From the NCBI GenBank assembly GCA_964550425.1, contig CAZJZB010000003.1, positions 6 to 64,005 of the forward strand: a DNA stretch of 64,000 nucleotides, read 5' to 3'. The notes under the pieces were generated by a model. It saw only the letters and a list, made by a program, of their open reading frames with translations, ran no database searches and was not told the DNA's origin. The position numbers and the translations under genes were made by a program. This DNA comes from an uncultured Candidatus Saccharibacteria bacterium. GTDB taxonomy: Bacteria > Patescibacteriota > Minisyncoccia > Phycocordibacterales > Phycocordibacteraceae. Positions 1-64,000 of the stretch are shown here, piece after piece. How positions within the stretch are numbered: position 1 is the stretch's first letter; each line of letters begins with the position of its first letter.

Positions 1-105
1 GCTCAGGGATGGCGCTTAATTCAGCAACCCGTTTCTTTCTTTAAACCGAAGATGCGGTTATTTCTCTCATGACCGCGGGCGGTGGCGGGAAGAACCACAC
101 CCAAC

Positions 106-1089
106 TTAAATAGCGGAAACTGTATAGTCAGCCGGAGCGTTGGCGAGATACTCTTCTATTTTTTCGCGCGTGAGGAGACCTTTTTGCGCGCCGATCTCCT
201 GCACGACCGACATAGAATTCACGAGCCCCCAGCGAAGCGCCTCGGCAAGCGGCTTGTCGAGCGCGAGCGCGACGACGACTGTCGAGGTCGCAGCATCACC
301 GGCACCAGTGCGATCAATGGGCGGTTTCGGGTCCGGGTACATAGGCGCTTTGAGCATTTCGGTGCCGTCAAATGCGTACGCGCCCTTCGGTCCGTCCGTT
401 ATAAGCACCGTTTTCGGTCCGAGCGCACGCATATTTTGAAGAAGGGTTTTTATATCCGTCTCACCACACTCAAGAATACGTTCGGCCTCCTCTTTATTGC
501 AGGCGACGACTTCTGTTACGGTGTATAAATCTTTTAGTTTTTCTTTCCCCATCATCATCTGGAAGGTGCCGGGCTGGAAGGCGAGTTTCGTCTCGGGATG
601 TTCCGTAAGCCACACGGCGAGTTCCTTATGAAATATTTCAGAATTCTCTCCCGCTGAAGAAAGATAGATCCATCGCGGCGGTACAAAATTTTTCGGAATG
701 ACATAGGGGTATGTCTCATGACGGATGAGAATAGTGCGCTCGGCTTCATACATAAGCACGTAATGATGATTCGTCGGTATACCGTCGTTTATGGCGACAT
801 ATTTCGTATCGACGCCTTCGCGGGTGAATGTTGCGATGATCTCTTCGCCGAAACGGTCTCTCCCGACATTTGAAACGAATCCGGTTGAGAGACCGAGACG
901 CGCTGCCGCAACCGCGGCGTTCGCCGCATTCCCCACGCCCGGCACGAGCATGGAAAAATCGTAGGGAATTTTGTCGCCCCACTTCATCGAAATCGTGCAG
1001 TCCTGATTATTGATATCGCAGTTGATGCGCGCTTCTTTGAGTTTGATGAATTCATCAACAGCTGTGTCGCCGATAGCTACGAAATCCAT
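106..1089 (-). CDS. PfkB-family carbohydrate kinase (ribokinase/fructokinase-like)
   Basis: 338-aa ORF whose translation has PfkB hallmarks (N-terminal FVAIGD, C-terminal GAGDA motif). Start trimmed to MDFVAIGD, which follows a TGGTACACT extended -10 on the minus strand. Confidence 0.8.
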   Translation of the reverse strand: MDFVAIGDTAVDEFIKLKEARINCDINNQDCTISMKWGDKIPYDFSMLVPGVGNAANAAVAAARLGLSTGFVSNVGRDRFGEEIIATFTREGVDTKYVAINDGIPTNHHYVLMYEAERTILIRHETYPYVIPKNFVPPRWIYLSSAGENSEIFHKELAVWLTEHPETKLAFQPGTFQMMMGKEKLKDLYTVTEVVACNKEEAERILECGETDIKTLLQNMRALGPKTVLITDGPKGAYAFDGTEMLKAPMYPDPKPPIDRTGAGDAATSTVVVALALDKPLAEALRWGLVNSMSVVQEIGAQKGLLTREKIEEYLANAPADYTVSAI

Positions 1090-1122
1090 ATAAAAGAGAG
1101 TGTACCATGTTACGATACACAC

Positions 1123-2118
1123 ATGACTGATCTTGTTGCGGTTGCCCGTTCACTTTTTGCACCCGGCAAAGGACTCCTCGCAGCGGACGAAAGCGTACAT
1201 GCGGCGACGACGCGTCTCGCTTCCTACGGCATTCCCGTGAGTGCGGAGATGCGCCGACAATATCGCAACCTCTTCATCGGTACGGAGGGCATTGAGAAGT
1301 CGCTTTCCGGCATCATTCTTTTTTCCGAGACGCTCCTTCAAAAAGGGAATGATAAAAAATTATTTTCCGAATCGCTCGCGGCGCGCGGCATCATGCCGGG
1401 CGTGAAAGTTGATCTCGGGACCGAACCGCTCCCCGAGAGTCCGCAAGAGTCCATCACCAACGGTCTTCTCGATCTTCCGGAACGGCTTGCGGAATATAAG
1501 AAGCAGGGCGCCGTTTTTACTAAATGGCGCGCGGTTATTCGTATCGATGGCGATCAATTGCCGACCGCGGTGGCGATACATGAAAATGCAAAGCGCCTTG
1601 CGCAATATGCGAAGGAAGCGCAGACGGCGGGTCTCGTGCCAATTATAGAACCGGAAGTGCTGCACGAGGGTGCGCACAGCCGCCAGCGCGCCCGCTCGGT
1701 CGTTATAGAGACGCTCGGCACGCTTTTTTCGGTGCTTGGGGAACACTCGGTCGACCGTGCAGGTCTGATTTTGAAGACCTCCATGGCGCTTTCCGGCAGT
1801 GAAAGCAACAGGCATGACACGCCCGAGGAGGTCGCCGAGGATACGCTCGCCGCGCTCACAGAGAGTGTGCCGCGTCAGGTTGCGGGCATCGTCTTCCTCT
1901 CGGGCGGGCAAACGCCGGAAGAGGCGACAGCAAATCTCGCTGCAATAATAAAGCACGCTCGGAACATACACGCTCCTTGGCCGCTTACATTTTCCTACGC
2001 ACGCGCTCTCCAAGAAGAGGCGCTTTCAGTATGGAAAGGGAAGGAGGAAAATGTCGGAGCCGCTCGCGCAGTTTTCCTCGCCCGTCTCGCCAAGGTCTCT
2101 GCCACGCTCGGTCGGTGA
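1123..2118 (+). CDS. fba: fructose-bisphosphate aldolase, class I
   Basis: GKGLLAADES motif and overall similarity to class I FBP aldolase; 331 aa. TGTTACGAT extended -10 lies 6 nt upstream of the ATG. Confidence 0.85.
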   Translation: MTDLVAVARSLFAPGKGLLAADESVHAATTRLASYGIPVSAEMRRQYRNLFIGTEGIEKSLSGIILFSETLLQKGNDKKLFSESLAARGIMPGVKVDLGTEPLPESPQESITNGLLDLPERLAEYKKQGAVFTKWRAVIRIDGDQLPTAVAIHENAKRLAQYAKEAQTAGLVPIIEPEVLHEGAHSRQRARSVVIETLGTLFSVLGEHSVDRAGLILKTSMALSGSESNRHDTPEEVAEDTLAALTESVPRQVAGIVFLSGGQTPEEATANLAAIIKHARNIHAPWPLTFSYARALQEEALSVWKGKEENVGAARAVFLARLAKVSATLGR

Positions 2119-2143
2119 ATGAAAGACCTCAGAGGTCTTTCAT
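2119..2143. repeat. REP-like 25-bp palindrome (atgaaagacctcagaggtctttcat) overlapping the transposase stop codon
   Basis: Perfect palindrome. Same unit recurs at 2649-2673 and 2837-2861; related unit at 47034-47081. Confidence 0.85.
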
Positions 2144-2838
2144 CTTTCAAGAATTAAGTCAGTAGTTAACGCTGCTTCCGAATCCTTCAGATATTCTTTG
2201 ATTGCTTCCTGATAATTTTCAAATGCATTTCCGAATAAATCTTTGGTAAGAATGGAAGGGAAATTTTTCTTTCCACAATAGTCGAGATAACTGCTCCAGC
2301 GATACTCACCCAGATACGCCAATGTCTCTTTTGCATTTTTTATGGTTCCCTTATCTCGTTCGCGCCACTTGGTTGCTCCTGTAAGATAATCGAGCGGATT
2401 GAGATGTAGATAGTGGAGGATGTATAAGAAATGCGGTTCGTTCTCAATAAGAATTTTCTTTGTTTTTCCTTGGAAGAGATGCCCGTGTCGTTTATATCGT
2501 TCATTATAATATTTCGCGTAGCCGACGTTTACCTTCATCATGAATTTTGCCAGCCCGCCTTCAATGAGTTCAGAAATGAGTAAATGATAATGATCTTTCA
2601 TGAGACACCATCCGTGAATCTCTACCAATTTCTCTCGGACTCGCCGGAATGAAAGGCCTCTGAGGTCTTTCATTCCGGAATCAAACAGTCGGTGTAAATT
2701 GTCTGCCGATCTTGTGTCGTTAAATTCATACAGATTATGAATGAAACGCGCATAGTCCTGTGAATCTAGAAATAGGTCACGCCCCTCGATACTGTGATTG
2801 AGTAGGTGATACAGCTCCACTTGTTGAGTATAACCCAT
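2140..2838 (-). CDS. IS200/Y1-type HUH transposase (REP-associated tyrosine transposase-like, COG1943 family)
   Basis: HGWCLMKDHYHLLI (HUH motif), RHGHLFQGK..., YILHYLHLNPLD (catalytic Tyr region). AT-rich relative to neighbours. Flanked by REP palindromes that overlap both start and stop codons. Start set at MGYTQQ. Confidence 0.75.
   Translation of the reverse strand: MGYTQQVELYHLLNHSIEGRDLFLDSQDYARFIHNLYEFNDTRSADNLHRLFDSGMKDLRGLSFRRVREKLVEIHGWCLMKDHYHLLISELIEGGLAKFMMKVNVGYAKYYNERYKRHGHLFQGKTKKILIENEPHFLYILHYLHLNPLDYLTGATKWRERDKGTIKNAKETLAYLGEYRWSSYLDYCGKKNFPSILTKDLFGNAFENYQEAIKEYLKDSEAALTTDLILER
2644..2678. repeat. REP-like palindrome inserted in-frame inside the transposase CDS (encodes GMKDLRGLSFRR)
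   Basis: ccggaatgaaaggcctctgaggtctttcattccgg; one mismatch to the flanking copies. The reading frame is maintained. Confidence 0.8.
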
Positions 2839-2861
2839 GAAAGACCTCTGAGGTCTTTCAT
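2837..2861. repeat. REP-like 25-bp palindrome overlapping the transposase start codon and the stop of the next ORF
   Basis: atgaaagacctctgaggtctttcat, a perfect palindrome. Confidence 0.85.
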
Positions 2862-3226
2862 TTCGGCAACCAGGTGCGAAGGTCAATGAGTTCGGTTTTC
2901 CATGTATTGTTAATCAGTTGCGCAACGGTGGATCCACTGATTGGCATACCATCACTACCATAATAAGTTGCAAACACCACCGTTTTCGGAACTTTTTCTG
3001 GAGGATTTATCACGGATCTGTTATATTCGTACTCGGTATGTCCATCTTCTGTTGCTACGCTTATTTCCCACAAGTAAATACCTCGTTCATCTTCAAGTTT
3101 TCGCACCTCCGTATATTCTTTCGTACCCGTCAATTTTTCAAAGACGGCCGCAACTTCTTCTAACGTAGGAGCAGTTTCTATTTTAACTCCGGTTTCAATA
3201 TTCTTCGGAGGTCCATCAGCAGTCAT
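2858..3226 (-). CDS. hypothetical protein (AT-rich, next to the transposase)
   Basis: 122-aa ORF with no recognizable motif; low-GC like the adjacent transposase. Confidence 0.4.
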   Translation of the reverse strand: MTADGPPKNIETGVKIETAPTLEEVAAVFEKLTGTKEYTEVRKLEDERGIYLWEISVATEDGHTEYEYNRSVINPPEKVPKTVVFATYYGSDGMPISGSTVAQLINNTWKTELIDLRTWLPK

Positions 3227-3294
3227 GGCTGTTAATGTATCAGAGTTCAGAAGAATTGCATTTAAGTCCCCTTTCCACTATAGTAGTCCCTACT

Positions 3295-3960
3295 ATGCTT
3301 ACGCTTTCAGTTGAGAGACGCCTGCTTGTTGGCACGGCAGGCGAGAAGACCCGCGTTTCTGCGGCGGCTCTGCGCCGCAAGGGTTCCATTCCTGCTGTCG
3401 TCTACGGCGCACACCATGCGTCAACGGCGATCGCCATCCCGGCCCACGCCTTTGAGAAGGTTTTGCGCGAGGCGGGCGAGGCGACCATCGTTTCACTCGC
3501 GGGTCTCGGTGAACCGCTTCCGACCCTCATCCATGAAGTCGATCTTGATCCGATCACGAACCAACCGCGCCACGTTGATTTCTATGCGGTAACCAAAGGC
3601 GAAAAAGTGGAGGTCGCCATTCCGCTTACGTTCGTCGGTGAGTCGCCGGCAGTAGAGGCGGGCGCAAATCTCGTGAAGGTGCTTCACGAGCTTGAAGTGG
3701 AAGCGGATCCGATGAATCTTCCGCACAACATTGAGGTCGATCTCTCCGTACTCGTGACAATTAACGATAAGATCCACGCGAAAGACCTTGTGCTTCCGGC
3801 GGGTGTAACACTTGTCAGCGAACCCGAGGAAGTCGTGGCGCTCGCGCAGGAAGTCGTTGAGGAGAAAGAGGAAGCGGTTGCGCCGGCTGATATTGCTTCA
3901 ATTGAAGTTGAGAAGAAGGGCAAAGAAGAGGCGGAAGGGGAAACGGCGCCCAGCGCATAA
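3295..3960 (+). CDS. rplY: 50S ribosomal protein L25 / general stress protein Ctc
   Basis: Translation resembles L25/Ctc, with an acidic C-terminal tail. TATAGT -10 lies 10 nt upstream of the ATG. Confidence 0.85.
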   Translation: MLTLSVERRLLVGTAGEKTRVSAAALRRKGSIPAVVYGAHHASTAIAIPAHAFEKVLREAGEATIVSLAGLGEPLPTLIHEVDLDPITNQPRHVDFYAVTKGEKVEVAIPLTFVGESPAVEAGANLVKVLHELEVEADPMNLPHNIEVDLSVLVTINDKIHAKDLVLPAGVTLVSEPEEVVALAQEVVEEKEEAVAPADIASIEVEKKGKEEAEGETAPSA

Positions 3961-3993
3961 CGCACGCAAAGGGAGCGTGCTAACATAGACGCG

Positions 3994-5382
3994 ATGCGTC
4001 GGTTTTTCTTTTTTATTCTCGTGTGCGCGTGCATTGCTGTGCCGTCTTCCATGTTTGCACAGGGCGTGTCTTCTGCTGTAGCGAATCGCCAGCAAGAACT
4101 TCAGAATCAACTCGATGTGCTCGAAAGCCAAATAGCCGTACAGCAACAACTGCTCGATGTCGCACAAAATCAGCATCAGACGCTCCAGACCCAAATAAAC
4201 GCTTTCAATGCGGAAATAAAGAAAACCCAACTCCAGATTCAGGCGATTAATCTCACCATAGCGCAACTGAATACCAATATCGGGGTGCGCAATCAGACGC
4301 TCTCACAACTCTCTTCGCAGCTTGCGGCTGAGAAAGAGTCGCTCGCGCAAATTCTGCGTCAGACACAAATGTTTGACAGCTACTCGGCAGTTAGTGTCGC
4401 ACTCGGTTCACAAGACGTTTCAACTTTCTTCAGCGATCTTGATGCGTTTACCTCCATCAAAAGATTGCTTGCGAAATCATTTGATCAGATTAAGCGGACA
4501 AGCGTTTCAACCGAGGCCGAGAAGGAGGCGCTCCAGGCACGACTCGCGGAACAAGAGCAGCTCCGGACGGTGGCGCAACTCGCCAAGCAACAGGTCCAGG
4601 CGCAGGAAAAAGAAAAACAGAAATTGTTGACGCAAACGAAAGGCATCGAGGCAAATTATCAAAAGATAATCGCAGTAACCCAGAAGACCGCAGCCCAGAT
4701 TCGTTCCGAACTCTTCACGCTGCGCGACAGTGCGGCGATACCTTTTGGCACCGCGCTTACGTATGCACTCGCCGCCGAGAAGGCGACCGGCACTCGAGCC
4801 GCAATTACTCTCGGCGTGTTGAAACAGGAGACGAACCTTGGTCAGAATCTCGGTACCGGCTCATGGCGCGTTGATATGGCGCCGCACCGCGATCAGCCGG
4901 TCTTTGTCTACATCACGCAAGCGCTCGGCCTTGATCCTGATAAAATGCCGATTTCCAGAAAGGCGGGATTGAGTGCGTGGGGGGGTGCGATGGGGCCGGG
5001 ACAATTTATCCCTTCAACATGGGTCTGCTACGGCGGATTCATCAATGTGAAGACAAATACCTGTTCACCTTCATCGGGCGCCACGAGTTCATTCTGGCAG
5101 GGTCCATGGCAATATGTCGCGAACAAAGATCGCGTCCGAAAACTCCTTGGCAACTCATCACCCTCCAATCCTTGGAACGCAGAAACTGCCATCATGGCGA
5201 CTGCGATGCTTATGGCGGACAATGGCGCATCGGCACGAACGCCGGCTGCGGAACGCCTTGCAGCACTCCGATACTTCGCCGGATGGACACATGCAAAAAA
5301 ACCGGCCTATGCTCCCTATGGCGACGGTGTGATGGGATTCGCCGCCCAATTTCAGAGAGACATCAATCAACTCGGCGTGTAA
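3994..5382 (+). CDS. secreted coiled-coil protein with C-terminal lytic transglycosylase (MltB/SLT-like) domain
   Basis: Signal peptide, then a long Q/L-rich coiled coil, then LKQETNLGQ...AWGGAMGPGQFIPSTW (catalytic Glu and AxGxMQFxPxT-like SLT motif). TGCTAACAT extended -10 at 3978-3986. Confidence 0.6.
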   Translation: MRRFFFFILVCACIAVPSSMFAQGVSSAVANRQQELQNQLDVLESQIAVQQQLLDVAQNQHQTLQTQINAFNAEIKKTQLQIQAINLTIAQLNTNIGVRNQTLSQLSSQLAAEKESLAQILRQTQMFDSYSAVSVALGSQDVSTFFSDLDAFTSIKRLLAKSFDQIKRTSVSTEAEKEALQARLAEQEQLRTVAQLAKQQVQAQEKEKQKLLTQTKGIEANYQKIIAVTQKTAAQIRSELFTLRDSAAIPFGTALTYALAAEKATGTRAAITLGVLKQETNLGQNLGTGSWRVDMAPHRDQPVFVYITQALGLDPDKMPISRKAGLSAWGGAMGPGQFIPSTWVCYGGFINVKTNTCSPSSGATSSFWQGPWQYVANKDRVRKLLGNSSPSNPWNAETAIMATAMLMADNGASARTPAAERLAALRYFAGWTHAKKPAYAPYGDGVMGFAAQFQRDINQLGV

Positions 5383-5638
5383 TAACGGACAGACAGATGT
5401 CTAACACTCGGTGTTTGACACTGCCGCAAGTTGTTAAAAGATATATAAAGAGTGCTATCATGTACCGTGGAAGAATAGAGCAAACTGCATGACGTTTCTA
5501 ACCAATATAAGGAGGATTAAGCAATGCAGTATCGAGGAATCATGCGTTCCGTCGAGCAAACCTGTTTGATAACTCTTCTGGAGCGACTGTCACAATGGTT
5601 TGCACAATTCAATAGACAGTCGAAAGGAGGGAAGTCCG

Positions 5639-5920
5639 ATGCATCTGAAAAAAGAGGAACGACAGAGAGTTGAATTGTTCCTCGGTCATTCACGTATAGG
5701 GCGGAATCTTGATCTGCTCTGCGAATGCATCCTTTGGGTCCTGCTCATTCTCACTGGACTCGTAGAAGGATTGTTCGGCTGGCTCAGCTATATTCCCAAT
5801 GAGAGGAAAGTAGAGCTAAAAAAGTATATCCTCCGTTGGTTGCAGTATGCGGAGTGTGAGGTCAAGAAGATAAAGACCCGCTTTCACAACTATTTTCACA
5901 AAGATCCCACCCCTCTGTAG
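5639..5920 (+). CDS. hypothetical small membrane protein
   Basis: SD gaaaggaggg 8 nt upstream of the ATG; hydrophobic core; the ORF ends inside a terminator hairpin. Confidence 0.35.
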   Translation: MHLKKEERQRVELFLGHSRIGRNLDLLCECILWVLLILTGLVEGLFGWLSYIPNERKVELKKYILRWLQYAECEVKKIKTRFHNYFHKDPTPL

Positions 5921-5958
5921 ACAGGCAATCACGCCGTCTACAAGGGGTGGTCTTTTTT
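5909..5958 (+). terminator. rho-independent terminator
   Basis: ccaccccTCTGTAGAC...GTCTACAaggggtgg stem followed by tctttttt. Confidence 0.6.
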
Positions 5959-6101
5959 ATTTTCTCTAGGCATAGTGTCCGAGAACATATGATTTTCCTC
6001 GCCAAAAGTTGTCCACTACGCGCTCATACTTCTCTCAAGTCGTTCCATGGGCAGTGATACACTATACGCATAGGGTGATTACATCCGTTTAGCTTTACAT
6101 T

Positions 6102-6626
6102 ATGCATATGAATCTTCATCGTTTTTTCTCGCAGGTCGCCGTACTCATAGGTGCCGTTCTGTTCTCGATAGGTCTTCAGGCCCTTGCTTTCACGCAGCCA
6201 TCGGCATCTCCGCCAAACGCCGACGCGTACGCGCCGCTCAATGCCGGTCCAAGTGTGCAAAAAAAGTCCGGAGGCCTCTTTCTTAACACGGGCGGCGCGT
6301 CCAATGGTCTCATCGTGCAGTTCGGCAATGTCGGCATCGGGACATTGACTCCCGTAGCCAAATTGTCGGTCGCTGGCGGCGTGCAAATAGGGGATGATAC
6401 CTCTGCGTGCACCGAGGCAAATTATGGAACATTGAGATCGAATAATAATTCACTCCAGTATTGCGGAAGCATTACTTCAACAACGCAATCCGGAGGGGCC
6501 TGCAACACAGGGTGTCCCGGCGGCACGGCGCTCTACCCCATTTCAAGCTGGGGAACTTGTATTACGTACATGTGTCAACGAACAACCCAGACATATAGAT
6601 GGGGAACTGTTACTATGAATCCATAA
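6102..6626 (+). CDS. secreted hypothetical protein (GNVGIGTLTP motif, Cys-rich C-terminus)
   Basis: N-terminal signal peptide/TM, then a GNVGIGT motif seen in fibre-like surface proteins. No enzymatic motif. Confidence 0.5.
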   Translation: MHMNLHRFFSQVAVLIGAVLFSIGLQALAFTQPSASPPNADAYAPLNAGPSVQKKSGGLFLNTGGASNGLIVQFGNVGIGTLTPVAKLSVAGGVQIGDDTSACTEANYGTLRSNNNSLQYCGSITSTTQSGGACNTGCPGGTALYPISSWGTCITYMCQRTTQTYRWGTVTMNP

Positions 6627-6635
6627 TCCTGACGA

Positions 6636-6986
6636 ATGAAAATGGACACCACACCCCCGCAACAGGAAATGACAAATCAAGCGGACTCTTCCTACGAAGA
6701 AGCGGATAACGGCTTACGAAGACCGCGTTCCTTCAAGGTATGGTGGTTGTTGATTCTTGCGCTTATCGCCCTATGGCTCTGGATTAGTTGGTTCTATGGC
6801 CGATCTCCTTTCTCGTCGCAGACCACAATTTCACCGGAAGAAACAACGCAAGAAATCCCGCAAAGCGTGCTCGATTCGCTCACTGCGCCAACCAATGCTC
6901 CCGAGAGCGATATTCCGCAAAGCGTGCTCGATTCGCTCACCGCGCCCACCGATTCTCCTTCAGCACCCGACTTGAATACCCCATAA
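6636..6986 (+). CDS. membrane-anchored protein with tandem [13 protein letters not shown] repeats
   Basis: One TM helix ([18 protein letters not shown]). Two near-identical ~48-bp tandem repeats at about 6853-6960. Confidence 0.5.
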
Positions 6987-6993
6987 CCTAATC

Positions 6994-8253
6994 ATGTCGT
7001 CTGCACTCATCGCTCGCCCGTTCCACATATCAGTATGTATCGCAGTGCTCGCGGTCGCATATATGTTCGGGAGTTCAATGGCGCCCTATAGAGCGGCAGC
7101 GGCTAGTCCCATGCCCATTACCGGCTGGGCATGGTCTTCCGCTTCTCCCGGTGTGGGTTGGATTAGTTTCAGTGGACCGGGATATGGCGTGTTTGAAGAT
7201 ACAACAACCGGAGCATTTTCCGGCTACGCATGGTCCTCTAATATCGGTTGGATTAGTTTTGCCGCGTCTGATGCAACGCATCCGGCGCCGAACATTGCTT
7301 CCGGTACCGGGAAAATAACCGGTTGGGTGCGTGCATGCGCGGCATTTGCCAACAAAAACGCTTGCAGCGGCGCGCTTGACCCGAAGAGCGGCGGCTGGGA
7401 TGGCTGGATTGCCCTTTCGGGCGTTGCCGCTGACGGTTCGTCCTATGGCATCGTACAGAATGCCGCATGCGCGTGGACCGGCTACGCATGGGGCTCTGAT
7501 GCTATAGGCGCAATAAATGTGAGCGGCTCAACGGCTGACGGCTCTTCGTACGGCGTTGTGGGCGTTGATCCGACTGTCTGCGCCTCTGTAAACGGCGGCT
7601 GGTCTACTTTTTCAAGTTGTTCGGTCAGTTGCGGAGGGGGCACCCAAACAAGAAGTTGTACGAACCCTTCTCCCACAAACGGGGGAGCCGCGTGCACCGG
7701 CCCGACAAGCCAGAGTTGCAATACGCAAGCATGCGCGCCAATCGCTACACTTTTTGCAAACCCACATACTATTGACAACGGTCAATCCTCAACGCTGATT
7801 TGGAGTTCCACGAACGCAACTTCCTGTACGTCGGCAGGCGGCTTCTCCACGGGCGGCGCCACCTCCGGCAGCGCTTCAACGGGAGTGCTTACGTCCACTC
7901 AGAATTATCAAATCAATTGTACCGGTCCCGGCGGTTCCACCGATTCGAACATCGCAACGGTGAAAGTTCTTTTCCCCACTGTCTCAATAAATGCCGTACC
8001 GGATCGCGTGGCGAATGGTGGCTCGACAACCCTGTCATGGAGCGCTGTCGACGCAAGTTCCTGCACCATCACAAAGAACGGTACGATGTGGCGAACGCTT
8101 ACCGCCCCCGATTCGCGAACCATTTCCGGTTCCGCTAGCGATACGGTCAACGCCCAGACCACCTACATCATTTCTTGCACGAACGATACGAGTACGAGCG
8201 CAGCAACCGATACGCAAATCGTGAACGTGGCGGGGGACTTCCAGGAATTCTAG
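6994..8253 (+). CDS. secreted protein with W/G-rich repeats, a thrombospondin type-1 (TSP1) repeat and two Ig-like ~90-aa repeats
   Basis: Signal peptide; GWxWSS/GWISF repeats; [45 protein letters not shown] matches the TSP1 consensus; two paralogous C-terminal repeats (…[14 protein letters not shown]… and …[15 protein letters not shown]…). Confidence 0.6.
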
Positions 8254-8317
8254 GTGCGCCTGTACTTCGAAGCCAGATAAATTGTATCTGGCGTAGTAGT
8301 GTGCTATCATGCGCAGG

Positions 8318-8569
8318 ATGAAAAAAGATATCCATCCGGGGAATTATCGCACCGTCCTCTTTGAGGACAGCGCTTCCGGCGCACATTTCCTTATCGGTTC
8401 TACGGTTCCCGCAACCCAAACTGCCATAGGGGAAGACGGTAAAGAGTATCCGAAATGTGTCGTAGAAATCTCATCAAAATCACACCCTTTTTACACAGGC
8501 GAGGACCGTACACTTGATACGACAGGCCGCATTGAGCGATTCAAGCAGCGCGCCGCGAAAAAGCGATAA
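8318..8569 (+). CDS. rpmE: 50S ribosomal protein L31
   Basis: [13 protein letters not shown]... is typical L31. TGCTATCAT extended -10 lies 7 nt upstream. Confidence 0.85.
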
Positions 8570-8697
8570 AACTCCCCGTCTGCTTTGTTACGGGTCCCAG
8601 CGATTTTCTCCGTCGTACCTCGAGTACGCCTCCGAAAGTCGCTCTCCCGTGCCTCGCATCCGAAACAGTTTTATCGCTTTTCTGGTATCTTGATTTC

Positions 8698-9630
8698 ATG
8701 GACTACTCGCCTGAATTTAAAAAGAACTTCGCGACTGCGTATCTCGCGGAAGAATACGAGCGTCTTGAGAAAGAGGTGGCGGAGGCGCGAAGCGCCGCGG
8801 GAAGAGATGCGGAATTATTGCAGATGGCCGCAGAAGACGAAGCGCGTGTCCGCGCTCGCCAGGCGGATATCCTCGGCGAGATAGGGCATATTCTCACGAA
8901 AGAAAAAGAAGAAATCGTACGGCCGAGTTCGGTCGTGATGGAGCTGCGCGCCGCCGCCGGCGGGGACGAGGCGGGCATTTTTGCCCACGATTTGAAGGAG
9001 ATGTATCAAAAGTACGCCGAGCATCGCGGATGGAAAGCGCGTTCCATCGACGATCTCACGCTCGAGATCGTGGGTTCCGATGCGTATGACGCCTTGCAGT
9101 ATGAGACCGGCGTACATCGAGTCCAGCGCATACCGCTCACCGAGAAATCGGGCCGTATCCATACCTCAACCGCTTCAATCGCAGTATTGCCCATCCGCTC
9201 GAAATCAAAGATAGACATCAATCCCGCCGATATCCAGATGGAGTTCTCGAGAAGCGGTGGAGCGGGCGGGCAGAATGTGAACAAGGTCGAGACGGCCGTG
9301 CGGCTCATCCACACGCCCACCGGCATTGATGTTCGATCTTCAAGCGAGCGCAGCCAACTCGCGAATCGCGAGAAGGCCATGCAGATTCTCTCCGCGAAGC
9401 TTGAGCAATTACATGAGGAACAGGAGGCGAAGAAACATGCGGCAGAACGAAAGGAGCAGATAGGCACTGGGGACCGTTCGGAGAAAATCCGCACCTATAA
9501 TTACCTTCAAGACCGCGTTACCGACCACCGGTTAAAAGAGTCCTGGCACAACTTGCCGAAGATTCTCTCAGGCGACCTTGGCGATATCGTGAAAGCGCTT
9601 CGCGCCGCAAGCGATTCTGAAGTCACATAA
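8698..9630 (+). CDS. prfA: peptide chain release factor 1 (short form)
   Basis: GGQ motif ([18 protein letters not shown]) and a P-x-T tripeptide (RIPLTE) typical of RF1; 310 aa. Confidence 0.8.
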
Positions 9631-9675
9631 TATTTCGCTTGCATGACGACCACTGTTCGGGTACAGTAGTGTCAC

Positions 9676-10374
9676 ATGGCCGTCCTGAATGATACGGTAG
9701 GAGTTAAGCGCCTCTTTGACACGGGGGCGCATTTTGCGCAGGTAAAAAGTCGTCGGCACCCCTCTATGAAGCCCTTTGTGGTCGGCACCAAGGGCCGTCA
9801 GGAGATTATTGATTTAGTAAAGACGGTAGAACAGCTCGAAGCCGCGAAGAGTGTTATGGCTACGCTTGCGAAGGAGGGCAAGACGGTACTTTTTGTCGGT
9901 GGAAAAGTTGAAATTGCGGCGCTCGTGAAGAAGGCGGCGCAAGAAATTTCCGCACCGTACGTAGCGGCGCGCTGGCTTGGCGGAACCATTTCTAACTGGA
10001 ACGAAATCAAGAAGCGCGTTGATCGGCTTGCAGAATTGTCTGAAAAAACCACCGTCGGTACGCTTGCCAAACAACATACGAAACTCGAACTCGTCTACAT
10101 TGATCGTGAAAAGAAACGGCTCATAGAGCGGCTTGACGGCATCACGACGCTCAGTAAGCGACCGGATGCATTGCTTGTCGTCGATACGAAGCACGAAAAG
10201 CACGCAGTCAAAGAGGCAAACGATGCCGGTATTCCTATCATCGCCATCATGAGTTCCGACTGCAATCTTAAAGAAGCGGCGTATCCGATTGTCGCGAACG
10301 ATACTTCACGCGAGACCGTGCGGCTCATTCTTACCGGCCTTGTTGAGGCGTTCAAGAAGGGACAAGAAGCGTAA
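9676..10374 (+). CDS. rpsB: 30S ribosomal protein S2
   Basis: GAHFAQVKSRRHPSMKPFV... is the S2 family signature. TTGCAT-17-TACAGT promoter lies 8 nt upstream of the ATG. Confidence 0.85.
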   Translation: MAVLNDTVGVKRLFDTGAHFAQVKSRRHPSMKPFVVGTKGRQEIIDLVKTVEQLEAAKSVMATLAKEGKTVLFVGGKVEIAALVKKAAQEISAPYVAARWLGGTISNWNEIKKRVDRLAELSEKTTVGTLAKQHTKLELVYIDREKKRLIERLDGITTLSKRPDALLVVDTKHEKHAVKEANDAGIPIIAIMSSDCNLKEAAYPIVANDTSRETVRLILTGLVEAFKKGQEA

Positions 10375-10380
10375 GAGCGC

Positions 10381-10461
10381 GCGGGCGAATGCTGTTTTCT
10401 TTGCGACTGGCTGACTCATTCTGATGAGGCCCGAGGGAGCAAGAAAACAGCATTCGCCCGC
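10381..10461 (+). promoter_or_regulatory. long stem-loop (21-bp perfect stem) in the rpsB-tsf intergenic region
   Basis: gcgggcgaatgctgttttctt ... aagaaaacagcattcgcccgc, with a 39-nt loop. Confidence 0.6.
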
Positions 10462-10491
10462 CTGCCCCATATGTTATTATTTTCACCACCT

Positions 10492-11073
10492 ATGGGAATC
10501 ACGACTGACAGCATCAAAGAACTGCGCGAGACGACAGGAGTGTCCGTCATGCAGTGTAAGAAAGCGCTTGAAGAGGCGGGTGGCGATCTTGATAAGGCCG
10601 CCGTTATCCTCAAGAAACATTCTGCGGCGACCGCAGAGAAGAAAGCTGACCGTTCGCTTGCTGCCGGTACGATAGGCAGCTATACCCACGACGGAAACAT
10701 CGGCGCAATGGTACTTCTCTCGTGCGAAACCGACTTTGTTGCGAAGAATCCGGAGTTCGGGGCGCTTGCGCGCGAACTCGCCATGCATGTCGCCGCGACG
10801 AATCCGCTCTATATGACGAGCGAAGAGATTCCGGAGGAAGCGAAGCAGACCGCGACTGCCGTGTTCCAAAAGGAGGTTGCCGATAAGCCGTTTGATATGC
10901 AAGCAAAGATTCTTGAGGGCAAGATTGCTGCATACTTCCGCGACCAAGTACTTCTTGAGCAGTCCTTCATAAAGGACGATAGTAAAACCGTGCGAGACCT
11001 TCTGAACACGGCGGCGCAGAAATTTGGCGAGCGTGTTGAGGTAAGCCGCTTTGCGCGCCTCTCCGCCCGCTAA
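10492..11073 (+). CDS. tsf: elongation factor Ts
   Basis: ITTDSIKELRETTGVSVMQCKKALEEAGGDLDKA... is a typical EF-Ts N-terminus. TGTTATTAT extended -10 upstream. Confidence 0.85.
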   Translation: MGITTDSIKELRETTGVSVMQCKKALEEAGGDLDKAAVILKKHSAATAEKKADRSLAAGTIGSYTHDGNIGAMVLLSCETDFVAKNPEFGALARELAMHVAATNPLYMTSEEIPEEAKQTATAVFQKEVADKPFDMQAKILEGKIAAYFRDQVLLEQSFIKDDSKTVRDLLNTAAQKFGERVEVSRFARLSAR

Positions 11074-11078
11074 TCGTC

Positions 11079-11486
11079 ATGGCATATCTTGTTTCCATCC
11101 TCACCGCGATAGGACTTCTTGTAGGTTTTGTTGCGCTTTGCGATTATGAGATGCGGCGCGGTACGCGCTTTTTTGCGTCCCTTCGCATGCGTCTCGATCG
11201 AGATATTGAGCAGATCGCATTTATTCTGGCACGTGTTGATGTTGGCGCATTTCTGTTTGAAGAGATGCGTCATATCGTCAGTCGTTCCGGACATGCTGTC
11301 GCGCACGTTTCCCTTCAAGCGGTGCGTGCCGCTGAACGGCTTCTCACGCGCCTCGTCCGGCATCTCCGCCGCGAGGACGCGGTAGATACCGTGCCGCGCG
11401 AAAGCATGAGAGAGTATGTGAAGACCCTCTCTGATTTCAAGGATCGTCTCAAAACAACGCATCCCGAGGTTCCTGATATACACTAG
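11079..11486 (+). CDS. hypothetical membrane-anchored protein
   Basis: N-terminal TM helix; no recognizable motif. Confidence 0.35.
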   Translation: MAYLVSILTAIGLLVGFVALCDYEMRRGTRFFASLRMRLDRDIEQIAFILARVDVGAFLFEEMRHIVSRSGHAVAHVSLQAVRAAERLLTRLVRHLRREDAVDTVPRESMREYVKTLSDFKDRLKTTHPEVPDIH

Positions 11487-11492
11487 ATAGAC

Positions 11493-11566
11493 GCCGCCTT
11501 AGCTCAGTTGGTAGAGCAACGCTTTTGTAAAGCGAAGGTCCCCAGTTCGAATCTGGGAGGCGGCTC
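11493..11566 (+). tRNA. tRNA-Thr (anticodon TGT)
   Basis: Manual cloverleaf: acceptor gccgcct/aggcggc, D-stem gctc/gagc, anticodon loop tttgtaa, T-loop ttcgaat. Confidence 0.8.
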
Positions 11567-12233
11567 AAAGTTTTGATGTGGTCGTCGCAAGCGATCCTTT
11601 GGGGAATTGTTTCTCAAGATCGGCTAACGATATAAAATTATAGGATTGTTTTCCGTTGATGACGAAAGCGGGGAGCGTATTCTTCACTTTGGTAACGGCG
11701 ATGAGGGTCTTCAAAGCGCCGAGATCGAGATTGTAGTCAAAGGAGTAGACACGCAAGTCGGGGTAGGTGTTGCGCAGGTAAGATAGCGCATATCCCGCTC
11801 TATCGCAGTTGATGCAGTCGCCAGCGTTGCTGTAGAAATAGAGAACGGTTACCGGCGGTTTTGTGTTACAGGCGGCGGCAAGCTGTTTGGTGATGAGATA
11901 GTCGCGAATTTCAAGTAAGGAGTATTGATTTTTCAGACGCAGCACCTGCGAATTATCGCTGCCGAGCTGATCCTCGGCATAGGAGAGACGAGTGCCCAAG
12001 TCCGCGAGTTCATGTGCCAATAGAGTCGATGAAGCGACACTGTCGCAGGGCGCTGCGGTAAGCAGAGAAAATTGCGTATCAAGGGAGAGTATCTCAATTG
12101 AAATCTTGTCCTGTATCGCCGAGAGTTCGGCAACGCGAGCTCGATTCAGGTAATTAATGGCGTACGCGACCGTACTCACGAGAGCGATTGTGATGCCAAG
12201 AGCTATAAGAGCGTTCCGAGCGACGAGAGACAT
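11565..12233 (-). CDS. hypothetical membrane-anchored protein (Cys-containing, possible thioredoxin-like fold)
   Basis: N-terminal TM; internal CINC pair; no firm family assignment. Confidence 0.45.
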   Translation of the reverse strand: MSLVARNALIALGITIALVSTVAYAINYLNRARVAELSAIQDKISIEILSLDTQFSLLTAAPCDSVASSTLLAHELADLGTRLSYAEDQLGSDNSQVLRLKNQYSLLEIRDYLITKQLAAACNTKPPVTVLYFYSNAGDCINCDRAGYALSYLRNTYPDLRVYSFDYNLDLGALKTLIAVTKVKNTLPAFVINGKQSYNFISLADLEKQFPKGSLATTTSKL

Positions 12234-12236
12234 GTA

Positions 12237-13532
12237 TCAATAACGCCAGCCGCGACGTTTGCCGCGCGCAACATCGCTGGTCGCGTTAATGAGCCACAGC
12301 GGCGCGACAAAAGCGTAGAGAAGCGCGTATGAAGTGATATCGAACGCCAGATTCCCCGGCGTTCTCGAGATGCGCCTGCCGATGGTGATGAGGGTAAATG
12401 AAGCGAGTAACGTTGCGGCGCCAAGAAATAGATACATGCTTGTGGGGAAGTAGAACCAATCGAACGAGCCGTGAGGGGTTATCGCATACGAGAGCGGAAT
12501 GCCGGTGCGAATTTCAATTGCAGCAGCGGCATGTCGAGTGAGCTTAAAGAGCACGAGCGAGAAAAGCAGGATGCTGCTGCCGATTGAGAGAAGAGCGCTC
12601 GGCAGCACGAGCATGCCAAGTGCGCCGCGATAACGATTGCCTATGAGGCAGCGGTATTCGCCGAGGATATTGCGAAGAAATCCGGATGTCCAACGAGTGC
12701 GCTGTCTGATAAGTTTTCCGATTGTGCTCGGCGCCTTTGTATACACGCGAGCGCGCGGAGCATTCTCAATGCTGTAACCGGCCTGCTGGATGCGGAGCGC
12801 CATTTCCATATCCTCGGTTTGATGTCCGTAACGAAAACCGCCCAGTTTTTCTATAACGCTGCGCCGGTAAAATGAGAAAGGTCCGGGTGTGACATAGAGG
12901 CCGTTGACCGAGGCAAATGTGTGGCGAAATGCAATGCCGAAAGTATACTCGGCATTTTGCATGTGTTGAAGAATGGTGTGTGGGCGGTGCACAGACATCG
13001 CGGCGGTTACCGCTGCGACCTGCGCATCGGCAAAACAAGGAATGATTTCGGCGAGCGCATCCGGCTCGACGAAGGAGTCGGCATCGAGGCAGCCGATACA
13101 TTCGGCATGTGTCACTGCGATACCGGCGTTGAGTGCCGTATGTTTCCCGCCGTTTTCTTTGCGAATGATGCGTACCTGTTTATGCGAAGCGAAGCGCGCC
13201 ATGGCGGCCGGTGTCGCATCGGTAGAGCCATCGTCAACGAGAATAATCTCAAGCTTTTCTTTCGGATACTTGAGTGCAAGAAGCGAATCGCAGGTAGTGG
13301 CGAGGGTAGAGGCCTCGTTCCAGCAGGGCACGATAACGGCGACTGAAGGAAGCGGATACGCACCCCCATCTTGCGCCGCGAGACGCTTGCGGGCCTCGCG
13401 TGCGGGCTTCGAGAGCAGCGTTACCAACATGAACGATTCAAAGAATATCGCGATGAACAGGAAGGGATACGCAAGCATCTCGGGACTCATAATGGCGTAA
13501 CTGTAGCACAATCTGCTATATTTAGAGTCCAT
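12237..13532 (-). CDS. family 2 glycosyltransferase, processive (PgaC/cellulose-synthase-like)
   Basis: VPCWNE, DDGSTD, DADS (DxD) and QRTRW (QxxRW) motifs plus multiple TM segments. Confidence 0.8.
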   Translation of the reverse strand: MDSKYSRLCYSYAIMSPEMLAYPFLFIAIFFESFMLVTLLSKPAREARKRLAAQDGGAYPLPSVAVIVPCWNEASTLATTCDSLLALKYPKEKLEIILVDDGSTDATPAAMARFASHKQVRIIRKENGGKHTALNAGIAVTHAECIGCLDADSFVEPDALAEIIPCFADAQVAAVTAAMSVHRPHTILQHMQNAEYTFGIAFRHTFASVNGLYVTPGPFSFYRRSVIEKLGGFRYGHQTEDMEMALRIQQAGYSIENAPRARVYTKAPSTIGKLIRQRTRWTSGFLRNILGEYRCLIGNRYRGALGMLVLPSALLSIGSSILLFSLVLFKLTRHAAAAIEIRTGIPLSYAITPHGSFDWFYFPTSMYLFLGAATLLASFTLITIGRRISRTPGNLAFDITSYALLYAFVAPLWLINATSDVARGKRRGWRY

Positions 13533-14268
13533 GCATCAGAAGGGTCGCCTTCATCCCATTTCTATAGCCATCCGCGAGATAGCGGATATCTTCGGCCGTA
13601 TGGGCTTCGGTATTGCGTACGGTCCGGAACTTGAAGACGATTTTCATAACTTCACCGCGCTTAACATCCCGCCGAATCATCCCGCGCGCGGCATGCAGGA
13701 CACTTTTTGGATCAAAGACCAGAAGGACTTCGTTTTGCGTACGCACACAACATCCGTCTCTGTGCGCGAGCTTGAGAAACTTGCCAGAAGCGGCGAGAAT
13801 GAGATGCGCCGCATTATGCCGGGAAAAGTGTTTCGCAACGAGGCGACCGACGCTACGCACGAAGCGCAGTTTTATCAGGTTGACGGTTTCGCTGTTGGAT
13901 CAACCGGCTCGGTGACACTTGCGCACTTAAAGGGTACGCTCACCCGCTTCTATCGCGAGTATCTTGGTGCCGATGCGAAAGTTCGTTTCCGTCCGAGCTT
14001 CTTCGGGTTTACCGAGCCATCGGTAGAAGTTGATGTCTGGTTCGAGGTTCCCGGCAAAGAGGGGCGCTGGCTCGAGATGAGCGGCGGTGGCATGTTCCAC
14101 CCGAACGTAATCCGCGCCTCCGGACTTGATCCGGAGAAAATGGGCGGTTTTGCATTTGGCGGCGGACTCGAACGGCTTCTGATGGTGAAATACGGTATTC
14201 CGGATGCTCGCCTTTTCCATTCGGGCGATATTCGTTTCGTGTACGGATTTGATGAGAAATCACTATGA
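13531..14268 (+). CDS. pheS: phenylalanine--tRNA ligase alpha subunit (catalytic core only)
   Basis: Class II aaRS motifs of PheS (…FRNEATDATHEAQFYQVDG…GGLERLLMVKYGI…); lacks the N-terminal coiled-coil; 245 aa. TGCTATATT extended -10 lies 8 nt upstream. Confidence 0.85.
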   Translation: MHQKGRLHPISIAIREIADIFGRMGFGIAYGPELEDDFHNFTALNIPPNHPARGMQDTFWIKDQKDFVLRTHTTSVSVRELEKLARSGENEMRRIMPGKVFRNEATDATHEAQFYQVDGFAVGSTGSVTLAHLKGTLTRFYREYLGADAKVRFRPSFFGFTEPSVEVDVWFEVPGKEGRWLEMSGGGMFHPNVIRASGLDPEKMGGFAFGGGLERLLMVKYGIPDARLFHSGDIRFVYGFDEKSL

Positions 14269-15485
14269 AAATTTCCAGAAACGATCTCCAGAAATATTTT
14301 GAAGCACCGTTGCCGAGTACGGCAGCGCTCGCAGACGCTTTTACATTTCACTGTTTTGAAATCGAAGAGGTTGCAGGCGACATTCTCGATATAAAAGTGC
14401 TCCCGAATCGCAGCGTTGACTGCTCTTTGGAAGCGGGAATCGCTGTGGAACTTTCGGCGATCCTCGATTTTCCGTTGAGGCGTGAACCCGCGGGCGGTTT
14501 CTCTGAAAAAACAGTTGAAGTATTGCTCTCGCGTATAAACGCGATTCTCGGAGCGGACTTTTCAGAGAAAGAAATCGAGAGTGTATTCCGACAGCTGCGC
14601 TTCAGTGTCGAGAAAAGTGGAGATGCCTATCGTGTCGCCGCACCCTTACCGCGCGTCGATATTCAGATTCCCGAAGATGTTGCTGAAGAGGTCGGGCGCA
14701 TCCTCGGGTACGATAGAGTTCCGACGATCGAACTCCCATCCATCCCCGGTACACCCGACCATGCGCGGTATCGCGGCATCGAACGGATGAAAGATCAACT
14801 CGTAGCACAAGGATTTACGGAGGTATCGACACAATCATTTGCAAAGAAGGGCGACATTTTCCTTGCCAATCCTCTCGATAAAACAAGGCCCGCATTGCGC
14901 ATTTCACTTGAAGAGAATTTGCGCGAGGCACTGGAGCGCGCAAAGCAATACGCACCACTCGTGCTCCCGCCGAAAACGCCGATGAAACTCTTTGAGATTG
15001 GAACCGTTTTTCCAAAAGCAGGCGAGTATCTCGAGCTTCGGATGACCGAACGCGTACCGGAGTGGGGCGACGAGCGAGAGCGAGGAGGTACTGAGGTAGC
15101 AGCCGAACGTGGAGATGCCGCAAAGGTCTCAGACAATCTTTCAGTAGCAAAACTTGAAGAATATGGGAAAGATTACATGCCTGTCCGATATGCACTTGAA
15201 GCGTATCGGCAATTTTCCGTGTATCCATTTATCACGCGCGACATTGCGGTCTGGGTCCCGGGCGGTACGGAGGAGGTTTTCATTGAGAACGTCATTCGAG
15301 AGAATGCGGGAGAACTCATTGTGCGTCTTGATCAGTTTGATCATTTTGAAAAAGAGGGGAGAGTATCTTACGCTTTCCGGTTAGTTTTCCAGTCCATGGA
15401 ACGCACGCTCACCGATGAAGAAGTTGGTGGCAGTATGGCGAATATCATCGCCGCGCTTGTCGCAAAGGGCTACGAAGTCCGCTGA
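14265..15485 (+). CDS. pheT: phenylalanine--tRNA ligase beta subunit, short form (~406 aa)
   Basis: Overlaps the pheS stop. B3/4- and B5-like regions and a C-terminal FDX-ACB-like region (FITRDIAVWVPGG…AFRLVFQSMERTLTDEEV). Far shorter than the ~800-aa bacterial PheT. Confidence 0.75.
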   Translation: MKISRNDLQKYFEAPLPSTAALADAFTFHCFEIEEVAGDILDIKVLPNRSVDCSLEAGIAVELSAILDFPLRREPAGGFSEKTVEVLLSRINAILGADFSEKEIESVFRQLRFSVEKSGDAYRVAAPLPRVDIQIPEDVAEEVGRILGYDRVPTIELPSIPGTPDHARYRGIERMKDQLVAQGFTEVSTQSFAKKGDIFLANPLDKTRPALRISLEENLREALERAKQYAPLVLPPKTPMKLFEIGTVFPKAGEYLELRMTERVPEWGDERERGGTEVAAERGDAAKVSDNLSVAKLEEYGKDYMPVRYALEAYRQFSVYPFITRDIAVWVPGGTEEVFIENVIRENAGELIVRLDQFDHFEKEGRVSYAFRLVFQSMERTLTDEEVGGSMANIIAALVAKGYEVR

Positions 15486-15534
15486 TTTCGCAGGGGAAAA
15501 CGGGCTTAATTCGTGCTATACTGAAAGCACCGAA

Positions 15535-17628
15535 ATGTCGGCTATTTTTATGGCTAAAAGCACTGAAAAGGAACCAAAAAAGAAGGTCTATGATGCCTCG
15601 TCTATTACCGTCCTTGAAGGGCTTGAACCGGTTCGGAAACGCCCGGGTATGTACATTGGGACCACTGGTCCCGACGGCCTGCATCATTTGGTGTGGGAGA
15701 TATTTGATAATGCGCGCGACGAGGCGATGGCTGGTCGATGCGACGATATAGAGGTCGCACTTCTGCCTGACGGCTATGTGCGCATCGCAGATAACGGCAA
15801 TGGTATTCCAGTCGGTATTCACCCGAAAACAAAGGTCTCTGCGCTCGAGACCATTATGACGACGCTGCATGCGGGCGGAAAGTTCGATAATGACGCATAC
15901 AAGGTCTCGGGCGGTCTGCATGGTGTCGGCGCGTCGGTGGTAAACGCACTTTCCGAACATACAAAGGTTGTCGTACATCAAGACGGGGGTCAGCACATGC
16001 AGGAATATAAAATCGGCAAACCGCTCGCGAAAGTGAAGAAGATCGGCACGACGAAAGAGCATGGGACCATCGTCCTCTTCAAACCGGACACGACCATCTT
16101 CAAAGAGGGTATCGAATGGAATTGGGAAAAGATTGTGACACATCTGCGCCAGCAGGCGTATCTGGTGAAAGGTGTCCGGGTCTCCATGGTTGACACACGC
16201 GATTCGCAGGAGGCCTTTTTGACAGACAATATATTTTTGCGCGAACAGGCACTCGATGTTCCCTCGGTGACCTTCTACTTTGAGGGGGGATTAAAATCGC
16301 TCGTCGCTTTCCATAACAAGCATCAAACGCCGGCGCATAAAAATATTTTTTATATCGATCGCGAACAAGACAGAGTAGAAGTCGAGGTCGCATTTCAATA
16401 CGTCGACGACATCACGCCGCGTATCACCGCTTTTGCGAACAATACCTACAACAGCGAGGGCGGTACGCACATCACCGGCTTCAAGACGGCGCTCACCCGT
16501 TCTCTCAATACCTACGGCAGGAACGCGAACATACTGAAGGAGAAAGATGAGAATTTTACCGGTGACGATGTCCTTGAGGGCATCACGGCGGTCGTCTCGG
16601 TGAAGCTTCCCGAGATTCAGTTTGAGGGACAGACCAAAGCGAAACTCGGCTCGGTCGAGGCGCAGGGCGCAGTCGCCACTGTCTTCGGCGAAGCGCTCGG
16701 CGCATACCTGGAGGAGAATCCAGACGATGCTCGCGCTATTGTCAATAAAGTATCGCTCGCCTTGAAAGCGCGCAAAGCGGCGAAGGCGGCAAAGGATTCA
16801 GTATTGCGCAAGGGAGCGCTTGAGGGCATGACGCTCCCCGGCAAGCTCGCGGACTGCCAGACCAAGAGCGCCGAAGAAGGCGAGCTTTTCATTGTGGAGG
16901 GCGACTCGGCAGGCGGCACCGCAAAGATGGGTCGCGACCGCCGTGTGCAAGCTATTCTGCCTTTGCGCGGGAAAATTTTAAATGTTGAGCGCGCGCGTCT
17001 CGACAAGATGCTTGCTTCAGAGCAAGTAAGGAATCTCGTGGTTGCGCTTGGCACCGCGGTCGGCGATGTATTTGACCTCTCTAAACTCCGGTATCACAAA
17101 ATCATCATCGCTACCGATGCAGACGTCGACGGCGCGCATATTCGGACACTTATCCTCACACTCTTTTTTCGCCATTTCCGCGCAATTATCGATGGGGGCT
17201 TTATCTATATCGCACAACCGCCGCTCTACAAAATCACCAAAGGAAAGGCGGTTGCGTATGCCTATTCCGATGCTGAAAAAGAAGAGGCGCTCAAGGAAAT
17301 GGGGGTTGCTTCCAGTGAAGTGGCAATCCTCGGAGAAGGAGAGGATATCGCAGCGGAAGAAGAAGATGCTGCGGTGACAAACCTGCCTGCCGGCAAAGCA
17401 GGAAAGCCGGCGAAGGCGCACATTCAGCGTTACAAAGGTCTTGGCGAAATGAACGCATCCGAGCTCTGGGAGACCACGATGGATCCGTCGCGGCGCGTCT
17501 TGAAGCAGGTGAATGTGGAGGATGCCGAGGCGGCCGACCGCATCTTCGATATTCTTATGGGCACCGACGTCGCCTCGCGCAAGTCATTTATTCAATCAAA
17601 CGCAAAATACGCCAATCTGGACGTTTAA
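15535..17628 (+). CDS. gyrB: DNA gyrase subunit B
   Basis: GHKL ATPase, Toprim and C-terminal GyrB signatures (…RPGMYIGTTG…EGDSAGG…). Start chosen 12 nt after a TGCTATACT extended -10. Confidence 0.9.
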   Translation: MSAIFMAKSTEKEPKKKVYDASSITVLEGLEPVRKRPGMYIGTTGPDGLHHLVWEIFDNARDEAMAGRCDDIEVALLPDGYVRIADNGNGIPVGIHPKTKVSALETIMTTLHAGGKFDNDAYKVSGGLHGVGASVVNALSEHTKVVVHQDGGQHMQEYKIGKPLAKVKKIGTTKEHGTIVLFKPDTTIFKEGIEWNWEKIVTHLRQQAYLVKGVRVSMVDTRDSQEAFLTDNIFLREQALDVPSVTFYFEGGLKSLVAFHNKHQTPAHKNIFYIDREQDRVEVEVAFQYVDDITPRITAFANNTYNSEGGTHITGFKTALTRSLNTYGRNANILKEKDENFTGDDVLEGITAVVSVKLPEIQFEGQTKAKLGSVEAQGAVATVFGEALGAYLEENPDDARAIVNKVSLALKARKAAKAAKDSVLRKGALEGMTLPGKLADCQTKSAEEGELFIVEGDSAGGTAKMGRDRRVQAILPLRGKILNVERARLDKMLASEQVRNLVVALGTAVGDVFDLSKLRYHKIIIATDADVDGAHIRTLILTLFFRHFRAIIDGGFIYIAQPPLYKITKGKAVAYAYSDAEKEEALKEMGVASSEVAILGEGEDIAAEEEDAAVTNLPAGKAGKPAKAHIQRYKGLGEMNASELWETTMDPSRRVLKQVNVEDAEAADRIFDILMGTDVASRKSFIQSNAKYANLDV

Positions 17629-18431
17629 CTTCCAAGAATTGTTATCTTTGTTGAGGCACTGTTGTTGTCGGTGTCTGATTCTGTAACTGCGCGGTTGAAA
17701 TTTGCGGTAATCGAGATAATTTGATCCGTGCCTTTATTCGCCTGATCGAAGCCGAGTGTGTAATCGATGCTATCGCCCGGATTGAGCGATTGCTGAGGAT
17801 CCGATTGATAGATAAAGGCGGTTTGTGTCGGAATGGATGCGCTAAAGCGCCACGCGCTCGCGGTGTTCATACCGATATTTTTGATAGTGAACGTAACCGC
17901 CGGACGAAGACCTGCAGGAACGGTTGAGCTCGCGACGAATGACTCTGCCGAAGTGGTCGCGAGATAACCAATCGCATTAATGCTCACGATGAAATCGGGA
18001 AGGCCGGAAAGCGTCGGCGATGCCGGCGTACTATTTATTTGATACACATTACTCGTTTTCTCACCGGCGGTCGGTGTAATTTGTTTTGGCACAGTCGGCG
18101 AAGACGGTGTCGAGGTAATCGAATCCGCTTCGTTCGGGGAGGTTGTCGTTGATACTGCGGGTGTTGAAACGACCGAAAGGGTCGGCCGCGTTGGAGTGAA
18201 AACCGAGCCGAGGTAGACGGTTGCCATACCAATACGATCTATTGCCGGGGTGAGGGTCGAACCAACATAGACGGCAGCCGTACTCATGCGTCCTATCACG
18301 TTAGGCACAAAGCGCGTCGAATAAACGGCGAGCCACATACCGAAAATAACGAGGGCAATAAAGCCAGCAACAGCGAGACCGTTCATGGCCGTCTGGCGAA
18401 CCGGGGTGTTGAGATCGGTGGTGTTATTCAT
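17625..18431 (-). CDS. membrane-anchored protein with T/S-rich linker and CARDB-like Ig-fold domain
   Basis: N-terminal TM, T/S/P-rich spacer, C-terminal LPDFIVSINAIG…VTFTIKNIGMNTASAW…NPGDS pattern typical of CARDB. Confidence 0.5.
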   Translation of the reverse strand: MNNTTDLNTPVRQTAMNGLAVAGFIALVIFGMWLAVYSTRFVPNVIGRMSTAAVYVGSTLTPAIDRIGMATVYLGSVFTPTRPTLSVVSTPAVSTTTSPNEADSITSTPSSPTVPKQITPTAGEKTSNVYQINSTPASPTLSGLPDFIVSINAIGYLATTSAESFVASSTVPAGLRPAVTFTIKNIGMNTASAWRFSASIPTQTAFIYQSDPQQSLNPGDSIDYTLGFDQANKGTDQIISITANFNRAVTESDTDNNSASTKITILGS

Positions 18432-18526
18432 ATCGATACACTATACATACCACACCGCACTTTCCATGTCAAGCCCGAGGGGGCTTGACATTATTGATAC
18501 TATAGTGTATTCATTGGTAAGACGAT

Positions 18527-19207
18527 ATGGGAAAAATTATCACATTCACCGCACAGCTTATCCGAGCTGGCAAGCGGGCTTATGAGAGGAAACTGGTCTT
18601 CCTTGGTCTTTTTGCTTTTGTGTTTCTTGGGAGTATTGCCGTGCTCAACTGGCTTGACCTATTGCCGCACATGTCTCTTGCGCCCGCCGCAAAAGCCGTC
18701 ACCACACTAGAAGATCGGACTATGCCGGTGAATGCGCGCGAATCAAAACCGATTGTTGTCGCAGAACTGCCGATAAAAATTGAGATTCCGAAAATTAATC
18801 TATCGGCGACCGTTGTAAATTCGACGACGACTGTTGTAGCGGTACTGGATGAGGCGTTGCTCAAAGGGGTCGTGCGATACCCGACGTCCGCCCGTCTTGG
18901 CGAGACGGGCAACATGGTACTTTTCGGCCATTCAAGCTATCTGCCGATAGTGAGCAATCAGGCGTACAAGACGTTCAACGGCATTCAGAAACTCTCGGAG
19001 GGAGACGCGGTCATTGTGTACTCATCGGACAAGGCATACACGTACCGGGTAAAAAGCGTTACGAAAGAAAGTGCGAATGATGCGAGTATTTCGCTTTCGG
19101 TCGCTGGAAGCGTACTCACGCTCGCGACCTGCGATTCCTTCGGTGCGAAGACAGACCGATTTGTCGTTGTCGCGGACCTTGTTGAAAGCCACTTGATTTC
19201 TACCTAG
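18527..19207 (+). CDS. sortase family transpeptidase
   Basis: N-terminal TM, conserved His (VLFGHSS), TLxTC active-site motif (LTLATCD) and a downstream Arg. Confidence 0.75.
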   Translation: MGKIITFTAQLIRAGKRAYERKLVFLGLFAFVFLGSIAVLNWLDLLPHMSLAPAAKAVTTLEDRTMPVNARESKPIVVAELPIKIEIPKINLSATVVNSTTTVVAVLDEALLKGVVRYPTSARLGETGNMVLFGHSSYLPIVSNQAYKTFNGIQKLSEGDAVIVYSSDKAYTYRVKSVTKESANDASISLSVAGSVLTLATCDSFGAKTDRFVVVADLVESHLIST

Positions 19208-19292
19208 TTAGAGATTAAATGGCTCTCCGCAATGGGGGAGGTGTTCTTTTGATCAACCAACGCCGCTCGCGCGGCACAGATGAAAGGGGATA

Positions 19293-20261
19293 GTGATGAA
19301 AAAAATCGTCGTCATTTTGTTGGCGCTCGCATGTGCGACGCTTGTCGCGAGTCCGGTCCACTCTGCTAATGGAGATTCATGGGATAGGTGGGGAATACAA
19401 CCCTACGCTTCCAGCATTATGGAGGCGTGCAGGCAGGCGCCTGTGGCTATCAGCGGCTTTACGATGCCGTCGGAAGTGAAGGAGTATTTCTTGGAAACCG
19501 TCCGGACCGGATGTCCGGGCGGCAAAGAGGCATGGCTCACACCGAACATGGTGCTTGAGCAGATGTGGTCGGGCGGAGAAAAGCCGCGTCTGATGAACAA
19601 GAGGCGGGTTGCTGAACTTCCCGTTTCCAGTTCGCCCGACGGCCGTCCGTACCGCAAGGGTTCAGTCGCCGAAACGGCGAAAGCGTTCTCTTGGGGCGCG
19701 ATACACGAAGGGAAGATGTATATCGTTTATCTCCCTCTCGTGTGTTTCAACTGGAGCTGGGCGTTCGGCCCCGATGCTCCCCCATCTCCTCCGCTTCCTC
19801 GAGTATTGGCATCAGTGGCGGAGAAATGCGCGACGGTTGAGTACACCGTCAAGCCGGGTGACGAGGTCCGCTACTTTGTCCTGGCGCGGAAACGCCTTCA
19901 GGCCTCGGCCTGCTGGCAGCTCTGCGACGGCACGAACTGCTCGGCACCACCATCGTCATGCGACTGGTGCGATCGTTTCGATCCGGAATCGATTATTCCG
20001 GCCGGATTCGAAACACAACACACGGGTAAATACACTGCGCGGTCGGCGAAGCAGTCGCTTCGCTTTCCGCTCGAGATCGCGAGTTCGTATCTGGCGCTCT
20101 GCGTTACTCGCGCCGAGCTTGGCCAGTCCGACTCCTGGGTTGTCCAGCCCTCTGCGTGGAAAGGGGGGGCGATTGTGCAAATTCCTTACGGCGGTCAAAA
20201 GTGGCCGGCGTGGGGTCATGTGGATTATTCTAAGTGGGAGAAAGCTCCTCGCAAAGAGTGA
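19293..20261 (+). CDS. secreted Cys/Trp-rich hypothetical protein
   Basis: Signal peptide (MMKKIVVILLALACATLVASPVHS); many Cys; SD aaagggga upstream. Confidence 0.5.
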   Translation: MMKKIVVILLALACATLVASPVHSANGDSWDRWGIQPYASSIMEACRQAPVAISGFTMPSEVKEYFLETVRTGCPGGKEAWLTPNMVLEQMWSGGEKPRLMNKRRVAELPVSSSPDGRPYRKGSVAETAKAFSWGAIHEGKMYIVYLPLVCFNWSWAFGPDAPPSPPLPRVLASVAEKCATVEYTVKPGDEVRYFVLARKRLQASACWQLCDGTNCSAPPSSCDWCDRFDPESIIPAGFETQHTGKYTARSAKQSLRFPLEIASSYLALCVTRAELGQSDSWVVQPSAWKGGAIVQIPYGGQKWPAWGHVDYSKWEKAPRKE

Positions 20262-20321
20262 TCCGGGGTCTTGCGCGGCGGTTTTCTAAAACCGTCGCGC
20301 GAAAGACCCCTTTCTGTAAAA

Positions 20322-21845
20322 ATGAACAAAAACAATATTCATTCTCATAAAAAACTTAATCCGCTTTTTGTCGGATCTTTTACCTTTTTCCTCACCGTTC
20401 TTTTTGGTGTAGGGATCGCGTTCATAAGTGGAATCGCAACGCCGCCGCTCGCGTTCGCACAACTTGCGCCCCCATGTTGCGCGTTGCCCCCACCTCCACC
20501 GCCACCACCCCCTCCGCCACCACCGCCACCACCCCCTCCGCCACCAACAATCATTATTCCTCCGCCAGTGTCGGCGACGATCGCGGACCCACTTTCAACA
20601 CCCCCCTCACCGCCCCCGCCAGCGCCGCCATTGGCGTGCACTCTCACTTCCGCTCCGGCTACTGTTGCATCTGGCTCCACGTCTACACTCTCTTGGACGA
20701 CGACGAACGCCATCACTTTCAGTATTGATACCGGCATTGGAAGCGTAGCCCCGGTTCTTGCGGGGTCAATCTCTACAGCGGCGCTACTCGCGGATACAAC
20801 GTTTACCGGCACGGCGGTTGATTCGACCGGAAGTACAGTAACGTGTACGGCGGTTGTCACAATCACGGTTCCGCCTCCACCTCCTCCTGGCGGCGGTGGA
20901 GGCGGCGGTGGAGGTGGTGGCGGCGGAGGCGGAGGCGGAGGCGGAGGTACGCCCTTGCCAATTATCACACTCTTAACGCTTCCTCATGTGGGTGTACAGC
21001 CGTTTGCAGCGTTTCTTTATCTCTCGCAGATTCCATACACCGGTCTTGATCTGGGACCCGTTGGCACCACGTTTTATTGGCTCGCGCTTATTGTCTTCGC
21101 GCTCGTGCTAGCGTATCTCATACTCTTCAGTGTTGTGCCATTTGCGAACCGCTCTCTTCGCGGTTTCGGTTCTCGTGTTTCAGTGGCGCTCAATGCACAA
21201 GAGCCAGTTCCTGTTAGCGAGCAGATCGCACATGCCTCGACACCACCTATGACGCGCGAGTCGCATGAAGCAGTATCCGAGATAACACCAGAAACGCCTC
21301 GCGAGTATTCGTCCTATGACGGTTTCAAGTCCTTCGCACACGACGGCGCGCTCTCGATTGAGGATATCGTGAAGAGTTTGTCGCGAAAGCATCCCGGAAC
21401 GACTACTGAACAGAGCGTGCCGCCAAAGCCAAATGTAGAACCGGTGTATAACAATGTTGAACCAATCTATGAGAATGTCGAGCCGATACTGGCCGCCGCC
21501 GCTGAGACACGTACCATACCGGCCCATATTCGTAGCTTCGTTGCCGCGCTTGTCGAGAGCAATCGTGATACGGTTTTTTCCGATTTCCGAGAGTATGTGC
21601 GAGAAGGTGGAGAGCCGGAGCAACTTCTCACAACCATCGTTTGCCTTCTTGATGACGCTTATCGCGCGCGCATTGACGGCACCGTCTCTGATGCCGATAT
21701 TGCGCGTATGACCGCGCGCCTTCCCACGCCTGTTTTGGAGAAGCTTATCGCTTCGCTCGCGACCGCAGTTGATTCAAGCTATTCGGCGGGAGTAACCGGC
21801 GCGAAGCTCGCGCTCATCCGCGCACTCACGGTTCTTGGTGCATGA
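20322..21845 (+). CDS. membrane protein with poly-Pro (~23 P) and poly-Gly (~20 G) tracts around an Ig-like segment, an internal TM and a cytoplasmic C-terminal domain
   Basis: Codon-level 33-nt repeats encode P23; GGN repeats encode G20. IPYTG plus TM plus RSLRG resembles an internal sorting signal. Confidence 0.5.
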   Translation: MNKNNIHSHKKLNPLFVGSFTFFLTVLFGVGIAFISGIATPPLAFAQLAPPCCALPPPPPPPPPPPPPPPPPPPPTIIIPPPVSATIADPLSTPPSPPPPAPPLACTLTSAPATVASGSTSTLSWTTTNAITFSIDTGIGSVAPVLAGSISTAALLADTTFTGTAVDSTGSTVTCTAVVTITVPPPPPPGGGGGGGGGGGGGGGGGGGGTPLPIITLLTLPHVGVQPFAAFLYLSQIPYTGLDLGPVGTTFYWLALIVFALVLAYLILFSVVPFANRSLRGFGSRVSVALNAQEPVPVSEQIAHASTPPMTRESHEAVSEITPETPREYSSYDGFKSFAHDGALSIEDIVKSLSRKHPGTTTEQSVPPKPNVEPVYNNVEPIYENVEPILAAAAETRTIPAHIRSFVAALVESNRDTVFSDFREYVREGGEPEQLLTTIVCLLDDAYRARIDGTVSDADIARMTARLPTPVLEKLIASLATAVDSSYSAGVTGAKLALIRALTVLGA

Positions 21846-23093
21846 TTATTTTCGCGTTCTAATCTCTTCAGTTGTGCGAGCGACGAAGTTCGCGAGCGGC
21901 ATCGCGTCTAGTTTCCCATAATCGCGACTGTCTGCGGAAACAGTTTTCTCTTCTATTTCTTTGTCGCCGACGACGAGCAGATAGGGAATTTTTTCCGTCT
22001 TTGCATGGCGGATTTTTTTGCCGAGCGATTCATTTGCATCGTCTATTTCTGCTCGAATGTTTGCCGCTTTGAGAACAGTTACAACTTCTCTTGCATACGC
22101 AACATGCTTTTCGGACACCGGTAGCACGGATACTTGTACCGGAGACATCCAGAGAGGGAATGCACCGGCATATTTCTCAATAAGAAACGCCATGATGCGC
22201 TCAATGGCGCCGATAGAGGAGCGATGCACGACGAACGCACGATGTTTCCCGCCGTCCTCTCCGATATACGAGAGATCAAACCGTTCCGGCATGCAGAAAT
22301 CGTACTGCACGGTAAATGCCGTATTCTCTTTGCCGTTCACATTCTTCATCTGAATGTCTATTTTCGGACCATAGAAAGCGGCTTCGTCTTTTGCTTCCTC
22401 AAACTTCGAGCCGCGCTGCTGCATGAGTTTTCGGAGAAGTTCCTCTCCCTTTTCCCACGCCTCATCGTTTTTATAATATTTTTCCGAGTTTGCGCGGTCT
22501 CCAAGCGAGAGGCGGTAGCGATAATCGATGTCAAGCTTAAGACCGAAAACGGAGGTAACATATTCGATAAGATCCAGCGCCTTTCCGATCTCCTCGACTG
22601 CTTGTTCCTCGGAGGCGCAGATGATGTGCGCATCGGCGAGACAGAATGTGCGCACGCGCTCTAAGCCCGCAAGCTCCCCTGATTGTTCATAGCGATAGAG
22701 GTTCGCAAGTTCAGCGTAGCGGATGGGAAGTTCGCGATAACTGACCGGTTTTCGCAAATACAGTTCAAAATGATGCGGACAGGTCATCGGCCGCAACAGG
22801 AATTTCTCATCATCAATCTCTATCGGCGCGTACTGACTGTCTTTGTAATATGGGTAATGGCCGGATTTTATATACAGGTCGAGTTTCGCTATCGCGGGCG
22901 TATAGACGTGCTGATAGCCGCGCCGCAGTTCCTCATCGACGATAAAACGTTCGAGCTCGCGTCGTATCACCGAACCTTTTGGCGTGAAGAGCGGGAGACC
23001 TTTACCGACGGCGTCTGAAAAAGCGAATAAATCAAGCTCCTTGCCAAGCTTCTTGTGATCGTGTTCTTTGTTGGACTCGGTATGCACATCCAT
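21846..23093 (-). CDS. thrS: threonine--tRNA ligase, catalytic plus anticodon-binding domains only (no N-terminal TGS/editing domains)
   Basis: DHKKLGKELDLF and class II motifs, C-terminal anticodon-binding domain. Start set at MDVHTES, 8 nt after a TGGTATCCT extended -10; ~415 aa versus ~640 aa in E. coli. Confidence 0.8.
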   Translation of the reverse strand: MDVHTESNKEHDHKKLGKELDLFAFSDAVGKGLPLFTPKGSVIRRELERFIVDEELRRGYQHVYTPAIAKLDLYIKSGHYPYYKDSQYAPIEIDDEKFLLRPMTCPHHFELYLRKPVSYRELPIRYAELANLYRYEQSGELAGLERVRTFCLADAHIICASEEQAVEEIGKALDLIEYVTSVFGLKLDIDYRYRLSLGDRANSEKYYKNDEAWEKGEELLRKLMQQRGSKFEEAKDEAAFYGPKIDIQMKNVNGKENTAFTVQYDFCMPERFDLSYIGEDGGKHRAFVVHRSSIGAIERIMAFLIEKYAGAFPLWMSPVQVSVLPVSEKHVAYAREVVTVLKAANIRAEIDDANESLGKKIRHAKTEKIPYLLVVGDKEIEEKTVSADSRDYGKLDAMPLANFVARTTEEIRTRK

Positions 23094-23427
23094 TACTGGA
23101 GAGGATACCACAAGAAAATCCTGTTCACAGACGAATTTCGTCCACGGTGTTTTTATTATATACTCAAAATGCAGAGCGGATGAATTATCATGCGCTCTCA
23201 TAACAAAGGAGGTTGTTATGAGGAATGTGTCTTCGTCGAGACGGTTTCTGCGTTCTCGCTGTTGGGGCATTGGGCCCTCTCTCATTTTTCTGGTGGAGCG
23301 TGAACTTCTGGTGGAGTGTGAAGGCACAAAGCCGGACGCGCCACCGGAATCCGGTCTTGTGGTGAAACAATATCGGCCTTGTCAAGAATGGTCTTTGGGG
23401 TGAAGCAGTCGAAATGACTGCTTGCGT

Positions 23428-23465
23428 AAGGGGGGAGCTGTCGTTTCGCTCCCCCCTTTTTTATT
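23428..23465 (+). terminator. rho-independent terminator (plus-strand orientation), preceded by a second hairpin at 23405-23431
   Basis: ggggggagc-tgtcgtttc-gctcccccc followed by tttttattt. Confidence 0.6.
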
Positions 23466-23471
23466 TAGTTT

Positions 23472-26400
23472 TTAGAGAGGTTTTAGGTCCTCAATGGCGA
23501 GCGAGGTCTCGCCGTTCCTAACCGACATTTTGCCTTTCAAAAGGAGACATGCTCCCGGCGTAACTACATGGGCGTGTTCTTTGAGGAGTTTTGGGAACAC
23601 AACCGCTTCAATTGAATCACTGAGGTCTTCCACAGTAATGAACGCCATTTTTTCGCCGCTCTTGGTGAGAATGTTTCGCACCAAAATGACGAGAACCGGC
23701 AGGATGACAAGCATCCCCTGTTGCGGTTCTTTCTTTATCTTGGCGATAGAGAACTTCGCTTTCTTTGTGAGTGCTTCATACGCATCGAGCGGATGGCCGC
23801 TTACATAAATCCCAAGCAACTCCTTTTCCCACGCAAGCTTGTCAAGGAGCGAGACAGGCGAACTTTCCGGGAGTGAGAGCGGCGGTGGCGCAATGAGCGT
23901 ACCAAAAAGGGAGTCCTGCGGCGCCAGAGCGGTCGCCTCCCGATGGAAGGCAAGCAAGGTCTCAATGTTTTCAAGGAGCCCGCCGCGCCCACCCTTGGAC
24001 GGGCTCAAAGAATCAAGCGCGCCGCACTTGATGAGCGACTCAAGTGATTTACGGTTAAGGTTTCTCTCTCCAACACGGGAGAGGAAATCAGAAAGAGTTT
24101 TGAAGGGACCGTGCTTCTTTCTCTCTGAAATAATTGCTTCTGAAATCCCCTCGCCGAAGTTCTTGATGGATGAGAGGCCGAAGCGAATCGCATCTTTCTT
24201 CTCGCCCTCGCCCTTCGTAGCTTCAGCGAAGTAGGGGACGACCGTAAAGACACTGCCACTTTCATTCACATCTGGTGGCAAAACAGGGGTACCCATACGT
24301 TTCGCTTCAGCGACAAATATGGATATCTGCTCGGTGTCGCCCGAGTCCGCAGTCAAGAGTGCGGCGAAATATTCGACCGGATAATTCGCTTTCATATAGG
24401 AGGTCTGATAGGCGACTTTCCCATAGCTTGCCGCGTGTGCTTTGTTGAAGCCGTAAGCGGCGAAGGGCTCGATAAGTCCCCATAATATTTCAGCTTTCTC
24501 CGATGACAATTTCCCGAATTCTACGAAACCCTTCAAGAGTTTCTCTTTCTCTGCTTGCATGACAGCAGGAATCTTTTTACCCATCGCTTTGCGAAGTGAG
24601 TCCGCTTCGAGCCACGAATAGCCCGCGAGCTTAATTGCAGTAAGGAGCACATCGTCTTGATAGACGAGGAGGCCGTACGAGAAATCGAGATAATCCTTCA
24701 TGCGCGGATCCACGAAACGGATGAGTTTCGAATTATGCTTACGTTCAATGTATTGCGGGATCGTTTCCATCGGTCCCGGGCGATAGAGGGCGACCATCGC
24801 GTTGATATCGTGAATGGTTGTCGGCCGGAGTTCTTTGAGCCAACGGGTCATGCCGGAGCCGTTCAGCTGGAACGTGCCTTCCGTCTCGCCGCGCGCGAGC
24901 ATCTGGAATGTCTTCAGATCATCGATGGGGATGTTCTCGATATCGACCTCGATGCCTCGCGTCTCGCGTACTCGCGCGACGGCGTCGGCAAGAATGGCGA
25001 GATTCTTGATACCAAGAAAGTCGAACTTCAAGAGCCCGACACCGCCGTATTCGTCGGTGATGGAGTACATATCATATTGCGTGATGAGTTTCCCGGTGCC
25101 TTTTGGATCCGGCTGAATGGGTGTCCATTCTATGAGCGGAGTTGGCGCGACAACGACACCTGCCGCATGGACGCCCACATGCCGCACACAACCTTCAATT
25201 CGTTTCCCGAGGTCAAGTATCTCGCGGGCATCATCGTCCTCCTTATAGAGTGTTTTCAGATCCGGCTCCAGCTCAAGCGCGCGATCAATAGTCATCGGGA
25301 AACCCTGGGATCCTATCGGAATAAGTTTCGCGATGCGGTCGCCGGTCGTGTAGGAATGACCAAGCGCGCGCGCGACGTCGCGCACCGCCGCCCTCGCCAT
25401 CATGGTGCCGAAGGTGCCTATCTGCGCGACATGATCCTCGCCATATTTCCGCTTCGTGTACGCGATCATATCGTCGCGGCGATCATCGGCGATATCCATA
25501 TCTATGTCCGGCGCTTTCGGACGTTCCGGATTGAGGAACCGCTCGAACGGAAGTTTATAGAAAAGAGGATCCACGTTCGTGATGCCGGTGAGATACGCAA
25601 CCAAACTGCCGGCGGCCGATCCGCGCGTGGTGGTGAGGATGCCCTGGCTGCGGGCGAACCCGAGCAGGTCGGCAACGATGAGGTAGTACACCGCAAAACC
25701 CTTATCAATAATGATCTTCAGTTCGTACTCGATACGATCAGTAACTTCTTTTGTCTCTTCGAGTTTGCGTGTGGCGATGCCGGCGTACGCTTTTGCCCGT
25801 AATTCCTCATCGTGATTTTTAAAACCGGGTGATACCGGCACCACGGGGAATGTCCATTTCCCAAGTTCAAAAGACAAATTGCATCGATCGGCGATTTTTC
25901 GCGTATTCTCGATTGCTTCGGGAGTGTCCTTAAAAAATTTCTCAGCAGTTTTTTCACTGATGAAGGAGAAATCCTCGTCTTCATTTCTTCCGCGCTCGCC
26001 CTGCTGGATGCGCCGCATGGTTTCGGTTGCTCCTCGATCGTCAGGGTTCAGGTAGTAGACGTCGTGTTGAGCGACAAGAGGAGCGTCATTTTGACGGGCG
26101 ATTGCGATTATTTTCCGCATTAATTCCTCGTGCCCCTTCACGCGCGGATGATGCGTGATTTCTAAGAACACATTTTCAGCGCCAAAAATATTCCTGAACT
26201 CCGCGAGTGCGGCTGTGGCGCCATCCTTGTCGCTGGCGCGCAACAGCTGCGCTACGTCGCTCGCAAAAGAGGGAAGCAGCGCAACAATTCCCTTATGGTG
26301 TTCGCGCAATAATTCCTTGTCCATACGCGGCCGCTCATAGAATCCTTCCGTCCACGACTTCGTTACGAGCGCGAGAAGATTTTTATAACCCTCATTATTT

Positions 26401-26684
26401 TCTGCGAGGAGTACGATACGCGAGCGTTTTGTGTCGATATTCTGGTCTCGGTCGTGGCGTGACCGTGGTGCGAGATACGCATCAACGCCAAGAATCGGCT
26501 TTATGCCCGCCTTCATCGCGGCTTTGTAGAACTCAATGGCGCCGTGCATATTGCCCCCATCAGTGAGCGCGAGCGCGTCCATCCCTTCTTTCTTCGCTTT
26601 CTCGACCAGCTCGTTCACCTTTGGCAGCGCCTGGAGGAACGTGTAATGCGAATGGGTATGTAAATGGATGAAACGGCTCGTCAT
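23472..26684 (-). CDS. dnaE: DNA polymerase III alpha subunit
   Basis: N-terminal PHP domain (HLHTHSHYTFLQAL), palm/fingers motifs; 1070 aa. Confidence 0.9.
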   Translation of the reverse strand: MTSRFIHLHTHSHYTFLQALPKVNELVEKAKKEGMDALALTDGGNMHGAIEFYKAAMKAGIKPILGVDAYLAPRSRHDRDQNIDTKRSRIVLLAENNEGYKNLLALVTKSWTEGFYERPRMDKELLREHHKGIVALLPSFASDVAQLLRASDKDGATAALAEFRNIFGAENVFLEITHHPRVKGHEELMRKIIAIARQNDAPLVAQHDVYYLNPDDRGATETMRRIQQGERGRNEDEDFSFISEKTAEKFFKDTPEAIENTRKIADRCNLSFELGKWTFPVVPVSPGFKNHDEELRAKAYAGIATRKLEETKEVTDRIEYELKIIIDKGFAVYYLIVADLLGFARSQGILTTTRGSAAGSLVAYLTGITNVDPLFYKLPFERFLNPERPKAPDIDMDIADDRRDDMIAYTKRKYGEDHVAQIGTFGTMMARAAVRDVARALGHSYTTGDRIAKLIPIGSQGFPMTIDRALELEPDLKTLYKEDDDAREILDLGKRIEGCVRHVGVHAAGVVVAPTPLIEWTPIQPDPKGTGKLITQYDMYSITDEYGGVGLLKFDFLGIKNLAILADAVARVRETRGIEVDIENIPIDDLKTFQMLARGETEGTFQLNGSGMTRWLKELRPTTIHDINAMVALYRPGPMETIPQYIERKHNSKLIRFVDPRMKDYLDFSYGLLVYQDDVLLTAIKLAGYSWLEADSLRKAMGKKIPAVMQAEKEKLLKGFVEFGKLSSEKAEILWGLIEPFAAYGFNKAHAASYGKVAYQTSYMKANYPVEYFAALLTADSGDTEQISIFVAEAKRMGTPVLPPDVNESGSVFTVVPYFAEATKGEGEKKDAIRFGLSSIKNFGEGISEAIISERKKHGPFKTLSDFLSRVGERNLNRKSLESLIKCGALDSLSPSKGGRGGLLENIETLLAFHREATALAPQDSLFGTLIAPPPLSLPESSPVSLLDKLAWEKELLGIYVSGHPLDAYEALTKKAKFSIAKIKKEPQQGMLVILPVLVILVRNILTKSGEKMAFITVEDLSDSIEAVVFPKLLKEHAHVVTPGACLLLKGKMSVRNGETSLAIEDLKPL

Positions 26685-26767
26685 TCTTCAAGGATACCAA
26701 ACTCAGAACCATTGCGTTTATCTCTTGCATCGTTTTGCAATTTTTTTTGGGGGATAGCATATCAACA

Positions 26768-26805
26768 TTCCCCAACAGATTTCATGGAAAATTATAAACC
26801 ATCGC
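26768..26805 (+). repeat. direct repeat copy 1 (covers the SDR start codon and first 7 codons)
   Basis: tccccaacagatttcatggaaaattataaaccatcg versus copy 2 at 27678-27715 (about 85% identity). Confidence 0.7.
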
Positions 26806-27590
26806 CAGAGAAAGGCAGATTCGTGATTACTGGTGGCACTGAGGGAATTGGTAAAGAAATCGCAGAGGAGTTTTTATTGCGCAATAATTCAGTTGCTATC
26901 TGTGCAAGGACAAAAGAGAACCTCGAAAGAATGAAAGATGCTCATCCGGAGTTAATCGCGCAACGGATTGATCTTAGTGATAGACATGCGACGAAAAATT
27001 TCGTGCAGCAAGTTATATATGATCTCGGCGGGCTCGATGCCCTTATTTTGAATGCGGCGATTTTTGATTTCGATTTCAAAAAAAGAAATGATGTAAGTAA
27101 AGACGATGTGCGAAAAGAAATGTTTCAAGTCAATGAAGTCGCTCAGGTCGCTCTTATTCGCGCGTCGAAAGAAGCGCTTAGAAAGTCGGAGGGCGTAATC
27201 GTGTTTATAACAACACGATTTTTATTCAAGGGTATTGAAACCGCCCCAATTGTCGATGGTCAATCGGTAGCAGCACAAGAAGATATTGGACAGTATCTTA
27301 AAAACAAAAAGCGGATGCATGTGTATTTGGATGACTTTATAAAGGACGAACAAAATGGCGGGATCTTTGTTTTCTCGGTTATACCGGGAACTGTCAACAC
27401 AGCGGCAAACAAAAGAATTATTGAAATGGGAACTTCTGAAATGAGAGACGCGAAACTTAAAGAGAGGATAGAAGGTAAAGAACGAGATTCGCTGTTTGCG
27501 GGAAGGATTATTGCGAAAATGACAGCCACGCGAAAGAGATTTAATCCAGAAACTCAGCAGTATGACAGGGCTATAAAAATGGAGAGATAG
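26784..27590 (+). CDS. short-chain dehydrogenase/reductase (SDR) family oxidoreductase
   Basis: TGGTEGIGKEIA Rossmann motif and SDR-like catalytic region; AT-rich versus the flanks. Confidence 0.75.
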   Translation: MENYKPSPEKGRFVITGGTEGIGKEIAEEFLLRNNSVAICARTKENLERMKDAHPELIAQRIDLSDRHATKNFVQQVIYDLGGLDALILNAAIFDFDFKKRNDVSKDDVRKEMFQVNEVAQVALIRASKEALRKSEGVIVFITTRFLFKGIETAPIVDGQSVAAQEDIGQYLKNKKRMHVYLDDFIKDEQNGGIFVFSVIPGTVNTAANKRIIEMGTSEMRDAKLKERIEGKERDSLFAGRIIAKMTATRKRFNPETQQYDRAIKMER

Positions 27591-27677
27591 TGGAGATCTC
27601 AAACGCAGCAATCGAGTTTGAAAAGGAAAATGGTAGAATAATCGGCGAATGAATGAGTACATAGGGCAGCACCACAT

Positions 27678-27800
27678 ACTGTCCCAATAGATTTCATGGA
27701 AAGTTACAAACTATCGTCTCTAAGTATTGAGATTGATTTTAATATCAGCACCTCGTACATAAAAATGTTACCGATGACAATGATGCGGCCGAAAAGCTGA
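27678..27800 (+). pseudogene. direct repeat copy 2 plus a truncated gene-start remnant (MESYKLSSLS… 34 codons then stop)
   Basis: Repeats the SDR 5' end (atggaaagttacaaactatcg) and then diverges into a short ORF ending in TGA. Confidence 0.5.
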
Positions 27801-27807
27801 ATATGAC

Positions 27808-28272
27808 ATGCTACGATATTTTTTGATTTTATTAGTCATAGCGACAAGTACAATTATTCTATCCGCCTATAGGACAGAATTGTTACCGATAGAATCAGCG
27901 ACTATCGGAGAATTTGGCGGAGTGTCCTTGAGAATTGAGTATGCGACAACAGGTGAAGCGCGGGAAAAAGGTCTTGGCGGTCGAGAAAGCATCGCGGCAG
28001 ATTACGGCATGCTCTTTGTATTTCCAAACGACGGCTATTATGGGTTCTGGATGAAAGATACGCTCGTGCCGCTCGATATCTTCTGGCTAAATGCTCAAGG
28101 ACAGATCGTTTCAATGACTCCGGATGTTGCTACTTCAAGCTATCCGCATGTCTTTTATCCGAGCGTTCCGGCGCGGTATGTCCTTGAGACCGCTGCGGGT
28201 TTCGCACGCTTGCACAACATCATTATCGGCGCGCCGCTCATATTGAAAAATCTACCAAATGTTTCAAAATAA
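27808..28272 (+). CDS. DUF192 (COG1430) family protein
   Basis: N-terminal TM/signal; GMLFVFP…FWMKDTLVPLDIFWL pattern characteristic of DUF192; AT-rich. Confidence 0.7.
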   Translation: MLRYFLILLVIATSTIILSAYRTELLPIESATIGEFGGVSLRIEYATTGEAREKGLGGRESIAADYGMLFVFPNDGYYGFWMKDTLVPLDIFWLNAQGQIVSMTPDVATSSYPHVFYPSVPARYVLETAAGFARLHNIIIGAPLILKNLPNVSK

Positions 28273-28362
28273 ACGCTGTCCACAGGGCATTTTTTTGCAT
28301 ACAGGAGTAAACTTGACCCTAACGAAGCGATTTATTATTTCAATTTATTAACCGTCTTGCTC

Positions 28363-30750
28363 ATGTCAAAAACCGCAAAAGTTTCCGTTCAGATAAAGGA
28401 GGTGAAAGATCTTTCCGTCAGCAAGACGGAGTCGCCGATTTCAAAAGAAACGCGCCGTTACCGCGATATGATCCCGCAGATAGAGAAACGCGACGGACGA
28501 TTGGTGCCATTCGATTTCGATAAGATCGCCGCCGCCGTGTGGAAGGCGCTCGCCGCGACAGAAGAGGGCGATCAGGATGATGCGACTCTCATCACGCATC
28601 AAGTGGCGGGCGAGCTCGGACGATTTGCAAAAAAATACAAGAATTTCCTTCCCACTGTTGAAGGCATTCAGGACTCGGTCGAGAAATATCTCATTTTGAA
28701 TGATTATGTGAAGACCGCGAAGGCGTATATTCTGTATCGCGACAAGCGCGCCCAGCTGCGCGCCTCTCATATTGAGATCCCGGAGCATGTGCGGAAACTT
28801 GCCGAAGAAAGTAAGAAATATTTTGAAGGTAACGCGCTCGGCGAGTTCGTGTACTTGCGCACGTATGCGAAATGGATTCCTGAAGAGGGGCGTCGCGAGA
28901 CGTGGGTGGAGACGGTAGATCGCTATATGAGTTTTATGCGTGAGAATCTCGGAGACAAACTTACTGAAAAAGAATATGCCGAAGTGCGCATGGGTATTCT
29001 GAAACAAGAAGTGATGCCATCAATGCGTCTTATGCAGTTTTCAGGCGAAGCGGCGCGCCGCTGCAATGCCTGTGCGTATAACTGCACCTTTGTCGCACCC
29101 GTGAGGATAGAGGACTTTGCCGAGATCATGTACCTCTCAATGCAGGGATGCGGTGTCGGGTTTGCGGTGGAGAGTCAGAACGTGGAACAACTCCCGCAAA
29201 TCATGAAGCAAACCGGACAGAAGTTACCTATCCATACTATTCTTGATTCCAAGGAAGGTTGGTGCGATGCTCTGACGCTCGGGCTCAAGACCTGGTATGC
29301 CGGTAAAGACATCATTTTCGATTTCTCAGAAATTCGTCCGGCGGGCGCGCGTCTCAAAACAATGGGCGGAAAGGCAAGCGGTCCCGAAGCACTCAAGAAC
29401 TTGCTTGCCTTTGCACGGGAGCGCGTGATTCGGCGCCAGGGGCGGCGTATGCGCACAATCGACGTACACGATGTCATTTGTAAGATTGGCGAGTGTGTGG
29501 TCGCGGGCGGGGTGCGGCGCACCGCGATGATATCGCTTTCCGACCTCGACGACGTGGAGATGCGCGACGCCAAGAAAGGCCAGTTCTATATGACCGACCC
29601 TCATCGTTCGGTCGCGAACAACTCCGCGGTCTATGAGGTGCAGCCAACGAATGCCGAACTCATGGACGAGTGGGTCGCGCTTATGAAAAGCGGAAGCGGC
29701 GAGCGAGGCATCTTCAATCGCGGATCACTCGCGAAGACCTTTCCGAAACGTCGGGAGGATTATTTTAAGAAAATCGGTTTCATTGGGGAAGACGGTTTCG
29801 TGCATGGGTCCATCGGCACGAACCCGTGTGCTGAAATTATTCTGCAATCAAAGCAATTCTGCAATCTTTCGGAGGTCATAGCGCGTGCGAATGATACGGA
29901 AGCATCACTCTTGAAGAAGACGCGTCTCGCAGCTATTCTCGGCACGTACCAATCAACGCTCACAAAGTTCGGCTACATCTCCAAAGAATGGACTGATCAT
30001 TGTAAAGAGGAACGACTCCTCGGTGTTTCGGTCACGGGGCAGTGGGATTCACCAGTGGCGCGACAGCCGGAAGTGATGCGCAAGGTCCGTGATATGGCGA
30101 TACAGACGAACACAACCTATGCGAAACGTTTCGGCGTGGAACGGTCTATGGCGGTTACCGCCGTGAAGCCCTCGGGCACGGTCTCCCAGACATTCAATTG
30201 CGCTTCAGGTATTCACCCGCGCCACGCACCCTACTACGTTCGCCGCGTACGCATCAGCGCGACCGATTCGCTTTTCAAAATGATGCGCGATCAAGGTGTT
30301 CCGTATTATCCGGAGGTGGGGCAGTCAATGGAAGAGGCGAACACTTTTGTTCTTGAGTTCCCGGTAAAAGCACCTGACCATTCAAAAGAAGCGCGATTTA
30401 AAGACGATCTCTCGGCAATCGACCAACTTGAGTATTGGAAGCAAGTGAAGATTAACCTTACCGAGCACAATCCCTCGGCGACTATCTCTGTAAGCGAAAA
30501 TGAATGGATTGGTGTCGTTGATTGGATTCAGAAAAACTGGGATATCATTGGTGGGCTCTCATTTCTCCCCCGTTCTGACCACGTATACCGCCTCGCGCCT
30601 TACGAGACGATTACGAAAGAGGAATATGAGGCACGCATATCCCGTTTCCCTGAAGTGGATTACTCAAACCTTATTGCCTATGAGCGTCAGGATGAATCGG
30701 ATATGAAGAGGGAACTCGCCTGCGCCGGCGGGACTTGTGAAATAGTATAA
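28363..30750 (+). CDS. nrdJ: ribonucleotide reductase, class II (adenosylcobalamin-dependent), with N-terminal ATP-cone
   Basis: ATP-cone (RDGRLVPFDFDKIAAAVWKA), active-site NPCAEI, C-terminal Cys pair (CAGGTCE); ~796 aa, monomeric class II architecture. Confidence 0.8.
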   Translation: MSKTAKVSVQIKEVKDLSVSKTESPISKETRRYRDMIPQIEKRDGRLVPFDFDKIAAAVWKALAATEEGDQDDATLITHQVAGELGRFAKKYKNFLPTVEGIQDSVEKYLILNDYVKTAKAYILYRDKRAQLRASHIEIPEHVRKLAEESKKYFEGNALGEFVYLRTYAKWIPEEGRRETWVETVDRYMSFMRENLGDKLTEKEYAEVRMGILKQEVMPSMRLMQFSGEAARRCNACAYNCTFVAPVRIEDFAEIMYLSMQGCGVGFAVESQNVEQLPQIMKQTGQKLPIHTILDSKEGWCDALTLGLKTWYAGKDIIFDFSEIRPAGARLKTMGGKASGPEALKNLLAFARERVIRRQGRRMRTIDVHDVICKIGECVVAGGVRRTAMISLSDLDDVEMRDAKKGQFYMTDPHRSVANNSAVYEVQPTNAELMDEWVALMKSGSGERGIFNRGSLAKTFPKRREDYFKKIGFIGEDGFVHGSIGTNPCAEIILQSKQFCNLSEVIARANDTEASLLKKTRLAAILGTYQSTLTKFGYISKEWTDHCKEERLLGVSVTGQWDSPVARQPEVMRKVRDMAIQTNTTYAKRFGVERSMAVTAVKPSGTVSQTFNCASGIHPRHAPYYVRRVRISATDSLFKMMRDQGVPYYPEVGQSMEEANTFVLEFPVKAPDHSKEARFKDDLSAIDQLEYWKQVKINLTEHNPSATISVSENEWIGVVDWIQKNWDIIGGLSFLPRSDHVYRLAPYETITKEEYEARISRFPEVDYSNLIAYERQDESDMKRELACAGGTCEIV

Positions 30751-30778
30751 AATCATTTCCGCCCCTTCGTTCAAGCAA

Positions 30779-30806
30779 AAACCCACGCAGGAGCGTGGGT
30801 TTTTGC
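30779..30806. terminator. bidirectional rho-independent terminator (for nrdJ on + and rnpB on -)
   Basis: aaaaacccacgc-agga-gcgtgggtttttg; A-run and T-run on both sides. Confidence 0.7.
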
Positions 30807-30812
30807 ATTTTT

Positions 30813-31400
30813 CAGACCGAGCCGATAAGCCGAATTCTGTGCCGATTCTGCCCACCGGAGGTGGCTACAGAATCGAGCATCCCGAGTCCAGCGAGGGACT
30901 GGCCCCTCACTTTGTTCGGAACGCTCAATTTATGCAACTGCCTGCGGCAGGCAAAATCGGTGATGATCATTTATCTGGGACGTTGATTACTCAGCGCCTC
31001 AAGCGGCACCCCGCCAGCGCAAAGCGCTGGCGATACGGCCTTGCATGCGGGTAAGGATTTGTTCGTTGCACCCCGAAAGTTACCTTCCGGATTCGCCCCA
31101 TGAGATAGTCGCTTGCGCGACATCTCACGGGGCGCCTTCCCACTTTCGTTCGAAGGCGTCTCTGTAGGCACCTCTATCCTCGCGGACGACGGGCGTTACC
31201 CGCTACCTGTTTGTCAATTCTGCCCACCGGAGGTGGTTGCAGAATCAAGCATCCCGAGTATTTTGCGAGGGATTGACCCCTCACTTCGTTCGGGACGCTC
31301 AATTTTGCAGCTGCCTGCGGCAGGCAAAATTGGCGCATGTTCGGACTTTCCTACCCGCCTGTTCTTGGAGAACAGGCGGGTCGATCGCCCAGCTCGGTCC
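30813..31400 (-). ncRNA. rnpB: RNase P RNA (bacterial type), unusually long (~590 nt) with an internal duplicated ~125-nt module
   Basis: Minus-strand 3' end ACAGAAUUCGGCUUAUCGGCUCGGUCUG matches the bacterial consensus ACAGAAnCCGGCUUAUCGG. The 5' P4 strand AGGAAAGUCCGAAC (31339-31352) pairs with UUCGGCUU while keeping the bulged U (compensatory GG>AA/CC>UU). P1 is GGACCGAGCU/GGCUCGGUCUG. P3 hairpin at 31363-31392. P8-like CCGGAAGGUAACUUUCGG at 31073-31090. GUGCAAC motif present. Confidence 0.7.
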
Positions 31401-31440
31401 GCGTGCACTATATCACAATATATAGTGTGGATAGAATATC

Positions 31441-31470
31441 TGGACAGCACTGCCGATAAGGTATACTGAA
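31441..31470 (+). promoter_or_regulatory. putative sigma70-type promoter for the downstream membrane-protein gene
   Basis: tggaca (-35) … tatact (-10) about 35 nt upstream of the ATG at 31508. Confidence 0.4.
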
Positions 31471-31507
31471 CGGTATTACTACTTGAATAACATCAACCGA
31501 ATCAACC

Positions 31508-33904
31508 ATGCCTCCAGAACATCAAACAGTCGCTCCTCTCGATTCCTTTCGGGGCAAGAAGCCGCGCCGCTCGCTCGAGACCATAAGTATTTGGGCGCTC
31601 CTCGCCACTCTTATTGTTGCCGTTTTTATTTTTATTCCGTCCGCAGCCGTCCCATTCACAACGACTAAAACATTCGTGCTTGCCACCGGTGCGCTCATCA
31701 CGATCGCACTCTATATTCTCGCGCGTCTCGGGCGTGGCAATGTCATCTTCCCGCCTCTCATGCTTGTTGGTGCGCTCTGTCTGCCCGTGCTCGCATATAT
31801 TCTCTCGGCGACATTTTCCGGAGTATCGTTCACCAACGCTCTCTGGGGAACGGCGATTGAACCGGACACACTCGGCTTTATACTCATCGCGACTTGTCTC
31901 GGCGTCTTGACGACGCTCATGCTGAGGCGCTCCGAACACTATCGATCCTTCCTCCGCGCGGGCTTTTCCGTGTTCGCCGCCATCGCTGTTGTTGAGGCGC
32001 TCGTCGTCATCATTGGACAATTCGCACCGAACACGATTTCACCGGCGTTTTCTATTATTGGTTCCTTTGACGATCTCGCGTTTCTACTCGGGCTCGGTAT
32101 CATCGGTATTCTCATCACCTTTCGATTTCTCGAGCTCTCGCAGCGCGCGCGTAACACGTTTAGCGTTGTTGGCGTTATAGCGCTCGTTTTGCTTGCGATT
32201 GCAAATTCCTCGCTTGTGTGGATTCTGGTCGCACTTGTTTCACTCGGTCTCTTTGTTGAAGCGGTTATGCAGCGCGGGTCAAAGAACGCCGACACCGATC
32301 TCGATGATGTCGCCGTTATGGACGAAACGCCGCTTGAGGCGGATAGGAACAGTCATTCGCTCGTCATGCCGCTCTTCGTGCTTGCCGTCTCACTCTTCTT
32401 CCTCATCGGCGGCACACTCGGCAGCGCTTTGGCGAATGCGCTCAACGTGAACGTCCTCACTGTTCGTCCTTCGTGGCAGTCGACCCTCGCGGTTGGCCAG
32501 CAGACGTACGTCACATCGCCGGTTTTTGGTACCGGTCCCGGCTCCTTCGGAGCTGAGTGGCTTAAGTATCGTGACGCGTCCTTGAACTCAACTGTCTTCT
32601 GGAATGTGGATTTCTCTTCCGGTATCGGGTTCATTCCGACCTCGTTCGTGACCACCGGAATTCTCGGAGCCCTTGCGTGGATCGGGCTTCTGTTGCTCTT
32701 TATTGTGTTCGGCTTGCGTATGCTTATCCAGCGCGCGCCGCAGAATGCATTTATCCGGTATGTCGCGATATTCTCGTTTATCGCTTCGCTCTATCTCTTC
32801 ACGGTCGCGATCTTCGGGCTGCCCAATACGGTCATTCTCGCCCTCACATTCGTCTTCGCCGGTCTCTTCGTCTCGACGACGCGTTTCGCCGCAGAGAGTG
32901 AACAATGGGGTATCATCTTCTCGCACAGCCCGCGGATAGGATTCGTCATAGTGTTCTCTCTCACGATCCTTCTGCTTGCGTCGGTCGTTGCCGCTTACTC
33001 GCTCGTTGGGCGTTACATTGCCACGACGGAACTCGTGAACGCGAACACCGCATTCTCCGCCGGTAATCTTGAGAGCGCCGATACGTCAGCACGGAATTCA
33101 ATTTCCTTCGCGCCGAGTGCGGTCGCCTATCAGATTCAGGCAGGAATTGCAGGCGCTCGCCTGGATAGAATAATCGCTTCCACGACAATGCCGACAGCTC
33201 TCGCGCAGCAAGCATTTCAAACGGCGCTCTCGGGGGGCATCAATGCCGCACTGACTGCGACACGTCTCGCTCCTTCTAATTATCAGAATTGGCTCGTACT
33301 GGGGAACCTTTATGCCAAAGCGGTTCCGCTTTCGGTTTCGGGTGCCTACGATAGCGCCAAGACCGCATACGAGAAGGCACAAGCCCTGAACCCGACGAAT
33401 CCCCAAATCCCTTACATTCTTGCGCAACTGAACATCGCGAACAGGAATATAAAGGCAGCCAATGACAACCTTAAGGCCGCCATTACGCTCAAGCAGGATT
33501 ACACGACCGCCATCTTCCTCCTTTCGCAACTCGAGGTTCAAGACGGTAATGTGAAAGACGCACTTGCCTCCGCTCTCGCGGCCGCCTACTTCACCCCAAA
33601 TGATCCGAACATTCTCTTCCAAGTTGGTATTTTGAGCGCGGCGGAAAATGATTTACCGGGAGCCATTAACGCGCTCTCGGCGGCAGTCGCAGCGAATCCG
33701 CAATTCGCGAATGCGCGCTACTTCCTCTCGGCGGTTTATGCGAAGCGGGGCGATATGCGCAATGCACTCGCACAAATGCAGGCGATCGCAGCACTCTCGA
33801 GCGAAAACGCGGCGGCGGTGGTGACGCAGCTTGCGGCACTTGAAGCGGGCAAGAATCCATTCCCCGCGAATCTTCTCTCTGTTTCTCCGGCACCCGTGAA
33901 ATAG
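31508..33904 (+). CDS. polytopic membrane protein (O-antigen-ligase/Wzy-like hydrophobic core) with C-terminal TPR repeats
   Basis: At least 10 predicted TM helices followed by ~250 aa of TPR-like repeats (…YQNWLVLGNLYAKA…ARYFLSAVYAKRGD…). Confidence 0.55.
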   Translation: MPPEHQTVAPLDSFRGKKPRRSLETISIWALLATLIVAVFIFIPSAAVPFTTTKTFVLATGALITIALYILARLGRGNVIFPPLMLVGALCLPVLAYILSATFSGVSFTNALWGTAIEPDTLGFILIATCLGVLTTLMLRRSEHYRSFLRAGFSVFAAIAVVEALVVIIGQFAPNTISPAFSIIGSFDDLAFLLGLGIIGILITFRFLELSQRARNTFSVVGVIALVLLAIANSSLVWILVALVSLGLFVEAVMQRGSKNADTDLDDVAVMDETPLEADRNSHSLVMPLFVLAVSLFFLIGGTLGSALANALNVNVLTVRPSWQSTLAVGQQTYVTSPVFGTGPGSFGAEWLKYRDASLNSTVFWNVDFSSGIGFIPTSFVTTGILGALAWIGLLLLFIVFGLRMLIQRAPQNAFIRYVAIFSFIASLYLFTVAIFGLPNTVILALTFVFAGLFVSTTRFAAESEQWGIIFSHSPRIGFVIVFSLTILLLASVVAAYSLVGRYIATTELVNANTAFSAGNLESADTSARNSISFAPSAVAYQIQAGIAGARLDRIIASTTMPTALAQQAFQTALSGGINAALTATRLAPSNYQNWLVLGNLYAKAVPLSVSGAYDSAKTAYEKAQALNPTNPQIPYILAQLNIANRNIKAANDNLKAAITLKQDYTTAIFLLSQLEVQDGNVKDALASALAAAYFTPNDPNILFQVGILSAAENDLPGAINALSAAVAANPQFANARYFLSAVYAKRGDMRNALAQMQAIAALSSENAAAVVTQLAALEAGKNPFPANLLSVSPAPVK

Positions 33905-33929
33905 CGAGGAATGAGAGTACTATAGGGCG

Positions 33930-35636
33930 ATGGTTCGACAAATTTTCGAGCGCATTACGGCGCCGGTGCGCGAGTTGGTGATGCGGCCGGTGCACAACCT
34001 TCATCAGGCGGCGTATCTGCTCGCGGCGCTTACTATTGCCTCACAAGTACTTGCTCTTCTGCGCGACCGAACCTTCGCCGACATCTTTGGCGCGAGTCAG
34101 GCGCTTGATCTCTACTACGCGGCGTTCCGTGTACCGGATCTCGTCTTCGCTCTCGTCTCTTCGCTTGTGAGCGCATACGTTCTTATTCCGCGTATTACGG
34201 GGATGGATAGGGAAGCAACTCGGCGGCTTCTTTCCGAATCGGCGTCATTTCTCTTTGGTTTTGGCGGTCTCATCTGCGTAGCGCTTGCTTTCCTCATGCC
34301 GCAATTCCTCGCGTTTTTGTATCCGGGTCTTATCACCTCTCCGTACCACGACGAGTTTGTACTGCTCGCACGCATCCTGCTTCTGCAACCCATTCTGCTC
34401 GGGATTTCAGGCGTGCTCTCGAGCGTGACACAAGTGCATCGGCGGTTTACGCTTTTCGCACTCTCGCCCGTTCTCTACAATAGTGGCATCATCTTCGGCA
34501 CTGTCTTCCTGTATCCATACTGGGGGCTCCCGGGAATCGGTGTAGGCGTTGTTCTGGGCGCGCTCGCATATCTCGCTGTACATATTCCGGTGCTTATTGA
34601 GGCGGGCGTTATCCCGCGTCTTGTCCTTCCGAAGTTCGCTCCCATGGCATCCATCATGCGGGACTCCGTACCGCGCTCGCTCGCGCTTGGTGCTGGTTCA
34701 GTTACCGCGCTTGTGCTGACGGCGCTCGCATCTCGTATCGGCACCGGCGCGGTCTCCGTCTTCACTTTTGCCAGTAATCTGGAAGCGGTTCCGCTCGCGC
34801 TCATCGGCTCGTCCTATGCGGTGGCGGCATTTCCGGCGCTCTCCGAAGCATCGGCGCTGGATAAGCGCGATGAATTCACACGCATCCTTTCCTCAAGCGC
34901 GCGCCACATCATCCTCTGGTCATTTGTCGCCCTCGGACTCATTGCGGTTCTGCGCGCGCATATCGTGCGCGTTATTCTCGGCACGGGCGCGTTTGATTGG
35001 GATGCGACGCGTCTTACGGCCGCTCTTCTGGTCATTCTTGCCGTCGGTCTCGTCGCGCAGGGACTGGTGCTTCTTTTCTCGCGCGCGCTCTACGCGGCTC
35101 GACAGTCCTGGCGCCCGTTCTTGTACCAGCTTGCCGGCGGCGCTCTCACCGTGTTTCTCGCCATCGCATTTCTGCGAATGGAGAATACAGGATTCCCCTC
35201 CTCTCTCGCCGTTTTCTTGCGAGTAGGGGATGTGCAGGGGACAGGGATTCTGCTTCTCGCGCTCGCAGCAACGCTCGGCCAGATATTTCTCGCGTTACTC
35301 TCTCTCGTCGCGCTGCGGAGCATCGTACCCGGTCTTGCACGCACGCTTGCACGACCCTGTATGGACGGTGGTCTTGCTGCGCTTGCCGGCGGCGCAGCGG
35401 CTTACGCCACTCTCGTCTTTGAGGGCGGTATCGCGCCGCTTACGACTCTCATGGCGGTCTTCACGCAAGGACTCATTGCTGGTATCGTTGGCCTTATCGC
35501 TTCGGCGTTTGCGCTGTATCTTGTTGAAAATGAAGAATTTCGCATTGTGACGAATGCGCTCGGCAAACTCGTACGTTTGCCGCAAGGACGTTCTGCCGCT
35601 CTCGCGCCTTCCGCCGAAGAACCAGTACAATCGTGA
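33930..35636 (+). CDS. murJ: lipid II flippase MurJ (MviN)
   Basis: MviN/MurJ signature N-terminus (…ALLRDRTFADIFGASQALDLYYAAFRVPDL…) and 14-TM topology; 568 aa. Confidence 0.8.
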   Translation: MVRQIFERITAPVRELVMRPVHNLHQAAYLLAALTIASQVLALLRDRTFADIFGASQALDLYYAAFRVPDLVFALVSSLVSAYVLIPRITGMDREATRRLLSESASFLFGFGGLICVALAFLMPQFLAFLYPGLITSPYHDEFVLLARILLLQPILLGISGVLSSVTQVHRRFTLFALSPVLYNSGIIFGTVFLYPYWGLPGIGVGVVLGALAYLAVHIPVLIEAGVIPRLVLPKFAPMASIMRDSVPRSLALGAGSVTALVLTALASRIGTGAVSVFTFASNLEAVPLALIGSSYAVAAFPALSEASALDKRDEFTRILSSSARHIILWSFVALGLIAVLRAHIVRVILGTGAFDWDATRLTAALLVILAVGLVAQGLVLLFSRALYAARQSWRPFLYQLAGGALTVFLAIAFLRMENTGFPSSLAVFLRVGDVQGTGILLLALAATLGQIFLALLSLVALRSIVPGLARTLARPCMDGGLAALAGGAAAYATLVFEGGIAPLTTLMAVFTQGLIAGIVGLIASAFALYLVENEEFRIVTNALGKLVRLPQGRSAALAPSAEEPVQS

Positions 35637-37474
35637 ATCCAGAACGTATTCGTAATTTTTCCATCGTTGCCCATGTTGACCATGGGAAGTCGACTCTTGC
35701 CGATCGTCTGCTTGAGCGCGCCGGTACCATTCCGGCGCGCTTGATGCGCGACCAAGTGCTTGACCGTATGGACCTCGAGCGCGAACGGGGTATTACGATC
35801 AAAATGCAACCCGTGAGAATGATTTATCATTCCACGGGTCCCGAGCGAAGCGAGGGGCCGGACTATATTTTGAATCTTATCGACACACCAGGACACATTG
35901 ATTTCTCCTATGAGGTCTCGCGCGCGCTTTCGGCAGTCGAGGGCGTACTCTTGCTTGTTGACTCGACACAAGGCGTACAGGCGCAAACACTGACAACACT
36001 CGCAGCGGCGCGCTCGCAAGGATGCGTCATCATTCCGGTTGTCTCCAAAATTGACTCTCCCGCCGCGCGTATATCTGAAGTGAAAGCCGAACTCGCGAAG
36101 CTTTTGCATGTCTCAAATGACGAAGTGCTCGCTGTGTCGGGAAGGACGGGAGCTGGTGTTGACGAGCTTCTTGAGGCAATCGTCAGTCGTGTACCCCCTC
36201 CTTCGCACAAGGATGTGGGGGGTAAGGCCGTCGGAACAGATGAACCAAGGGGCACTACCTTTGATTTTTCCTATTCAAAGCATCGCGGTATTGCGGTGTA
36301 TCTACGCGTATTCGATGGTACGTTCAAAAAGGGTCAATCGCTTACATTTCATGCCGCAAAAAAAGATTTTGTAGCGCTTGAGGTCGGTATTTTTGCGCCG
36401 GAGGAGACGCCTACCGATTCGCTTTCTGCTGGCGAGATTGGCTACATCGTGACAGGCATTAAAGAGCCGGGTATCGTCGCGGTTGGCGACACTATTGGCT
36501 CAGTACGAGGTTCTCTCGGAGCCCTTGGGGGCTTTGAGCGGCCGCGCCCCGTCGTCTGGGCATCGGTGTATCCTGAGAGTCAGGATGATCTTCCGTCGCT
36601 AAGAAAAGCGCTTGAGCGATTACGACTCTCCGATTCATCACTCTCCTTTGAAGAAGAGTCATCAGGTGTACTCGGGAGAGGATTTCGTTGCGGTTTTCTC
36701 GGGCTCCTGCATCTGGAAATTGTAACCGAGCGCTTGAAGAGGGAATTCAGTATCTCACTCATTGTCACCATCCCGACCATTTCCTATGTGATTACGAGAA
36801 TGAACGGTACACACGAAATCATTTACACGCCAGCGAAATTTCCGGAACAGGGCGATATTTTAGAAATAAAAGAGCCATGGGCAAAAGTTATCATCATCAC
36901 TCCGCCCAACTCGCTTAGTGCACTCATCCAAATACTCTATGAGCATGAGGCACAAACACTCTCTACCGAGACCTATGAGGACGGTCGGGTCGAGATGGCT
37001 GTGGAGATGCCACTTCGGGAGCTTATGCGCGGCTTCTTTGATACACTGAAAAACATCTCTTCGGGCTATGCGTCGCTTTCCTACGAACTCCTTCCCGAAC
37101 GTTCGGCAGATGTGGTGCGACTCGATATCCTCGTTGCCGAGGAACCGGTAGCGGCATTCGCGCGCGTATGCGCACGGAGGCGCGTAGAAGAAGACGCGGA
37201 GAAGATGGTAGAGAAGCTCTACACACTCCTACCGAAGCAACTTTTTATTACAAAGATTCAGGCAAAAGTGCAGGGGCGCATTATCGCCTCACGGACGCTC
37301 TCAGCAATGCGGAAAGATGTTACGGGCTACCTCTATGGCGGCGATGTCTCGCGCAAAAACAAGCTCTTGGATAAACAAAAGCGCGGTAAAAAGAAAATGC
37401 TCGCGCGCGGCACCGGCAAGGTCAATATTCCAGAAGAGGTTTTTATGAAGATGGTGCAATCTTCCGCCGAATAA
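35633..37474 (+). CDS. lepA: elongation factor 4 (LepA)
   Basis: NFSIVAHVDHGKSTLADRLL G-domain and a LepA-specific C-terminal domain; overlaps the murJ stop. Confidence 0.9.
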   Translation: MNPERIRNFSIVAHVDHGKSTLADRLLERAGTIPARLMRDQVLDRMDLERERGITIKMQPVRMIYHSTGPERSEGPDYILNLIDTPGHIDFSYEVSRALSAVEGVLLLVDSTQGVQAQTLTTLAAARSQGCVIIPVVSKIDSPAARISEVKAELAKLLHVSNDEVLAVSGRTGAGVDELLEAIVSRVPPPSHKDVGGKAVGTDEPRGTTFDFSYSKHRGIAVYLRVFDGTFKKGQSLTFHAAKKDFVALEVGIFAPEETPTDSLSAGEIGYIVTGIKEPGIVAVGDTIGSVRGSLGALGGFERPRPVVWASVYPESQDDLPSLRKALERLRLSDSSLSFEEESSGVLGRGFRCGFLGLLHLEIVTERLKREFSISLIVTIPTISYVITRMNGTHEIIYTPAKFPEQGDILEIKEPWAKVIIITPPNSLSALIQILYEHEAQTLSTETYEDGRVEMAVEMPLRELMRGFFDTLKNISSGYASLSYELLPERSADVVRLDILVAEEPVAAFARVCARRRVEEDAEKMVEKLYTLLPKQLFITKIQAKVQGRIIASRTLSAMRKDVTGYLYGGDVSRKNKLLDKQKRGKKKMLARGTGKVNIPEEVFMKMVQSSAE

Positions 37475-37491
37475 TCGGTTATACTCGAACC

Positions 37492-37833
37492 ATGCGCAAG
37501 GAGCAATGGCGACAAGGAGTCCTCATCAGCATCCTTTTGCTCGCCGCATTCTGGCTCCTGTCGCTTATTATAGGACTCGTCGGGAAGGCGAGAGTGGCAG
37601 TTGGAGAAGCGCATAATGCCCAAGGGCAATATCAGGCGCTTGAGGAGAGGAAAGCGATATTGGAAGGGAATCTTGCCACGCTCGCCACGGAACGTGGACA
37701 GGATGCAGCCACTCGGACAGCTTTTGGGGTTGCGCGGCCGGGAGAAGAGGTTATCGTAGTGGTACCGCCCGATTCGAAGATTCCGACGACGACACCATCC
37801 TGGTGGCAGCAGATATTGGATTGGTTCCAGTAG
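37492..37833 (+). CDS. FtsB/DivIC-like septum-formation initiator (putative)
   Basis: Single TM followed by a short coiled coil (…AHNAQGQYQALEERKAILEGNLATLA…); the stop abuts tRNA-Gly. Confidence 0.4.
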   Translation: MRKEQWRQGVLISILLLAAFWLLSLIIGLVGKARVAVGEAHNAQGQYQALEERKAILEGNLATLATERGQDAATRTAFGVARPGEEVIVVVPPDSKIPTTTPSWWQQILDWFQ

Positions 37834-37903
37834 CGGAATTGGTTTAGTGGTAGAACAGTTGCTTCCCAAGCAACGGGCGGGAGTTCGATTCTCCCATTCC
37901 GCA
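37833..37903 (+). tRNA. tRNA-Gly (anticodon CCC)
   Basis: Manual cloverleaf: acceptor gcggaat/attccgc, anticodon loop ttcccaa, T-loop ttcgatt. Confidence 0.8.
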
Positions 37904-37960
37904 CTACTTCGCTCGATTAGGAAATCGAGCTACGAAGTGCACAGCACAGATGTTTCTGGG
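37904..37960 (+). repeat. tRNA-trailer hairpin element, copy 1 (12-bp stem with UA bulge, AGGA loop, conserved 3' tail)
   Basis: ctacttcgctcGATTaggaAATCgagctacgaagtgcacagcacagatgtttct; paralog at 38489-38545. Confidence 0.7.
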
Positions 37961-38001
37961 GATAACCATACGTGCTATACTCGCCATATAACTTCATGTA
38001 T

Positions 38002-38244
38002 ATGGATAAAACTATCACTATTTATAGCACTCCAACGTGTCACTTCTGCCAAATGACCAAAGATTTTCTTAAGGAAAAAGGTATTGGGTATACCGAGTTT
38101 AATGTCGCAAGCGATTTGGAGAAGCGTCAGGAGATGATTCAGAAATCCGGCCAGATGGGCGTACCCGTCATCTTTATTGGGAATGAAATGATCATCGGTT
38201 TCGACAAGGAGAGGATTGCTACCTACCTCGGCGTCACCGCGTAA
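38002..38244 (+). CDS. glutaredoxin/NrdH-like redoxin
   Basis: TIYSTPTCHFCQ (CxxC) in a glutaredoxin-fold ~80-aa protein; AT-rich; TGCTATACT extended -10 upstream. Confidence 0.7.
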   Translation: MDKTITIYSTPTCHFCQMTKDFLKEKGIGYTEFNVASDLEKRQEMIQKSGQMGVPVIFIGNEMIIGFDKERIATYLGVTA

Positions 38245-38252
38245 TCCGTTCG

Positions 38253-38324
38253 GCCCCTTTAGTTCAATGGATAGAACGGCTCACTCCTAACGAGCTGATT
38301 CAGGTTCGACTCCTGAGAGGGGCA
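38253..38324 (+). tRNA. tRNA-Arg (anticodon CCT)
   Basis: Manual cloverleaf: acceptor gcccctt/gaggggc, D-stem gttc/gaac, anticodon loop ctcctaa (A31-C39 mismatch), T-loop ttcgact. Confidence 0.7.
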
Positions 38325-38474
38325 CAAAAAGTGCGAAGCAATTTTTGTGCCCCTAGCACGCCTGGGAGGCGTGCGTCCAGGAGTCGAAAACCTTGCGAGT
38401 ATACTGAGGAGCTTTGTGACGAATGTATCCGCAAGGTGTACTGACCCTGTAAGGGTCGACAAGCGTACTCGCGG

Positions 38475-38545
38475 TCCTGAGAGGGGCACTACTTCGCTCC
38501 GTTCGGAAACGGAGCTACGAAGTGCAAGCACCAAATGTGTTAGAA
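38475..38545 (+). repeat. 14-nt direct duplicate of the tRNA-Arg 3' end (tcctgagaggggca) followed by tRNA-trailer hairpin element copy 2
   Basis: 38475-38488 is identical to 38311-38324. Then ctacttcgctcCGTTcggaAACGgagctacgaagtgcaagcaccaaatgtgtta, which differs from copy 1 by compensatory stem changes. Confidence 0.7.
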
Positions 38546-38555
38546 TAGAAGCCAT

Positions 38556-38837
38556 ATGGACCCAGAACTGAAACGTGAGCTTGAAGAGATACACGCGCTT
38601 GCGAAGGATAATCATCATATGCTGCGCGCCATTCGGCGCCACCAATGGTACGGTTTCGTGGGAAAAATCATTATCTGGATCGTCGTACTCGCCTTGCCGC
38701 TCTATTTCTATCAGCAGTATCTGGAGCCGCTCGTCTCTCAATTCTCTGCGATTCCTGGAGCAACTACCTCTGGCGTCTTCGGTATTCCGACTACTGCCGA
38801 ACTGCAGAAATTACTGAGTTCATTTCAGGGGAAATAA
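38556..38837 (+). CDS. hypothetical small membrane protein
   Basis: One TM helix (IIIWIVVLALPLYFY); TGTTAGAAT extended -10 lies 9 nt upstream. Confidence 0.4.
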   Translation: MDPELKRELEEIHALAKDNHHMLRAIRRHQWYGFVGKIIIWIVVLALPLYFYQQYLEPLVSQFSAIPGATTSGVFGIPTTAELQKLLSSFQGK

Positions 38838-38894
38838 TTTTACTATCCACAAGGGTCGGTCAGTGATTCGTACCAGTGAGATTATAATGTATGT

Positions 38895-39593
38895 ATGAAT
38901 GCGGTACGATCTCGCGCGTTGCGTCTACGTCTCTTTGGAAAGAGTTATAAGGAGATTTCCATGGAGCTCGACGTACCGAAATCGACGCTCTCAGGATGGT
39001 TCAAACATATCGTGTTGTCAGATAAGGCGCGCATCCGTCTCGCGTTGAGGACTCGTCTCGGCAGTGCAACGCTGATAAAGCGCAATAAGATGCAGACGCA
39101 CGAAGCAGAGCAACGTGCGCGTAAGTTGCGCGCATCTGCGAAGGGAAGGGTTCCCATTCTAACCAAGCGCGACATGCTTATAATCGGTACGACCTTGTAT
39201 TGGGCAGAAGGGTATAAACGCCTTCACATTCGAGACGGGAAAGAACGGATGAGTCATTCGATCAGTTTTGTGAATTCAGATCCCGCCATGATAAAAGCGT
39301 TTTTGCGTTTCTTGTTCGAAGTGCTTGCTATCCCTCGTGACGCGATACATCTAACCATGCGTCTCCATCCGCATATCAACGAAGAGCATGCGCGTATATA
39401 TTGGATGAATGTCACAAAACTGCCTCCCACCTGTTTTCAACGGACAACCAACATGGTGAGCATAGCGAGCAAAGGGAAGCGTCCTTACAATCGTTTGCCG
39501 AACGGTACGCTTCAAGTTGCGGTGTACGATACGGCAAAATTCCACTACCTTTTAGGTCTTATAGAAGGCGTACAAACAAGGTTCCAAGTATGA
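38895..39593 (+). CDS. HTH-domain protein with possible LAGLIDADG-like homing-endonuclease fold
   Basis: N-terminal LFGKSYKEISMELDVPKSTLSGWFK (HTH), then IIGTTLYWAEGYK … SFVNSDPAMIKAFLRFL, reminiscent of LAGLIDADG-type modules. The endonuclease assignment is tentative. Confidence 0.35.
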   Translation: MNAVRSRALRLRLFGKSYKEISMELDVPKSTLSGWFKHIVLSDKARIRLALRTRLGSATLIKRNKMQTHEAEQRARKLRASAKGRVPILTKRDMLIIGTTLYWAEGYKRLHIRDGKERMSHSISFVNSDPAMIKAFLRFLFEVLAIPRDAIHLTMRLHPHINEEHARIYWMNVTKLPPTCFQRTTNMVSIASKGKRPYNRLPNGTLQVAVYDTAKFHYLLGLIEGVQTRFQV

Positions 39594-39609
39594 TATATTT
39601 CTGCGTATT

Positions 39610-39686
39610 GCCTGGGTAGCTCAGTTGGTTAGAGCGCTTCGCTGAAGACGAAGAGGTCCCCGGCTCGATTCCGGGCCCAGGCACCA
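39610..39686 (+). tRNA. tRNA-Phe (anticodon GAA), CCA encoded
   Basis: Manual cloverleaf: acceptor gcctggg/cccaggc, anticodon loop ctgaaga, T-loop ctcgatt, 3' acca. Confidence 0.85.
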
Positions 39687-39688
39687 AC

Positions 39689-40780
39689 ATGTCGCAGAAG
39701 ATCTTTCTCTGGATGCACACCCATGAACGGCACCTTTCGGCGTTGGCGATGATCGCCGGCTTTATCGCCGATGGTTTTTTCTTTGAGCGTATCGATCTCT
39801 GGCAGACGCATGTGATATTTACTGCTTACACTACCGTTTGTTTTATCGCAATTCCGCTCCTCCATTGGTTCGAGATGCGCGCGGAGCGCGGTCAACCTTT
39901 CCTGCGCTGGCGCCTGATTCTTCCGGTCATTATCCAGTTCGCGCTTGGCGGATTCTGGAGCGGCTTTATTATTTTCTATGGACACTCGGCGAATCTCGGC
40001 GCCCCATGGCCATTTCTTCTTTTCCTCCTCCTTGTGCTTCTTGGCAACGAATATTTCAGCCGCTATCATTCTCGACTCGTGTTCACGAGTGTACTCTTCT
40101 TTTTCGCACTCTACTCGTACGCGATCTTTGCCGTACCGATTGCGACCGGCTCTATAGGGACGCAGGCATTTCTCGCGAGCGGCGCACTCGCGATTGGCGT
40201 CTTTGCGCTGTTTACCATCCTTTTGCGCGTACTTGCGCGCGAGCGTTTCCTCAATGATGTCTGGCGTATCCGCGCTGGAGCACTTCTCGTACTCGCGGGC
40301 ATCAATATATTTTATTTCACCAATGTATTGCCGCCCCTGCCGCTCTCGGCTGAGGCCGCGGGCATATATCATTCAGTGGGGCGCGTTCCGGACGCATACT
40401 TCGCGATACGCGAAACCGGACAATCGTGGCGAGTACGGTATTTTGGTTTCCCGACTATCCTGCACGTCGTCCCGGGCGAGTCGGTCTTTGCCTACAGTTC
40501 CGTTTTTGCGCCGACGACGCTTACGACAACTATCGTGCATCGCTGGCAGTGGTACGACCCAGCGCAGAAAATGTGGATAACGAAAGCGATTATCGCCTAT
40601 CCGATTTTCGGCGGGCGCGATGGCGGATACCGCGGCTATTCAACAATACGCATAAGTGAAATCGGAGAATGGCGGGTCAATGTAGAAACGAACGATGGTC
40701 GCCGCATCGCGCGCATGCCCTTTATGGTGGAACGAGTAACATCTCCACCGCCCCAAGAAATAATAATTCTCAAAAAATGA
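39689..40780 (+). CDS. hypothetical integral membrane protein (about 7 TM plus a C-terminal soluble domain)
   Basis: Hydrophobicity pattern; no family motif recognized; starts 3 nt after tRNA-Phe. Confidence 0.55.
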   Translation: MSQKIFLWMHTHERHLSALAMIAGFIADGFFFERIDLWQTHVIFTAYTTVCFIAIPLLHWFEMRAERGQPFLRWRLILPVIIQFALGGFWSGFIIFYGHSANLGAPWPFLLFLLLVLLGNEYFSRYHSRLVFTSVLFFFALYSYAIFAVPIATGSIGTQAFLASGALAIGVFALFTILLRVLARERFLNDVWRIRAGALLVLAGINIFYFTNVLPPLPLSAEAAGIYHSVGRVPDAYFAIRETGQSWRVRYFGFPTILHVVPGESVFAYSSVFAPTTLTTTIVHRWQWYDPAQKMWITKAIIAYPIFGGRDGGYRGYSTIRISEIGEWRVNVETNDGRRIARMPFMVERVTSPPPQEIIILKK

Positions 40781-40784
40781 TTTT

Positions 40785-41291
40785 TTAACCCACTTTCACG
40801 CGCAGTTTTGTTTGTTTTGCTTTATCAAGACGCGGAAGAATGATGGTGAGAAGGCCGTCCTTGGCGCTTGCAGACGATGCCTCAACATCAACTTCTTGCG
40901 GGAGCATAATCGTGCGTGAGAATGAGCCCCAGAAGAGTTCGCGAGTGAAATAGTCGGGTCCGGCAGTTTGTTCGCGCTCCATGCGCGAGCCGGAAATCTC
41001 AACCATATCGCGGCTTATGGAAATATTGAGCTCGTCGGGGCGCACACCCGCGACGAAGGCGCGAATGACGATATCGCTTGCGGTCTGGTGTACATCCACA
41101 GGGAGCTGTCCTTCGCTTGCGGGAGCATCATCATTGAGCGGTGCCGGACGAGTAGCCGCCACGCTTGCTTGAGAGAGCGGCTTCTCGCGCGCGGATGTTG
41201 TCACCGGTAATTCTTCATCGAACGCATCGAATGTGTCGCCGTGGGAAGAATTTCCGGAAAGACGTTCGAAAAATGAGCGCTTCATATTCAT
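40785..41291 (-). CDS. Hsp20/alpha-crystallin family small heat-shock protein
   Basis: ACD-domain pattern with GLLTIILPRL near the C-terminus. Confidence 0.8.
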   Translation of the reverse strand: MNMKRSFFERLSGNSSHGDTFDAFDEELPVTTSAREKPLSQASVAATRPAPLNDDAPASEGQLPVDVHQTASDIVIRAFVAGVRPDELNISISRDMVEISGSRMEREQTAGPDYFTRELFWGSFSRTIMLPQEVDVEASSASAKDGLLTIILPRLDKAKQTKLRVKVG

Positions 41292-41293
41292 TG

Positions 41294-42007
41294 TTAATAA
41301 GTTTGTTTGGTAGGGAAGTTGCGGTACCGAAAATATTTGAGCACTTCAAACGCTGCAAAGAAGATGAGAACGACTGTCCACACCAGGAAGAACGCTGTAG
41401 GCGCAATCGAAGCGTCTTGATTCATAATAATCATATTAAACGCAGTGTGCAATGCGATGGCGAGGATAAGTCCAGTCGCTGCCGCAGTCACGCGCATTCC
41501 GGGGCGGCTCGCGGCTGAGAAAGCAAGCGCGAATCCAATTGTCGCGGAAGCAATAACGTGAAGCAGGGTGGAGCCGAGGAAGCGCACATCACCGGTAAAA
41601 AGACCGACGGCTACATGCCCATCCGAAAGAGGAGCAAAGAGGAAGAGCATATTTTCTGCCGAGGCGAAACCAAGCGCCACGGTAATCATATAGATGACAT
41701 AATCGGGCGTTTCATCCACCGCATTGCGCCAGAGGATGAAGACGGCAGCCATGACGTATTTGAGGAATTCCTCGATGAGCGCCCACGCGGTTAAGAACGA
41801 TATATTGTCTACCAGATGCATCTTCGCATAGTGTTCAAGAGGAAGAGCGAGTGGTACTGCCGCCATGCCCGCGACGAAGGCAAGCGCTATGAGTGTGCGC
41901 GGTTCCGGACAGCGCGCATCCTCCTTTAAAAGGAAATAGAGCCAGATGAAAGACGGCAGAAGTCCGCCGAGGAATGCGTAGCCGAGCGTCGTAAGGGTCA
42001 CCTTCAT
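41294..42007 (-). CDS. PrsW-family intramembrane metalloprotease
   Basis: EEFLKY (EExxK), FASAEN (FxxxE) and HTAFN (HxxxN) motifs in a polytopic membrane protein. Confidence 0.7.
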   Translation of the reverse strand: MKVTLTTLGYAFLGGLLPSFIWLYFLLKEDARCPEPRTLIALAFVAGMAAVPLALPLEHYAKMHLVDNISFLTAWALIEEFLKYVMAAVFILWRNAVDETPDYVIYMITVALGFASAENMLFLFAPLSDGHVAVGLFTGDVRFLGSTLLHVIASATIGFALAFSAASRPGMRVTAAATGLILAIALHTAFNMIIMNQDASIAPTAFFLVWTVVLIFFAAFEVLKYFRYRNFPTKQTY

Positions 42008-42115
42008 ACTATAACAGGCCTTTCGCCGGAAAATAGAAAAAGGGAGCGCACCACAAGAGTACTTCCATTTTCCTAAACCCGAGTACGGGTAAGGAAAATT
42101 GGTCGCTCCGGGCCG

Positions 42116-44338
42116 CTAGGCCAAGTCTAACTGCCCGAAAATCTCCGCCGCTTCAGGCCAGCGAGCGACCATGAGGAATTCGGCGTCTTTGGTAGGCATA
42201 GATTGCCAGATTTCCTCGGTGACAAATGGCATGAAGGGGTGGAGGAGTCGCAATGTGCGGTCGAGGAGCATGAGGAGAAGCCGCGCGCGCGAAGCGCGCG
42301 CGGAAGCATCGGCGCTGGCGAGAATCGGTTTTGATTCTTCGATTATCTTGTCCGCGAGTTCATGCCATGCATAGTGATAGATTTTTTCCGCCGCCATATA
42401 GATTCGGAATTCTTCAATATCAAGCGTGACTTCTTGAGTCAGTGTTTCGTATTGTTTAATTAGCTCGCGCTCGCGTGCAGAAAAATGGGCACGCTCCGGG
42501 GCGCTAGCCCAAGTCCTATCCCCATTTTTCTGCCCGTTCGCGCTCGCCCCGGCATTTTCGAGAATGAAGCGCGCTATGTTCCAGAGTTTATTTGCGAAAT
42601 GTTTATAGCCCTTCACTTTATCTTCACTGATACGCATATCGGTGCCGGGTGTGTTCCCGACGACGAGCGCCATCCTTGCAGCATCCGCGCCGAACTTCTT
42701 CGCGATATCAAGCGGGTCGAGATTGTTACCGAGCGATTTCGACATTTTGCGTCCCTGCGCATCGCGAACAAGGCCGTGCAGGTACACTGTTTTGAAAGGT
42801 ATCGTACCGAGCACAAATTCAGTCATCAGTATCATGCGCGCGACCCAGAAAAAGAGGATATCGTATCCGGTCTCGAGAAGATCGGTCGGGTGATAGGTTT
42901 GGAAATCAGGGGTTGCTTCCGGCCACCCAAGAGTTGAAAAGGTCCAGAGGCCGGAGGAGAACCACGTATCAAGGGAGTCCTCATCCTGTGTCCACCCCTC
43001 TTCGGCGGGAGCGACGCCGACTACAATTTCCTCGCCCTTGTACCAGACCGGAATGCGATGACCGTACCAGATTTGCCGGCTGATGCACCAGTCGCGGAGG
43101 TTTTCTATCCAGTGAAAATAGGTTTTTTCGAAATATTCAGGAACGATTTTAATCATTCCAGAGCGCACGGGCTCAAGCATCAATTCTTTCAGGGTTTTTC
43201 CGCGACCGGGAACTTCTTTATTCACCTCGATGAACCACTGCAACTTCGGCAAGGGTTCAATGATGCCGCCGGTGCGCTCGGCGGTCGCGACGTTTTGTTG
43301 AACATCTTCTTCCTTTTCGAGCAGTTCTTCGCTCTTGAGCCACTCCACGACCGTCTCGCGCGCCTCGCTGGTTTTCTTCCCCTCAAGACGACCTGCGACC
43401 GTCATCTTTGCATGTTCGTTTATGACGATGGTTTCGTGCGAGAGTTCGTGTCGGTCGGCAATGTCCCAGTCGGTCTGGCTGTGTGCTGGCGTGAGACCGA
43501 CTGCGCCCGTACCGAAGGCCGGATCAACCTCTTTGTCGGCGACAACTTTTATATGAATCGGCACATCGCAGAAAGTCGCATCGTACTCTTTGCCGACGAA
43601 TGCACGGTACCGCGCGTCATCCGGATGCACGGCGACGGCGACATCGCCCACTTTGGTCTCGGGGCGTGTTGTCGCGATAGGAATAGGGAAGTCCTTTGAG
43701 TAGCGGAACGTGTAGAGTTTCGCGGGGCGCTCCTCGTACACTATCTCGTCGTCCGAAATGGTGGTCTGCCCTTTAGGATCCCAATTCACGATGCGCAAGC
43801 CGCGATAGATGAGTCCGGCATCGTACATACGTTTGAATATCGTGCGCACCGCGCGGCTGCGCGTTTCATCGAGCGTGAACGCTTCGCGCGACCAATCGAG
43901 CGAAGCGCCCATCGTTTTGAGCTGATTCACAATGGTGTCATGGCTCTCCGCTGCAAATGTCTCAATGCGCTTGAGCAATTCTTCGCGCCCGAGGTCGTGA
44001 CGATTTTTACCCTCATCCTTCTTTATCTGCTTTTCCACGATCGACTGTGTCGCAATTGCGGCATGATCGGTTCCGGGCATCCAGAGCGTGCGGAAACCGC
44101 GCATTCGCTTGTAGCGGATGAAGACATCTTCTATTGCGAGCATGAGCGCGTGGCCCATATGAAGCCGTCCGGTAACGTTTGGCGGCGGGAGCACGATGGC
44201 ATACGTCGGCGCGTCCGCTTTGGCGACGTCTTGCTTCACGCACTCGTCCGGATCGAACAACCCGCTTTTTTCCCATGCCGCATATACCCGCGGCTCGGTT
44301 GTGGCAGGGTCGTACGGGCTAAGGAATTTCTCAGGCAT
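42116..44338 (-). CDS. valS: valine--tRNA ligase (short, ~740 aa)
   Basis: HMGHAL (HIGH-type) and KMSKSLGN motifs; ValRS-type editing and anticodon-binding regions; lacks the long C-terminal coiled coil. Confidence 0.9.
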   Translation of the reverse strand: MPEKFLSPYDPATTEPRVYAAWEKSGLFDPDECVKQDVAKADAPTYAIVLPPPNVTGRLHMGHALMLAIEDVFIRYKRMRGFRTLWMPGTDHAAIATQSIVEKQIKKDEGKNRHDLGREELLKRIETFAAESHDTIVNQLKTMGASLDWSREAFTLDETRSRAVRTIFKRMYDAGLIYRGLRIVNWDPKGQTTISDDEIVYEERPAKLYTFRYSKDFPIPIATTRPETKVGDVAVAVHPDDARYRAFVGKEYDATFCDVPIHIKVVADKEVDPAFGTGAVGLTPAHSQTDWDIADRHELSHETIVINEHAKMTVAGRLEGKKTSEARETVVEWLKSEELLEKEEDVQQNVATAERTGGIIEPLPKLQWFIEVNKEVPGRGKTLKELMLEPVRSGMIKIVPEYFEKTYFHWIENLRDWCISRQIWYGHRIPVWYKGEEIVVGVAPAEEGWTQDEDSLDTWFSSGLWTFSTLGWPEATPDFQTYHPTDLLETGYDILFFWVARMILMTEFVLGTIPFKTVYLHGLVRDAQGRKMSKSLGNNLDPLDIAKKFGADAARMALVVGNTPGTDMRISEDKVKGYKHFANKLWNIARFILENAGASANGQKNGDRTWASAPERAHFSARERELIKQYETLTQEVTLDIEEFRIYMAAEKIYHYAWHELADKIIEESKPILASADASARASRARLLLMLLDRTLRLLHPFMPFVTEEIWQSMPTKDAEFLMVARWPEAAEIFGQLDLA

Positions 44339-44367
44339 CGTTTACAAAATATAGCAAATATGCCACA

Positions 44368-45585
44368 TTACGCGAGGTGCGCATTGCCGTTCGCTTTGAT
44401 ATCGGTTGCGAACTCTTTGCGCCTCGCGCGATAGAACCCAGCGAGCGCTATCATGACGGCGTTGTCAGCGGTAAGTGCCGGGGAGGGGATGCGAAGCATC
44501 ACTTCCGGATATTCGTTCTTTATTTCTTTCGTAAAAATGCGGCGAATATGAGTGTTTGCTGAGACGCCTCCACCAAGGACAAGAGTCCGCGCTTGCGTTT
44601 GCTCGAGCGCGCGCGACGTTTTCTTCCACAGTACGTCAGTGACAGCGTTTTCAAATTCATGCGCAACATGCCGACTGAACATGTCCTTATCGGCATCCGA
44701 CCGGTCACTCATAAGGACATCTTGTTTTTTCAATAAATACAGCACCGCTGTTTTCAATCCTGCAAATGAGAAATCGCACGTTGCATCGTTCATCATCGGC
44801 CGCGGCAATGCGAATGTGGACATCGGATGTCCTAGTTTCTGAATGTGGACATCGGATGTCCTAACTTGTTCGGCGAGACGCGATATCTCGGGCCCGCCGG
44901 GATAGGGTAGACCGAGCATCCGCGCAACCTTATCAAAGGCCTCGCCGACGGCATCGTCGCGCGTCTCTCCGATGAGTCCATATTCAAACCATTTTTTCAT
45001 TACCACCAGCTCGGTATGCCCTCCTGAGATGAGAAGCGCGAGCACCGGCATCCGAACATTGTCAATAATGAGCGTATCACCATCGCTTGTGGCGAGCGCG
45101 GAAAGTATATGCCCCTCCATATGGTTGACGGCAATAAGGGGTTTGTTCCAGATGAGCGCAAGCGCCTTGGCGAAATTGATACCGACCCAAAGAGCCGGTT
45201 CAAGTCCGGGACCCGCCGTGACGGCTATCACATCTATTTCCGGCGGTTCGCATTCGGAAATGAAATCAAAGAATGCTTCGGCCAATCCCGATTCACGCGC
45301 CAACATTTCAGAAATGTTGGCCCGCATTTCCTCCGGTAGTACCTGTCTGTCTTCGTGCAAAAGTTCCGCCTCTTCAAGCGCTGCTTCTAGAATAGGCACG
45401 AGATTCTTCGCGTGTTCACGTTTTGCAAGCATGGGAAAAACACCTCCATATTCTTTGTGTATTTCAACTTGCGAGAGCAGTGCGTTCCCGAGCACGGTAA
45501 ACTCGGCGCGTTCCTCATCGCCAGTACATTCGAGTATGGCGATAGCCGTCTCGTCACAGGATGTTTCAATTCCCAAGATTTTCAT
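44368..45585 (-). CDS. tsaD: tRNA N6-adenosine threonylcarbamoyltransferase
   Basis: MKILGIETSCDETAIAILE and Kae1/TsaD family signature. Start trimmed to MKILGIE. Confidence 0.85.
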   Translation of the reverse strand: MKILGIETSCDETAIAILECTGDEERAEFTVLGNALLSQVEIHKEYGGVFPMLAKREHAKNLVPILEAALEEAELLHEDRQVLPEEMRANISEMLARESGLAEAFFDFISECEPPEIDVIAVTAGPGLEPALWVGINFAKALALIWNKPLIAVNHMEGHILSALATSDGDTLIIDNVRMPVLALLISGGHTELVVMKKWFEYGLIGETRDDAVGEAFDKVARMLGLPYPGGPEISRLAEQVRTSDVHIQKLGHPMSTFALPRPMMNDATCDFSFAGLKTAVLYLLKKQDVLMSDRSDADKDMFSRHVAHEFENAVTDVLWKKTSRALEQTQARTLVLGGGVSANTHIRRIFTKEIKNEYPEVMLRIPSPALTADNAVMIALAGFYRARRKEFATDIKANGNAHLA

Positions 45586-45611
45586 GTGATTGCCGCTTTG
45601 GCTAGCGGCAA

Positions 45612-46493
45612 TCATGCCGCGCCCGGAACGGGCGATACCGGCATATTTTCCTTTAATACAATCCAAGGAAGCGGGTCACCCCACTTAATCCGGAATGCCG
45701 AAGCGCGAGGATGTCCATTGCCGCCGTATTTCCGCGCAATAGCTGATACATCAATGGTCTCATCGCTTCTGAGGGAGACGTTCAAGACATCCCCGTGCAG
45801 GTTCACTATCATGCCCAAGGGAGGTTTCAAATGCACGAGCCGGTTTCCCACATCCGAAGCGAACATATCCACGGCGCTCGCGAGATAGCATTCAAATCCT
45901 TCAAACGAGATGAGCGCCGCCTTGTTGGCGATTTGTTCCACGAGTATCGCGAAATGTTCCGCGTATATTTTTCCGCGTTCTATGAGCGCCGCGCGTTCCA
46001 TATCATTCTCAAGTTTGGCGGAAAGGGCGTCCCACGTATCAAAATGGAAGGGTTGTGCATACATATACGAGATTATCGCGCGAGAATCAGGCAGTTTAAA
46101 GACATACAAATCGACGTCCTCTACATATTTTAATAATTTTGGAACGGGAACGTTGGGGTGAAAGTAACTCCACGCGATAGTCGCTCCCGAGCGTTTCTCG
46201 TCAAAAACATATTCCGGCATGCTTTCTACGACGTCTCTATTGCCGAGGTGGTGGTCAAGTACTGTCACGGATGCCGCCTCCTTGATAAGAGCGTCCACGA
46301 TCTCTTTTTGATAGCAGAAATCAGCGAAGTATAATTTCCTGCCCGCAAGACCCTCGGGAGCCGGTCGGCCGTGTTTGACTGGTATATATTCCGCCGTGTC
46401 GCCGAATTTTTTCCATGCAGCGTAGGCACTGCCGAAGCCGTCTGGGCAACCGCCATGGTACAAAATCACTATGTTTTTATGATGGGAGTGCAT
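45612..46493 (-). CDS. DHH-family phosphoesterase (NrnA-like nanoRNase/pAp phosphatase)
   Basis: DHH motif (VLDHHLG) and DHHA1 GGGH motif (GGNGHPRASAF). Confidence 0.7.
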   Translation of the reverse strand: MHSHHKNIVILYHGGCPDGFGSAYAAWKKFGDTAEYIPVKHGRPAPEGLAGRKLYFADFCYQKEIVDALIKEAASVTVLDHHLGNRDVVESMPEYVFDEKRSGATIAWSYFHPNVPVPKLLKYVEDVDLYVFKLPDSRAIISYMYAQPFHFDTWDALSAKLENDMERAALIERGKIYAEHFAILVEQIANKAALISFEGFECYLASAVDMFASDVGNRLVHLKPPLGMIVNLHGDVLNVSLRSDETIDVSAIARKYGGNGHPRASAFRIKWGDPLPWIVLKENMPVSPVPGAA

Positions 46494-46510
46494 TGTTCCT
46501 AGTGTACTGC

Positions 46511-47419
46511 TTATTGCACAAACCGCACATAGATGCCGGCAGGAACAACGCGCTCGGAAGAGGATTCCTTGATATGAAGTTCGCCGCATTCGCTGTTGGC
46601 CTCGCCAAAGGTGCCTTCCACTGCTTGTGCAAAAGAGCGCGGCGCATAGCCAGCCGCATAGCCGTTTATAAGGAAAAAAGAACCATGAGTTTTTGAGAGC
46701 AATTCATTGAGCGTGGCAAGAAGCGTATGTAAATCTTCTTCGATCTTCCATACCTCGCCTTTGGCGCCCCGGCCGAAGGCCGGCGGGTCAAGAATAATAC
46801 CGTCGTATTTTGCGCCCCGTCGTACCTCGCGTTTTACAAAAGAGAGAGCATCATCCAGCACCCAACGAATGCTATCCTCAGGGATATGCGAAAGCCGCGC
46901 GTTTTCATGCGCCCAGTCCAGGGATTGTTTGGATGCGTCCACATGCGTGACGAATGCGCCGGCGTGCGCAGCAACGACGGATGCAATACCGGTGTAGCCG
47001 AAGAGATTCAGCACCTGGATGTTCGACCTTGGAGGTCCTTCATCTGATGAACGACCTCCAAGGTCTTTCATTCGTTCGTGAAGCCACTGCCAATTGGGCG
47101 CTTGCTCCGGAAACATGCCGGTATGCTTGAACCCCGTGAGCCGTACGATGAATCGGGCGGCATTCCAGGAAAGTTCCCATGCTTCCGGCACCGACTTTTT
47201 CATATTCCAGGAACCTTTCTTCTCGCGGAAGGTGAATTCGGCATGCGCCTTTTCCCATAGTTCCGGGCGCATTTTTCCCCACAACGCTTGCGTCTCCGGC
47301 CGCGTGATAATGATGTCGCCGAAACGTTCTAATTTCATAGAGTCGCCCGAATCAAGGAGCTCGTAATCGCTCCATGGGAGGGATACAAGATGATTGTCGC
47401 AATTTAATTTTTTTGTCAT
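46511..47419 (-). CDS. class I SAM-dependent rRNA methyltransferase (RlmI/RlmK-like) carrying an in-frame palindromic-element insertion
   Basis: NLFGYTGIASVVAAHAGA (SAM motif I) … DGIILDPPAFGRG (motif IV). The insert encodes …ERMKDLGGRSSDEGPPRSNIQ… from 47034-47081. Confidence 0.7.
   Translation of the reverse strand: MTKKLNCDNHLVSLPWSDYELLDSGDSMKLERFGDIIITRPETQALWGKMRPELWEKAHAEFTFREKKGSWNMKKSVPEAWELSWNAARFIVRLTGFKHTGMFPEQAPNWQWLHERMKDLGGRSSDEGPPRSNIQVLNLFGYTGIASVVAAHAGAFVTHVDASKQSLDWAHENARLSHIPEDSIRWVLDDALSFVKREVRRGAKYDGIILDPPAFGRGAKGEVWKIEEDLHTLLATLNELLSKTHGSFFLINGYAAGYAPRSFAQAVEGTFGEANSECGELHIKESSSERVVPAGIYVRFVQ
47034..47081. repeat. 48-bp inverted-repeat element related to the REP family, in-frame within the methyltransferase gene
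   Basis: gaccttggaggtccttcat-ctg-atgaacgacctccaaggtc-tttcat; shares the gacct..aggtctttcat core with the REP copies at 2119/2649/2837. Confidence 0.75.
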
Positions 47420-48240
47420 AGCGTTTCCGGGTGCTTCCGCGACCATTCGTAGAACACGACCGCGGCGGAGACGGCGGCGTTGAGGGACTCGGTCCGTTTG
47501 TGTATGGGAATTGAGAGCGTGACATCGCAGGCGGCGAGCGTCTTCTCGCGTATGCCAGCGCCTTCGTTTCCGATGATAAACGCGACCGGTACATTAAAGG
47601 CATCCGTGCCAAGGGACGTTGTACCATCCATAGCGAGGCCGTATATCCAGAACCCTTTTTCTTTAAGTATTTTAAGCGTGTTGTTCACATTGCCTATCGT
47701 GACGAGCGGGATGCGGAATACCATGCCTGCAGAGGCCTTCACGACCGCGCCCGTGACGCCCGCCTGATTATGCTCCGGAATGAGAACGCCCGAGAGACCG
47801 AACGCGGCGGCCGAGCGGATGATGGCGCCAACATTATGCGGATCTTGGACTTCGCCGAGAACGGCGATACACAGATTTGTTTTCACATCAACATTCTTCA
47901 GAAAATCATCAAGCGATATGAGCAGTGTTGATGGGTCCATCGTAGCGATGACGCCCTGATGAGCAGCATCTCTCCCCACAAGTTCCTTGCCCGAGCCCGC
48001 CGCAAGCGCCGCGGTCGGGATCTCATGTTTTTCCAGGAGCGCGCGCAACTCTGTATCGCCTGCCTGCCGGTAGGCATGGCGCATATCGGGAGCGAGAAAG
48101 ACCTTGCGAATGACCTGCGGCGTATTGCGGAGCGCCTCCATGAGCGCATGCTTGCCGTAGATATAGACCTTGTCCCCGACCGCTCTTTTCGCCGCCGGAG
48201 CGCGCCGTCCTTTATATATAGTGCGTCGTTTTGGTCGCAT
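47416..48240 (-). CDS. rlmB: 23S rRNA 2'-O-ribose methyltransferase, SpoU/TrmH family (RlmB-like)
   Basis: Aligns with RlmB (…VYIYGKHALMEALRN… GVLIPEHN… IGNEGAGIR… SLNAAVSAAVV); its start abuts tRNA-Val. Confidence 0.75.
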   Translation of the reverse strand: MRPKRRTIYKGRRAPAAKRAVGDKVYIYGKHALMEALRNTPQVIRKVFLAPDMRHAYRQAGDTELRALLEKHEIPTAALAAGSGKELVGRDAAHQGVIATMDPSTLLISLDDFLKNVDVKTNLCIAVLGEVQDPHNVGAIIRSAAAFGLSGVLIPEHNQAGVTGAVVKASAGMVFRIPLVTIGNVNNTLKILKEKGFWIYGLAMDGTTSLGTDAFNVPVAFIIGNEGAGIREKTLAACDVTLSIPIHKRTESLNAAVSAAVVFYEWSRKHPETL

Positions 48241-48315
48241 GGTGCGCGGTAAGGGACTCGAACCCCTGACCCTCTCAACGTCAATGAGATGCTCTACCAA
48301 CTGAGCTAACCGCGC
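48240..48315 (-). tRNA. tRNA-Val (anticodon GAC), CCA encoded
   Basis: Reverse complement gives acceptor gcgcggt/accgcgc, anticodon loop ttgacgt, T-loop ttcgagt, 3' acca. Confidence 0.85.
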
Positions 48316-48391
48316 GTACGAGAATTATATACTATCAGCCAATATGCTACAATTTACTTACCGCATCATTTATGCACCAGAAAATTCGCCC

Positions 48392-48685
48392 ATGTCATTA
48401 GAAGAACACATACCATCGTCTGCCGGACAGGAAGAGGAGAAATTGCCGATGCCTAAGGTCATGGATCATGTTGTTCTTAAACAGATCGCTCACGGAGGTC
48501 AGTGGCAAATGGAAGGAGGGAAAGAGATGGGAGGTCTTCTGATGGAAGAGGTTGTCGTCGGGAAACGAATACGACTTGGCGCGATGGGCAATACGGATAT
48601 AGTTAAAGCCCTGGGAAAAGGAAAGAGAGAAGGAGAAATTGTCGTTACAACTAAAAATTCAACGTACATCCTCAAGAAATTTTAG
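48392..48685 (+). CDS. hypothetical small protein
   Basis: TGCTACAAT extended -10 at 48346-48354; in-frame ATG at 48392; moderate-GC ORF of 98 aa with no motif. Confidence 0.35.
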   Translation: MSLEEHIPSSAGQEEEKLPMPKVMDHVVLKQIAHGGQWQMEGGKEMGGLLMEEVVVGKRIRLGAMGNTDIVKALGKGKREGEIVVTTKNSTYILKKF

Positions 48686-48747
48686 AGGAAGGGAAGCAAC
48701 TAAGTTTGTGACCCTATCGGGACCGCTTTTTGCTGCGCCAAAATCTG

Positions 48748-48819
48748 TGACCCTACCGGGAGTCGGACCCGGGTTTAGAGCTTGAAAAGCTCTCGTCCTA
48801 ACCGTTAGACGATAGGGCC
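48748..48819 (-). tRNA. tRNA-Glu (anticodon TTC)
   Basis: Reverse complement gives acceptor ggcccta/tagggtc (one G-U), D-stem gtct/ggac, anticodon loop ttttcaa, T-loop tccgact. Confidence 0.75.
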
Positions 48820-48924
48820 GTCTCAAAACCTTATCATTTCCGCCCCGAAATGCTAGGATGGCGAACACAGGCTAAAGCGAAGTTATAACTTCGCTCGCCC
48901 GAGCGTCGCTTCGCGACGCTATAG

Positions 48925-49014
48925 GGAGAGGTGGCTGAGTGGTCGAAAGCACATGTTTCGAAAACATGCAGGCCTGTAAGGGTCTCGGGAGTTCGAATCT
49001 CCCCCTCTCCGCCA
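48925..49014 (+). tRNA. tRNA-Ser (anticodon CGA), type II with long variable arm, CCA encoded
   Basis: Acceptor ggagagg/cctctcc, 3-bp D-stem, anticodon loop ttcgaaa, variable arm caggcctgtaagggtctc, T-loop ttcgaat. Confidence 0.85.
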
Positions 49015-49073
49015 GTAGTTTTAGGGCTTAAACAAAGGAGTTCTAAGACATACTTGTATAAACTTTGAACTTT

Positions 49074-49691
49074 ATGAAAGGTATAGAAAATTATTCACCA
49101 GAATGGCCAAAGAAATACGAACTTGAAGCTGAAAAGATCAGGGCTATTTTAGGCGGTGAGGTAAAAGACATTCAGCATATCGGCAGCACTTCTATTCCCG
49201 GTGTGATTAGCAAACCTCTTATTGATATCGGTGTTCTTGTCGATTCAATAGATGATATTGATCCGTTCGTAAAAAAGCTTGAGTCACTAGGATATTCATA
49301 TAAGCCAGACATGTCTTCTGCAGAACGTATTTTCCTTCGAAAAGGTGATCCTGTTGAATACCACTTATCTATCGCATGTCCGAAGCATACGTTTTGGAAT
49401 CGCCAAATGAGCTTCAGAGATTATTTAAGAAAGCATCCAGAGCTCATCGAAGAATACAATCAACTGAAATCAAACAATATTGAAACGACTTCAGATGAAG
49501 ATTTTTCTGATCTTTCAAGAAGCAAAGTCTATAACCAGGGAAAGGGTGAATTTGTTGAGAAGGTTTTGAAACTAGCAGAAATCCAGCACGCCACCTTGAT
49601 AGCATCCGCCGGTGCATCTACTCGTCTTGCAGGTTCAGAGCTTTCTGATGAAGACGTTGATCAGATCAGTAAATCTTCTGAGCAAAAGTAG
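49074..49691 (+). CDS. GrpB-family (UPF0157) nucleotidyltransferase-fold protein
   Basis: …IQHIGSTSIPGVISKPLIDIGVLV… and the HxS/HK pattern typical of GrpB; strongly AT-rich. Confidence 0.7.
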   Translation: MKGIENYSPEWPKKYELEAEKIRAILGGEVKDIQHIGSTSIPGVISKPLIDIGVLVDSIDDIDPFVKKLESLGYSYKPDMSSAERIFLRKGDPVEYHLSIACPKHTFWNRQMSFRDYLRKHPELIEEYNQLKSNNIETTSDEDFSDLSRSKVYNQGKGEFVEKVLKLAEIQHATLIASAGASTRLAGSELSDEDVDQISKSSEQK

Positions 49692-49810
49692 GAACATCAA
49701 AAAGGTCAGACTTTTCTTGGTAAATCCGCCTTAATTTTCGTATAATTCTATCAATATTGCCGTAATTAAGTCGTCCTCTCTGTTCAAAGTTCCGGCAATC
49801 GTCCCCGCCC

Positions 49811-51298
49811 CTATAATTGGATTTTCCGATAGTGAGAAGATGTCGTGCATGATGCGCAGGCAGTACCGACCAAGGCCGCTCCTTGCTGAGCCGACTGCCT
49901 GAGCCAGTCGGCCAGTTTTAGCGTGTCGCTTGTGTAATCGCTTGATTTGAGGACGATAACCGCGATACGCCTCGCGACACCATTGATTGGAACCAAAAAG
50001 AGGGAGACCATTGTATCTTCCGCTCCGCCCATACTGCCGATCTTTCCCCCAATGAAATTCGCAGAATCAAAAAATACATTCGCATTGTTCACTTGATACA
50101 CATTCCCGCTATCGGCGACCAACTTCTTGAACGGCGTGCGAGTAATATCAAAGATGAATGATTTATTGTTCGCAATATAGGTTGCGAGGCGATAGAGGTC
50201 GTCGGGAGTGGATACGTTCCCGGTAGACACGCCGCTCGCGTCGGTGAAATGCGTTGACTGCATATCAAGCGACTGTGCGGTCGCATTCATCCAATTGATA
50301 AAACTTGTCGTACCGTAATATTGCGCCAATCGGTCTGCCACCGCATTGTTTGACTCCATCAAGAGCGGGTACAGGAGATCGCTGACAGGGAATAGTTCTT
50401 TGGCTGTTGTCGCAGTGGACGTGGCGCGCGTTCCAAACAATTCATTGCGCGAAACCGCGACTTTTTTGTAGGACATGATGGTCTCATTCGCGACGAGCGC
50501 CGTCATCAGTTTCGTCACCGAGGCAATCGGCAGAGGATTCTTCGCATTCTGTTCCAAAAATACGTCTCCCGTGTCAATATCGGCGACAAGGTATGAGCCG
50601 GCCGAAACAGTGGGGGCGGGAATAGTATCCAGGACAAGCGACGACAGCAATGTCGTGTGGATAGAATCATAGACGAAAATACTGGTTCCCTTGTCGGAGA
50701 AGTTATACACTTTTTTTGCATCATCGGTGTCGAGCCGAATACAGCTGCCAGAATAATCGGGGTCCACGAGCGAACCGTCCACAAAGTACGGCCATCCATG
50801 AATGAAATAGTTGCCGTAGAATTGCATGCTCCACGGCAGATGCACCTGCTCGCCCCTGTTGAAATGATCCTGCTCTTTTGAGAGAACGGTATAAAAGCCG
50901 CTCGGTGTTTCGCTTGGAGACCCCGGAGTTCCTTTTGCAAGAATGGGGTATTCGGCGACAAGCATGCCGTCCTGGTAGAGCATGAGCCGCATGTGTACCA
51001 GATTGGCGGCAATAAATTTGCCTGTTTGCGGCACCGCGTCCGCAATGGCGAGCATGTTAACGATACGCTCTGACGTCGTCGTTGAGAAAGTTATAACCGT
51101 GTCATCTGTGAAGGTGGGGGGTGTTTCTATTGCCACTACCGCGGCCAGAGAGGATGTAGCGACGACAAGAGGTGTGGAGCGCGATTGAGACGCATAATTC
51201 AAAGTGAAATGACCTGCCATACCGATGGCCACGCTCACTAACACTATATTTCCCAAAAATCTAAATCCCTCCCAGTCAAAAAAGTGGTCCGAACTCAT
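49811..51298 (-). CDS. bifunctional peptidoglycan enzyme: N-terminal L,D-transpeptidase (YkuD) fused to C-terminal D,D-carboxypeptidase (S11/PBP5-like)
   Basis: HGWP…SGSCIRLD (Ldt His/Cys motif); then ASVTKLMTA (SxxK), MESNNAVA (SxN), GGKIGSMGG (KTG-like). N-terminal TM anchor. Confidence 0.7.
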   Translation of the reverse strand: MSSDHFFDWEGFRFLGNIVLVSVAIGMAGHFTLNYASQSRSTPLVVATSSLAAVVAIETPPTFTDDTVITFSTTTSERIVNMLAIADAVPQTGKFIAANLVHMRLMLYQDGMLVAEYPILAKGTPGSPSETPSGFYTVLSKEQDHFNRGEQVHLPWSMQFYGNYFIHGWPYFVDGSLVDPDYSGSCIRLDTDDAKKVYNFSDKGTSIFVYDSIHTTLLSSLVLDTIPAPTVSAGSYLVADIDTGDVFLEQNAKNPLPIASVTKLMTALVANETIMSYKKVAVSRNELFGTRATSTATTAKELFPVSDLLYPLLMESNNAVADRLAQYYGTTSFINWMNATAQSLDMQSTHFTDASGVSTGNVSTPDDLYRLATYIANNKSFIFDITRTPFKKLVADSGNVYQVNNANVFFDSANFIGGKIGSMGGAEDTMVSLFLVPINGVARRIAVIVLKSSDYTSDTLKLADWLRQSAQQGAALVGTACASCTTSSHYRKIQL

Positions 51299-51373
51299 GT
51301 GTTTCCCATTATACTACCTAGTAGATTAGCGGAAACGACATCAATTTATTTCGCGCGCACCCCGTGTAGGAAA

Positions 51374-52300
51374 TTAGTGCATCTTGACCCAGAGATAGAT
51401 GTCTTCAAGCGCCTTCACGCCGTCTCCTGCGGCGATATTGTTTTGATGGTACAACTCATCGGTACAATCGCCAGCGGCCCACACGCCCAGAACGCTCGTG
51501 CGCTGATTGCGCGGATCAACTTTAACGCGTTTTACCGCATCAAGCTCAACCAACTCTCCTATAAACTGCGTATTCGGAATGACGCCCGCTTCGACAAAGA
51601 TGCCGGAGACGGAAAGTTCCTTCATCTCGCCCGAATCCTTATTTTTGTATTTGAAACCGGTGACGAATTGTCCACCCATGACTTCAGTTGGTTCGGCATG
51701 TCTGATGACGCGCATATTCGGATGCGCGCAGGCCTTCTCCACGGTAACCGGATCACCCTTGAATTCCTTATGCCGGTGGATGAGCGTGACGGACTTCGCA
51801 TACGCGAGAAGTTGTAAAGCCGTCTCGAAGCCCGCATTGCCGCCCCCTATGACCGCGACATCCATACCGGCAAACAAAGGACCGTCACAGGAAGCGCAGT
51901 AGGTGACTCCTTTATTCTCAAATTTTTCCGCGCCGGGGACATCAAGTTTCCGGCGTCCGGCTCCCGAAGCGATAAGTATCGCTTTCGCGCCAAACTCCTT
52001 TCCCGTTTTCGTCGTCGCAAGAAATGCTCCTTCCCCGGTCTTCATAATTGATACGATACGTTCACCGATGGCGAGCGTTACAGAATCGCTTTTCACAACG
52101 TCGATATGCGCTTTAAACGATTTCGCGAGATCAGACCCGCTTATTTTCGGCGAGCCAATCCAATTCTCAATGCAATCAGAGACAACCGATTGCCCGCCGA
52201 TTTCTTCTGTGATGAAAATAGTTTTCAAACGCTTGCGGGCTGCATAGACGGCCGCAGCAACGCCTGCGGGTCCGCCGCCGATGATTATCAAATCAAACAT
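51374..52300 (-). CDS. trxB: thioredoxin-disulfide reductase
   Basis: IIGGGPAG FAD motif, redox-active CASCD, and an NAD(P)H GGGNAG motif. Confidence 0.85.
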   Translation of the reverse strand: MFDLIIIGGGPAGVAAAVYAARKRLKTIFITEEIGGQSVVSDCIENWIGSPKISGSDLAKSFKAHIDVVKSDSVTLAIGERIVSIMKTGEGAFLATTKTGKEFGAKAILIASGAGRRKLDVPGAEKFENKGVTYCASCDGPLFAGMDVAVIGGGNAGFETALQLLAYAKSVTLIHRHKEFKGDPVTVEKACAHPNMRVIRHAEPTEVMGGQFVTGFKYKNKDSGEMKELSVSGIFVEAGVIPNTQFIGELVELDAVKRVKVDPRNQRTSVLGVWAAGDCTDELYHQNNIAAGDGVKALEDIYLWVKMH

Positions 52301-52348
52301 TCTTGTATTCTACTACAATTCGCCCACTTATTCCCCACAACTCGCTTT

Positions 52349-53611
52349 CTACTTTTTGTGTCGGCGCAAAAATGCCGGAATCGCGCCCCACGCCTCATCA
52401 TCTTCCGGGGCTAGCGGCACCTCCTCGCGTTTACGCGGTGTCGCCGTCACGACCGGTTCTTCTTTTCCTCCGGAGACGATTATGCTTTCAACGGGTGCGA
52501 CTTTTTCAGCTTTGCCATCCGCTTTGCCATCCGGCGCATCTCCGCGCTTCACAATTTCATGATACATACGACCCCGTTCCTCCTCGCGCCGTTCGGCGGG
52601 TATTATTGAGAAGAGAGAACGTTCGAGCCCGGTTGTTAAAGCGTGCGCCGCGCTCTCGGGGAAGCCGGTCGCGATAACGATGATGCGGACATGACCCTTT
52701 TTGAGCTTCTCGTCTTTCATCACGCCCCAAATAATCTTCGCGCTCTTATCCACCGATTCGCTGATAATTTTCGAGGCCTCATGCACCTCCATGATGCCGA
52801 GATCGTCAGAATGGGCGATAACCCAAAGAACGCCTTTGGCACCCGAAATCGAGATATCTAGAAGCGGAGAACTGACGGCGCGCTGGGCCGCCTCGGCTGC
52901 GCGCTTGTCGCCCTCGGAAATGCCGATGCCCATCAGCGCGGGGCCGGCGCCCTCCATAATTGCTTTGATATCATTGAAGTCGGTATTGATGTCTCCTGGC
53001 GTGCGGATGATATCGGAGACGCCCTCAACCGCCTCGCGCAGGACTTCATCGCAGAGCGCAAACGCCTGCTTAAGCGAGAGCTTTTGTTCGGCAATGCCGA
53101 GCAGTTTATCATTGGGGATGACGATAAACGCATCAACCTCTTTCTTAAGCTCGGCCAACCCTCGATCGGCGAGATCCCTGCGCTGCGCCCCTTCAAACGA
53201 AAATGGCTTAGTAACGATTGCGATGGTGAGTGCGCCAATCTCCTTCGCTATCTTCGCGACGACCGAAGAAGCGCCGGTACCGGTGCCGCCGCCCATCCCG
53301 CAGGTGATGAAGACCATGTCAGAACCCTGAAGCGCTTCTTGAATGTGTTGGCGTGTCTCCTCGGCCGCGCGCTTCCCAAGGTCCGGATTCATGCCGGTGC
53401 CGAGACCGCGCGTGAGATTCTTGCCGATATGAATTTTGCGCTTGGCGAGCGAGCGGTGGAGGTCCTGCGCATCGGTATTAACGGAGACGAACTCGACGCC
53501 GCGCACCTTCGAGTTAATCATGTGGTTGACGGCATTATTGCCCGAACCACCGACACCAATGACACGGATGCGGGCGAACGTTTCAATTTCCGGTTCGATG
53601 CGTTTTGACAT
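52349..53611 (-). CDS. ftsZ: cell division protein FtsZ
   Basis: GGGTGTG tubulin signature; the N-terminal IGVGGSGNNAVN. Confidence 0.9.
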   Translation of the reverse strand: MSKRIEPEIETFARIRVIGVGGSGNNAVNHMINSKVRGVEFVSVNTDAQDLHRSLAKRKIHIGKNLTRGLGTGMNPDLGKRAAEETRQHIQEALQGSDMVFITCGMGGGTGTGASSVVAKIAKEIGALTIAIVTKPFSFEGAQRRDLADRGLAELKKEVDAFIVIPNDKLLGIAEQKLSLKQAFALCDEVLREAVEGVSDIIRTPGDINTDFNDIKAIMEGAGPALMGIGISEGDKRAAEAAQRAVSSPLLDISISGAKGVLWVIAHSDDLGIMEVHEASKIISESVDKSAKIIWGVMKDEKLKKGHVRIIVIATGFPESAAHALTTGLERSLFSIIPAERREEERGRMYHEIVKRGDAPDGKADGKAEKVAPVESIIVSGGKEEPVVTATPRKREEVPLAPEDDEAWGAIPAFLRRHKK

Positions 53612-53688
53612 AATTGGATGTTACCTCGACATAATAGCAGAATCGGGCAGTATGCAAATATTGACAATCTATAAATACGACCCGCTGT

Positions 53689-54849
53689 TCATGGCAAGAA
53701 TTGCTGCAGAAACTTTCCAAAAGTGGTACGGAAACTTTTTTTCGGCGCATTGGTGTCGCCGGTAAGCCCCCAAAGCGCGAGACCGTAGGCGACCGCCCAT
53801 GTCGCATCGCGAATTTTCGTATCGGCAGAGATGCGGAACTCCGCAAGACGCGCAGGGAGCTTGAGGGAGCCGCGCGCAATATCGTTGATGGAGCCGATAC
53901 CCGCGCCGCCGCCCGAGATGATAATACCGGCAGGCAAGGGGCCGCGGCGGCCGAGCGACCTCAGATGTTTATCAATGAGAGAGAACATTGTTTCGAGACG
54001 GCTGGCAATAAGGTCGTCAATCTTTTTACGCGAATACATTTGCCCCGAGAGTCGCCCGATCTTCACGCGCTCGGCTTCTTCAAGCGAAATGCGAAACCCA
54101 AGCGCAATATCGTCCGTGATATGGCTCGAACCCATCGGGAATACTTTTACCGAAATAGGAATGTTTTCATCGTAGACGACGATTGAGATCGTCTCCGCGC
54201 CGATATTCGCAAGAACGCACCCTTTCATTTTCTGGTCGCCCTCAAGGAGCACATAGGAACCCGCAAGCGGAGAGGCCATCTGATCAATGATTTCAATGTC
54301 CGCATCCTCGACTGCTTTAGAGAGCGCATCCTCATGTTGGGCAAGGCAGGTAATGAAAAGATAATCCACTTCGAGACGGACGCCCTTCATACCGAGCGAA
54401 TCGCCAAGCACCTTTGCGCCGTCAATGCGGTACTCGAGCGGAATGCTGTGGAGGACGTGCCGATTGAGGAATCCTGGTGCCGCCGCTTCGCGCGCCGCTT
54501 TTTCCGCCTTCTCAAGGTCAAGGGTCGTTATTTCCTGATCGGCGCGCGAGATGATGGCGGAGCCGGTCGCACGCGCTTCATCAAGCGAGATACCGCCGAC
54601 AGCGAGGAAACCGGCGCGTATAGGTACGCGCGCCGCGGATTCCGCCTCCCGTTTCGCTTTAATGATACTTGCGGAGACCTCTTCTTTATTGACGATATAG
54701 CCGTGCCGCAAACCTTTTGATTCGGCAAGGCCGGTGCCCAGAACGCGCAGCTGCCGCACGCCGGCGCGTTTATCCGTGGTCTCCTCGACGACGACCACCT
54801 TTACTTGGTACGTGCCGATGTCGATGCCGGTGGCTATGCGTCGTGACAT
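53689..54849 (-). CDS. ftsA: cell division protein FtsA
   Basis: Actin/Hsp70-fold; IATGIDIGTYQVKVVV N-terminus; directly upstream of ftsZ. Start trimmed to MSRRIATG. Confidence 0.85.
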   Translation of the reverse strand: MSRRIATGIDIGTYQVKVVVVEETTDKRAGVRQLRVLGTGLAESKGLRHGYIVNKEEVSASIIKAKREAESAARVPIRAGFLAVGGISLDEARATGSAIISRADQEITTLDLEKAEKAAREAAAPGFLNRHVLHSIPLEYRIDGAKVLGDSLGMKGVRLEVDYLFITCLAQHEDALSKAVEDADIEIIDQMASPLAGSYVLLEGDQKMKGCVLANIGAETISIVVYDENIPISVKVFPMGSSHITDDIALGFRISLEEAERVKIGRLSGQMYSRKKIDDLIASRLETMFSLIDKHLRSLGRRGPLPAGIIISGGGAGIGSINDIARGSLKLPARLAEFRISADTKIRDATWAVAYGLALWGLTGDTNAPKKSFRTTFGKFLQQFLP

Positions 54850-55267
54850 ATGGTGAGGCGCGCATACCGCCCGCAGCAAATCGCGCTACAATTTTTCGTT
54901 CGCATCTCTCCATGGTACTGCCATGAGCCCATCCTTTCAAATGCAACAATGCGTGGATAAACAGATACAGGACGAACCCGCGCGCACTCATGCCGTATGC
55001 AAAGGCCTGTTTTTCGGCTTCGCTAAGACAAATAATAATTTCACCGTTGCGCTCGCTAAGAGCATAGGAAAGGACGTTTGGCACGTAAGTCGCGCCGCGC
55101 AGTTGTTTATTCAGCGCCCGCGCTTTCAGCGGACTGACGAAGACGAGGGAGATGTCCCAGCCGGGAAGCGTTTTTTCCGCGATCGCCGTGTAGGCAAAAC
55201 GCGGTACCCGCGCGCGCCGCGTTAGGTTTTTAATAGCTATACCAGCGTCTCGCCGGTCGCCCGACAT
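54770..55267 (-). CDS. ybeY: rRNA maturation endoribonuclease YbeY
   Basis: HALLHLKGWAH zinc-binding H3 motif. The 3' end overlaps ftsA; the tail past the motif may be non-functional read-through. Confidence 0.7.
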   Translation of the reverse strand: MSGDRRDAGIAIKNLTRRARVPRFAYTAIAEKTLPGWDISLVFVSPLKARALNKQLRGATYVPNVLSYALSERNGEIIICLSEAEKQAFAYGMSARGFVLYLFIHALLHLKGWAHGSTMERCERKIVARFAAGGMRASPYVTTHSHRHRHRHVPSKGGRRRGDHG

Positions 55268-55271
55268 CGGT

Positions 55272-55544
55272 TTATCGCTTGCCGCTCTTGCCACGCGCAT
55301 TCTTTTTTGCAGCAGGGTCTATCTTGCCGAGCTTCACGAGCTCATTGTACTTCTCGCGCCTGACTTTAGAAATAAGGGCGCGCTTGAGACCGACATTCTT
55401 TGATTTGGTGCGCTGCCAGTAGCGACGATTGCGTACCTCGCGTACGAGACCAAGCCCCTGCGCGCGGCGGGTAAAACGGCGTATGAGCGCAGTTGAACTT
55501 TCATTTTTTCCGCGCCTCACCTCAACTCGTGTATCAGCAGTCAT
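55272..55544 (-). CDS. rpsU: 30S ribosomal protein S21
   Basis: VEVRRGKNESSTALIRRFTRRAQGLGLVREVRNRRYW… aligns with S21; basic C-terminal extension. Confidence 0.75.
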   Translation of the reverse strand: MTADTRVEVRRGKNESSTALIRRFTRRAQGLGLVREVRNRRYWQRTKSKNVGLKRALISKVRREKYNELVKLGKIDPAAKKNARGKSGKR

Positions 55545-55675
55545 GTGAAAGAGAATCTAACATACCATGGCCGCACCTGTCCATGGTGGCGTGTACGATG
55601 GCGACTGCACATGTTTTTAATTCGACCATTCATCCCCGAAGCAGAGCTTCCGGGCATTCTGAGTGAAGCCAGTAA

Positions 55676-55730
55676 ACAACCTATCAAATGTTTGTAACGG
55701 TCGTTATAAACATTTGATAGGTTGATGCAA
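55676..55730. repeat. perfect 16-bp palindrome with a nested inner stem (AT-rich) between the HisRS-like gene and rpsU
   Basis: aacctatcaaatgttt-gtaacggtcgttat-aaacatttgataggtt. Confidence 0.7.
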
Positions 55731-55760
55731 CCATCGTCATGGTTTTTATATTCTCAGCAC

Positions 55761-56906
55761 CTAAGTAACGGACTTCAGTCGTTCTATAAGACCAGAGAGA
55801 GGAAGGACGGTTTCTTCCTGGGTCTGCCGATTGCGCAAGATGGCGGAGCCCTCGAGCGCCTCTTTGCGCCCCATGATAAGGAGATAGGGACTCTCTCGCC
55901 GCTCGGCGAGATAGAGCTGTTCGGTCAGCGACTCGACACCGATGTTCTGCGTTAAAGAAATACGTGCTTTTCTGAAGTCCTCAGCAAGACGGATTGAGAG
56001 ACGTTTCGCTTCGTCGCCGATATGGACGAACGAAAATCGTATTCGCGGAATTGAGGCCTTCTTAACTACCATACCCGTACTCGCTATTTGAAATACCGCA
56101 CCGGTGGCGCTTATGGGTGCGGCGGGGAAGAAATGGCGCGTGAAGTCGGAATAGCGCGAACCCCATGCAATGCGCCGCTCGCCGAGAACAAGCTCAAAAC
56201 ACGTGTCGTTCCAGACATTGCCGCGACTAATAAGATTGCGCGCGAGTTCATATGGTGTCTCGGTCATCTCAAGATATTCGAGCAAGTCCTCAAAACGTTT
56301 GCGGCTCGCATCCGAGAGATGCTCGCTTGGCGCCGGCAAATCCTCCGCGCATTCGCGCGCTATGGCGAGCTCGGCGGCCTCGAAAGTGTCGCGCTTGGCG
56401 CAGGTAATGCATTCCTCCGGAAGTACATCAGCGCGTTTTTTGAAAAAGTTCGTCAGTTCACGCGCGTAGCGCGCACGGGTCTCTTTGTCGCCCATGGAAT
56501 TGATACGAACAAGCGGTTCTTCATGGAAAAGGTCGCGTGCGAGCGCAATGAGCGCGCGAATGACAACCGCATCAGAGAGCGCGCGGTCGCTGCCAAGCGC
56601 ATGAAATTGTATAATCGCTTTCTTTGGCGCCGGGCGACCTTGAGCAATGTTTGTATGCCAAACGAAAAGCGGCTGTCGCGGAGAAGGCGCGTATTCGACA
56701 TTCTGAAATTGCTTCAAGAAATTTGTAATTGTTTCGGCGATAGGATCAAGCGTCAGATGTGAGAGCGTTTCGGAATAGTTTGTATTCTTGCGCATACTTC
56801 CGCGCGTTTTAGCGGTGAGTGTTGAAAGCGGCGTGAAGCCGTAGTATTGACCGACCGCATGCGCTTTGCTTAAAAGTTCTTCCGCCGGAATGGTGTCGCG
56901 CATCAT
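55761..56906 (-). CDS. histidyl-tRNA-synthetase-family protein with degenerate class II motifs 2 and 3 (HisRS-like; catalytic competence uncertain)
   Basis: Aligns with HisRS (QFHALG, VRINSMGD, RARYARELTNFF, VWNDTCFE ~ His-A, AWGSRYSDF ~ His-B, C-terminal anticodon-binding domain). Motif 2 FRHERPQ is replaced by WHTNIAQ, and motif 3 Arg/Glu are absent. Confidence 0.5.
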   Translation of the reverse strand: MMRDTIPAEELLSKAHAVGQYYGFTPLSTLTAKTRGSMRKNTNYSETLSHLTLDPIAETITNFLKQFQNVEYAPSPRQPLFVWHTNIAQGRPAPKKAIIQFHALGSDRALSDAVVIRALIALARDLFHEEPLVRINSMGDKETRARYARELTNFFKKRADVLPEECITCAKRDTFEAAELAIARECAEDLPAPSEHLSDASRKRFEDLLEYLEMTETPYELARNLISRGNVWNDTCFELVLGERRIAWGSRYSDFTRHFFPAAPISATGAVFQIASTGMVVKKASIPRIRFSFVHIGDEAKRLSIRLAEDFRKARISLTQNIGVESLTEQLYLAERRESPYLLIMGRKEALEGSAILRNRQTQEETVLPLSGLIERLKSVT

Positions 56907-57487
56907 GGTGTTATAGGGGTTGTCGTGCTTGACGCGCTGTCATAGTGTGCAGCACCCGGGAAGAATCCGCTCTCTCCGACCGGCAAGAGTCGCAGATCGA
57001 CGCGACCGATAATATCTTTCTTTGGCAATGGACCCCAGACACGCGAATCGGAACTATTGGGGCGATTATCACCTACGACGAAATATTCTTCCGAATTGAG
57101 CGAAACATCTTTGGTATAAGTTGCATCTTCGTTAACGATATACGGCTCGGCGAGCGAAATTGTATCTCCGGCGGCGGTGGTAACGGTGATGACGCCATGA
57201 TTAATAGAGATTGTTTCGTTCGGAAGCCCGACAATGCGCTTGATATAGAAAATGGAAGGATTGCCCGGGTAGCGGAAGACAATGACATCACCGCGCTGGG
57301 GCGCACGGAAGTAATAGAGGAATTCATTCACGATGAGATAATCCAGATTCTCGAAGGTTGGATGCATAGATGCGCCGTCAACGATAAACGGCGAGATCAC
57401 GAAGACGCGGATCGGGATGACCACGACGATAATAAGGAGCGCGAGTGTGAAAAGATCCTTCAGAAGACCCTTTCCAGTATCTTGCAT
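56903..57487 (-). CDS. lepB: signal peptidase I
   Basis: GASMHPT (Ser box), YIKRIVGLPNE (Lys box), VVGDNRPNSSDSRVWG (box E). Start trimmed to MQDTGKG before the TM helix. Confidence 0.8.
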   Translation of the reverse strand: MQDTGKGLLKDLFTLALLIIVVVIPIRVFVISPFIVDGASMHPTFENLDYLIVNEFLYYFRAPQRGDVIVFRYPGNPSIFYIKRIVGLPNETISINHGVITVTTAAGDTISLAEPYIVNEDATYTKDVSLNSEEYFVVGDNRPNSSDSRVWGPLPKKDIIGRVDLRLLPVGESGFFPGAAHYDSASSTTTPITP

Positions 57488-57586
57488 GCATGTATTGTAC
57501 GCTTCGCTTCGTCGCGCGCAAGCCGCAGGCGCGTAATCGCCGGAGGTGCCGCGAGTCCGCGAGCGGCATTGTGCTATTATATGCGC

Positions 57587-58183
57587 ATGACGCTCGTCAT
57601 CGTCGGCCTCGGGAACCCGGGAAAGGAGTATGCAAAGACGCGGCATAACGCGGGAAGGAGCGCGGTGGAGATCGTTGCCAAAAATGAAAACTTTGATGAC
57701 TTCGTTTTTAACAAAACGGCACATGCGCTCGTGAGCAAGGGTGCGGTTGCCGGAAAAGATGCAATAGTAATTCTACCCGAGACATTTGTGAATCTCTCCG
57801 GGAAGGCGGTTTCTGCATTCGTGAAGAGTCCAAAGGCGGCAAAAAATCTTTTGGTCATTCATGACGATCTTGATTTGCCTTTCGGTACGATAAAAATGGT
57901 GTTCGGTCGTGGGAGTGGGGGGCACAAGGGCGTGGAAAGCATCATGCGCGCCGTAAAGACGCAAGAGTTCGCACGCATCCGCATTGGCATCTCTGCAGCG
58001 GGGAAGAAGCATCGGGCGAAGAAGGTCTCGGGTGAAGAAAAAGTCATCAAGCACGTCATCGGCAAGTGGAAACCCGCCGAAGAAGCGGCGCTGAAAAAGG
58101 TTTTGAAAAAAGTTGCCGAAACGGTACACCTTTTCGCAACCGAAGGCATCGAATCCGCAACTCAGTTCGCGAATACACGCTAA
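57587..58183 (+). CDS. pth: peptidyl-tRNA hydrolase
   Basis: MTLVIVGLGNPGKEYAKTRHNAG aligns with the E. coli Pth N-terminus. TGCTATTAT extended -10 lies 6 nt upstream. The longer +-strand ORF from 56945 is antisense to lepB and not real. Confidence 0.85.
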   Translation: MTLVIVGLGNPGKEYAKTRHNAGRSAVEIVAKNENFDDFVFNKTAHALVSKGAVAGKDAIVILPETFVNLSGKAVSAFVKSPKAAKNLLVIHDDLDLPFGTIKMVFGRGSGGHKGVESIMRAVKTQEFARIRIGISAAGKKHRAKKVSGEEKVIKHVIGKWKPAEEAALKKVLKKVAETVHLFATEGIESATQFANTR

Positions 58184-58513
58184 ATGAAAGCGATTTCCAC
58201 GATTCTTTATAATGCGGTACCGATTATCGTAATGATCGGCCTGATTCCTTTAGTTACGAATGACTTTACCCTTAGTGGGATTTATATTTTCATAATCGGC
58301 GTGTCGTTATATATAAAACGCGAGAAGAATGATTTTGTTATTTTCGCCTTCGGATTTCTCGGGCTCCTTATTTCGGAATATTTCTTCATTTCGACCGGCG
58401 TCGAAACATTCAATCGCACTAGCCTCCTCGGCGTCATGCCGCTGTGGCTTCCCATACTCTGGGGCTATGCGTTCATTGCTATCAAGCGTGGAATCGTTGC
58501 ATTAGATTCGTAA
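58184..58513 (+). CDS. hypothetical small membrane protein (3-4 TM), AT-rich
   Basis: Hydrophobic 109-aa ORF starting at the pth stop. Confidence 0.45.
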   Translation: MKAISTILYNAVPIIVMIGLIPLVTNDFTLSGIYIFIIGVSLYIKREKNDFVIFAFGFLGLLISEYFFISTGVETFNRTSLLGVMPLWLPILWGYAFIAIKRGIVALDS

Positions 58514-58551
58514 TCTAAAAACGCGACCACTTTTTCTTCCCCTTGAGCGAG

Positions 58552-58706
58552 CAATCGCCATTTCGGGCAGTAGCGTAGGCGTTCATGCACGGTCTTTTGG
58601 CATTCGTGAAGTGTGCCATTCCGATGGCGCGATGCCAAAAGATGAACGCTAGAGCTTAAGAAAACCGCCGGCCGGGGCGGTTTTCTGCTGTCCGAAATGG
58701 CGATTG
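58552..58706. repeat. 155-bp element bounded by a 19-bp inverted repeat, enclosing a 10-bp-stem hairpin and the rpsA terminator
   Basis: caatcgccatttcgggcag … ctgtccgaaatggcgattg (1 mismatch); inner tcttttggcat/atgccaaaaga; terminator gaaaaccgccggccggggcggttttc at 58660-58685. Confidence 0.55.
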
Positions 58707-58716
58707 AGAGCGACCC

Positions 58717-59865
58717 TTACTTCTTCTTTCCCGCGTACGTGAGCGTCATGCGCTGATCTTTCGGTTCAAAGAGAGTGATGGTGAACGGATAGGTCTTTCC
58801 AAGCTCCAGGGTTTCGCGCAGTTCTGCAGGCGTTGCGAATTCGCTCACATGCACCAGACCAGCGATACCTTCTTCCACAGAAGCGAGTGCGCCATGCTTG
58901 TTATATTTAATGACAACGCCCGGTACTTCCATACCCTTCGCATAGCGTTCGGCGGCCGTGTGCCACGGATTCTCCTTCAGCGCTTTGATGGAGAGCGATA
59001 TTTTTCCATCCTTTATTTCAATGACTTTGACCCTGACTATGTCGCCGATAGAGAAGAGTGTGTGCGGGTCCTCGACGAGACCCCAATCAAGCTCGCTGAT
59101 GTGCACGAGACCTTCAAGTCCCGGCTCGATCTTCACGAAGACGCCGAAGTCAACGACCCCGGTCACTTCGCCCGAAGACGTGTCGCCAACCTGATATTTG
59201 TCGATGAGCGACGCTTTCTCCTCGGCCTCATTCCCCGTGCGCTCCGAGAAAATAAGTTTACCCTCCTTCGCATCGGCAGTGATGATACGCACCGAGAGTG
59301 GGTGCCCGATGAGCTGCATGAGTGCGCCGAGTATCTTGTCCTTGTCGCCTTCCGCCACGCGAGGATAGTGCTCCTTGGAGAGCTGTGAAGCGGGGAGAAA
59401 TCCGGCAATGCCTTGCCACGATAGAATAAGACCTCCTTTGTTTGCCTCTTCAACAGTGAGAGAGTATGGCGTCTCCGCGATGATGGCTTGTTCGGCTTCA
59501 CCCCAGATGGCCGCCTGTCTCGCTTCCTTGAGAGAGAGTTCGATATAACCCTCGCGACCGGCGGGATCGACAACTTTTGCGCTGATAATGTCGCCCTGAT
59601 TCGCTTTGCGCAATACGTCGGCAGCGTTCAAATATTCGCGGCCGTAAATGAGGCCGGTGCCAAACGGAGGCAAATCGATATACACCCGCCCACGACTGAT
59701 AGCAATAATCGTTCCCTCGACGAGATCGCCGCGAGACGGCGGTGTGGGGATAGCGTCAAGTAGCGACAGCATCGGATGACCTTCTTCAAGATGAATGGTC
59801 GCCGTCGGTATAGCCACTCCCGCACTCTTCGCATCCTTGGTGAAGGATGATTTCTCTTCAGACAT
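58717..59865 (-). CDS. rpsA: 30S ribosomal protein S1 (short, four S1 domains)
   Basis: Repeated S1 OB-fold modules (…GDLVEGTIIAI…, …GEVTGVVDFGVFVKI…, …GMEVPGVVIKYNKHGALASV…). Start trimmed to MSEEKSS. Confidence 0.85.
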   Translation of the reverse strand: MSEEKSSFTKDAKSAGVAIPTATIHLEEGHPMLSLLDAIPTPPSRGDLVEGTIIAISRGRVYIDLPPFGTGLIYGREYLNAADVLRKANQGDIISAKVVDPAGREGYIELSLKEARQAAIWGEAEQAIIAETPYSLTVEEANKGGLILSWQGIAGFLPASQLSKEHYPRVAEGDKDKILGALMQLIGHPLSVRIITADAKEGKLIFSERTGNEAEEKASLIDKYQVGDTSSGEVTGVVDFGVFVKIEPGLEGLVHISELDWGLVEDPHTLFSIGDIVRVKVIEIKDGKISLSIKALKENPWHTAAERYAKGMEVPGVVIKYNKHGALASVEEGIAGLVHVSEFATPAELRETLELGKTYPFTITLFEPKDQRMTLTYAGKKK

Positions 59866-60013
59866 AGTATATAAAGCGGCGCGGTTCGCCAACTGGCGAA
59901 TTCGAGAGCGGTACTTGAACCTTTCGGCGCAAGGGTTAGCCACTCCCTACTTCCTCCGCACGCAACAGAAACACTATAGCATCTGAAGTCAAAAAATGCT
60001 AGAATGCGCGGAT

Positions 60014-60667
60014 ATGGTTATCACGCATCATGGCGGACAATGTTTCAAGGTAACGCTCGGCGGTCTCACACTCGTCTTCGACCCTATCGCCAAAGGTGGA
60101 ACGTTGCCGCCTTCGCGTTTCGGCGCGGATATCGCACTCGTTTCGCGCAATCATTCGGACATGAACGGCATTGATGAGGTGACCTATGGCGGGAAAGCCC
60201 CTTTCGCTATTACCGGTCCGGGCGAGTATGAGCGGCAGGGCATTGTCATCCAGGGATTCCTTTCTTACAGCGCCTACGGTCTCGCACGAGGTCAAGAAAA
60301 GGCAGTTAATACGATTTATTCCGTTCAACTTGAAGATATGACATTAGTGCATCTGGGCGCACTCGCTGATTCAGAGCTTCTTAAGGAGGCGCGTGAAAGT
60401 ATCGATGAGATTGACGTACTCTTCGTACCTATCGGGGGTCAAGGCGTTCTTTCACCCGACGATGCGCACAAGCTCGCCGTATCGCTCGAGCCGAAAATAA
60501 TCGTCCCAATGCACTGGACGGCTCCGCCAGCTGGCGGAGGAGCGCCAAAGGCACTTGAGGCCTTTCTCAAAAAAGCCGGTTCGGACAATGAAAAAGTCGA
60601 CAAGCTTACTTTGAAGAAAAAGGACCTTGTCGGTCGTGAGGGGAGTATACTCGTGATAACACCCTGA
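60014..60667 (+). CDS. MBL-fold metallo-hydrolase (UPF0173-like)
   Basis: MVITHHGGQCFKV … IALVSRNHSDMNG … HLGALADS are typical of small MBL-fold hydrolases. Confidence 0.7.
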   Translation: MVITHHGGQCFKVTLGGLTLVFDPIAKGGTLPPSRFGADIALVSRNHSDMNGIDEVTYGGKAPFAITGPGEYERQGIVIQGFLSYSAYGLARGQEKAVNTIYSVQLEDMTLVHLGALADSELLKEARESIDEIDVLFVPIGGQGVLSPDDAHKLAVSLEPKIIVPMHWTAPPAGGGAPKALEAFLKKAGSDNEKVDKLTLKKKDLVGREGSILVITP

Positions 60668-60674
60668 TCCACCT

Positions 60675-61031
60675 ATGAAAACCATTTTTGATCACATTGA
60701 GCATATAAAAAGCAAGCCGCACCACGTCCGCAATCGCATCGCTTTTAGCGCGGCTAGTATCGGAACAGGGCTTGTCGCGCTCGTATGGCTCGTGAGCGCT
60801 CTTGGAACAAATGCCTTCGCTATTCAAGAGAGCTCGTTTGCAAAGAGTGTCGGGCAAGAGTCCGTGGTTGCGACTGATAGCGGGAATGGAAACAATCCCG
60901 TTAACAGCGCAGTCGCGGGCGCGAGTGCCGCTCTCTCAAACGCATCGGGCAGAGCGCATATCGAGATTATCGATACAACCTCCTCAACACGCAAAGCGGC
61001 GCAGCCCGAACAGACGACCATACCGTTCTGA
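60675..61031 (+). CDS. hypothetical membrane-anchored protein
   Basis: Single TM (IGTGLVALVWLVSALG); no motif. Confidence 0.4.
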   Translation: MKTIFDHIEHIKSKPHHVRNRIAFSAASIGTGLVALVWLVSALGTNAFAIQESSFAKSVGQESVVATDSGNGNNPVNSAVAGASAALSNASGRAHIEIIDTTSSTRKAAQPEQTTIPF

Positions 61032-61058
61032 ATGTAATTCGTAATCACTTTTACTATC

Positions 61059-63536
61059 ATGGCGCGCGGGAAGAAGGAGGGTACAGAGAATAATGCGGGG
61101 TCGCAGGTCGCCGCGAATGTCATTGGCCAGCCGATCGTCGCCGAGATGCGTACATCGTATCTCGATTATGCGATGTCGGTTATTACCGCGCGCGCTCTGC
61201 CGGATGTGCGTGACGGATTGAAGCCGGTGCACCGCCGCATCCTCTACGCGATGAAAGAAATGGGGCTCGTGCCGGGCGCGCGATTTCGCAAGAGCGCTAC
61301 TGTGGTTGGCGAAGTGCTTGGCAAGTATCATCCGCACGGCGACACCGCCGTCTACGACTCGATGGCAAAAATGGCGCAGGAATTTTCCTATCGTTATCCG
61401 CTCGTGCTCGGTCAGGGCAACTTCGGCTCCATCGATGGTGACTCGCCCGCAGCCATGCGTTACACCGAAGCGAAAATGTCGCGCATCGCCGAAGCACTTC
61501 TCACCGATCTTGAGAAAGAGACCGTTGCCTGGAATCCGAACTACGATGCAACCCGGGACGAGCCGAGAGTGCTCCCCGCTGCGCTACCAAATTTGCTCTT
61601 GAATGGAACGCTCGGAATCGCGGTGGGTATGGCGACAAATATCCCGCCCCACAATCTCCGCGAAGTTGTCGCCGCGACAGTTCACCTTATTGAGAATCCG
61701 GAAGCGACGACGAACGATCTCCTCGCATTCGTAAAAGGTCCCGATTTTCCACTTGGCGGTGTCGCTTTCAGTCGCTCCGACATCACACATGCCTACAGTT
61801 CTGGTAAAGGGCCGGTAGTCGTACGCGGCGAAGCAGAAATTATTGATGATGGGAAAAAAGATACACGCATCATCATCACCTCCATCCCTTATCGTGTGAA
61901 CAAGAGCGAACTCATCACGCGTATCGCGGACTTGGTGCAGGAGAAGAAGATTGAAGGCATCCGCGATTTGCGCGATGAATCCACCTCGGATATCCGTGTG
62001 GTGGTCGAATTGAAGGGCACCGCGCATCCACAAGCGGTTCTGAATGCATTGTATAAACACACCGATCTTGAGAGCACGTTCCACTACAATATGCTCGCAC
62101 TTGTCGATGGCGTGCCGGAGATGCTCTCGCTCTCGGGCATGCTCGGACATTTCATAAAACATCGCCAGGAAGTAGTGAAGCGCCGCACCGAGTACGATCT
62201 GCGGCAGGCCGAGGCACGCGAGCATATCCTTCTCGGACTCTCGAAGGCGCTCGACCATATCGATGAAGTCATTGCAATCATTAAGAAAGCGGCGGATGTG
62301 CCGGCGGCAAGCGCGGCGCTCCAGAAGAAATTCGGATTCTCGGTGCTCCAAGCGGCGGCTATTCTCGAAATGCGTCTGTCGAAACTTGCCGGCCTCGAAC
62401 GCAAAAAGATCGAGGATGAACTCACCGAAGTGCAGGCCCTGATCAAGCGGCTGAAAGAAATTCTTTCCTCGGCTAAGAAAATACTTGCAGTGGTGAAGGC
62501 AGAACTCGAAGAACTTGGAGAGAAGTATGGTGATGATCGCCGCACGAAGGTGATGAGGGGCGGCGTGCAGAATATTTCCGTAGAAGACCTCGTACCGGAC
62601 GAGGAATCAATGTTGCTCCTCACACAGGGCGGGTACGTGAAGCGGACGAATCCGAACGAATACAAAGTGCAGAAGCGCGGCGGTGTCGGCGTCGTCGACA
62701 TCGCGACAAAGGAAGAAGATATTGTAACGCACTTCCTCGTCGCCTCCGCGCACAGCGACCTGCTCTTCTTCACCGATTTCGGTAAAGCGTATCAGCTCAA
62801 GATGTATGAGATTCCTGAAGGGCGGCGCGCGACGAAGGGTAAGAGCATCATGAATTTCCTTCCGCTTTCTGGCGAAGAGGCGGTTACGAGCGTGCTTGCG
62901 ATTCCGAAAGGCGCGGCGCTTGATGCTACGTCGGTTATCTTTGTAACCGAAGCGGGTGCGGTGAAGCGTGTTGCGGCACGTTCATTTGCTGATGTCCGCC
63001 GCTCGGGCATCATCGCTATCAATCTGAAGAAGGGCGATCGGCTCGTCTCGGCTCATCACGCCAACGAAGGCGACACCGTATCTATCGTGACGGCAAAAGG
63101 TCAAAGTATTCGTTTCGAGGCCGAAGATGTGCGTGAGATGGGACGTACTGCAGGCGGTGTTCGCGGCATGAGTGTGCGGAAGGGTGACCGCGTTGTCTCG
63201 GCAGAAGTGATTCCAGCGACCGCGAAAGACGCATCGCTTCTCGTCATCATGAGCAAGGGCTACGGCAAGCGCACGAAGATGTCCGAATATAAGGTGCAGG
63301 GCCGGGGCGGTTCGGGCATCAAGACCGCAGAGGTCACGGCGAAGACCGGGGAAATCATCGGTGCGCGAATTGTCTCCGGTAATCTCGAAAACGAAGAGCT
63401 TGTGGTCGTCTCGAAGAAGGGGCAGGTAATACGCACTTCGGTTTCTTCAATCTCACTCCTTTCCCGCGCCACGCAGGGCGTCCGCATCATGAAGATGCGC
63501 GAGGGCGACTCTATTGCCTCCATGGTCGCGCTGTGA
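61059..63536 (+). CDS. gyrA: DNA gyrase subunit A
   Basis: [29 protein letters not shown]; the active-site Tyr is in ARFRKSA; C-terminal beta-pinwheel repeats; 825 aa. Confidence 0.9.
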
Positions 63537-63555
63537 TGATGGATACTGAGTGAGT

Positions 63556-64000
63556 ATGGAAGGGAATCCTGGCCGAGAGAGCAAAGAAAATTCGAGAATA
63601 TCATTTCGCAAAGCTACTCCGGCCGATGCGGAAGCATTCGTCGAATTAGAGCGGATGGTTGCCGGACATAAGACTTATTCGGGGATTTTGAATACGGACG
63701 AAGCATTGGAAGAATTTAGGGATAACGAAGTCTACTTATTTTACAAAGGCGAGCGGCTCGTAGGGAGTACTGAGTTTCAAATGAAGAGTCCTGATCATGC
63801 TTACATAGCAGGACTCGTGGTGCATCCCGAGTTTCAAGGGACACGCGTTGCCTATGAAGCTATACAACTTCTTTCAGAAAAATTAAAAGAGGTAAAAGAA
63901 GTAGAGTTCGTTACTCATCCTGAAAACGCGAAGGTACTTTCTATGTGCAAGTCATTTGGATTTAAAGTAAAAGAACGTGTCGAGAATTATTACGGTGACG
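63556..64000 (+). CDS. GNAT-family N-acetyltransferase (partial; runs off the window end)
   Basis: …GLVVHPEFQGTRVAYEAIQ… acetyl-CoA-binding motif; AT-rich; no stop before 64000. Confidence 0.55.
   Translation, partial: MEGNPGRESKENSRISFRKATPADAEAFVELERMVAGHKTYSGILNTDEALEEFRDNEVYLFYKGERLVGSTEFQMKSPDHAYIAGLVVHPEFQGTRVAYEAIQLLSEKLKEVKEVEFVTHPENAKVLSMCKSFGFKVKERVENYYGD

Follow-up and report, generated by a model that had tools for sequence, protein, structure and literature searches.

The locus lies in a 64-kb window, by which we mean the whole stretch of 64,000 nucleotides that was analyzed. A transposase gene on the minus strand is set between fba, with which it converges, and a 122-aa ORF followed by the gene for L25, and a short palindrome is found at each end of the transposase gene and once again inside it. 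Coordinates of these features, and of two sites elsewhere in the window, are collected in Table 1.

Table 1. Features of the transposase locus and related palindrome sites, in window coordinates.
Feature	Coordinates	Strand	Description
Downstream hairpin	2119..2143	.	Perfect 12+1+12 palindrome; fills the entire fba-transposase convergent gap; holds the transposase stop codon
RAYT-like Y1/HUH tyrosine transposase ORF	2140..2838	-	Evidence from Pfam, NCBIfam, AlphaFold2, Foldseek and dN/dS
Internal cognate hairpin	2644..2678	.	Core 2649-2673 with 1 mismatch; in-frame translation GMKDLRGLSFRR
Upstream hairpin	2837..2861	.	Perfect; 2-nt overlap with the first in-frame transposase ATG; the 122-aa ORF has its stop codon here
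122-aa ORF	2858..3226	-	AT-rich; stop codon supplied by the palindrome; between the transposase and L25 genes
Diverged TsaD doublet	44812..44865	.	54 nt; related core GGACATCnGATGTCC; in-frame in the TsaD gene; encodes VRTSDVHIQKLGHPMSTF
Methyltransferase doublet	47019..47071	.	Head-to-tail, 25 + CTG + 25 nt; the two units differ from the master sequence by 2 and 4 mismatches

A pattern scan of the window defines the palindrome unit as 12+1+12 = 25 nt with one central base, in the layout ATG-N9-N-N9'-CAT. This pattern is perfect at the two gene ends, occurs with 1 mismatch inside the gene, and occurs with 2 mismatches at a fourth site, 47047-47071. The number of matches expected in shuffles is 0.00, so that the three copies at the locus are far above chance. 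The first-pass annotation, which had described three perfect palindromes, was right about where they are, but not about the perfection of the internal one, and its 'NN' spacer gives way to the single central base, the 26-nt 'NN' version having zero matches in the window. The internal mismatch is a G at 2656, a G.T pair if the plus strand is read and an A.C pair if the sense strand is, and the internal stem reaches 17 bp. Folded as single-stranded DNA, the three copies score -10.3, -16.1 and -9.7 kcal/mol with z-scores from -4.6 to -7.2. At the hairpins a scan for terminators and promoters was negative, with no T-tract and no terminator match, and the Rfam search returned tRNAs only, with no family match for the hairpins.

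The way the palindromes meet the coding sequences is mostly as had been annotated. The fba stop codon TGA (2116-2118) adjoins the first palindrome and the transposase stop codon (complement of 2140-2142) is within it, and the internal copy is indeed read in frame within the transposase gene. At the other end, the palindrome does hold the stop codon of the next ORF (complement of 2858-2860), but the claim that it provides the transposase ATG needs correcting, as that ATG is the complement of 2836-2838 with only 2 nt in common with the palindrome, and the true start may differ. The protein has 232 aa from the ATG at 2838, or 226 aa from a GTG at 2820; in two relatives, L010 and L011, the equivalent ATG is separated from the conserved start MELYH by an in-frame stop, and so the start may be the GTG at 2820-2818. 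The internal hairpin encodes residues 55-66, which AlphaFold2 places in a disordered loop separating helix 1 from the HUH strand, modeled as coil with low pLDDT at residues 52-71.

Pfam places the protein in Y1_Tnp (PF01797) with 29.4 bits, above the cutoff of 23, while the NCBIfam RAYT model REP_Tyr_transpos (NF047646) scores 35 bits, below its curated cutoff of 80. That model is nevertheless the sole NCBIfam match at E <= 0.01 for all 29 aligned family members, and no IS200-family model was matched in the same scan. The HUH motif is H83-Y-H85 and the candidate catalytic tyrosine is Y143 in LHYLHLNP, all three residues being invariant in the family alignment. Profile comparison with E. coli RayT gives an alignment limited to the HUH strand, searching solved structures with the family profile gave spurious matches only, and PHROGs has no match for this protein or for the 122-aa ORF. 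The AlphaFold2 model has pLDDT 82 with the alignment deepened with a distant paralog subfamily (the shallow alignment gave pLDDT 48). Its best Foldseek match is 4ER8_A with E = 2.9e-5, the structure of E. coli RAYT in complex with its REP hairpin; TnpA structures of IS608, ISDra2 and IS200 come next. A dN/dS of 0.07-0.10 shows, by this measure, that the gene is under purifying selection. From the sequence and the model together, the gene encodes a Y1/HUH enzyme, predicted to be a hairpin-cutting, domesticated transposase.

The neighborhood is partly stable and partly not. Twenty-two transposase genes are found at the fba-L25 position, with at least 7 hairpin types among them, and the slot is retained down to 57% identity. 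Divergence of fba and of the transposase are related with Mantel r = 0.48 (16 of 2000 permutations), and at this common slot transposase identity is more variable than fba identity. On these comparisons, the transposase can be regarded as vertically inherited in a stable chromosomal position. The slot between the transposase and L25 genes is variable, with relatives holding different small genes or none. The 122-aa ORF has no family match in Pfam, NCBIfam or PHROGs, and no homologs of it are present among the 89 transposase loci (L001-L089). As had been annotated, the transposase and the 122-aa ORF are AT-rich against the chromosome, with 40-44% GC over 2100-3300 versus 52-62% on both flanks. 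We considered recent horizontal transfer as the source of the low GC and rejected it: transposase loci are below their flanks in GC in 86/86 cases and correlate with host GC at r = 0.66, which makes low GC a family trait rather than the mark of a recent import.

To ask whether the three-hairpin layout is found in other genomes, we use a set of 89 homologous genes from Patescibacteria. The upstream hairpin is present in 78/89, the internal in 72/89, the downstream in 82/89, and all three together in 63, with the internal hairpin directly ahead of the HUH strand. A remote paralog subfamily at 24-36% identity has the same layout with unrelated hairpin sequences, and by these comparisons the layout is shown to be a family trait. 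This bears directly on the proposal that the internal copy is a private, recent insertion, which by the refuting criterion of the first-pass annotation itself is not sustained, since alignment finds the same residues in relatives; the hairpin also extends to the remote paralogs. The supporting observation, homologs that pass directly to the HxH motif, is true of E. coli RayT but not of the enzyme's own family, which has the segment. When the E. coli rayT locus was scanned for a cognate hairpin within the gene, the criterion of at most 1 mismatch missed the bulged REPs of E. coli.

The internal copy is read in two frames (52 versus 20 genes), one paralog has an additional internal copy, at nt 459, and L008 has no internal copy and an intact ORF, a loss without damage which argues against an essential role. 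Orientation among the three hairpin sites flips between genes, so that a simple left-end/right-end logic cannot be discerned. In some genomes there are 2-4 diverged transposase paralogs, about 50-65% identical to one another, each with its own hairpin, and no near-identical copies were seen among them. A profile search seeded with the distant paralogs has Patescibacteria only among its best 120 matches.

The hairpins of one gene change together. There are 44 arm types among the homologous genes, and the agreement of internal arms with the flanks of the same gene is 0.95 as compared to 0.59 between genes, with the three 23-nt cores identical in 30/54 genes. Asymmetric imperfections are common to the copies of one gene, in either orientation. 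Thus, as far as sequence comparison goes, the three copies of one gene are shown to remain similar to each other, whereas different genes have different sequences. The position of the internal copy can be measured to the H codon of the HGW motif, a histidine just upstream of the HUH strand, and the distance is exactly 35 nt for ten arm types, 45 nt for a second class of ten and 39 nt for a class of eight. Ten types at one exact nucleotide position imply that hairpin sequence is replaced in place, and the internal copy of L004 is half-converted.

In the aligned internal hairpins, 97.4% of scored stem positions are in standard base pairs, a percentage inflated by the set having been chosen as hairpins. 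There are changes on both sides in 8/10 stem pairs, and compensated cells number 141 versus 41 when shuffled, with 0/500 shuffles attaining 141. What is conserved across hairpin types is ATG...CAT plus G:C, A:T and T:A stem pairs; the window type reads ATGAAAG, without GTAG, and sister types read ATGTAGG or ATGTGGG. Sense-strand mismatches comprise 29 A.C and 14 G.T, a weak strand-bias signal. As a separate point about palindromes, perfect stems could persist without selection via templated correction of near-palindromes in replication.

Beyond the transposase gene, the pattern finds one further locus in the 64-kb window, the doublet in an RlmI/RlmK-like SAM methyltransferase (rRNA methyltransferase) gene at 46511-47446 on the minus strand. 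It is in frame, encodes MKDLGGRSSDEGPPRSN, and forms one long hairpin of -17.1 kcal/mol with z = -4.8. Orthologs of this gene have no doublet or have many other hairpin types at the same loop, and a transketolase loop has a distinct hairpin type in each of three genomes. In metagenome contigs we find 45 exact sites, with 17 adjoining transposase genes, 26 within ORFs and 2 neither, so that 26/28 of the dispersed exact copies are within ORFs of at least 100 aa. The host ORFs are identified as housekeeping genes, namely UvrA, GluRS, Tgt, PheT, HolB, DnaX, a ComF-like protein, transketolase and the methyltransferase. Transposase neighborhoods amounting to 1.24 Mb have 26 dispersed copies, 16 of them within ORFs. 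The exact copies in metagenome contigs and the methyltransferase doublet bear out the earlier suggestion that the element can occupy ORFs without breaking the frame.

Dispersed copies take the form of 27-nt singlets or 54-nt head-to-tail doublets, and the doublets, which repeat every 28 nt, are found in several genes, those for the methyltransferase and transketolase among them. The first-pass annotation had asked whether copies pair as inverted doublets; doublets there are, arranged head-to-tail and folding as one long hairpin. The unit length is a multiple of 3 nt and two of the three frames are open, which is why copies persist in housekeeping proteins, within their surface loops; the third frame is closed by the TGA in ATGA, and copies also give stop codons to ORFs that abut them. 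Judged from the window and the 1.24 Mb of neighborhoods, the dispersed copy number appears low, unlike classical REPs, suggesting that mobilization is rare or old.

Our interpretation, to which we assign a probability of roughly 65%, is that the locus is a REP/RAYT-type unit ("REPtron") of a Patescibacteria (Paceibacteria) genome, with hairpin copying driven by the enzyme. The REP/RAYT-type arrangement had been recognized in the first-pass annotation, and it is upheld by the Y1 fold closest to 4ER8, the cognate palindromes at both gene ends, and the copies elsewhere. The encoded enzyme would bind and cleave its own hairpin on single-stranded DNA, like the TnpA-REP of E. coli and Stenotrophomonas, and its cut-and-rejoin activity would copy or overwrite hairpins. 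Such overwriting would keep nearby copies homogenized and occasionally seed new ones, and it is in-place copying by the enzyme to which the joint change of hairpin types at fixed positions points. The doublets look as if they may be two gene-end hairpins joined without the gene, in the manner of a REPIN or MITE. Having a target site inside the enzyme's coding sequence suggests self-regulation, and most likely the internal copy would be a site on which the gene's own product acts in cis, whether for self-limiting regulation or for tethering, and which the same copying renews; alternatively it may be a tolerated copy under constant rewriting. A more specific proposal, that the internal hairpin is a required cis element, recognized by the enzyme as a copy of its target and limiting or timing the enzyme's expression or activity, and that the same enzyme rewrites hairpins genome-wide, we put forward tentatively, with the odds against it.

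The main competitor on the internal copy is the view of the first-pass annotation that it is a passenger, which a cis-acting enzyme lands repeatedly in the permissive loop of the nearest gene, with no role of its own, only loop insertions surviving. This accounts for the repeated hits on the same loops of other proteins with types differing between genomes, and for the two frames, the flips of orientation, the second copy at nt 459 and the intact ORF of L008. Against it are the nucleotide-exact position in the large classes despite 8-10 types per class, as fresh insertions would be expected to scatter, and the presence of a hairpin in 72/89 genes and in paralogs of 24-36% identity; and in the window the internal copy has 1 mismatch to the flanks as compared to 2 to 4 or more in dispersed doublets. 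On balance we consider the passenger reading unlikely.

We judge it less likely again that the whole is an autonomous, still mobile IS200/IS605-type insertion sequence of about 745 bp (hairpin-tnpA-hairpin) with a target preference for the fba-L25 position. The Y1 fold with TnpA of IS608, ISDra2 and IS200 among the best Foldseek matches, the compact gene between hairpins, the 2-4 paralogs in some genomes, and transposase identity varying more than fba identity at the common slot are all compatible with that. However, there is a single copy in the window, the paralogs of any one genome share only about 50-65% identity, with their own hairpins and no near-identical copies seen, and REP_Tyr_transpos rather than any IS200-family model is the NCBIfam match. 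The same perfect palindrome is at both ends instead of distinct left and right ends, dN/dS is near 0.1, and the slot is conserved to 57% identity. That the hairpins are host elements incidental to the enzyme, such as mRNA 3'-end stabilizers, terminators or protein-binding sites, we find very improbable. REPs do stabilize mRNAs and supply stop codons (PMC3733652), and the downstream hairpin is between convergent genes where a bidirectional 3' structure would be useful, but the hairpin sequence follows the transposase gene through 44 types, most copies are within coding sequence, there is no T-tract, terminator or Rfam family match, and the excess of A.C over G.T mismatches on the sense strand (29 vs 14) lends no support to a role in RNA.

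The mechanisms by which REPs are disseminated have been called poorly understood (PMC8266576), and for the spread and uniformity of REPs this transposase family is a natural experiment, having dozens of hairpin types at fixed orthologous positions that change together. Self-regulation via an internal target would, if true, be a form of transposase self-control undescribed for HUH enzymes, and genome-wide hairpin rewriting would, if true, continually supply the essential proteins of Patescibacteria with loop insertions particular to each lineage. These genomes have almost no intergenic space, and the repeats are found inside essential proteins, among them UvrA, DnaX, HolB, aminoacyl-tRNA synthetases, TsaD and transketolase, which may be the origin of some unusual loop insertions in the proteins of such bacteria and matters for the annotation and alignment of host proteins.

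By sequence comparison the system is new in two respects, the conserved and co-evolving hairpin inside the enzyme's gene, and a spread mainly within genes. Our literature search on RAYT, REPIN, IS200 or palindromes in Patescibacteria, Parcubacteria or CPR found nothing relevant, and the HUH phylogenomics paper has no mention of intragenic or in-frame copies. Compared to the REPtrons of E. coli, Stenotrophomonas and Marinomonas (4ER8; PMC3333891, PMC8266576), the likeness is in the Y1/HUH enzyme with 4ER8 as its best structural match, a cognate palindrome on both sides of the gene with further copies in the genome, short palindromes that are perfect like those of group 3 REPs, and CA/CT dinucleotides adjoining the hairpin feet (here CAT-CWG-ATG). 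TnpA-REP cleaves a CT or CA adjoining REP hairpins on single-stranded DNA (PMC8266576). Different here are the third cognate hairpin within the enzyme's ORF, conserved in the family; copies mostly within rather than between genes and apparently few; a window type without the GTAG tag and a score below the curated RAYT cutoff; and a host in Patescibacteria.

The REPIN-RAYT systems of Pseudomonas and enterobacteria (PMC3116915, PMC5581495) resemble this one in vertical inheritance, constant chromosomal context and purifying selection, in having several diverged RAYT paralogs per genome with one repeat family each, and in doublets that fold into a single long hairpin. Here, however, the units are perfect palindromes set head-to-tail with a 3-nt spacer (54 nt) and translated within genes, and the populations look like tens at most, not hundreds. 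With IS200/IS605 elements (IS608, ISDra2, IS200) there is in common the Y1 fold, a small gene with a hairpin on either side and what is presumed to be single-stranded DNA chemistry, but not multiple identical copies, distinct palindromes at the two ends or a match to an IS200 sequence model, and the chromosomal slot here is fixed. For the in-frame behavior, the nearest parallels are the Rickettsia palindromic elements (RPEs), whose families are about 100-150 bp in Rickettsia, and the intragenic REPs of Di Nocera et al. (PMC3733652), with in-frame palindromes in functional genes, replication and repair genes notable among the hosts, and repeat ends giving stop codons to neighboring ORFs. The units here differ in being 27 or 54 nt, tied to an identifiable enzyme gene and hosted by Patescibacteria, in recurring at the same loops of a protein with sequences particular to each genome, and in being intragenic as a rule. 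In its in-frame intragenic behavior the element works like an RPE, which does not imply identity with one.

The palindrome observation at the transposase gene is real, with corrections. The 25-nt palindrome has the form ATGAAAGACCTC-N-GAGGTCTTTCAT, and this pattern with one central base matches the window 4 times and its shuffles never; the pattern as the first-pass annotation wrote it, with two central bases, has zero matches. That annotation reported perfect copies at three places around and inside the gene, and the places stand, but the internal copy is imperfect. Folded as ssDNA, the three copies reach -10.3, -16.1, and -9.7 kcal/mol (z-scores -4.6 to -7.2), the longer stem of the internal copy making it the most stable of them. 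The palindromes were also said to sit on the start and stop codons of the transposase. The stop does lie within the downstream palindrome, but the first in-frame ATG has only two bases in common with the upstream one. The stop of the neighboring 122-aa ORF falls inside that upstream copy, the fba stop directly abuts the downstream copy, and all three stops are a TGA contained in ATGA. In two relatives an in-frame stop lies between that ATG and the conserved start MELYH, and therefore a downstream GTG may be the true start in the window.

Palindromes and associated features, in window positions
Feature	Position	Basis	Remark
fba stop codon	2116-2118		
Downstream palindrome	2119-2143	sequence	perfect
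Transposase stop codon	complement of 2140-2142		
Stem of internal copy	2644-2678		17 bp
Internal palindrome	2649-2673	sequence	1 mismatch (G at 2656)
Candidate transposase start	2820-2818		GTG
First in-frame transposase ATG	complement of 2836-2838		
Upstream palindrome	2837-2861	sequence	perfect
122-aa ORF stop codon	complement of 2858-2860		
TGTCTAACACTCGGTGTTTGACA	5398-5420		16 nt past stop of 462-aa ORF
ATGTCAAGCCCGAGGGGGCTTGACAT	18466-18491		outside ORFs of at least 100 aa
tRNA gene	37833-37903		
40-nt palindrome	37901-37940		overlaps last 3 nt of tRNA gene, extends downstream
40-nt palindrome	38486-38525		near-identical to preceding
TsaD ORF	44368-45588		minus strand
Diverged doublet in TsaD	44812-44865		54 nt
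CGCGCCAACATTTCAGAAATGTTGGCCCG	45296-45324		29 nt, inside TsaD ORF
Diverged partner of fourth match	47019-47043		3 nt upstream of it
Fourth palindrome match	47047-47071	pattern with one central base	
CAACCTATCAAATGTTTGTAACGGTCGTTATAAACATTTGATAGGTTG	55677-55724		48 nt, near-perfect, outside long ORFs

The 232-aa product passes the Pfam Y1_Tnp threshold. NCBIfam gives one match only, to the REP-associated tyrosine transposase model, with a score of 35 bits where the cutoff is 80, and the same holds for all 29 aligned relatives. A structure predicted from a deeper alignment, with a distant paralog subfamily added, has a pLDDT of 82, and the closest solved structure is that of E. coli RAYT in complex with a REP hairpin (4ER8), ahead of the IS608, ISDra2, and IS200 transposases. 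When profiles were compared, the HUH strand was the only part that aligned with E. coli RayT. H83, H85, and Y143 are invariant in the alignments, and comparison with two orthologues gives dN/dS values of 0.10 and 0.07. From the threshold pass, the structural matches, the invariant residues, and the dN/dS, the protein is predicted to work as a RAYT-like Y1/HUH enzyme whose sequence is remote from those of the curated family.

The internal hairpin is typical of the family. A protein search finds 3067 relatives, all of those with a source name being Patescibacteria. At the alignment position of the internal copy the closest relatives share GMKDL(R/G)GLSF, others have NVGPPRSHI, and a few have no segment. 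As read from the DNA of four orthologous loci, the stretch encoding NVGPPRSHI is also palindromic (AATGTGGGACCTCCGAGGTCCCACATT) and matches the flanking hairpins of its own gene. In the predicted structure the residues encoded by the internal hairpin form part of a coil, modeled with low confidence, that connects helix 1 to the HUH strand; E. coli RayT does not have the segment. After 79 further loci were fetched, a scan over 89 homologous genes found the upstream hairpin in 78, the internal in 72, the downstream in 82, and all three in 63. Identity of the nine-nucleotide arms is 94% inside one gene and 59% from gene to gene; internal arms, of 44 different types, match their own flanks at 95%; and the 23-nt cores of the three copies are identical in 30 of 54 genes, orientation allowed for. 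Where a palindrome is imperfect, the identical imperfection is found in all copies of that gene, sometimes flipped. Judging by these common imperfections, the copies derive from one another and are not independently selected stems. Among 53 distinct internal hairpins, standard base pairs occupy 97.4% of scored stem positions, a figure inflated because the set was picked for being hairpins; 8 of 10 stem pairs have changed on both sides, and compensated cells number 141 versus 41 in shuffles, with no shuffle as high.

The most telling evidence is position, measured from the codon for the HGW histidine, which lies shortly before the HUH strand. The distance from the hairpin center down to this codon is exactly 35 nt in 17 genes (ten arm types), exactly 39 nt in 15 genes (eight), and exactly 45 nt in 14 genes (ten). 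So exact a position across so many arm types shows that the sequence of the internal hairpin is replaced in place. The first-pass reading of a recent in-frame insertion fails on this exactness and on the spread of the internal hairpin among the homologues. One relative's internal copy (locus L004) is half converted, with the new flank type in its left arm and the old in its right. The three-hairpin layout, with unrelated hairpins, is also kept by a paralog subfamily at just 24-36% identity, one member of which has two internal copies. At four other loci (L035, L039, L031, L044) the downstream hairpin differs in type from the upstream and internal ones, which suggests mosaic or neighboring systems.

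The position between fba and L25 is held by 22 of the 89 genes, with identity to the window protein down to 57% and at least seven hairpin types. Divergence of fba and of the transposase is correlated (Mantel r = 0.48, 16 of 2000 permutations). The AT-rich character noted earlier for the transposase and 122-aa ORF holds, at 40-44% GC versus 52-62% on either side. Recent import as its cause is rejected, since in 86 of 86 loci the transposase gene is lower in GC than the DNA around it, at a level that follows host GC (r = 0.66); the family as a whole has this lowered GC. The 122-aa ORF, at 2858-3226 on the minus strand, has no recognizable family in searches and no counterpart among the fetched loci L001-L089. 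In its slot, between the transposase gene and L25, relatives carry different small genes, such as AAA_18 (L008) and a 121-aa ORF (L006), or none, and gene turnover seems to be concentrated there.

Away from the transposase, the fourth match and its partner form a head-to-tail doublet (25 + CTG + 25 nt) within an rRNA methyltransferase gene, folding as a single long hairpin and translated as MKDLGGRSSDEGPPRSN. About half of the methyltransferase orthologues (70-82% identity) have a short native linker, and in the others the same loop is occupied by a singlet or a doublet, with many hairpin types represented; the doublet takes the place of about 24 nt of linker DNA. The transketolase loop varies likewise: L004 and L008 carry doublets of two different types, L006 a singlet of a third, and L010 no hairpin. 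In metagenome contigs the exact core has 45 sites, 17 adjoining six transposase genes, 26 inside ORFs of at least 100 aa, and 2 in neither setting. The host ORFs are UvrA, GluRS, Tgt, PheT, HolB, DnaX, a ComF-like protein, transketolase, and the methyltransferase. Hence the proposal that the element enters ORFs without breaking the frame is borne out by the translated doublet and these intragenic sites. Copies have two open frames, MKDL(R/G)GLS or (D/N)ERP(P/R)RSF, with the third closed by TGA, which fits the frames of the internal copies (52 genes in one frame, 20 in the second, none in the third). Density is low, at 26 further copies in 1.24 Mb of transposase neighborhoods. In locus L124 (7644-8903), the TsaD loop has unrelated sequence equal in length to the window's doublet-bearing loop. 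Hairpin insertions that have decayed may therefore account for some of the lineage-specific loops in these proteins.

Some genomes have two to four diverged transposase paralogs, each with its own hairpin. In the window, TGTCTAACACTCGGTGTTTGACA closely resembles TGTCGAACACTCGGTGTTCGACA, a hairpin flanking and inside a distant Y1 paralog that relatives L006 and L012 carry beside their GAPDH gene, and by this likeness the window's genome probably has a second enzyme/hairpin family located outside the window. The TsaD ORF carries, besides its diverged doublet, CGCGCCAACATTTCAGAAATGTTGGCCCG, translated as RANISEMLA, which may be another hairpin family. The palindrome ATGTCAAGCCCGAGGGGGCTTGACAT has ATG...CAT ends as in the transposase hairpins and a different core. 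The two 40-nt palindromes read GCACTACTTCGCTC...GAGCTACGAAGTGC, with other tRNA genes close by.

The three-hairpin architecture, the co-variation of the copies, and the intragenic distribution of the hairpins are demonstrated. TnpA-REP cleaves at CT/CA next to REPs (PMC8266576), and by analogy the enzyme here would bind and cleave its hairpin on ssDNA. Cut-and-rejoin chemistry could then copy or overwrite hairpins, homogenizing nearby copies, and doublets would be two end hairpins joined with the gene left out. For the internal copy we favor a putative role in cis, as a site at which the encoded enzyme acts on its own gene. It may instead be merely tolerated under constant rewriting, and L008 has lost it, so the ORF does not depend on it. 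Mismatch types do not favor a role as RNA, a weak signal, and the scans gave no explanatory terminator, promoter, or Rfam match. An IS200-type insertion sequence is rejected, as identical copies were not seen, the two ends bear one and the same palindrome, and no IS200-family model appears in the NCBIfam scan.

Intragenic REPs, REP ends supplying stop codons, and in-frame Rickettsia palindromic elements have been reported (PMC3733652). An incomplete literature search, giving absence of evidence only, turned up neither a RAYT gene with a conserved internal cognate hairpin nor any REP/RAYT-type system in Patescibacteria. The co-evolving layout, with copies inside essential genes, makes the mechanism of REP spread and homogenization directly testable. 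The first-pass REP/RAYT reading was right in kind: the unit differs from REPtron, or REPIN-RAYT, systems in missing the curated sequence cutoff and in having repeats that are not between genes, but it works alike, with the same fold, flanking hairpins, synteny, and doublets.

What the first reader, a model, noticed from the sequence alone, without database searches (positions are those of the whole stretch)
30813..31400. RNase P RNA hidden on the minus strand, unusually long, with a near-identical ~125-nt internal duplicated module
The ~700-bp non-coding gap between nrdJ and the Wzy/TPR gene encodes RNase P RNA on the minus strand.

Evidence for rnpB:
- The 3' end reads ACAGAAUUCGGCUUAUCGGCUCGGUCUG, matching the universal bacterial ACAGAAnCCGGCUUAUCGG.
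- The P4 5' strand AGGAAAGUCCGAAC pairs with UUCGGCUU while keeping the diagnostic bulged U. The pairing is preserved by compensatory GG>AA / CC>UU substitutions.
- The P1 ends pair as GGACCGAGCU / GGCUCGGUCUG.
- A 10-bp P3 hairpin and a P8-like GGUAAC-loop hairpin are present.

What is unusual:
- The distance between the two P4 strands is ~480 nt, against ~280 nt in E. coli.
- The excess is explained by two ~80%-identical copies of a ~125-nt structured module (plus-strand 30841-30960 and 31207-31335). Each has an attctg-cccacc-gga-ggtgg-(c/t)t(a/g)-cagaat hairpin, a gaggg/ccctc stem with a variable loop, and a ctgcc/ggcag hairpin.
- One copy directly follows the P4 5' strand; the other directly precedes the P4 3' strand.
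- Copy B retains a perfect 9-bp outer stem that is degraded in copy A, suggesting a recent internal duplication or insertion of a repeat element into a peripheral domain of the ribozyme.
- The two ORFs predicted here (30803-31054 and 31113-31469) read the repeat in different frames and are therefore spurious.
Basis: partly seen in the sequence, partly recalled or inferred. Interest (0 to 1): 0.8.

Follow-up and report, generated by a model that had tools for sequence, protein, structure and literature searches.

The report
Oversized RNase P RNA with duplicated helix
This is the gene for the RNA enzyme that trims tRNA precursors (RNase P RNA) in a tiny-genome CPR bacterium; it is about 230 bases longer than usual because one 120-base hairpin arm occurs twice, and related genomes show that such hairpins are repeatedly copied between sites of this gene.

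Summary
Window 30813-31400 (minus strand) is a full-length bacterial type A RNase P RNA gene (Rfam RF00010). It scores 77 bits, E 1.7e-23, below the curated cut-off of 100 only because of two ~120-nt insertions. Insertion-free relatives score 103-126 bits.

The insertions (31214-31333 and 30842-30960) are direct repeats, about 88% identical. Each is a nested palindrome. Energetics and the RNAalifold consensus favour one long hairpin.

- **3' copy:** it occupies the P19 position, between the P2 3' and P4 3' strands.
- **5' copy:** it lies between P5 and P7, the position of P5.1 in type B RNAs.

The duplication is neither private nor recent. The P19 module occurs in at least ten related CPR metagenome sequences. 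The 5' copy, with identical junctions, occurs in two further genomes, and a collapsed remnant occurs in a third.

The module was never found outside rnpB, so I found no evidence for a dispersed mobile element.

Other hairpin "cassettes" are likewise shared among P3, J5/7, P9, P16 and P19 in sister genomes. This points to recurrent copy-and-paste within the gene.

The function of the arms is unknown. I infer peripheral, non-catalytic helices. Excision by RNase III is the main rival.

The parts
30813..31400 (-). rnpB, the RNase P RNA gene (bacterial type A core), 588 nt from G31400 to G30813
   Evidence: RF00010 full-length match at 30810-31400, 77.1 bits, E 1.7e-23. Orthologous genes in the same nrdJ-rnpB-TPR-MurJ-LepA synteny.
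31407..31415 (-). Extended -10-like promoter element TGATATAGT, 6 nt upstream of the first P1 base
   Evidence: Read from the sequence. L001 has TGGTATAAT at the same distance. The consensus scan found no -35/-10 pair, so this is inference.
31381..31400 (-). P1 and P2 5' strands
   Evidence: cmscan alignment.
31354..31380 (-). P3 hairpin CCCGCCUGUUCUCCAAGAACAGGCGGG
   Evidence: 13-nt perfect inverted repeat (I4) and cmscan alignment. The same 27-mer forms P19 in L095.
31334..31353 (-). P4 5' strand (AGGAAAGUCCGAAC) and P5 5' strand (CAUGC)
   Evidence: cmscan alignment. 75-95% identical to relatives.
31214..31333 (-). 5' copy of the 120-nt nested-palindrome module, in J5/7 between P5 and P7 (the position of P5.1 in type B RNAs)
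   Evidence: Direct repeat. nhmmer 142 bits. Long hairpin of -67.8 kcal/mol, z -8.0. Placement inferred from L002, L064 and L124, where a short hairpin sits at this point.
31159..31213 (-). P7, P8 (GCGGG-UAACG-CCCGU), P9, P10 and P11 5' strands, and J11/12 ACAGAGA
   Evidence: Sequence plus homology to relatives. 67-95% identical. cmscan mis-aligned P8 onto the module hairpin.
31069..31158 (-). P12 (31133-31158), P13 (31096-31132) and P14 (31069-31095) of the specificity domain
   Evidence: cmscan alignment.
30998..31068 (-). P11-P5 3' strands, J5/15 and the P15/P16 hairpin (31012-31032) with L15 GGGGU. P17 and P6 are absent.
   Evidence: cmscan alignment shows P17 deleted. Sequence.
30961..30997 (-). 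P18 (30979-30997), J18/2 CCAGAUAAAUG and the P2 3' strand
   Evidence: cmscan alignment.
30842..30960 (-). 3' copy of the module, an expanded P19 helix between the P2 3' and P4 3' strands
   Evidence: Direct repeat. nhmmer 132 bits. Hairpin of -76.9 kcal/mol, z -9.3. The same site holds hairpins of 18-130 nt in relatives. 82-86% identical to L001, L064 and L002.
30813..30841 (-). P4 3' strand (ACAGAAUUCGGCUUA) and P1 3' strand
   Evidence: cmscan alignment. The pattern is shared by more than 120 metagenome loci.
30775..30806 (.). 14-bp GC-rich hairpin flanked by A and U runs: a bidirectional intrinsic terminator for convergent nrdJ (+) and rnpB (-)
   Evidence: (I1).
30803..31054 (+). Spurious 83-aa ORF antisense to rnpB
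   Evidence: No Pfam family. It overlaps the conserved RNA gene.
31113..31469 (+). Spurious 118-aa ORF antisense to rnpB
   Evidence: No Pfam family. It overlaps the conserved RNA gene and its promoter.

Best explanation
**What it is.** The locus is the single-copy rnpB gene of a CPR (Patescibacteria) bacterium. It is apparently transcribed from an extended -10 promoter to a bidirectional terminator as one RNA of about 590 nt.

**The core.** Without the two modules the RNA is a 357-nt type A RNase P RNA with P1-P5, P7-P14, P15/16 and P18, and no P6/P17. By homology it is the ribozyme that removes 5' leaders from pre-tRNA, with P4 as the catalytic centre.

**The two arms.**
- Both are copies of one 120-nt nested-palindrome helix.
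- The older copy is an overgrown P19 helix between the P2 3' and P4 3' strands. It is inherited within a sub-clade of these bacteria.
- The second copy was made from P19 by an intragenic copy event (ectopic gene conversion or template switching) into the junction between P5 and P7. Sister genomes carry a short hairpin at that site.
- The copy event happened in an ancestor shared with at least three other sampled genomes. The copy has since been kept, collapsed or replaced in different lineages.

**How the arms behave (inferred, not shown).** They stay in the mature RNA as long peripheral hairpins projecting from either side of the P4/P5 core. They play no direct catalytic role and are dispensable in the long run.

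**Shown versus inferred.** Shown: gene identity, anatomy, duplication, phylogenetic distribution and absence outside rnpB. Inferred: transcript continuity, the fold in vivo, the copy mechanism and the function of the arms.
For: **Identity.**
- Full-length RF00010 match, E 1.7e-23.
- Insertion-free relatives pass the gathering score at 103-126 bits; insertion-bearing ones score 60-90 bits.
- Synteny is conserved.
- Lui et al. 2021 (PMC8172020) report that CPR RNase P RNAs fall below Rfam cut-offs and have large helix extensions.

**Anatomy.**
- The site between J18/2 and the P4 3' strand holds 10 nt, 18-61 nt hairpins, or 89-130 nt hairpins across about 100 relatives.
- The P5-P7 site holds short hairpins in L002, L064, L124 and L126.

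**Fold.**
- The extended hairpin is best by energy in every copy and is the RNAalifold consensus: 42 pairs, 9 compensated.
- 94.6% of cells pair, against about 40% in slid controls.
- The collapsed remnant in L128 keeps exactly the outer 16 bp of that hairpin.

**History.**
- The P19 module is present in L001, L002, L064, L113, L124 and L128, and in divergent form in L004 and L120.
- The 5' copy has identical junctions in the window, L001 and L129.
- The two 5' copies have identical 5' arms (0 of 39 differences), and the two 3' copies share a derived extra U.
- rnpB core identity tracks protein phylogeny, so the gene itself is inherited vertically.

**Not dispersed.**

**Recurrent copying of other hairpins within rnpB.**
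Against: - No transcript data: the RNA might be processed at the long helices.
- The module is as conserved as the catalytic core (82-86%, against 24-67% for P3 and P13). That is odd for a merely tolerated peripheral arm, yet it has been lost or collapsed in the closest relatives (L123, L128).
- The 5' copy has a patchy distribution. It is present in genomes whose TPR protein is 68% and 87% identical to the window's, and absent at 90%, 86% and 74-79%. This requires several independent losses, or else lateral exchange.
- In the full-length RNA, pairing between the two copies is 3.8 kcal/mol more stable than local folding. The duplication therefore creates a misfolding hazard that an ordinary expansion would not.
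Confidence: 0.65

Rival explanations
1. The module is a selfish palindromic insertion, like the intervening sequences of rRNA or a miniature inverted-repeat element. It targets permissive loops of rnpB, spreads between lineages, and is cut out of the transcript by RNase III. The result would be a functional RNase P RNA made of two or three base-paired fragments.
For: - It is a very long, nearly perfect hairpin, the kind of substrate RNase III cleaves (established knowledge of rRNA intervening sequences).
- Its distribution is patchy relative to the protein phylogeny.
- Copies in genomes whose TPR proteins are only 68% identical are highly similar.
- Collapsed remnants exist.
- Unrelated long hairpins sit at the same sites in other genomes (L092, L028, L127).
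- A GIY-YIG ORF lies next to the triply inserted rnpB of L127.
Against: - No copy lies outside rnpB in the 64-kb window, in 875 kb of related loci, among 185,579 genomes (20-mer scan), or in the viral, phage and plasmid collections.
- There are no target-site duplications and no associated transposase.
- Module divergence scales with core divergence: L004 and L120 are the most distant in both. This fits vertical descent.
- No RNase III signature was found in the window, which is uninformative for the rest of the genome.
Confidence: 0.2
2. The two identical arms are functional. They would bind the same protein (or a dimer), or mediate RNA-RNA association, replacing tertiary contacts lost with P6/P17. 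This would parallel what P5.1 and P15.1 do in type B RNAs.
For: - Sequence conservation equals that of the core.
- The A(A/G)CGAAGU internal-loop strand is conserved across copies.
- P6/P17 are absent.
- Both arms flank the P4/P5 stack.
- P5.1 has a tertiary role in type B RNAs (PMC11779636).
Against: - The distal 88-90 nt were deleted in L128 (5' site) and L123 (P19), and the arm is absent in most relatives.
- No complementary partner loop was identified.
- The nested palindrome itself can explain slow sequence change.
Confidence: 0.12
3. The duplication is an assembly artefact, or the region encodes the two predicted proteins rather than an RNA.
For: - Repeats can mislead metagenome assemblers.
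- Gene callers predict ORFs here.
Against: - The same two-copy architecture is in an independent MAG (L001). The 5' copy is in a third assembly from another site (L129).
- The copies differ at about 12% of positions, so they are not collapsed reads.
- The ORFs have no family match and overlap a full-length ribozyme match.
- L131 is the same assembly as the window and does not count as independent.
Confidence: 0.02

Closest known systems
Bacterial RNase P RNA, type A (Rfam RF00010; E. coli M1 RNA, Thermotoga maritima)
   Same: Same core and order of helices: P1-P5, P7-P14, P15/16, P18, and the universally conserved P4 strands and J11/12, J5/15 and J18/2 motifs. The module-deleted length is 357 nt.
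   Different: - 588 nt long.
- No P17 or P6.
- A 119-nt P19 and an extra 120-nt helix in J5/7.
- P4 carries the lineage-specific GG>AA / CC>UU compensated pair.
- Scores below the family's gathering threshold (77 vs 100 bits).
Diverged CPR RNase P RNAs described by Lui, Nielsen & Arkin 2021 (PMC8172020)
   Same: They are missed at default Rfam thresholds, have large helix extensions and lack P16/P17-type elements.
   Different: That paper reports extensions (for example P15) and missing helices. The text I read does not mention one module present twice or hairpins shared among sites.
P19 and P5.1 of type B RNase P RNA (Bacillus)
   Same: The two modules occupy the same positions. P19 lies between the P2 3' and P4 3' strands. 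P5.1 lies between P5 and P7, where it replaces P6/P16/P17 (PMC2858038 Table 3; PMC11779636).
   Different: - The type B helices are short, unrelated to each other in sequence, and P5.1 kisses P15.1.
- Here the two helices are paralogous, about 50 bp long, there is no P15.1, and the rest of the RNA is type A.
Intervening sequences of bacterial 23S/16S rRNA and rRNA expansion segments
   Same: Long hairpins inserted at the tips or junctions of permissive helices of an essential structured RNA, with patchy distribution among relatives.
   Different: The intervening sequences are known to be excised by RNase III; nothing is known here. They are not normally copies of a helix of the same RNA.

Membership tests
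Bacterial RNase P RNA class A (RF00010) | Covariance-model score at or above the curated gathering score (100 bits) | tested here: not met
   77.1 bits, E 1.7e-23, full-length model match. The shortfall comes from the two ~120-nt insertions: insertion-free relatives with the same core score 103-126 bits.
Bacterial RNase P RNA class A (RF00010) | Conserved P4 pseudoknot strands (AGGAAAGUCCG ... ACAGAAnnCGGCUUA) nested inside P1/P2 | tested here: met
   Both strands are present and aligned to the model. The GG>AA / CC>UU change is compensated. The same pair of strands occurs in 106 of the related loci.
Bacterial RNase P RNA class A (RF00010) | Specificity domain with P7-P12 plus the type A helices P13 and P14 | tested here: met
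   P10-P14 are aligned by cmscan. P8 was identified by homology after correcting the mis-alignment.
Bacterial RNase P RNA class A (RF00010) | P15-P16-P17 arm with the P6 pseudoknot, and the L15 GGU that binds the tRNA 3' CCA | tested here: inconclusive
   P15/P16 and a GGGGU in L15 are present. P17, and hence P6, are deleted in the alignment. Such losses are reported as common in CPR (PMC8172020).
Bacterial RNase P RNA class A (RF00010) | Catalyses 5' maturation of pre-tRNA | not testable with these tools
   Needs an in vitro cleavage assay.
Bacterial RNase P RNA class B (RF00011) | P5.1, P10.1, P15.1 and P19 present; P13, P14, P16 and P17 absent | tested here: not met
   Helices are present at the P5.1 and P19 positions, but P13 and P14 are also present, and no P10.1 or P15.1 was found. 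The best clan member is class A.
P19 helix of RNase P RNA | Hairpin between the 3' strand of P2 and the 3' strand of P4 | tested here: met
   The 3' module lies between AUGAUCAUCA (J18/2, P2 3') and CACAGAAUUCGG. Relatives carry hairpins of 18-130 nt at this point.
Dispersed palindromic mobile element (MITE / REP-like) or rRNA-type intervening sequence | Multiple copies at unrelated genomic sites; target-site duplication; for intervening sequences, excision from the transcript | tested here: not met
   All copies lie inside rnpB. The junctions show no duplicated target. Excision is not testable here.

The most novel reading that the evidence does not exclude
In this CPR clade, the peripheral helices of the RNase P ribozyme may evolve by copy-and-paste of whole hairpin 'cassettes' among a small set of permissive sites (P3, J5/7, P9, P16, P19), and possibly between lineages. 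The 120-nt double module would be the largest example. This would be a so far undescribed mode of growth for an essential structured RNA. A further possibility is that the long arms are excised, leaving a naturally split bacterial RNase P RNA.
Probability: 0.3. Interest if true: 0.7.

Novelty: new variant of a known kind. Interest (0 to 1): 0.55.

Why it matters
**Annotation.** RNase P RNA is used as a universal marker of genome completeness. This gene is invisible at default Rfam thresholds, and gene callers place two bogus ORFs on it.

**Biology.**
- A genome-reduced bacterium maintains a ribozyme about 60% larger than needed, with two paralogous ~50-bp arms beside the catalytic helix.
- The family of related genes offers a natural series: full, collapsed, replaced and absent arms. 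Such a series can be used to ask how expansion segments of essential RNAs arise, what they cost (a misfolding trap between the copies), and whether they are kept, processed or lost.
- The shared hairpin cassettes suggest a simple, testable mechanism of RNA structural innovation: intragenic gene conversion between hairpins.

Tried and rejected
- **Rfam at gathering thresholds on the whole window** found no RNase P. Only the permissive scan of the sub-region did.
- **cmscan placement of the 5' insertion.** cmscan put it inside P8/P9 by aligning P8 to the module's CUGCC/GGCAG hairpin. I rejected this after comparison with L002, L064 and L124.
- **Mobile-element idea.** Window pattern searches, an nhmmer profile over all loci, one genome-contig scan, one viral-contig scan, and the plasmid and phage BLAST collections were all negative outside rnpB.
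- **'Recent private duplication'** is rejected because L001, L129 and L128 share it.
- **'Independent duplications in the window and L001'** is disfavoured. The junctions are identical and the two 5' copies are each other's closest relatives.
- **'Whole rnpB transferred between the window and L001'** is rejected, because core identity follows protein identity.
- **Covariation could not separate the extended hairpin from three tandem hairpins:** 94.6% vs 95.9% paired, 6 vs 10 compensated pairs. Two hand-edited structure strings were unbalanced.
- **Fixed sequence anchors failed for many divergent genes.** My 'post-P5' segment was wrong for a standard high-GC type A lineage (L003, L010, L014), where the hits are P3 to P12. 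Those cases are not used.
- **L131** turned out to be the window's own assembly, so it is not independent.
- **Motif scan for RNase III and RnpA in the window** found nothing.

Full report

Yes. A gathering-threshold Rfam scan of the window reports only seven tRNAs. A permissive scan of 30700-31520 gives a full-length match to bacterial RNase P RNA class A (RF00010) at 30810-31400 on the minus strand. It scores 77.1 bits against a gathering score of 100, E 1.7e-23, covering model positions 1-367.

The conserved P4 strands, P1, P3, P10-P14, P15/16 and P18 are all aligned. Two blocks of about 105-123 nt are left as insertions.

The insertions are direct repeats. Three gapless blocks are about 90% identical at 372-374 nt spacing. 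The gapped alignment is 88% identical. Module 20-mers occur exactly twice in 64 kb, against 0.02 expected.

The exact limits are 31214-31333 and 30842-30960. An extended -10-like TGATATAGT lies 6 nt upstream of G31400 (a similar element sits in L001). A 14-bp terminator hairpin follows the 3' end and is shared with the convergent nrdJ.

**2. Anatomy**

With both modules removed the RNA is 357 nt, the normal type A size.

- P5 is CAUGC/GCAUG. The 5' module lies after the P5 5' strand and before P7/P8 (GCGGG-UAACG-CCCGU).
- cmscan mis-aligned P8 onto a module hairpin in the window. In L002 it places the corresponding short hairpin in J5/7.
- The 3' module lies between the P2 3' strand and the P4 3' strand.
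- These are the positions of P5.1 and P19 in established nomenclature. P19 occurs in type A and type B RNAs. P5.1 occurs only in type B, where it replaces P6/P16/P17 (PMC2858038 Table 3; PMC11779636). P17 and P6 are absent here.

**3. What the module is**

Each copy alone folds into one long irregular hairpin: -67.8 and -76.9 kcal/mol, z -8.0 and -9.3. The sequence is a nested palindrome. Its 5' and 3' arms are each locally palindromic and about 70% alike.

| Fold | Evidence |
|---|---|
| S1, one extended hairpin | 94.6% of cells paired, 6 compensated pairs; most stable by ~6 kcal/mol over S2 and ~7-12 over S3 in every copy; it is the RNAalifold consensus with 42 pairs, 9 compensated |
| S2, cruciform | intermediate in energy |

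Slid controls pair at about 40%.

The strongest argument for a closing stem joining the two ends of the module is natural. L128 carries at the 5' site CCGAUUUUGCCUGCCG-AAC-CGGUGGGCAGAAUCGG. That is the outer 16 bp of S1 with the inner ~88 nt deleted. L123 has a 33-nt P19 made of the same basal sequence.

**4. Relatives**

- **Genome scan.** A 20-mer from the module hits only two of 185,579 genomes. Both are CPR MAGs, and both hits lie inside rnpB.
- **Metagenome scan.** A scan with the lineage-specific P4 3' strand returned 120 loci. In 106 of them both P4 strands could be located, and the genes are 303-769 nt long.
- **Rfam check.** Rfam confirms these are rnpB. Insertion-free genes score 103-126 bits and insertion-bearing ones 60-90 bits.
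- **The P19 site is variable.** It holds 10 nt (no helix), simple hairpins of 18-61 nt, or hairpins of 89-130 nt. These include unrelated AU-rich hairpins in L092 and L028.
- **Where the module is found.** An nhmmer profile finds it only at P19 in L002, L064, L113, L124 and L128 and, in divergent form, in L004 and L120. At both sites it is found only in the window and L001. L129 has the 5' copy, but its contig ends before P19.
- **Taxonomy.** The flanking TPR protein has homologs named Kaiserbacteria, Paceibacterota, Minisyncoccota and Patescibacteria. L001 and L002 are titled Saccharibacteria. The organism is CPR; finer placement is uncertain.

**5. History**

By flanking proteins the order of relatedness to the window is as follows:

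| Locus | TPR identity to the window | NrdJ identity |
|---|---|---|
| L123 | 90% | 94% |
| L128, L129 | 87% | not determined |
| L124 | 86% | not determined |
| L125 | 79% | 89% |
| L126, L127, L043 | ~75% | 87-89% |
| L001 | 68% | 86% |
| L064 | 66% | 83% |
| L002 | 63% | 85% |

rnpB core identity follows the same order, so the gene is vertically inherited.

The 5' copy has identical junctions (AUGCG|CCAAUUUU ... |CAAACAGGUAG, or CAAGCAGGUAG in L129) in the window, L001, L129 and the L128 remnant. The 5' arms of the window and L001 5' copies are identical (0 of 39 differences). Their 3' copies share a derived extra U.

A single origin of the 5' copy from P19, followed by collapse (L128) or replacement (L123, L124), is therefore the simplest reading. 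It requires several losses, and lateral exchange by recombination is not excluded.

The apex of the window's 3' copy carries the signature of the 5' copies rather than that of other P19 modules. This hints at gene conversion between the two copies.

**6. Constraint**

Between the window and L001, L064 and L002, the P19 module is 82-86% identical. That is comparable to the P4/P5 and P7-P11 core (67-95%). It is far above P3 (30-67%), P13 (24-38%) or P16 (19-81%). Yet the arm is dispensable over evolutionary time (L123, L128, and most relatives).

The nested palindrome, in which most bases have two alternative partners, may itself slow change. A sequence-specific function is the alternative.

**7. 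Broader pattern**

Copying of hairpins within rnpB is recurrent.

- Nine of 105 distinct genes have exact internal direct repeats of at least 12 nt, against 3 of 530 shuffles.
- Verified cases:
  - L064: P3 equals the J5/7 hairpin.
  - L086: the same hairpin at P3, J5/7 and P16.
  - L123: the same family at J5/7, P9 and P16.
  - L126: that family at P19.
  - L120: P3 equals the distal part of its P19.
  - L127: three ~100-nt insertions with shared ends at J5/7, P16 and P19.
  - The window's own P3 27-mer is the P19 of L095.
- None of these cassettes occurs outside rnpB in about 875 kb.

**8. Mechanism and rivals**

I commit to the following reading. This is an active type A RNase P RNA whose P19 helix grew to ~120 nt in an ancestor. 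That helix was then copied into J5/7 by intragenic gene conversion or template switching. The arms are peripheral and non-catalytic.

The main rival is a selfish, intervening-sequence-like hairpin that RNase III excises, which would give a split ribozyme. It fits the long perfect helices and the patchy distribution. It lacks any copy outside rnpB, any target duplication and any transcript evidence.

A protein-binding or tertiary role fits the conservation but not the repeated losses.

In the full-length RNA, pairing between the two copies is 3.8 kcal/mol more stable than local folding: 95 inter-copy pairs in the minimum-free-energy structure. That pairing would be topologically at odds with P2 and P5. 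The duplication therefore creates a folding hazard, which co-transcriptional folding presumably avoids.

**9. Novelty**

That CPR RNase P RNAs are diverged, are missed by default thresholds and have large helix extensions is published (PMC8172020). I found no description of the following in the literature searched:
- one ~120-nt helix present twice, at the P5.1-equivalent and P19 positions;
- hairpin cassettes shared among sites and genomes.

I rate this a new variant of a known kind.

Noticed in passing
L064 (rnpB 5659-6142 -), L086 (2081-2430 -), L123 (2410-2894 -), L126 (2594-2979 -), L095 (3720-4157 +), L120 (981-1601 +): Short hairpin 'cassettes' are shared among different structural sites of rnpB, within and between genomes. 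CCGCCCUUUCUUCAGGAAAGAGCGG is at P3 and J5/7 of L064. The CACACUGCAnAAGUGUG family is at P3, J5/7 and P16 of L086, at J5/7, P9 and P16 of L123, and at P19 of L126. The window's P3 27-mer is the P19 of L095. L120's P3 repeats 31 nt of its P19.
   Followed up: partly
L127 2009-2819: This rnpB is ~609 nt, with three ~100-nt insertions sharing the ends CCCCGUGAGAUAA...UUAUCUCAUGGGG at J5/7, P16 and P19. An 80-aa GIY-YIG nuclease-domain ORF (Pfam E 3.7e-13) lies immediately upstream of the gene. L130's P3 has the same end motif.
   Followed up: partly
L092 (rnpB ~766 nt) and L028: Inside L092's rnpB there are tandem arrays of 8-nt units, (UGUUAUAU)n and (CAAUAAAG)n. Both loci also have an unrelated AU-rich 112-117-nt hairpin at the P19 site.
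   Followed up: no
L002 ~7060-7130, L004, L120 (P15-P17 region): There are large AT-rich insertions (~100-190 nt) in the P16/P17 arm of several module-bearing rnpB genes. This is a second, independent expansion site.
   Followed up: no
window 2119-2148, 2649-2678, 2837-2866, 47047-47076: A small dispersed palindromic repeat, ATGAAAGACCTCTGAGGTCTTTCAT, occurs four times in the window. It looks like a terminator or a REP-like element and is unrelated to the module.
   Followed up: no
window 37901-37941 and 38486-38526: A 41-nt hairpin (GCACTACTTCGCTCGATTAGGAAATCGAGCTACGAAGTGCA) occurs twice at 88% identity. The first copy starts at the 3' end of the tRNA at 37833-37903.
   Followed up: no
window 6852-6958: A tandem 50-nt direct repeat, 88% identical with 57-nt spacing. 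It is probably an in-frame repeat within a coding region.
   Followed up: no
L001, L002 record titles vs P0008-P0099 names: Taxonomic labels disagree. The two closest genome records are titled Candidatus Saccharibacteria. Homologs of the adjacent TPR protein at 70-75% identity are named Kaiserbacteria, Paceibacterota, Minisyncoccota or Parcubacteria.
   Followed up: partly
L003, L010, L014, L088, L118, L083: In a separate, standard-looking high-GC type A lineage that shares the same P4 variant, the P3 hairpin resembles the 5' part of P12 (CGCCCGCCUUCGCGCCUUCGGCGC) within and across genomes.
   Followed up: no
window 30775-30806: One hairpin flanked by A and U runs appears to terminate both the convergent nrdJ (+ strand) and rnpB (- strand).
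   Followed up: partly

Follow-up and report, generated by a model that had tools for sequence, protein, structure and literature searches.

Several described systems combine short palindromes, small nuclease genes or tRNA-adjacent insertion. In REP elements, the palindrome is immediately preceded on its 5' side by a conserved GT(A/G)G head. The seg genes of phage T4 are free-standing GIY-YIG homing genes, and the tRNA cluster of this phage contains one of them, SegB. The 3' ends of tRNA genes are classic integration sites. Rickettsia palindromic elements (RPEs) are not known to have a nuclease partner.

The stretch of DNA analysed here, referred to as the window, is 64 kb long and contains two near-identical hairpins that directly follow tRNA 3' ends. 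The balance of the evidence moderately favours the view that each of them is a solo, non-autonomous copy of a mobile cassette, small and palindromic, consisting of a hairpin and a GIY-YIG gene. The hairpins belong to a family that is tied to tRNA 3' ends, has covarying helices, is polymorphic for insertion and has a near-fixed spacing to a GIY-YIG gene. Several results point to mobility at the DNA level rather than to an obligatory RNA processing signal.

Hairpin copies in the window

The original prediction described two hairpins, at 37904 and 38489, following tRNA 3' ends, and both are present as described. The window holds four copies of the element in total, of which the two on the minus strand are weaker than copies 1 and 2. 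The features of the window are as follows.

8261-8303, minus strand: degenerate, weak copy (covariance model 15.0 bits, E=0.017)
24209-24238, minus strand: short 30-nt copy in dnaE (covariance model 25.2 bits, E=6e-6)
37833-37903, plus strand: tRNA-Gly(ccc), found by ARAGORN and Rfam, with discriminator A37903 directly 5' of copy 1
37904-37947, plus strand: hairpin copy 1, solo (hairpin CTACTTCGCTCGATTAGGAAATCGAGCTACGAAGTGCA at 37904-37941; covariance model 67.6 bits, E=3e-20)
37976-37981, plus strand: TATACT, a -10-like box preceded by TGC, read from the sequence as a putative promoter element
38253-38324, plus strand: tRNA-Arg(cct), intact, found by ARAGORN and Rfam
38325-38474, plus strand: insert of 150 nt that belongs to a second recurrent family and separates tRNA-Arg from its original, now displaced, 3' end
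38475-38488, plus strand: duplicate of the tRNA-Arg 3' end, TCCTGAGAGGGGCA (nt 60-73), the displaced original 3' end
38489-38531, plus strand: hairpin copy 2, solo (hairpin CTACTTCGCTCCGTTCGGAAACGGAGCTACGAAGTGCA at 38489-38526; covariance model 69.7 bits, E=6e-21)
38541-38546, plus strand: TAGAAT, a -10-like box with TGT upstream, likewise a putative element read from the letters

Copy 1 is composed of a CTAC-TTCG arm, the inner hairpin CTCGATT-AGGA-AATCGAG, a CTAC-GAAG-TGCA arm and CA-GCAC, and its terminal GCAC repeats the GCAC of the left junction. The predicted abutment on tRNA-Gly stands, but the tRNA ends at 37903 and the element begins with position 37904. Covariation of the outer helix indicates that the final G-C-A of tRNA-Gly together with the next C forms the 5' strand of this helix in copy 1. 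Copy 2 has the inner hairpin CTCCGTT-CGGA-AACGGAG and a 3' A-GCAC. Two pairs of the inner stem are changed in a compensatory way between the copies (G-C to C-G and A-U to G-C), and the loops are AGGA in copy 1 and CGGA in copy 2. Both copies have the same arms and share the 3' flank (N)GCAC. The pattern found no match in any of 100 shuffles of the window (0/100), and both copies fold better than shuffles (z of about -3). A bulge exists, as had been predicted, but it is 3 nt rather than the 2-nt UA first drawn, or else part of a 4x4 internal loop. The judgement that the copies are not canonical terminators was upheld, as no U tract follows either copy and neither was terminator-like in a scan. 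The dnaE copy has the layout CCCC-TAC-TTCG-CT-GA-AG-CTA-CGAA-GGGC, and the degenerate copy reads CACA-CTA-CTACG-CCAGATA...TATCTGG-CTT-CGAAG-TACA. The latter sits between two plus-strand genes and is therefore antisense to local transcription.

Copy 1 lies between tRNA-Gly and the TATACT box, which precedes a glutaredoxin gene (ATG at 38002; Pfam Glutaredoxin), and the arrangement at this putative glutaredoxin promoter is orthologous in L097. The TAGAAT box downstream of copy 2 is 9 nt ahead of the ATG (38556) of a gene for a 93-aa protein. In an exact-sequence look-up, the glutaredoxin had no match and the neighbouring 93-aa protein was matched. In the orthologous loci of L041, L059, L078 and L089 the gene is preserved with a box of the sequence TAGAAT or TATACT, and the hairpin is absent. 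The sequence of copy 2 is identical in the independent assemblies L138 and L139, and an assembly artefact is ruled out since the same arrangement occurs in the independent assemblies L137-L139.

The 150-nt insert beside copy 2 contains an A/T-flanked hairpin with a GCGAAGC loop and further hairpins, as well as the antisense of tRNA acceptor and T-arm 3' strands with a GC hairpin interrupting them. Inserts homologous to it are found after other tRNAs and after a tmRNA, at 10 or more loci, and the insert is absent at the orthologous tRNA-Arg of L041, L059, L078 and L089. The duplicate TCCTGAGAGGGGCA copies the last 14 nt of tRNA-Arg (38311-38324), and copy 2 starts directly after 38488. A hammerhead-like CUGAGGAG...CGAA in the insert was rejected as a ribozyme candidate because it lacks helix II and the homologous inserts do not contain it. 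Rfam returned no family over the hairpin or the 150-nt insert at E up to 10, and only tRNA at the gathering threshold.

Size and structure of the family

Pattern scans and a covariance model identified about 100 distinct copies of the element, mostly in Patescibacteria, and the matches comprised 46 from genome contigs and a further 74 from metagenome contigs. The scans and the covariance model bore out the predicted family at tRNA 3' ends, well beyond two copies only, and local duplication alone is ruled out by the more than 100 copies elsewhere. Scanned viral contigs gave a single match, which lies in coding sequence and lacks the hairpin; it was attributed to chance and a phage origin was rejected.

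The pattern scans yielded 75 distinct copies that form the hairpin; 44 of these directly follow the 3' end of a tRNA or tmRNA at a CA|CTAC junction and 3 are reversed copies abutting tRNA 5' ends, frequencies that carry ascertainment bias since the loci were picked by the element's own sequence. The copies at tRNA ends are hosted by tRNAs of at least 11 amino-acid specificities and by tmRNA. Several loci have multiple copies, one of them a tandem triplet, and long and short copies are found as inverted doublets. The element lies directly 3' of CA, after tRNA position 73 or 75 depending on where the CA is placed. It ends in ...GTGCA(N)GCA, and a target-like GCA(C) thus recurs at the right end. 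Some variants have a CAC bulge, so that the CCA of the tRNA is encoded. The co-orientation with tRNAs (44 vs 3) would also be expected of trailer RNA.

Compensatory changes of the kind first noted between copies 1 and 2 are abundant in the family. All seven pairs of the inner helix (7/7) vary on both sides, the helix is 96.6% paired, and one pair of the outer helix shows four pair types (AU 77, CG 19, UA 2, GC 1); the covariation controls were all far lower than these values. The outer helix adapts to the tRNA end in divergent relatives, as in L126 where U73 is accompanied by UCCCCC/GGGGGA. The conserved core is 5'-(U/C)AC-UUCG...CU(A/U)C-GAAG-3' and can be drawn either as a UUCG/CGAA helix flanked by two staggered bulges of 3 nt or with a 4x4 internal loop, UUCG/CUAC; the inner hairpin that it encloses is free in sequence. 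Alignment A3 is compatible with both drawings, and the 4x4 loop is favoured by the divergent relatives. A K-turn was rejected on reading the motif, as the G·A pairs that it requires are missing from the strand facing the bulge. Conservation of the outer arms extends over very distant phyla, which is a counterpoint to mobility in that it also fits an RNA or DNA function beneficial to the host. Orthologous copies after tRNA-Arg(tct) in L005, L015, L052 and L090 have been kept with compensatory changes, and this likewise fits host benefit.

Insertion polymorphism

Filled and empty versions of the same site were found at several loci. The tRNA-Arg(cct) site is filled in the window and empty in L041, L059, L078 and L089, and the tRNA-Val(tac) site is filled in L005, with GCAC at both junctions, and empty in L006 and L052. 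Three states exist for the site between tRNA-Phe and a DUF2914 gene, which is empty in the window, occupied by a solo hairpin in L104 and L116, and occupied by the hairpin together with a 78-aa GIY-YIG gene in L041, L059, L078 and L089. A Planctomycete locus has one filled and one empty site together. The copy in dnaE is in frame and adds the 10-aa sequence PYFAEATKGE to the protein. Neither Taq Pol III alpha nor the closest homologues, at 85-87% identity, have this insert. Assembly breaks coincide with the element. The filled and empty pairs are compatible both with IS200/IS605-like insertion without duplication and with a 3-4-nt target duplication.

Association with a GIY-YIG gene

In related genomes the hairpin forms the left end of a cassette of ~370 bp. 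The order of the cassette is the hairpin, a spacer of ~40-60 nt, an inverted short hairpin, a -10 box and a GIY-YIG gene encoding a UPF0213-like protein of 77-80 aa. In the element loci, a same-strand hairpin is present no more than 300 nt upstream of the GIY-YIG gene in 26/29 cases, at distances of 72-173 nt, most commonly 93-99 nt. Cassette proteins from related loci match Pfam PF01541 with E=1e-13 to 3e-14. These proteins consist of the catalytic domain only; no DNA-binding domain was found in the 77-80-aa sequences, and the closest solved structure is UPF0213 BH0048.

For a blind test of the association, eight contexts were retrieved from GIY-YIG homologues with the hairpin ignored in the choice. 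A tRNA or tmRNA was detected just upstream in 6/8 of these contexts, and another contains SmpB together with a tmRNA-like end that carries a hairpin tail. The hairpin was detectable by the model in five of the eight. The blind test thus bears out the association. Within the 64-kb window no GIY-YIG homologue was found, so the GIY-YIG link is one of homology to other genomes only and the window copies are classed as solo.

Proposed mechanism and alternative explanations

The 5' strand of the outer helix comes from the insertion site, which at tRNAs is the tRNA's own ...G-C-A plus C. In the mechanism proposed for the cassette, the cis-acting site would be the hairpin folded as single-stranded DNA or as a cruciform and read through its conserved core. 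The most likely recogniser is the nuclease encoded by the linked GIY-YIG gene, which would then have a role in moving the element. The GUG of the 3' arm may pair with CAC of the target and thereby aid site choice. Target duplication, single-strand 'peel and paste' and homing with repair are candidate insertion chemistries. The window copies probably persist without a nearby nuclease gene, and an inserted hairpin may insulate the tRNA from the next promoter. A more specific proposal, which we advance tentatively and regard as possible rather than probable, is that the hairpin and the 78-aa GIY-YIG protein constitute an undescribed autonomous element, a 'GIY-YIG REPtron', with a structure-specific minimal nuclease and with the solo copies as its offspring. 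The nuclease of such an element would read the UUCG/CUAC core of the folded DNA hairpin, and the 3' arm would pair with the terminal CAC of the tRNA, guiding insertion at tRNA and tmRNA ends across Patescibacteria and beyond.

Alternatively, the hairpin could be mainly a functional RNA, a trailer that ends or insulates tRNA transcription, blocks 3' exonucleases or directs 3' processing, in which case CUA in place of CCA would allow RNase Z cleavage and the spread of the element would reflect selection for function. Such an RNA would account for the precise junction with tRNAs and tmRNA and the strongly shared orientation, for an outer helix that pairs with and adapts to the tRNA 3'-terminal bases, for the retention of orthologous copies with compensatory changes, for the encoded CCA of the CAC-bulge variants, and for copies 1 and 2 each being placed after a tRNA and ahead of the following -10 box. 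We nevertheless consider this explanation unlikely. The element is carried by a minority of tRNAs (2/7 in the window and few others in the fetched loci), and orthologous tRNAs in relatives do without it. The junction after position 73 or 75 is set by the CA and not by an RNase Z cleavage site, and there are also copies that are reversed at tRNA 5' ends, that lie antisense between genes or that are part of the dnaE reading frame. These observations speak against the tRNA 3'-trailer processing or protection signal put forward in the original prediction. The element also lacks a U tract, and L041, of the same lineage, has canonical U-tract terminators. Covariation had been taken to mean selection on RNA rather than DNA, an argument that is not supported: a site folded as single-stranded DNA or a cruciform predicts the same, and G·U pairs are without strand bias (31 vs 43 on the two strands). 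The comparison of G·U with A·C as a test for the transcribed strand showed no asymmetry, and an advantage of 2.3 kcal/mol for the minus strand is systematic, stems from the conserved arms and is uninformative on this point. Of the roles first suggested, hitch-hiking on tRNA genes comes closest to the evidence, but as a mobile DNA cassette more likely than as a small-RNA gene.

Movement of a REP- or MITE-like element by a HUH/Y1 transposase (RAYT or IS200/IS605), with GUG as the guide and the GIY-YIG gene as an unrelated neighbour, would fit the GTAG found immediately 5' of the hairpin on the minus strand, insertion 3' of a short target that recurs at the right end without obvious other duplication, and the inverted doublets of long and short copies. 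The minus strand reads ...TTCGTAG followed by the CTC-hairpin and CGAAGTAG; GTAG is present there, inside a longer conserved core whose architecture differs. Against this explanation, a tblastn search of the window and ~0.86 Mb of loci with E. coli RayT found no homologue (best E=1.8), a 3-4-nt target is insufficient to explain the preference for tRNA ends, and the distance to the start of the GIY-YIG gene, nearly constant from one tRNA to another, suggests a single unit, all of which makes it improbable. That the hairpins are scars or attachment sites of integrase-mediated integration at tRNA 3' ends is suggested by the 14-nt direct repeat bounding the 150-nt insert and by the short GCA(C) repeats flanking the hairpin. 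The hairpin-flanking repeat is just 3-4 nt, though, the same arms occur at many tRNAs, within an ORF and in Planctomycete repeats, the covariation indicates that the hairpin itself is constrained, and the viral contigs gave only the one chance match; we think it very improbable that an integrase is responsible. Scarcely credible is a bulge-helix-bulge (BHB) motif cut by an archaeal splicing-type endonuclease. The plus strand does offer two 3-nt bulges 4 bp apart followed by a further helix, GCAC-[UAC]-UUCG...[CUA]-CGAA-GUGC, but these bulges are 5' of the central helix on the tRNA strand, a mirrored topology that becomes canonical on the antisense only. In addition, the host is bacterial by gene content (LepA, MurJ) and divergent relatives prefer the 4x4 internal loop.

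If the mobile-cassette reading is correct, the tiny genomes of CPR/Patescibacteria carry active small mobile elements aimed at tRNA and tmRNA ends, and the partner is among the smallest nuclease genes known. It would also provide a function for the numerous orphan 'GIY-YIG nuclease family' genes in CPR genomes, explain odd peptides (PYFAKATKG) in predicted proteins and assembly breaks near tRNAs, and offer a testable case of structure- or base-pair-guided insertion. A covarying hairpin beside a tRNA, by the same token, does not necessarily imply RNA function.

Comparison with known systems

In the literature library searched, neither the sequence nor keywords (CPR with MITE/REP, BHB or GIY-YIG) led to a description of the element. 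Several known systems share some of its features. Like intrinsic (Rho-independent) terminators, it is a stable hairpin 3' of a stable RNA gene and before the next promoter; unlike them, it lacks a U tract, has a conserved internal loop and occurs as ORF and reversed copies. The copy in dnaE recalls RPEs, which are small palindromes in frame inside protein genes, but RPEs are unrelated in sequence and host, and the copies described here are mostly at tRNA ends. IS200/IS605 and its hairpin-only derivatives also have hairpin ends, and the apparent insertion on the 3' side of a short specific target, a right end resembling the target and possible base pairing between element and target recall them too. 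The present element differs in being a single hairpin of 30-57 nt with no TnpA/TnpB evident nearby and with a preference for tRNA ends.

REP/REPIN elements and RAYT of E. coli and Pseudomonas are similar in that short imperfect palindromes are repeated mostly outside genes, a possible counterpart of their short conserved head lies by a variable hairpin, inverted doublets and many solo copies occur, and palindromes flank a small nuclease gene. The partner here, however, is a 78-aa GIY-YIG domain and not a HUH/Y1 transposase, tRNA and tmRNA 3' ends are the targets, and the arms are common to phyla rather than species-specific. Free-standing GIY-YIG homing endonuclease genes resemble the cassette in being present or absent between conserved neighbours, adjacent to tRNAs and equipped with their own promoter. 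The cassette differs from them in that its protein is a catalytic domain without a DNA-binding domain, in that it is always accompanied by a structured hairpin which itself also occurs solo, and in that it uses many tRNAs.

Hairpin copies in the window

The original prediction was of a conserved hairpin abutting tRNA 3' ends, with compensatory changes in its stem and no U-tract after it, hence not a canonical intrinsic terminator. Two copies were confirmed in the window, whose host is a bacterium (LepA and MurJ are present) that groups by synteny with Paceibacterota-like Patescibacteria, and the identical arrangement occurs in independent assemblies. The relevant features, including two further copies detected with a covariance model, are as follows.

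37833-37903, tRNA-Gly(ccc)
37904-37941, hairpin copy 1, CTACTTCG-CTCGATTAGGAAATCGAG-CTACGAAGTGCA, directly 3' of A37903
38253-38324, tRNA-Arg(cct), intact
38489-38526, hairpin copy 2, with the arms of copy 1 enclosing CTCCGTTCGGAAACGGAG
24209-24238, minus strand, further copy (covariance model, E=6e-6)
8261-8303, minus strand, further copy (covariance model, E=0.017)

Copy 2 directly follows not tRNA-Arg itself but a duplicate (38475-38488) of its terminal 14 nt, which is set apart from the intact gene by 150 nt (38325-38474). The inner stems of copies 1 and 2 differ at two pairs in the compensatory manner described, and neither copy is followed by a U tract, which agrees with their not being canonical intrinsic terminators. 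Both copies form more stable folds than shuffled sequence (z about -3), and the hairpin pattern had no matches in shuffled windows.

A stretch with a -10-like TAGAAT box, TGTTAGAAT (window 38541-38558), is located just 9 nt upstream of the ATG at 38556. This spacing suggests an mRNA that is leaderless or has a very short leader; in relatives, a TAGAAT or TATACT box stands at a similar distance.

Distribution and structure of the family

Pattern scans, one per collection, returned 46 loci from genomes and 74 from metagenomes (L-numbers below), and removal of chance matches in coding sequence left 75 distinct hairpin-forming copies. Forty-four of these start at the base next after a tRNA or tmRNA 3' end and three adjoin a tRNA 5' end, reversed and with one A in between, while the others are mostly truncated by contig ends, placed after duplicated tRNA ends, in tandem, or members of Planctomycete and Doudnabacteria subfamilies. 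A covariance model trained on 21 copies gave 145 matches across the loci, and the hairpin belongs to a large family associated with tRNA ends. Hosts are tRNAs for Arg, Gly, Ile, Leu, Lys, Met, Phe, Val, Ala, Thr and Trp, as well as tmRNA. The junction is CA followed by CTAC in every case, and an extra C74-A75 precedes the element when the discriminator is not A and sometimes also when it is; the anchor is therefore the CA dinucleotide rather than position 73.

Most tRNA genes of the Patescibacteria loci encode only C74 (often plus A) after the discriminator instead of CCA; in the window, a full CCA is encoded by the tRNAs for Phe, Val and Ser but is missing from those for Gly, Arg, Thr and Glu. 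Three hairpins follow tRNA-Ala in tandem with a 46-nt period in L098 (12098-12231, minus strand). The start of L014 and the end of L019, contigs of one MAG, both break within the same hairpin sequence, a sign that the assembly was probably interrupted by a multi-copy repeat.

In an alignment of hairpin copies (105 distinct rows), both-side changes occur at all seven pairs of the inner helix, which is 96.6% paired, and one outer-helix pair is found as AU (77), CG (19), UA (2) or GC (1); values for shuffled and slid controls were far lower. Where the element abuts a tRNA, the outer helix takes its 5' strand from the G-C-A of the tRNA itself and the C that follows; the 3' arm GUGC is complementary to this strand, and in non-tRNA copies the helix is GCCC/GGGC, GUCC/GGAC, GCUC/GAGC or GCGC/GCGC. 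In more distant relatives the outer helix is fitted to the tRNA end, being UCCCCC/GGGGGA with U73 paired in L126 and CACUGC/GCAGUG after a tmRNA in L127, and a core of UUCG opposite CU(A/U/C)C is retained. The centre can be drawn as a UUCG/CGAA helix flanked by two staggered 3-nt bulges or as a 4x4 internal loop within a longer outer helix. Both drawings are compatible with the alignment, and divergent relatives favour the loop. The covariation proves that the hairpin matters, but does not tell whether it does so as RNA or DNA.

Filled and empty sites

Pairs of filled and empty sites show that the element was inserted as a discrete unit, and GCA(C) is present at either junction. The tRNA-Val(tac) site is filled in L005 and empty in L006 and L052, and Planctomycete L063 has filled and empty copies of a repeated host motif side by side. 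The palindromic 30-nt copy at 24209-24238 is in frame within the dnaE ORF (23472-26684) and gives DNA polymerase III alpha the extra residues PYFAEATKGE. The nearest homologues (85-87% identical) read FTVVGE(K/Q)(K/R)D, and neither they nor Taq Pol III alpha have the 10-residue insert.

The Planctomycete/Phycisphaerae subfamily (L021, L027-L029, L058, L063, L071, L075, L084, L100, L107) has the inner hairpin CGAAGC-GAT-GCTTCG and sits after ...ATCCAACA in the repeated motif ATCCA(A/G)CA-GNCGGCAAGGAA...GTGAACGGC; neither a tRNA nor a GIY-YIG gene was seen in its vicinity. Doudnabacteria loci (L032, L046, L060, L087, L099, L120) have multiple copies each, none at tRNAs, with a similar ...CACCGCCGCC... 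upstream of each copy, possibly the ends of paralogous genes.

Association with a GIY-YIG nuclease

In many loci the hairpin after the tRNA precedes, in this order, a spacer (about 40-60 nt), one or two short copies in inverted orientation (...AGCGAAGTAG-CCCTTCGTAG-CCC....GGG-CGAAGTAG-GGC), a -10 box and an ORF starting MHYVYILQD...YVGYS.DLK.RL. The ORF encodes a GIY-YIG domain of 77-80 aa (PF01541, E about 1e-14) whose nearest solved relative is UPF0213 protein BH0048. A same-strand hairpin is upstream of 26 of the 29 GIY-YIG matches in the loci, ending 72-173 nt before the start codon, most commonly at 93-99 nt, and many of these genes also have an inverted short hairpin 8-20 nt upstream. 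The pattern is common to different tRNAs. As a guard against circularity, GIY-YIG homologues were gathered first and eight contexts were then fetched blind to the hairpin. A tRNA or tmRNA was detected just upstream in six of the eight, and in a seventh (L129-L131) SmpB precedes a tmRNA-like end with a hairpin tail. Five contexts have a model-detectable hairpin, four of which adjoin a tRNA, a tmRNA or this tmRNA-like end; no upstream tRNA was detected in L123, which has a hairpin. The more divergent contexts contain recognisable hairpin variants. The orthologous site between tRNA-Phe and a DUF2914 gene is empty in the window (39683/39689), holds the hairpin alone in L104 and L116, and holds hairpin plus GIY-YIG gene in L041, L059, L078 and L089. 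Since the window has no GIY-YIG homologue, its hairpins are solo copies.

RNA trailer or mobile DNA

The main rival to a mobile element is an RNA-level trailer function, which could coexist with mobility and accords with the strong co-orientation of hairpins with tRNAs and the retention of orthologous copies. Selection on RNA structure rather than DNA sequence and, as a candidate role, a tRNA-trailer signal had been part of the original prediction, but several results speak against a dedicated trailer RNA. Only two of the seven window tRNAs bear the hairpin, as do few in the fetched loci apart from those that triggered the search, and orthologous tRNAs differ in carrying it: the element is missing after tRNA-Arg(cct) in four relatives and after tRNA-Gly(ccc) in L078, and tRNA-Phe has it in six relatives and not in the window. 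Some copies stand in reverse orientation at tRNA 5' ends or lie antisense in the spacers between genes, G·U pairs are not commoner on the tRNA strand (31 versus 43 on the other), and one copy lies in frame within dnaE.

The best-supported interpretation is that of a mobile palindrome aimed at the CA of tRNA and tmRNA gene ends, which in its full form makes up the left end of a cassette with a GIY-YIG gene. The nuclease would recognise the folded hairpin by its conserved core, the hairpin's 3' arm would pair with the target, and the hairpin might also act as an insulator shielding the tRNA from the next promoter. Among other candidates, nothing in the DNA of the loci or the window supported a mobiliser of the RAYT or IS200 type, a BHB motif has the wrong topology and the host is bacterial, and an integrase scar does not fit the 3-4-nt repeat or the covariation. 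Viral contigs yielded no true hairpin copy.

Other features near tRNA genes

Window 38325-38488 comprises a 150-nt structured insert and the 14-nt duplicate of the tRNA-Arg end. One part of the insert is an A/T-flanked hairpin whose loop is GCGAAGC; another is an antisense copy of the 3' strands of the tRNA's acceptor and T-arm, interrupted by a GC hairpin. Together with the duplicate, it can adopt an acceptor-plus-T-stem-like fold. Homologues, mostly with the common core GAA(A/C)GCCGGAGCG-hairpin-CGCGAGGYRGGGTCG, follow tmRNA and Leu, Gly, Arg, Met, Ile, Tyr and Trp tRNAs in at least 10 loci, and Rfam gave no matches for the insert, which may be an integration scar, a tRNA-like RNA or another mobile element. 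At 48709-48761 (minus strand), a 25-nt hairpin-like spacer, CAGATTTTGGCGCAGCAAAAAGCGG, separates tRNA-Glu(ttc) from an almost exact second copy of the tRNA's last 14 nt (TCCCGATAGGGTCA versus TCCCGGTAGGGTCA), apparently a smaller version of what is seen at tRNA-Arg.

Between a 93-aa gene and tRNA-Phe, a 232-aa ORF (38895-39593, plus strand) has a weak N-terminal HTH match and a stretch, LYWAEGYK, that by eye recalls the LAGLIDADG motif, without Pfam confirmation. Relative L041 has just 12 nt at this place, and the ORF is therefore a lineage-specific insertion; its counterpart in L138 and L139 is 210 aa.

Comparison with known systems

Neither Rfam nor the literature searched contained anything matching the hairpin element, which is of interest for mobile-element biology and for annotation of CPR genomes. 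The hairpin system fails the defining tests of three known systems: it is similar overall to REP/REPIN-RAYT pairs but no Y1 transposase of the RayT kind was found in the loci or the window, it is similar overall to free-standing GIY-YIG homing genes but its nuclease is without a DNA-binding domain, and its in-frame copy resembles the Rickettsia palindromic elements, though the sequences are unrelated.
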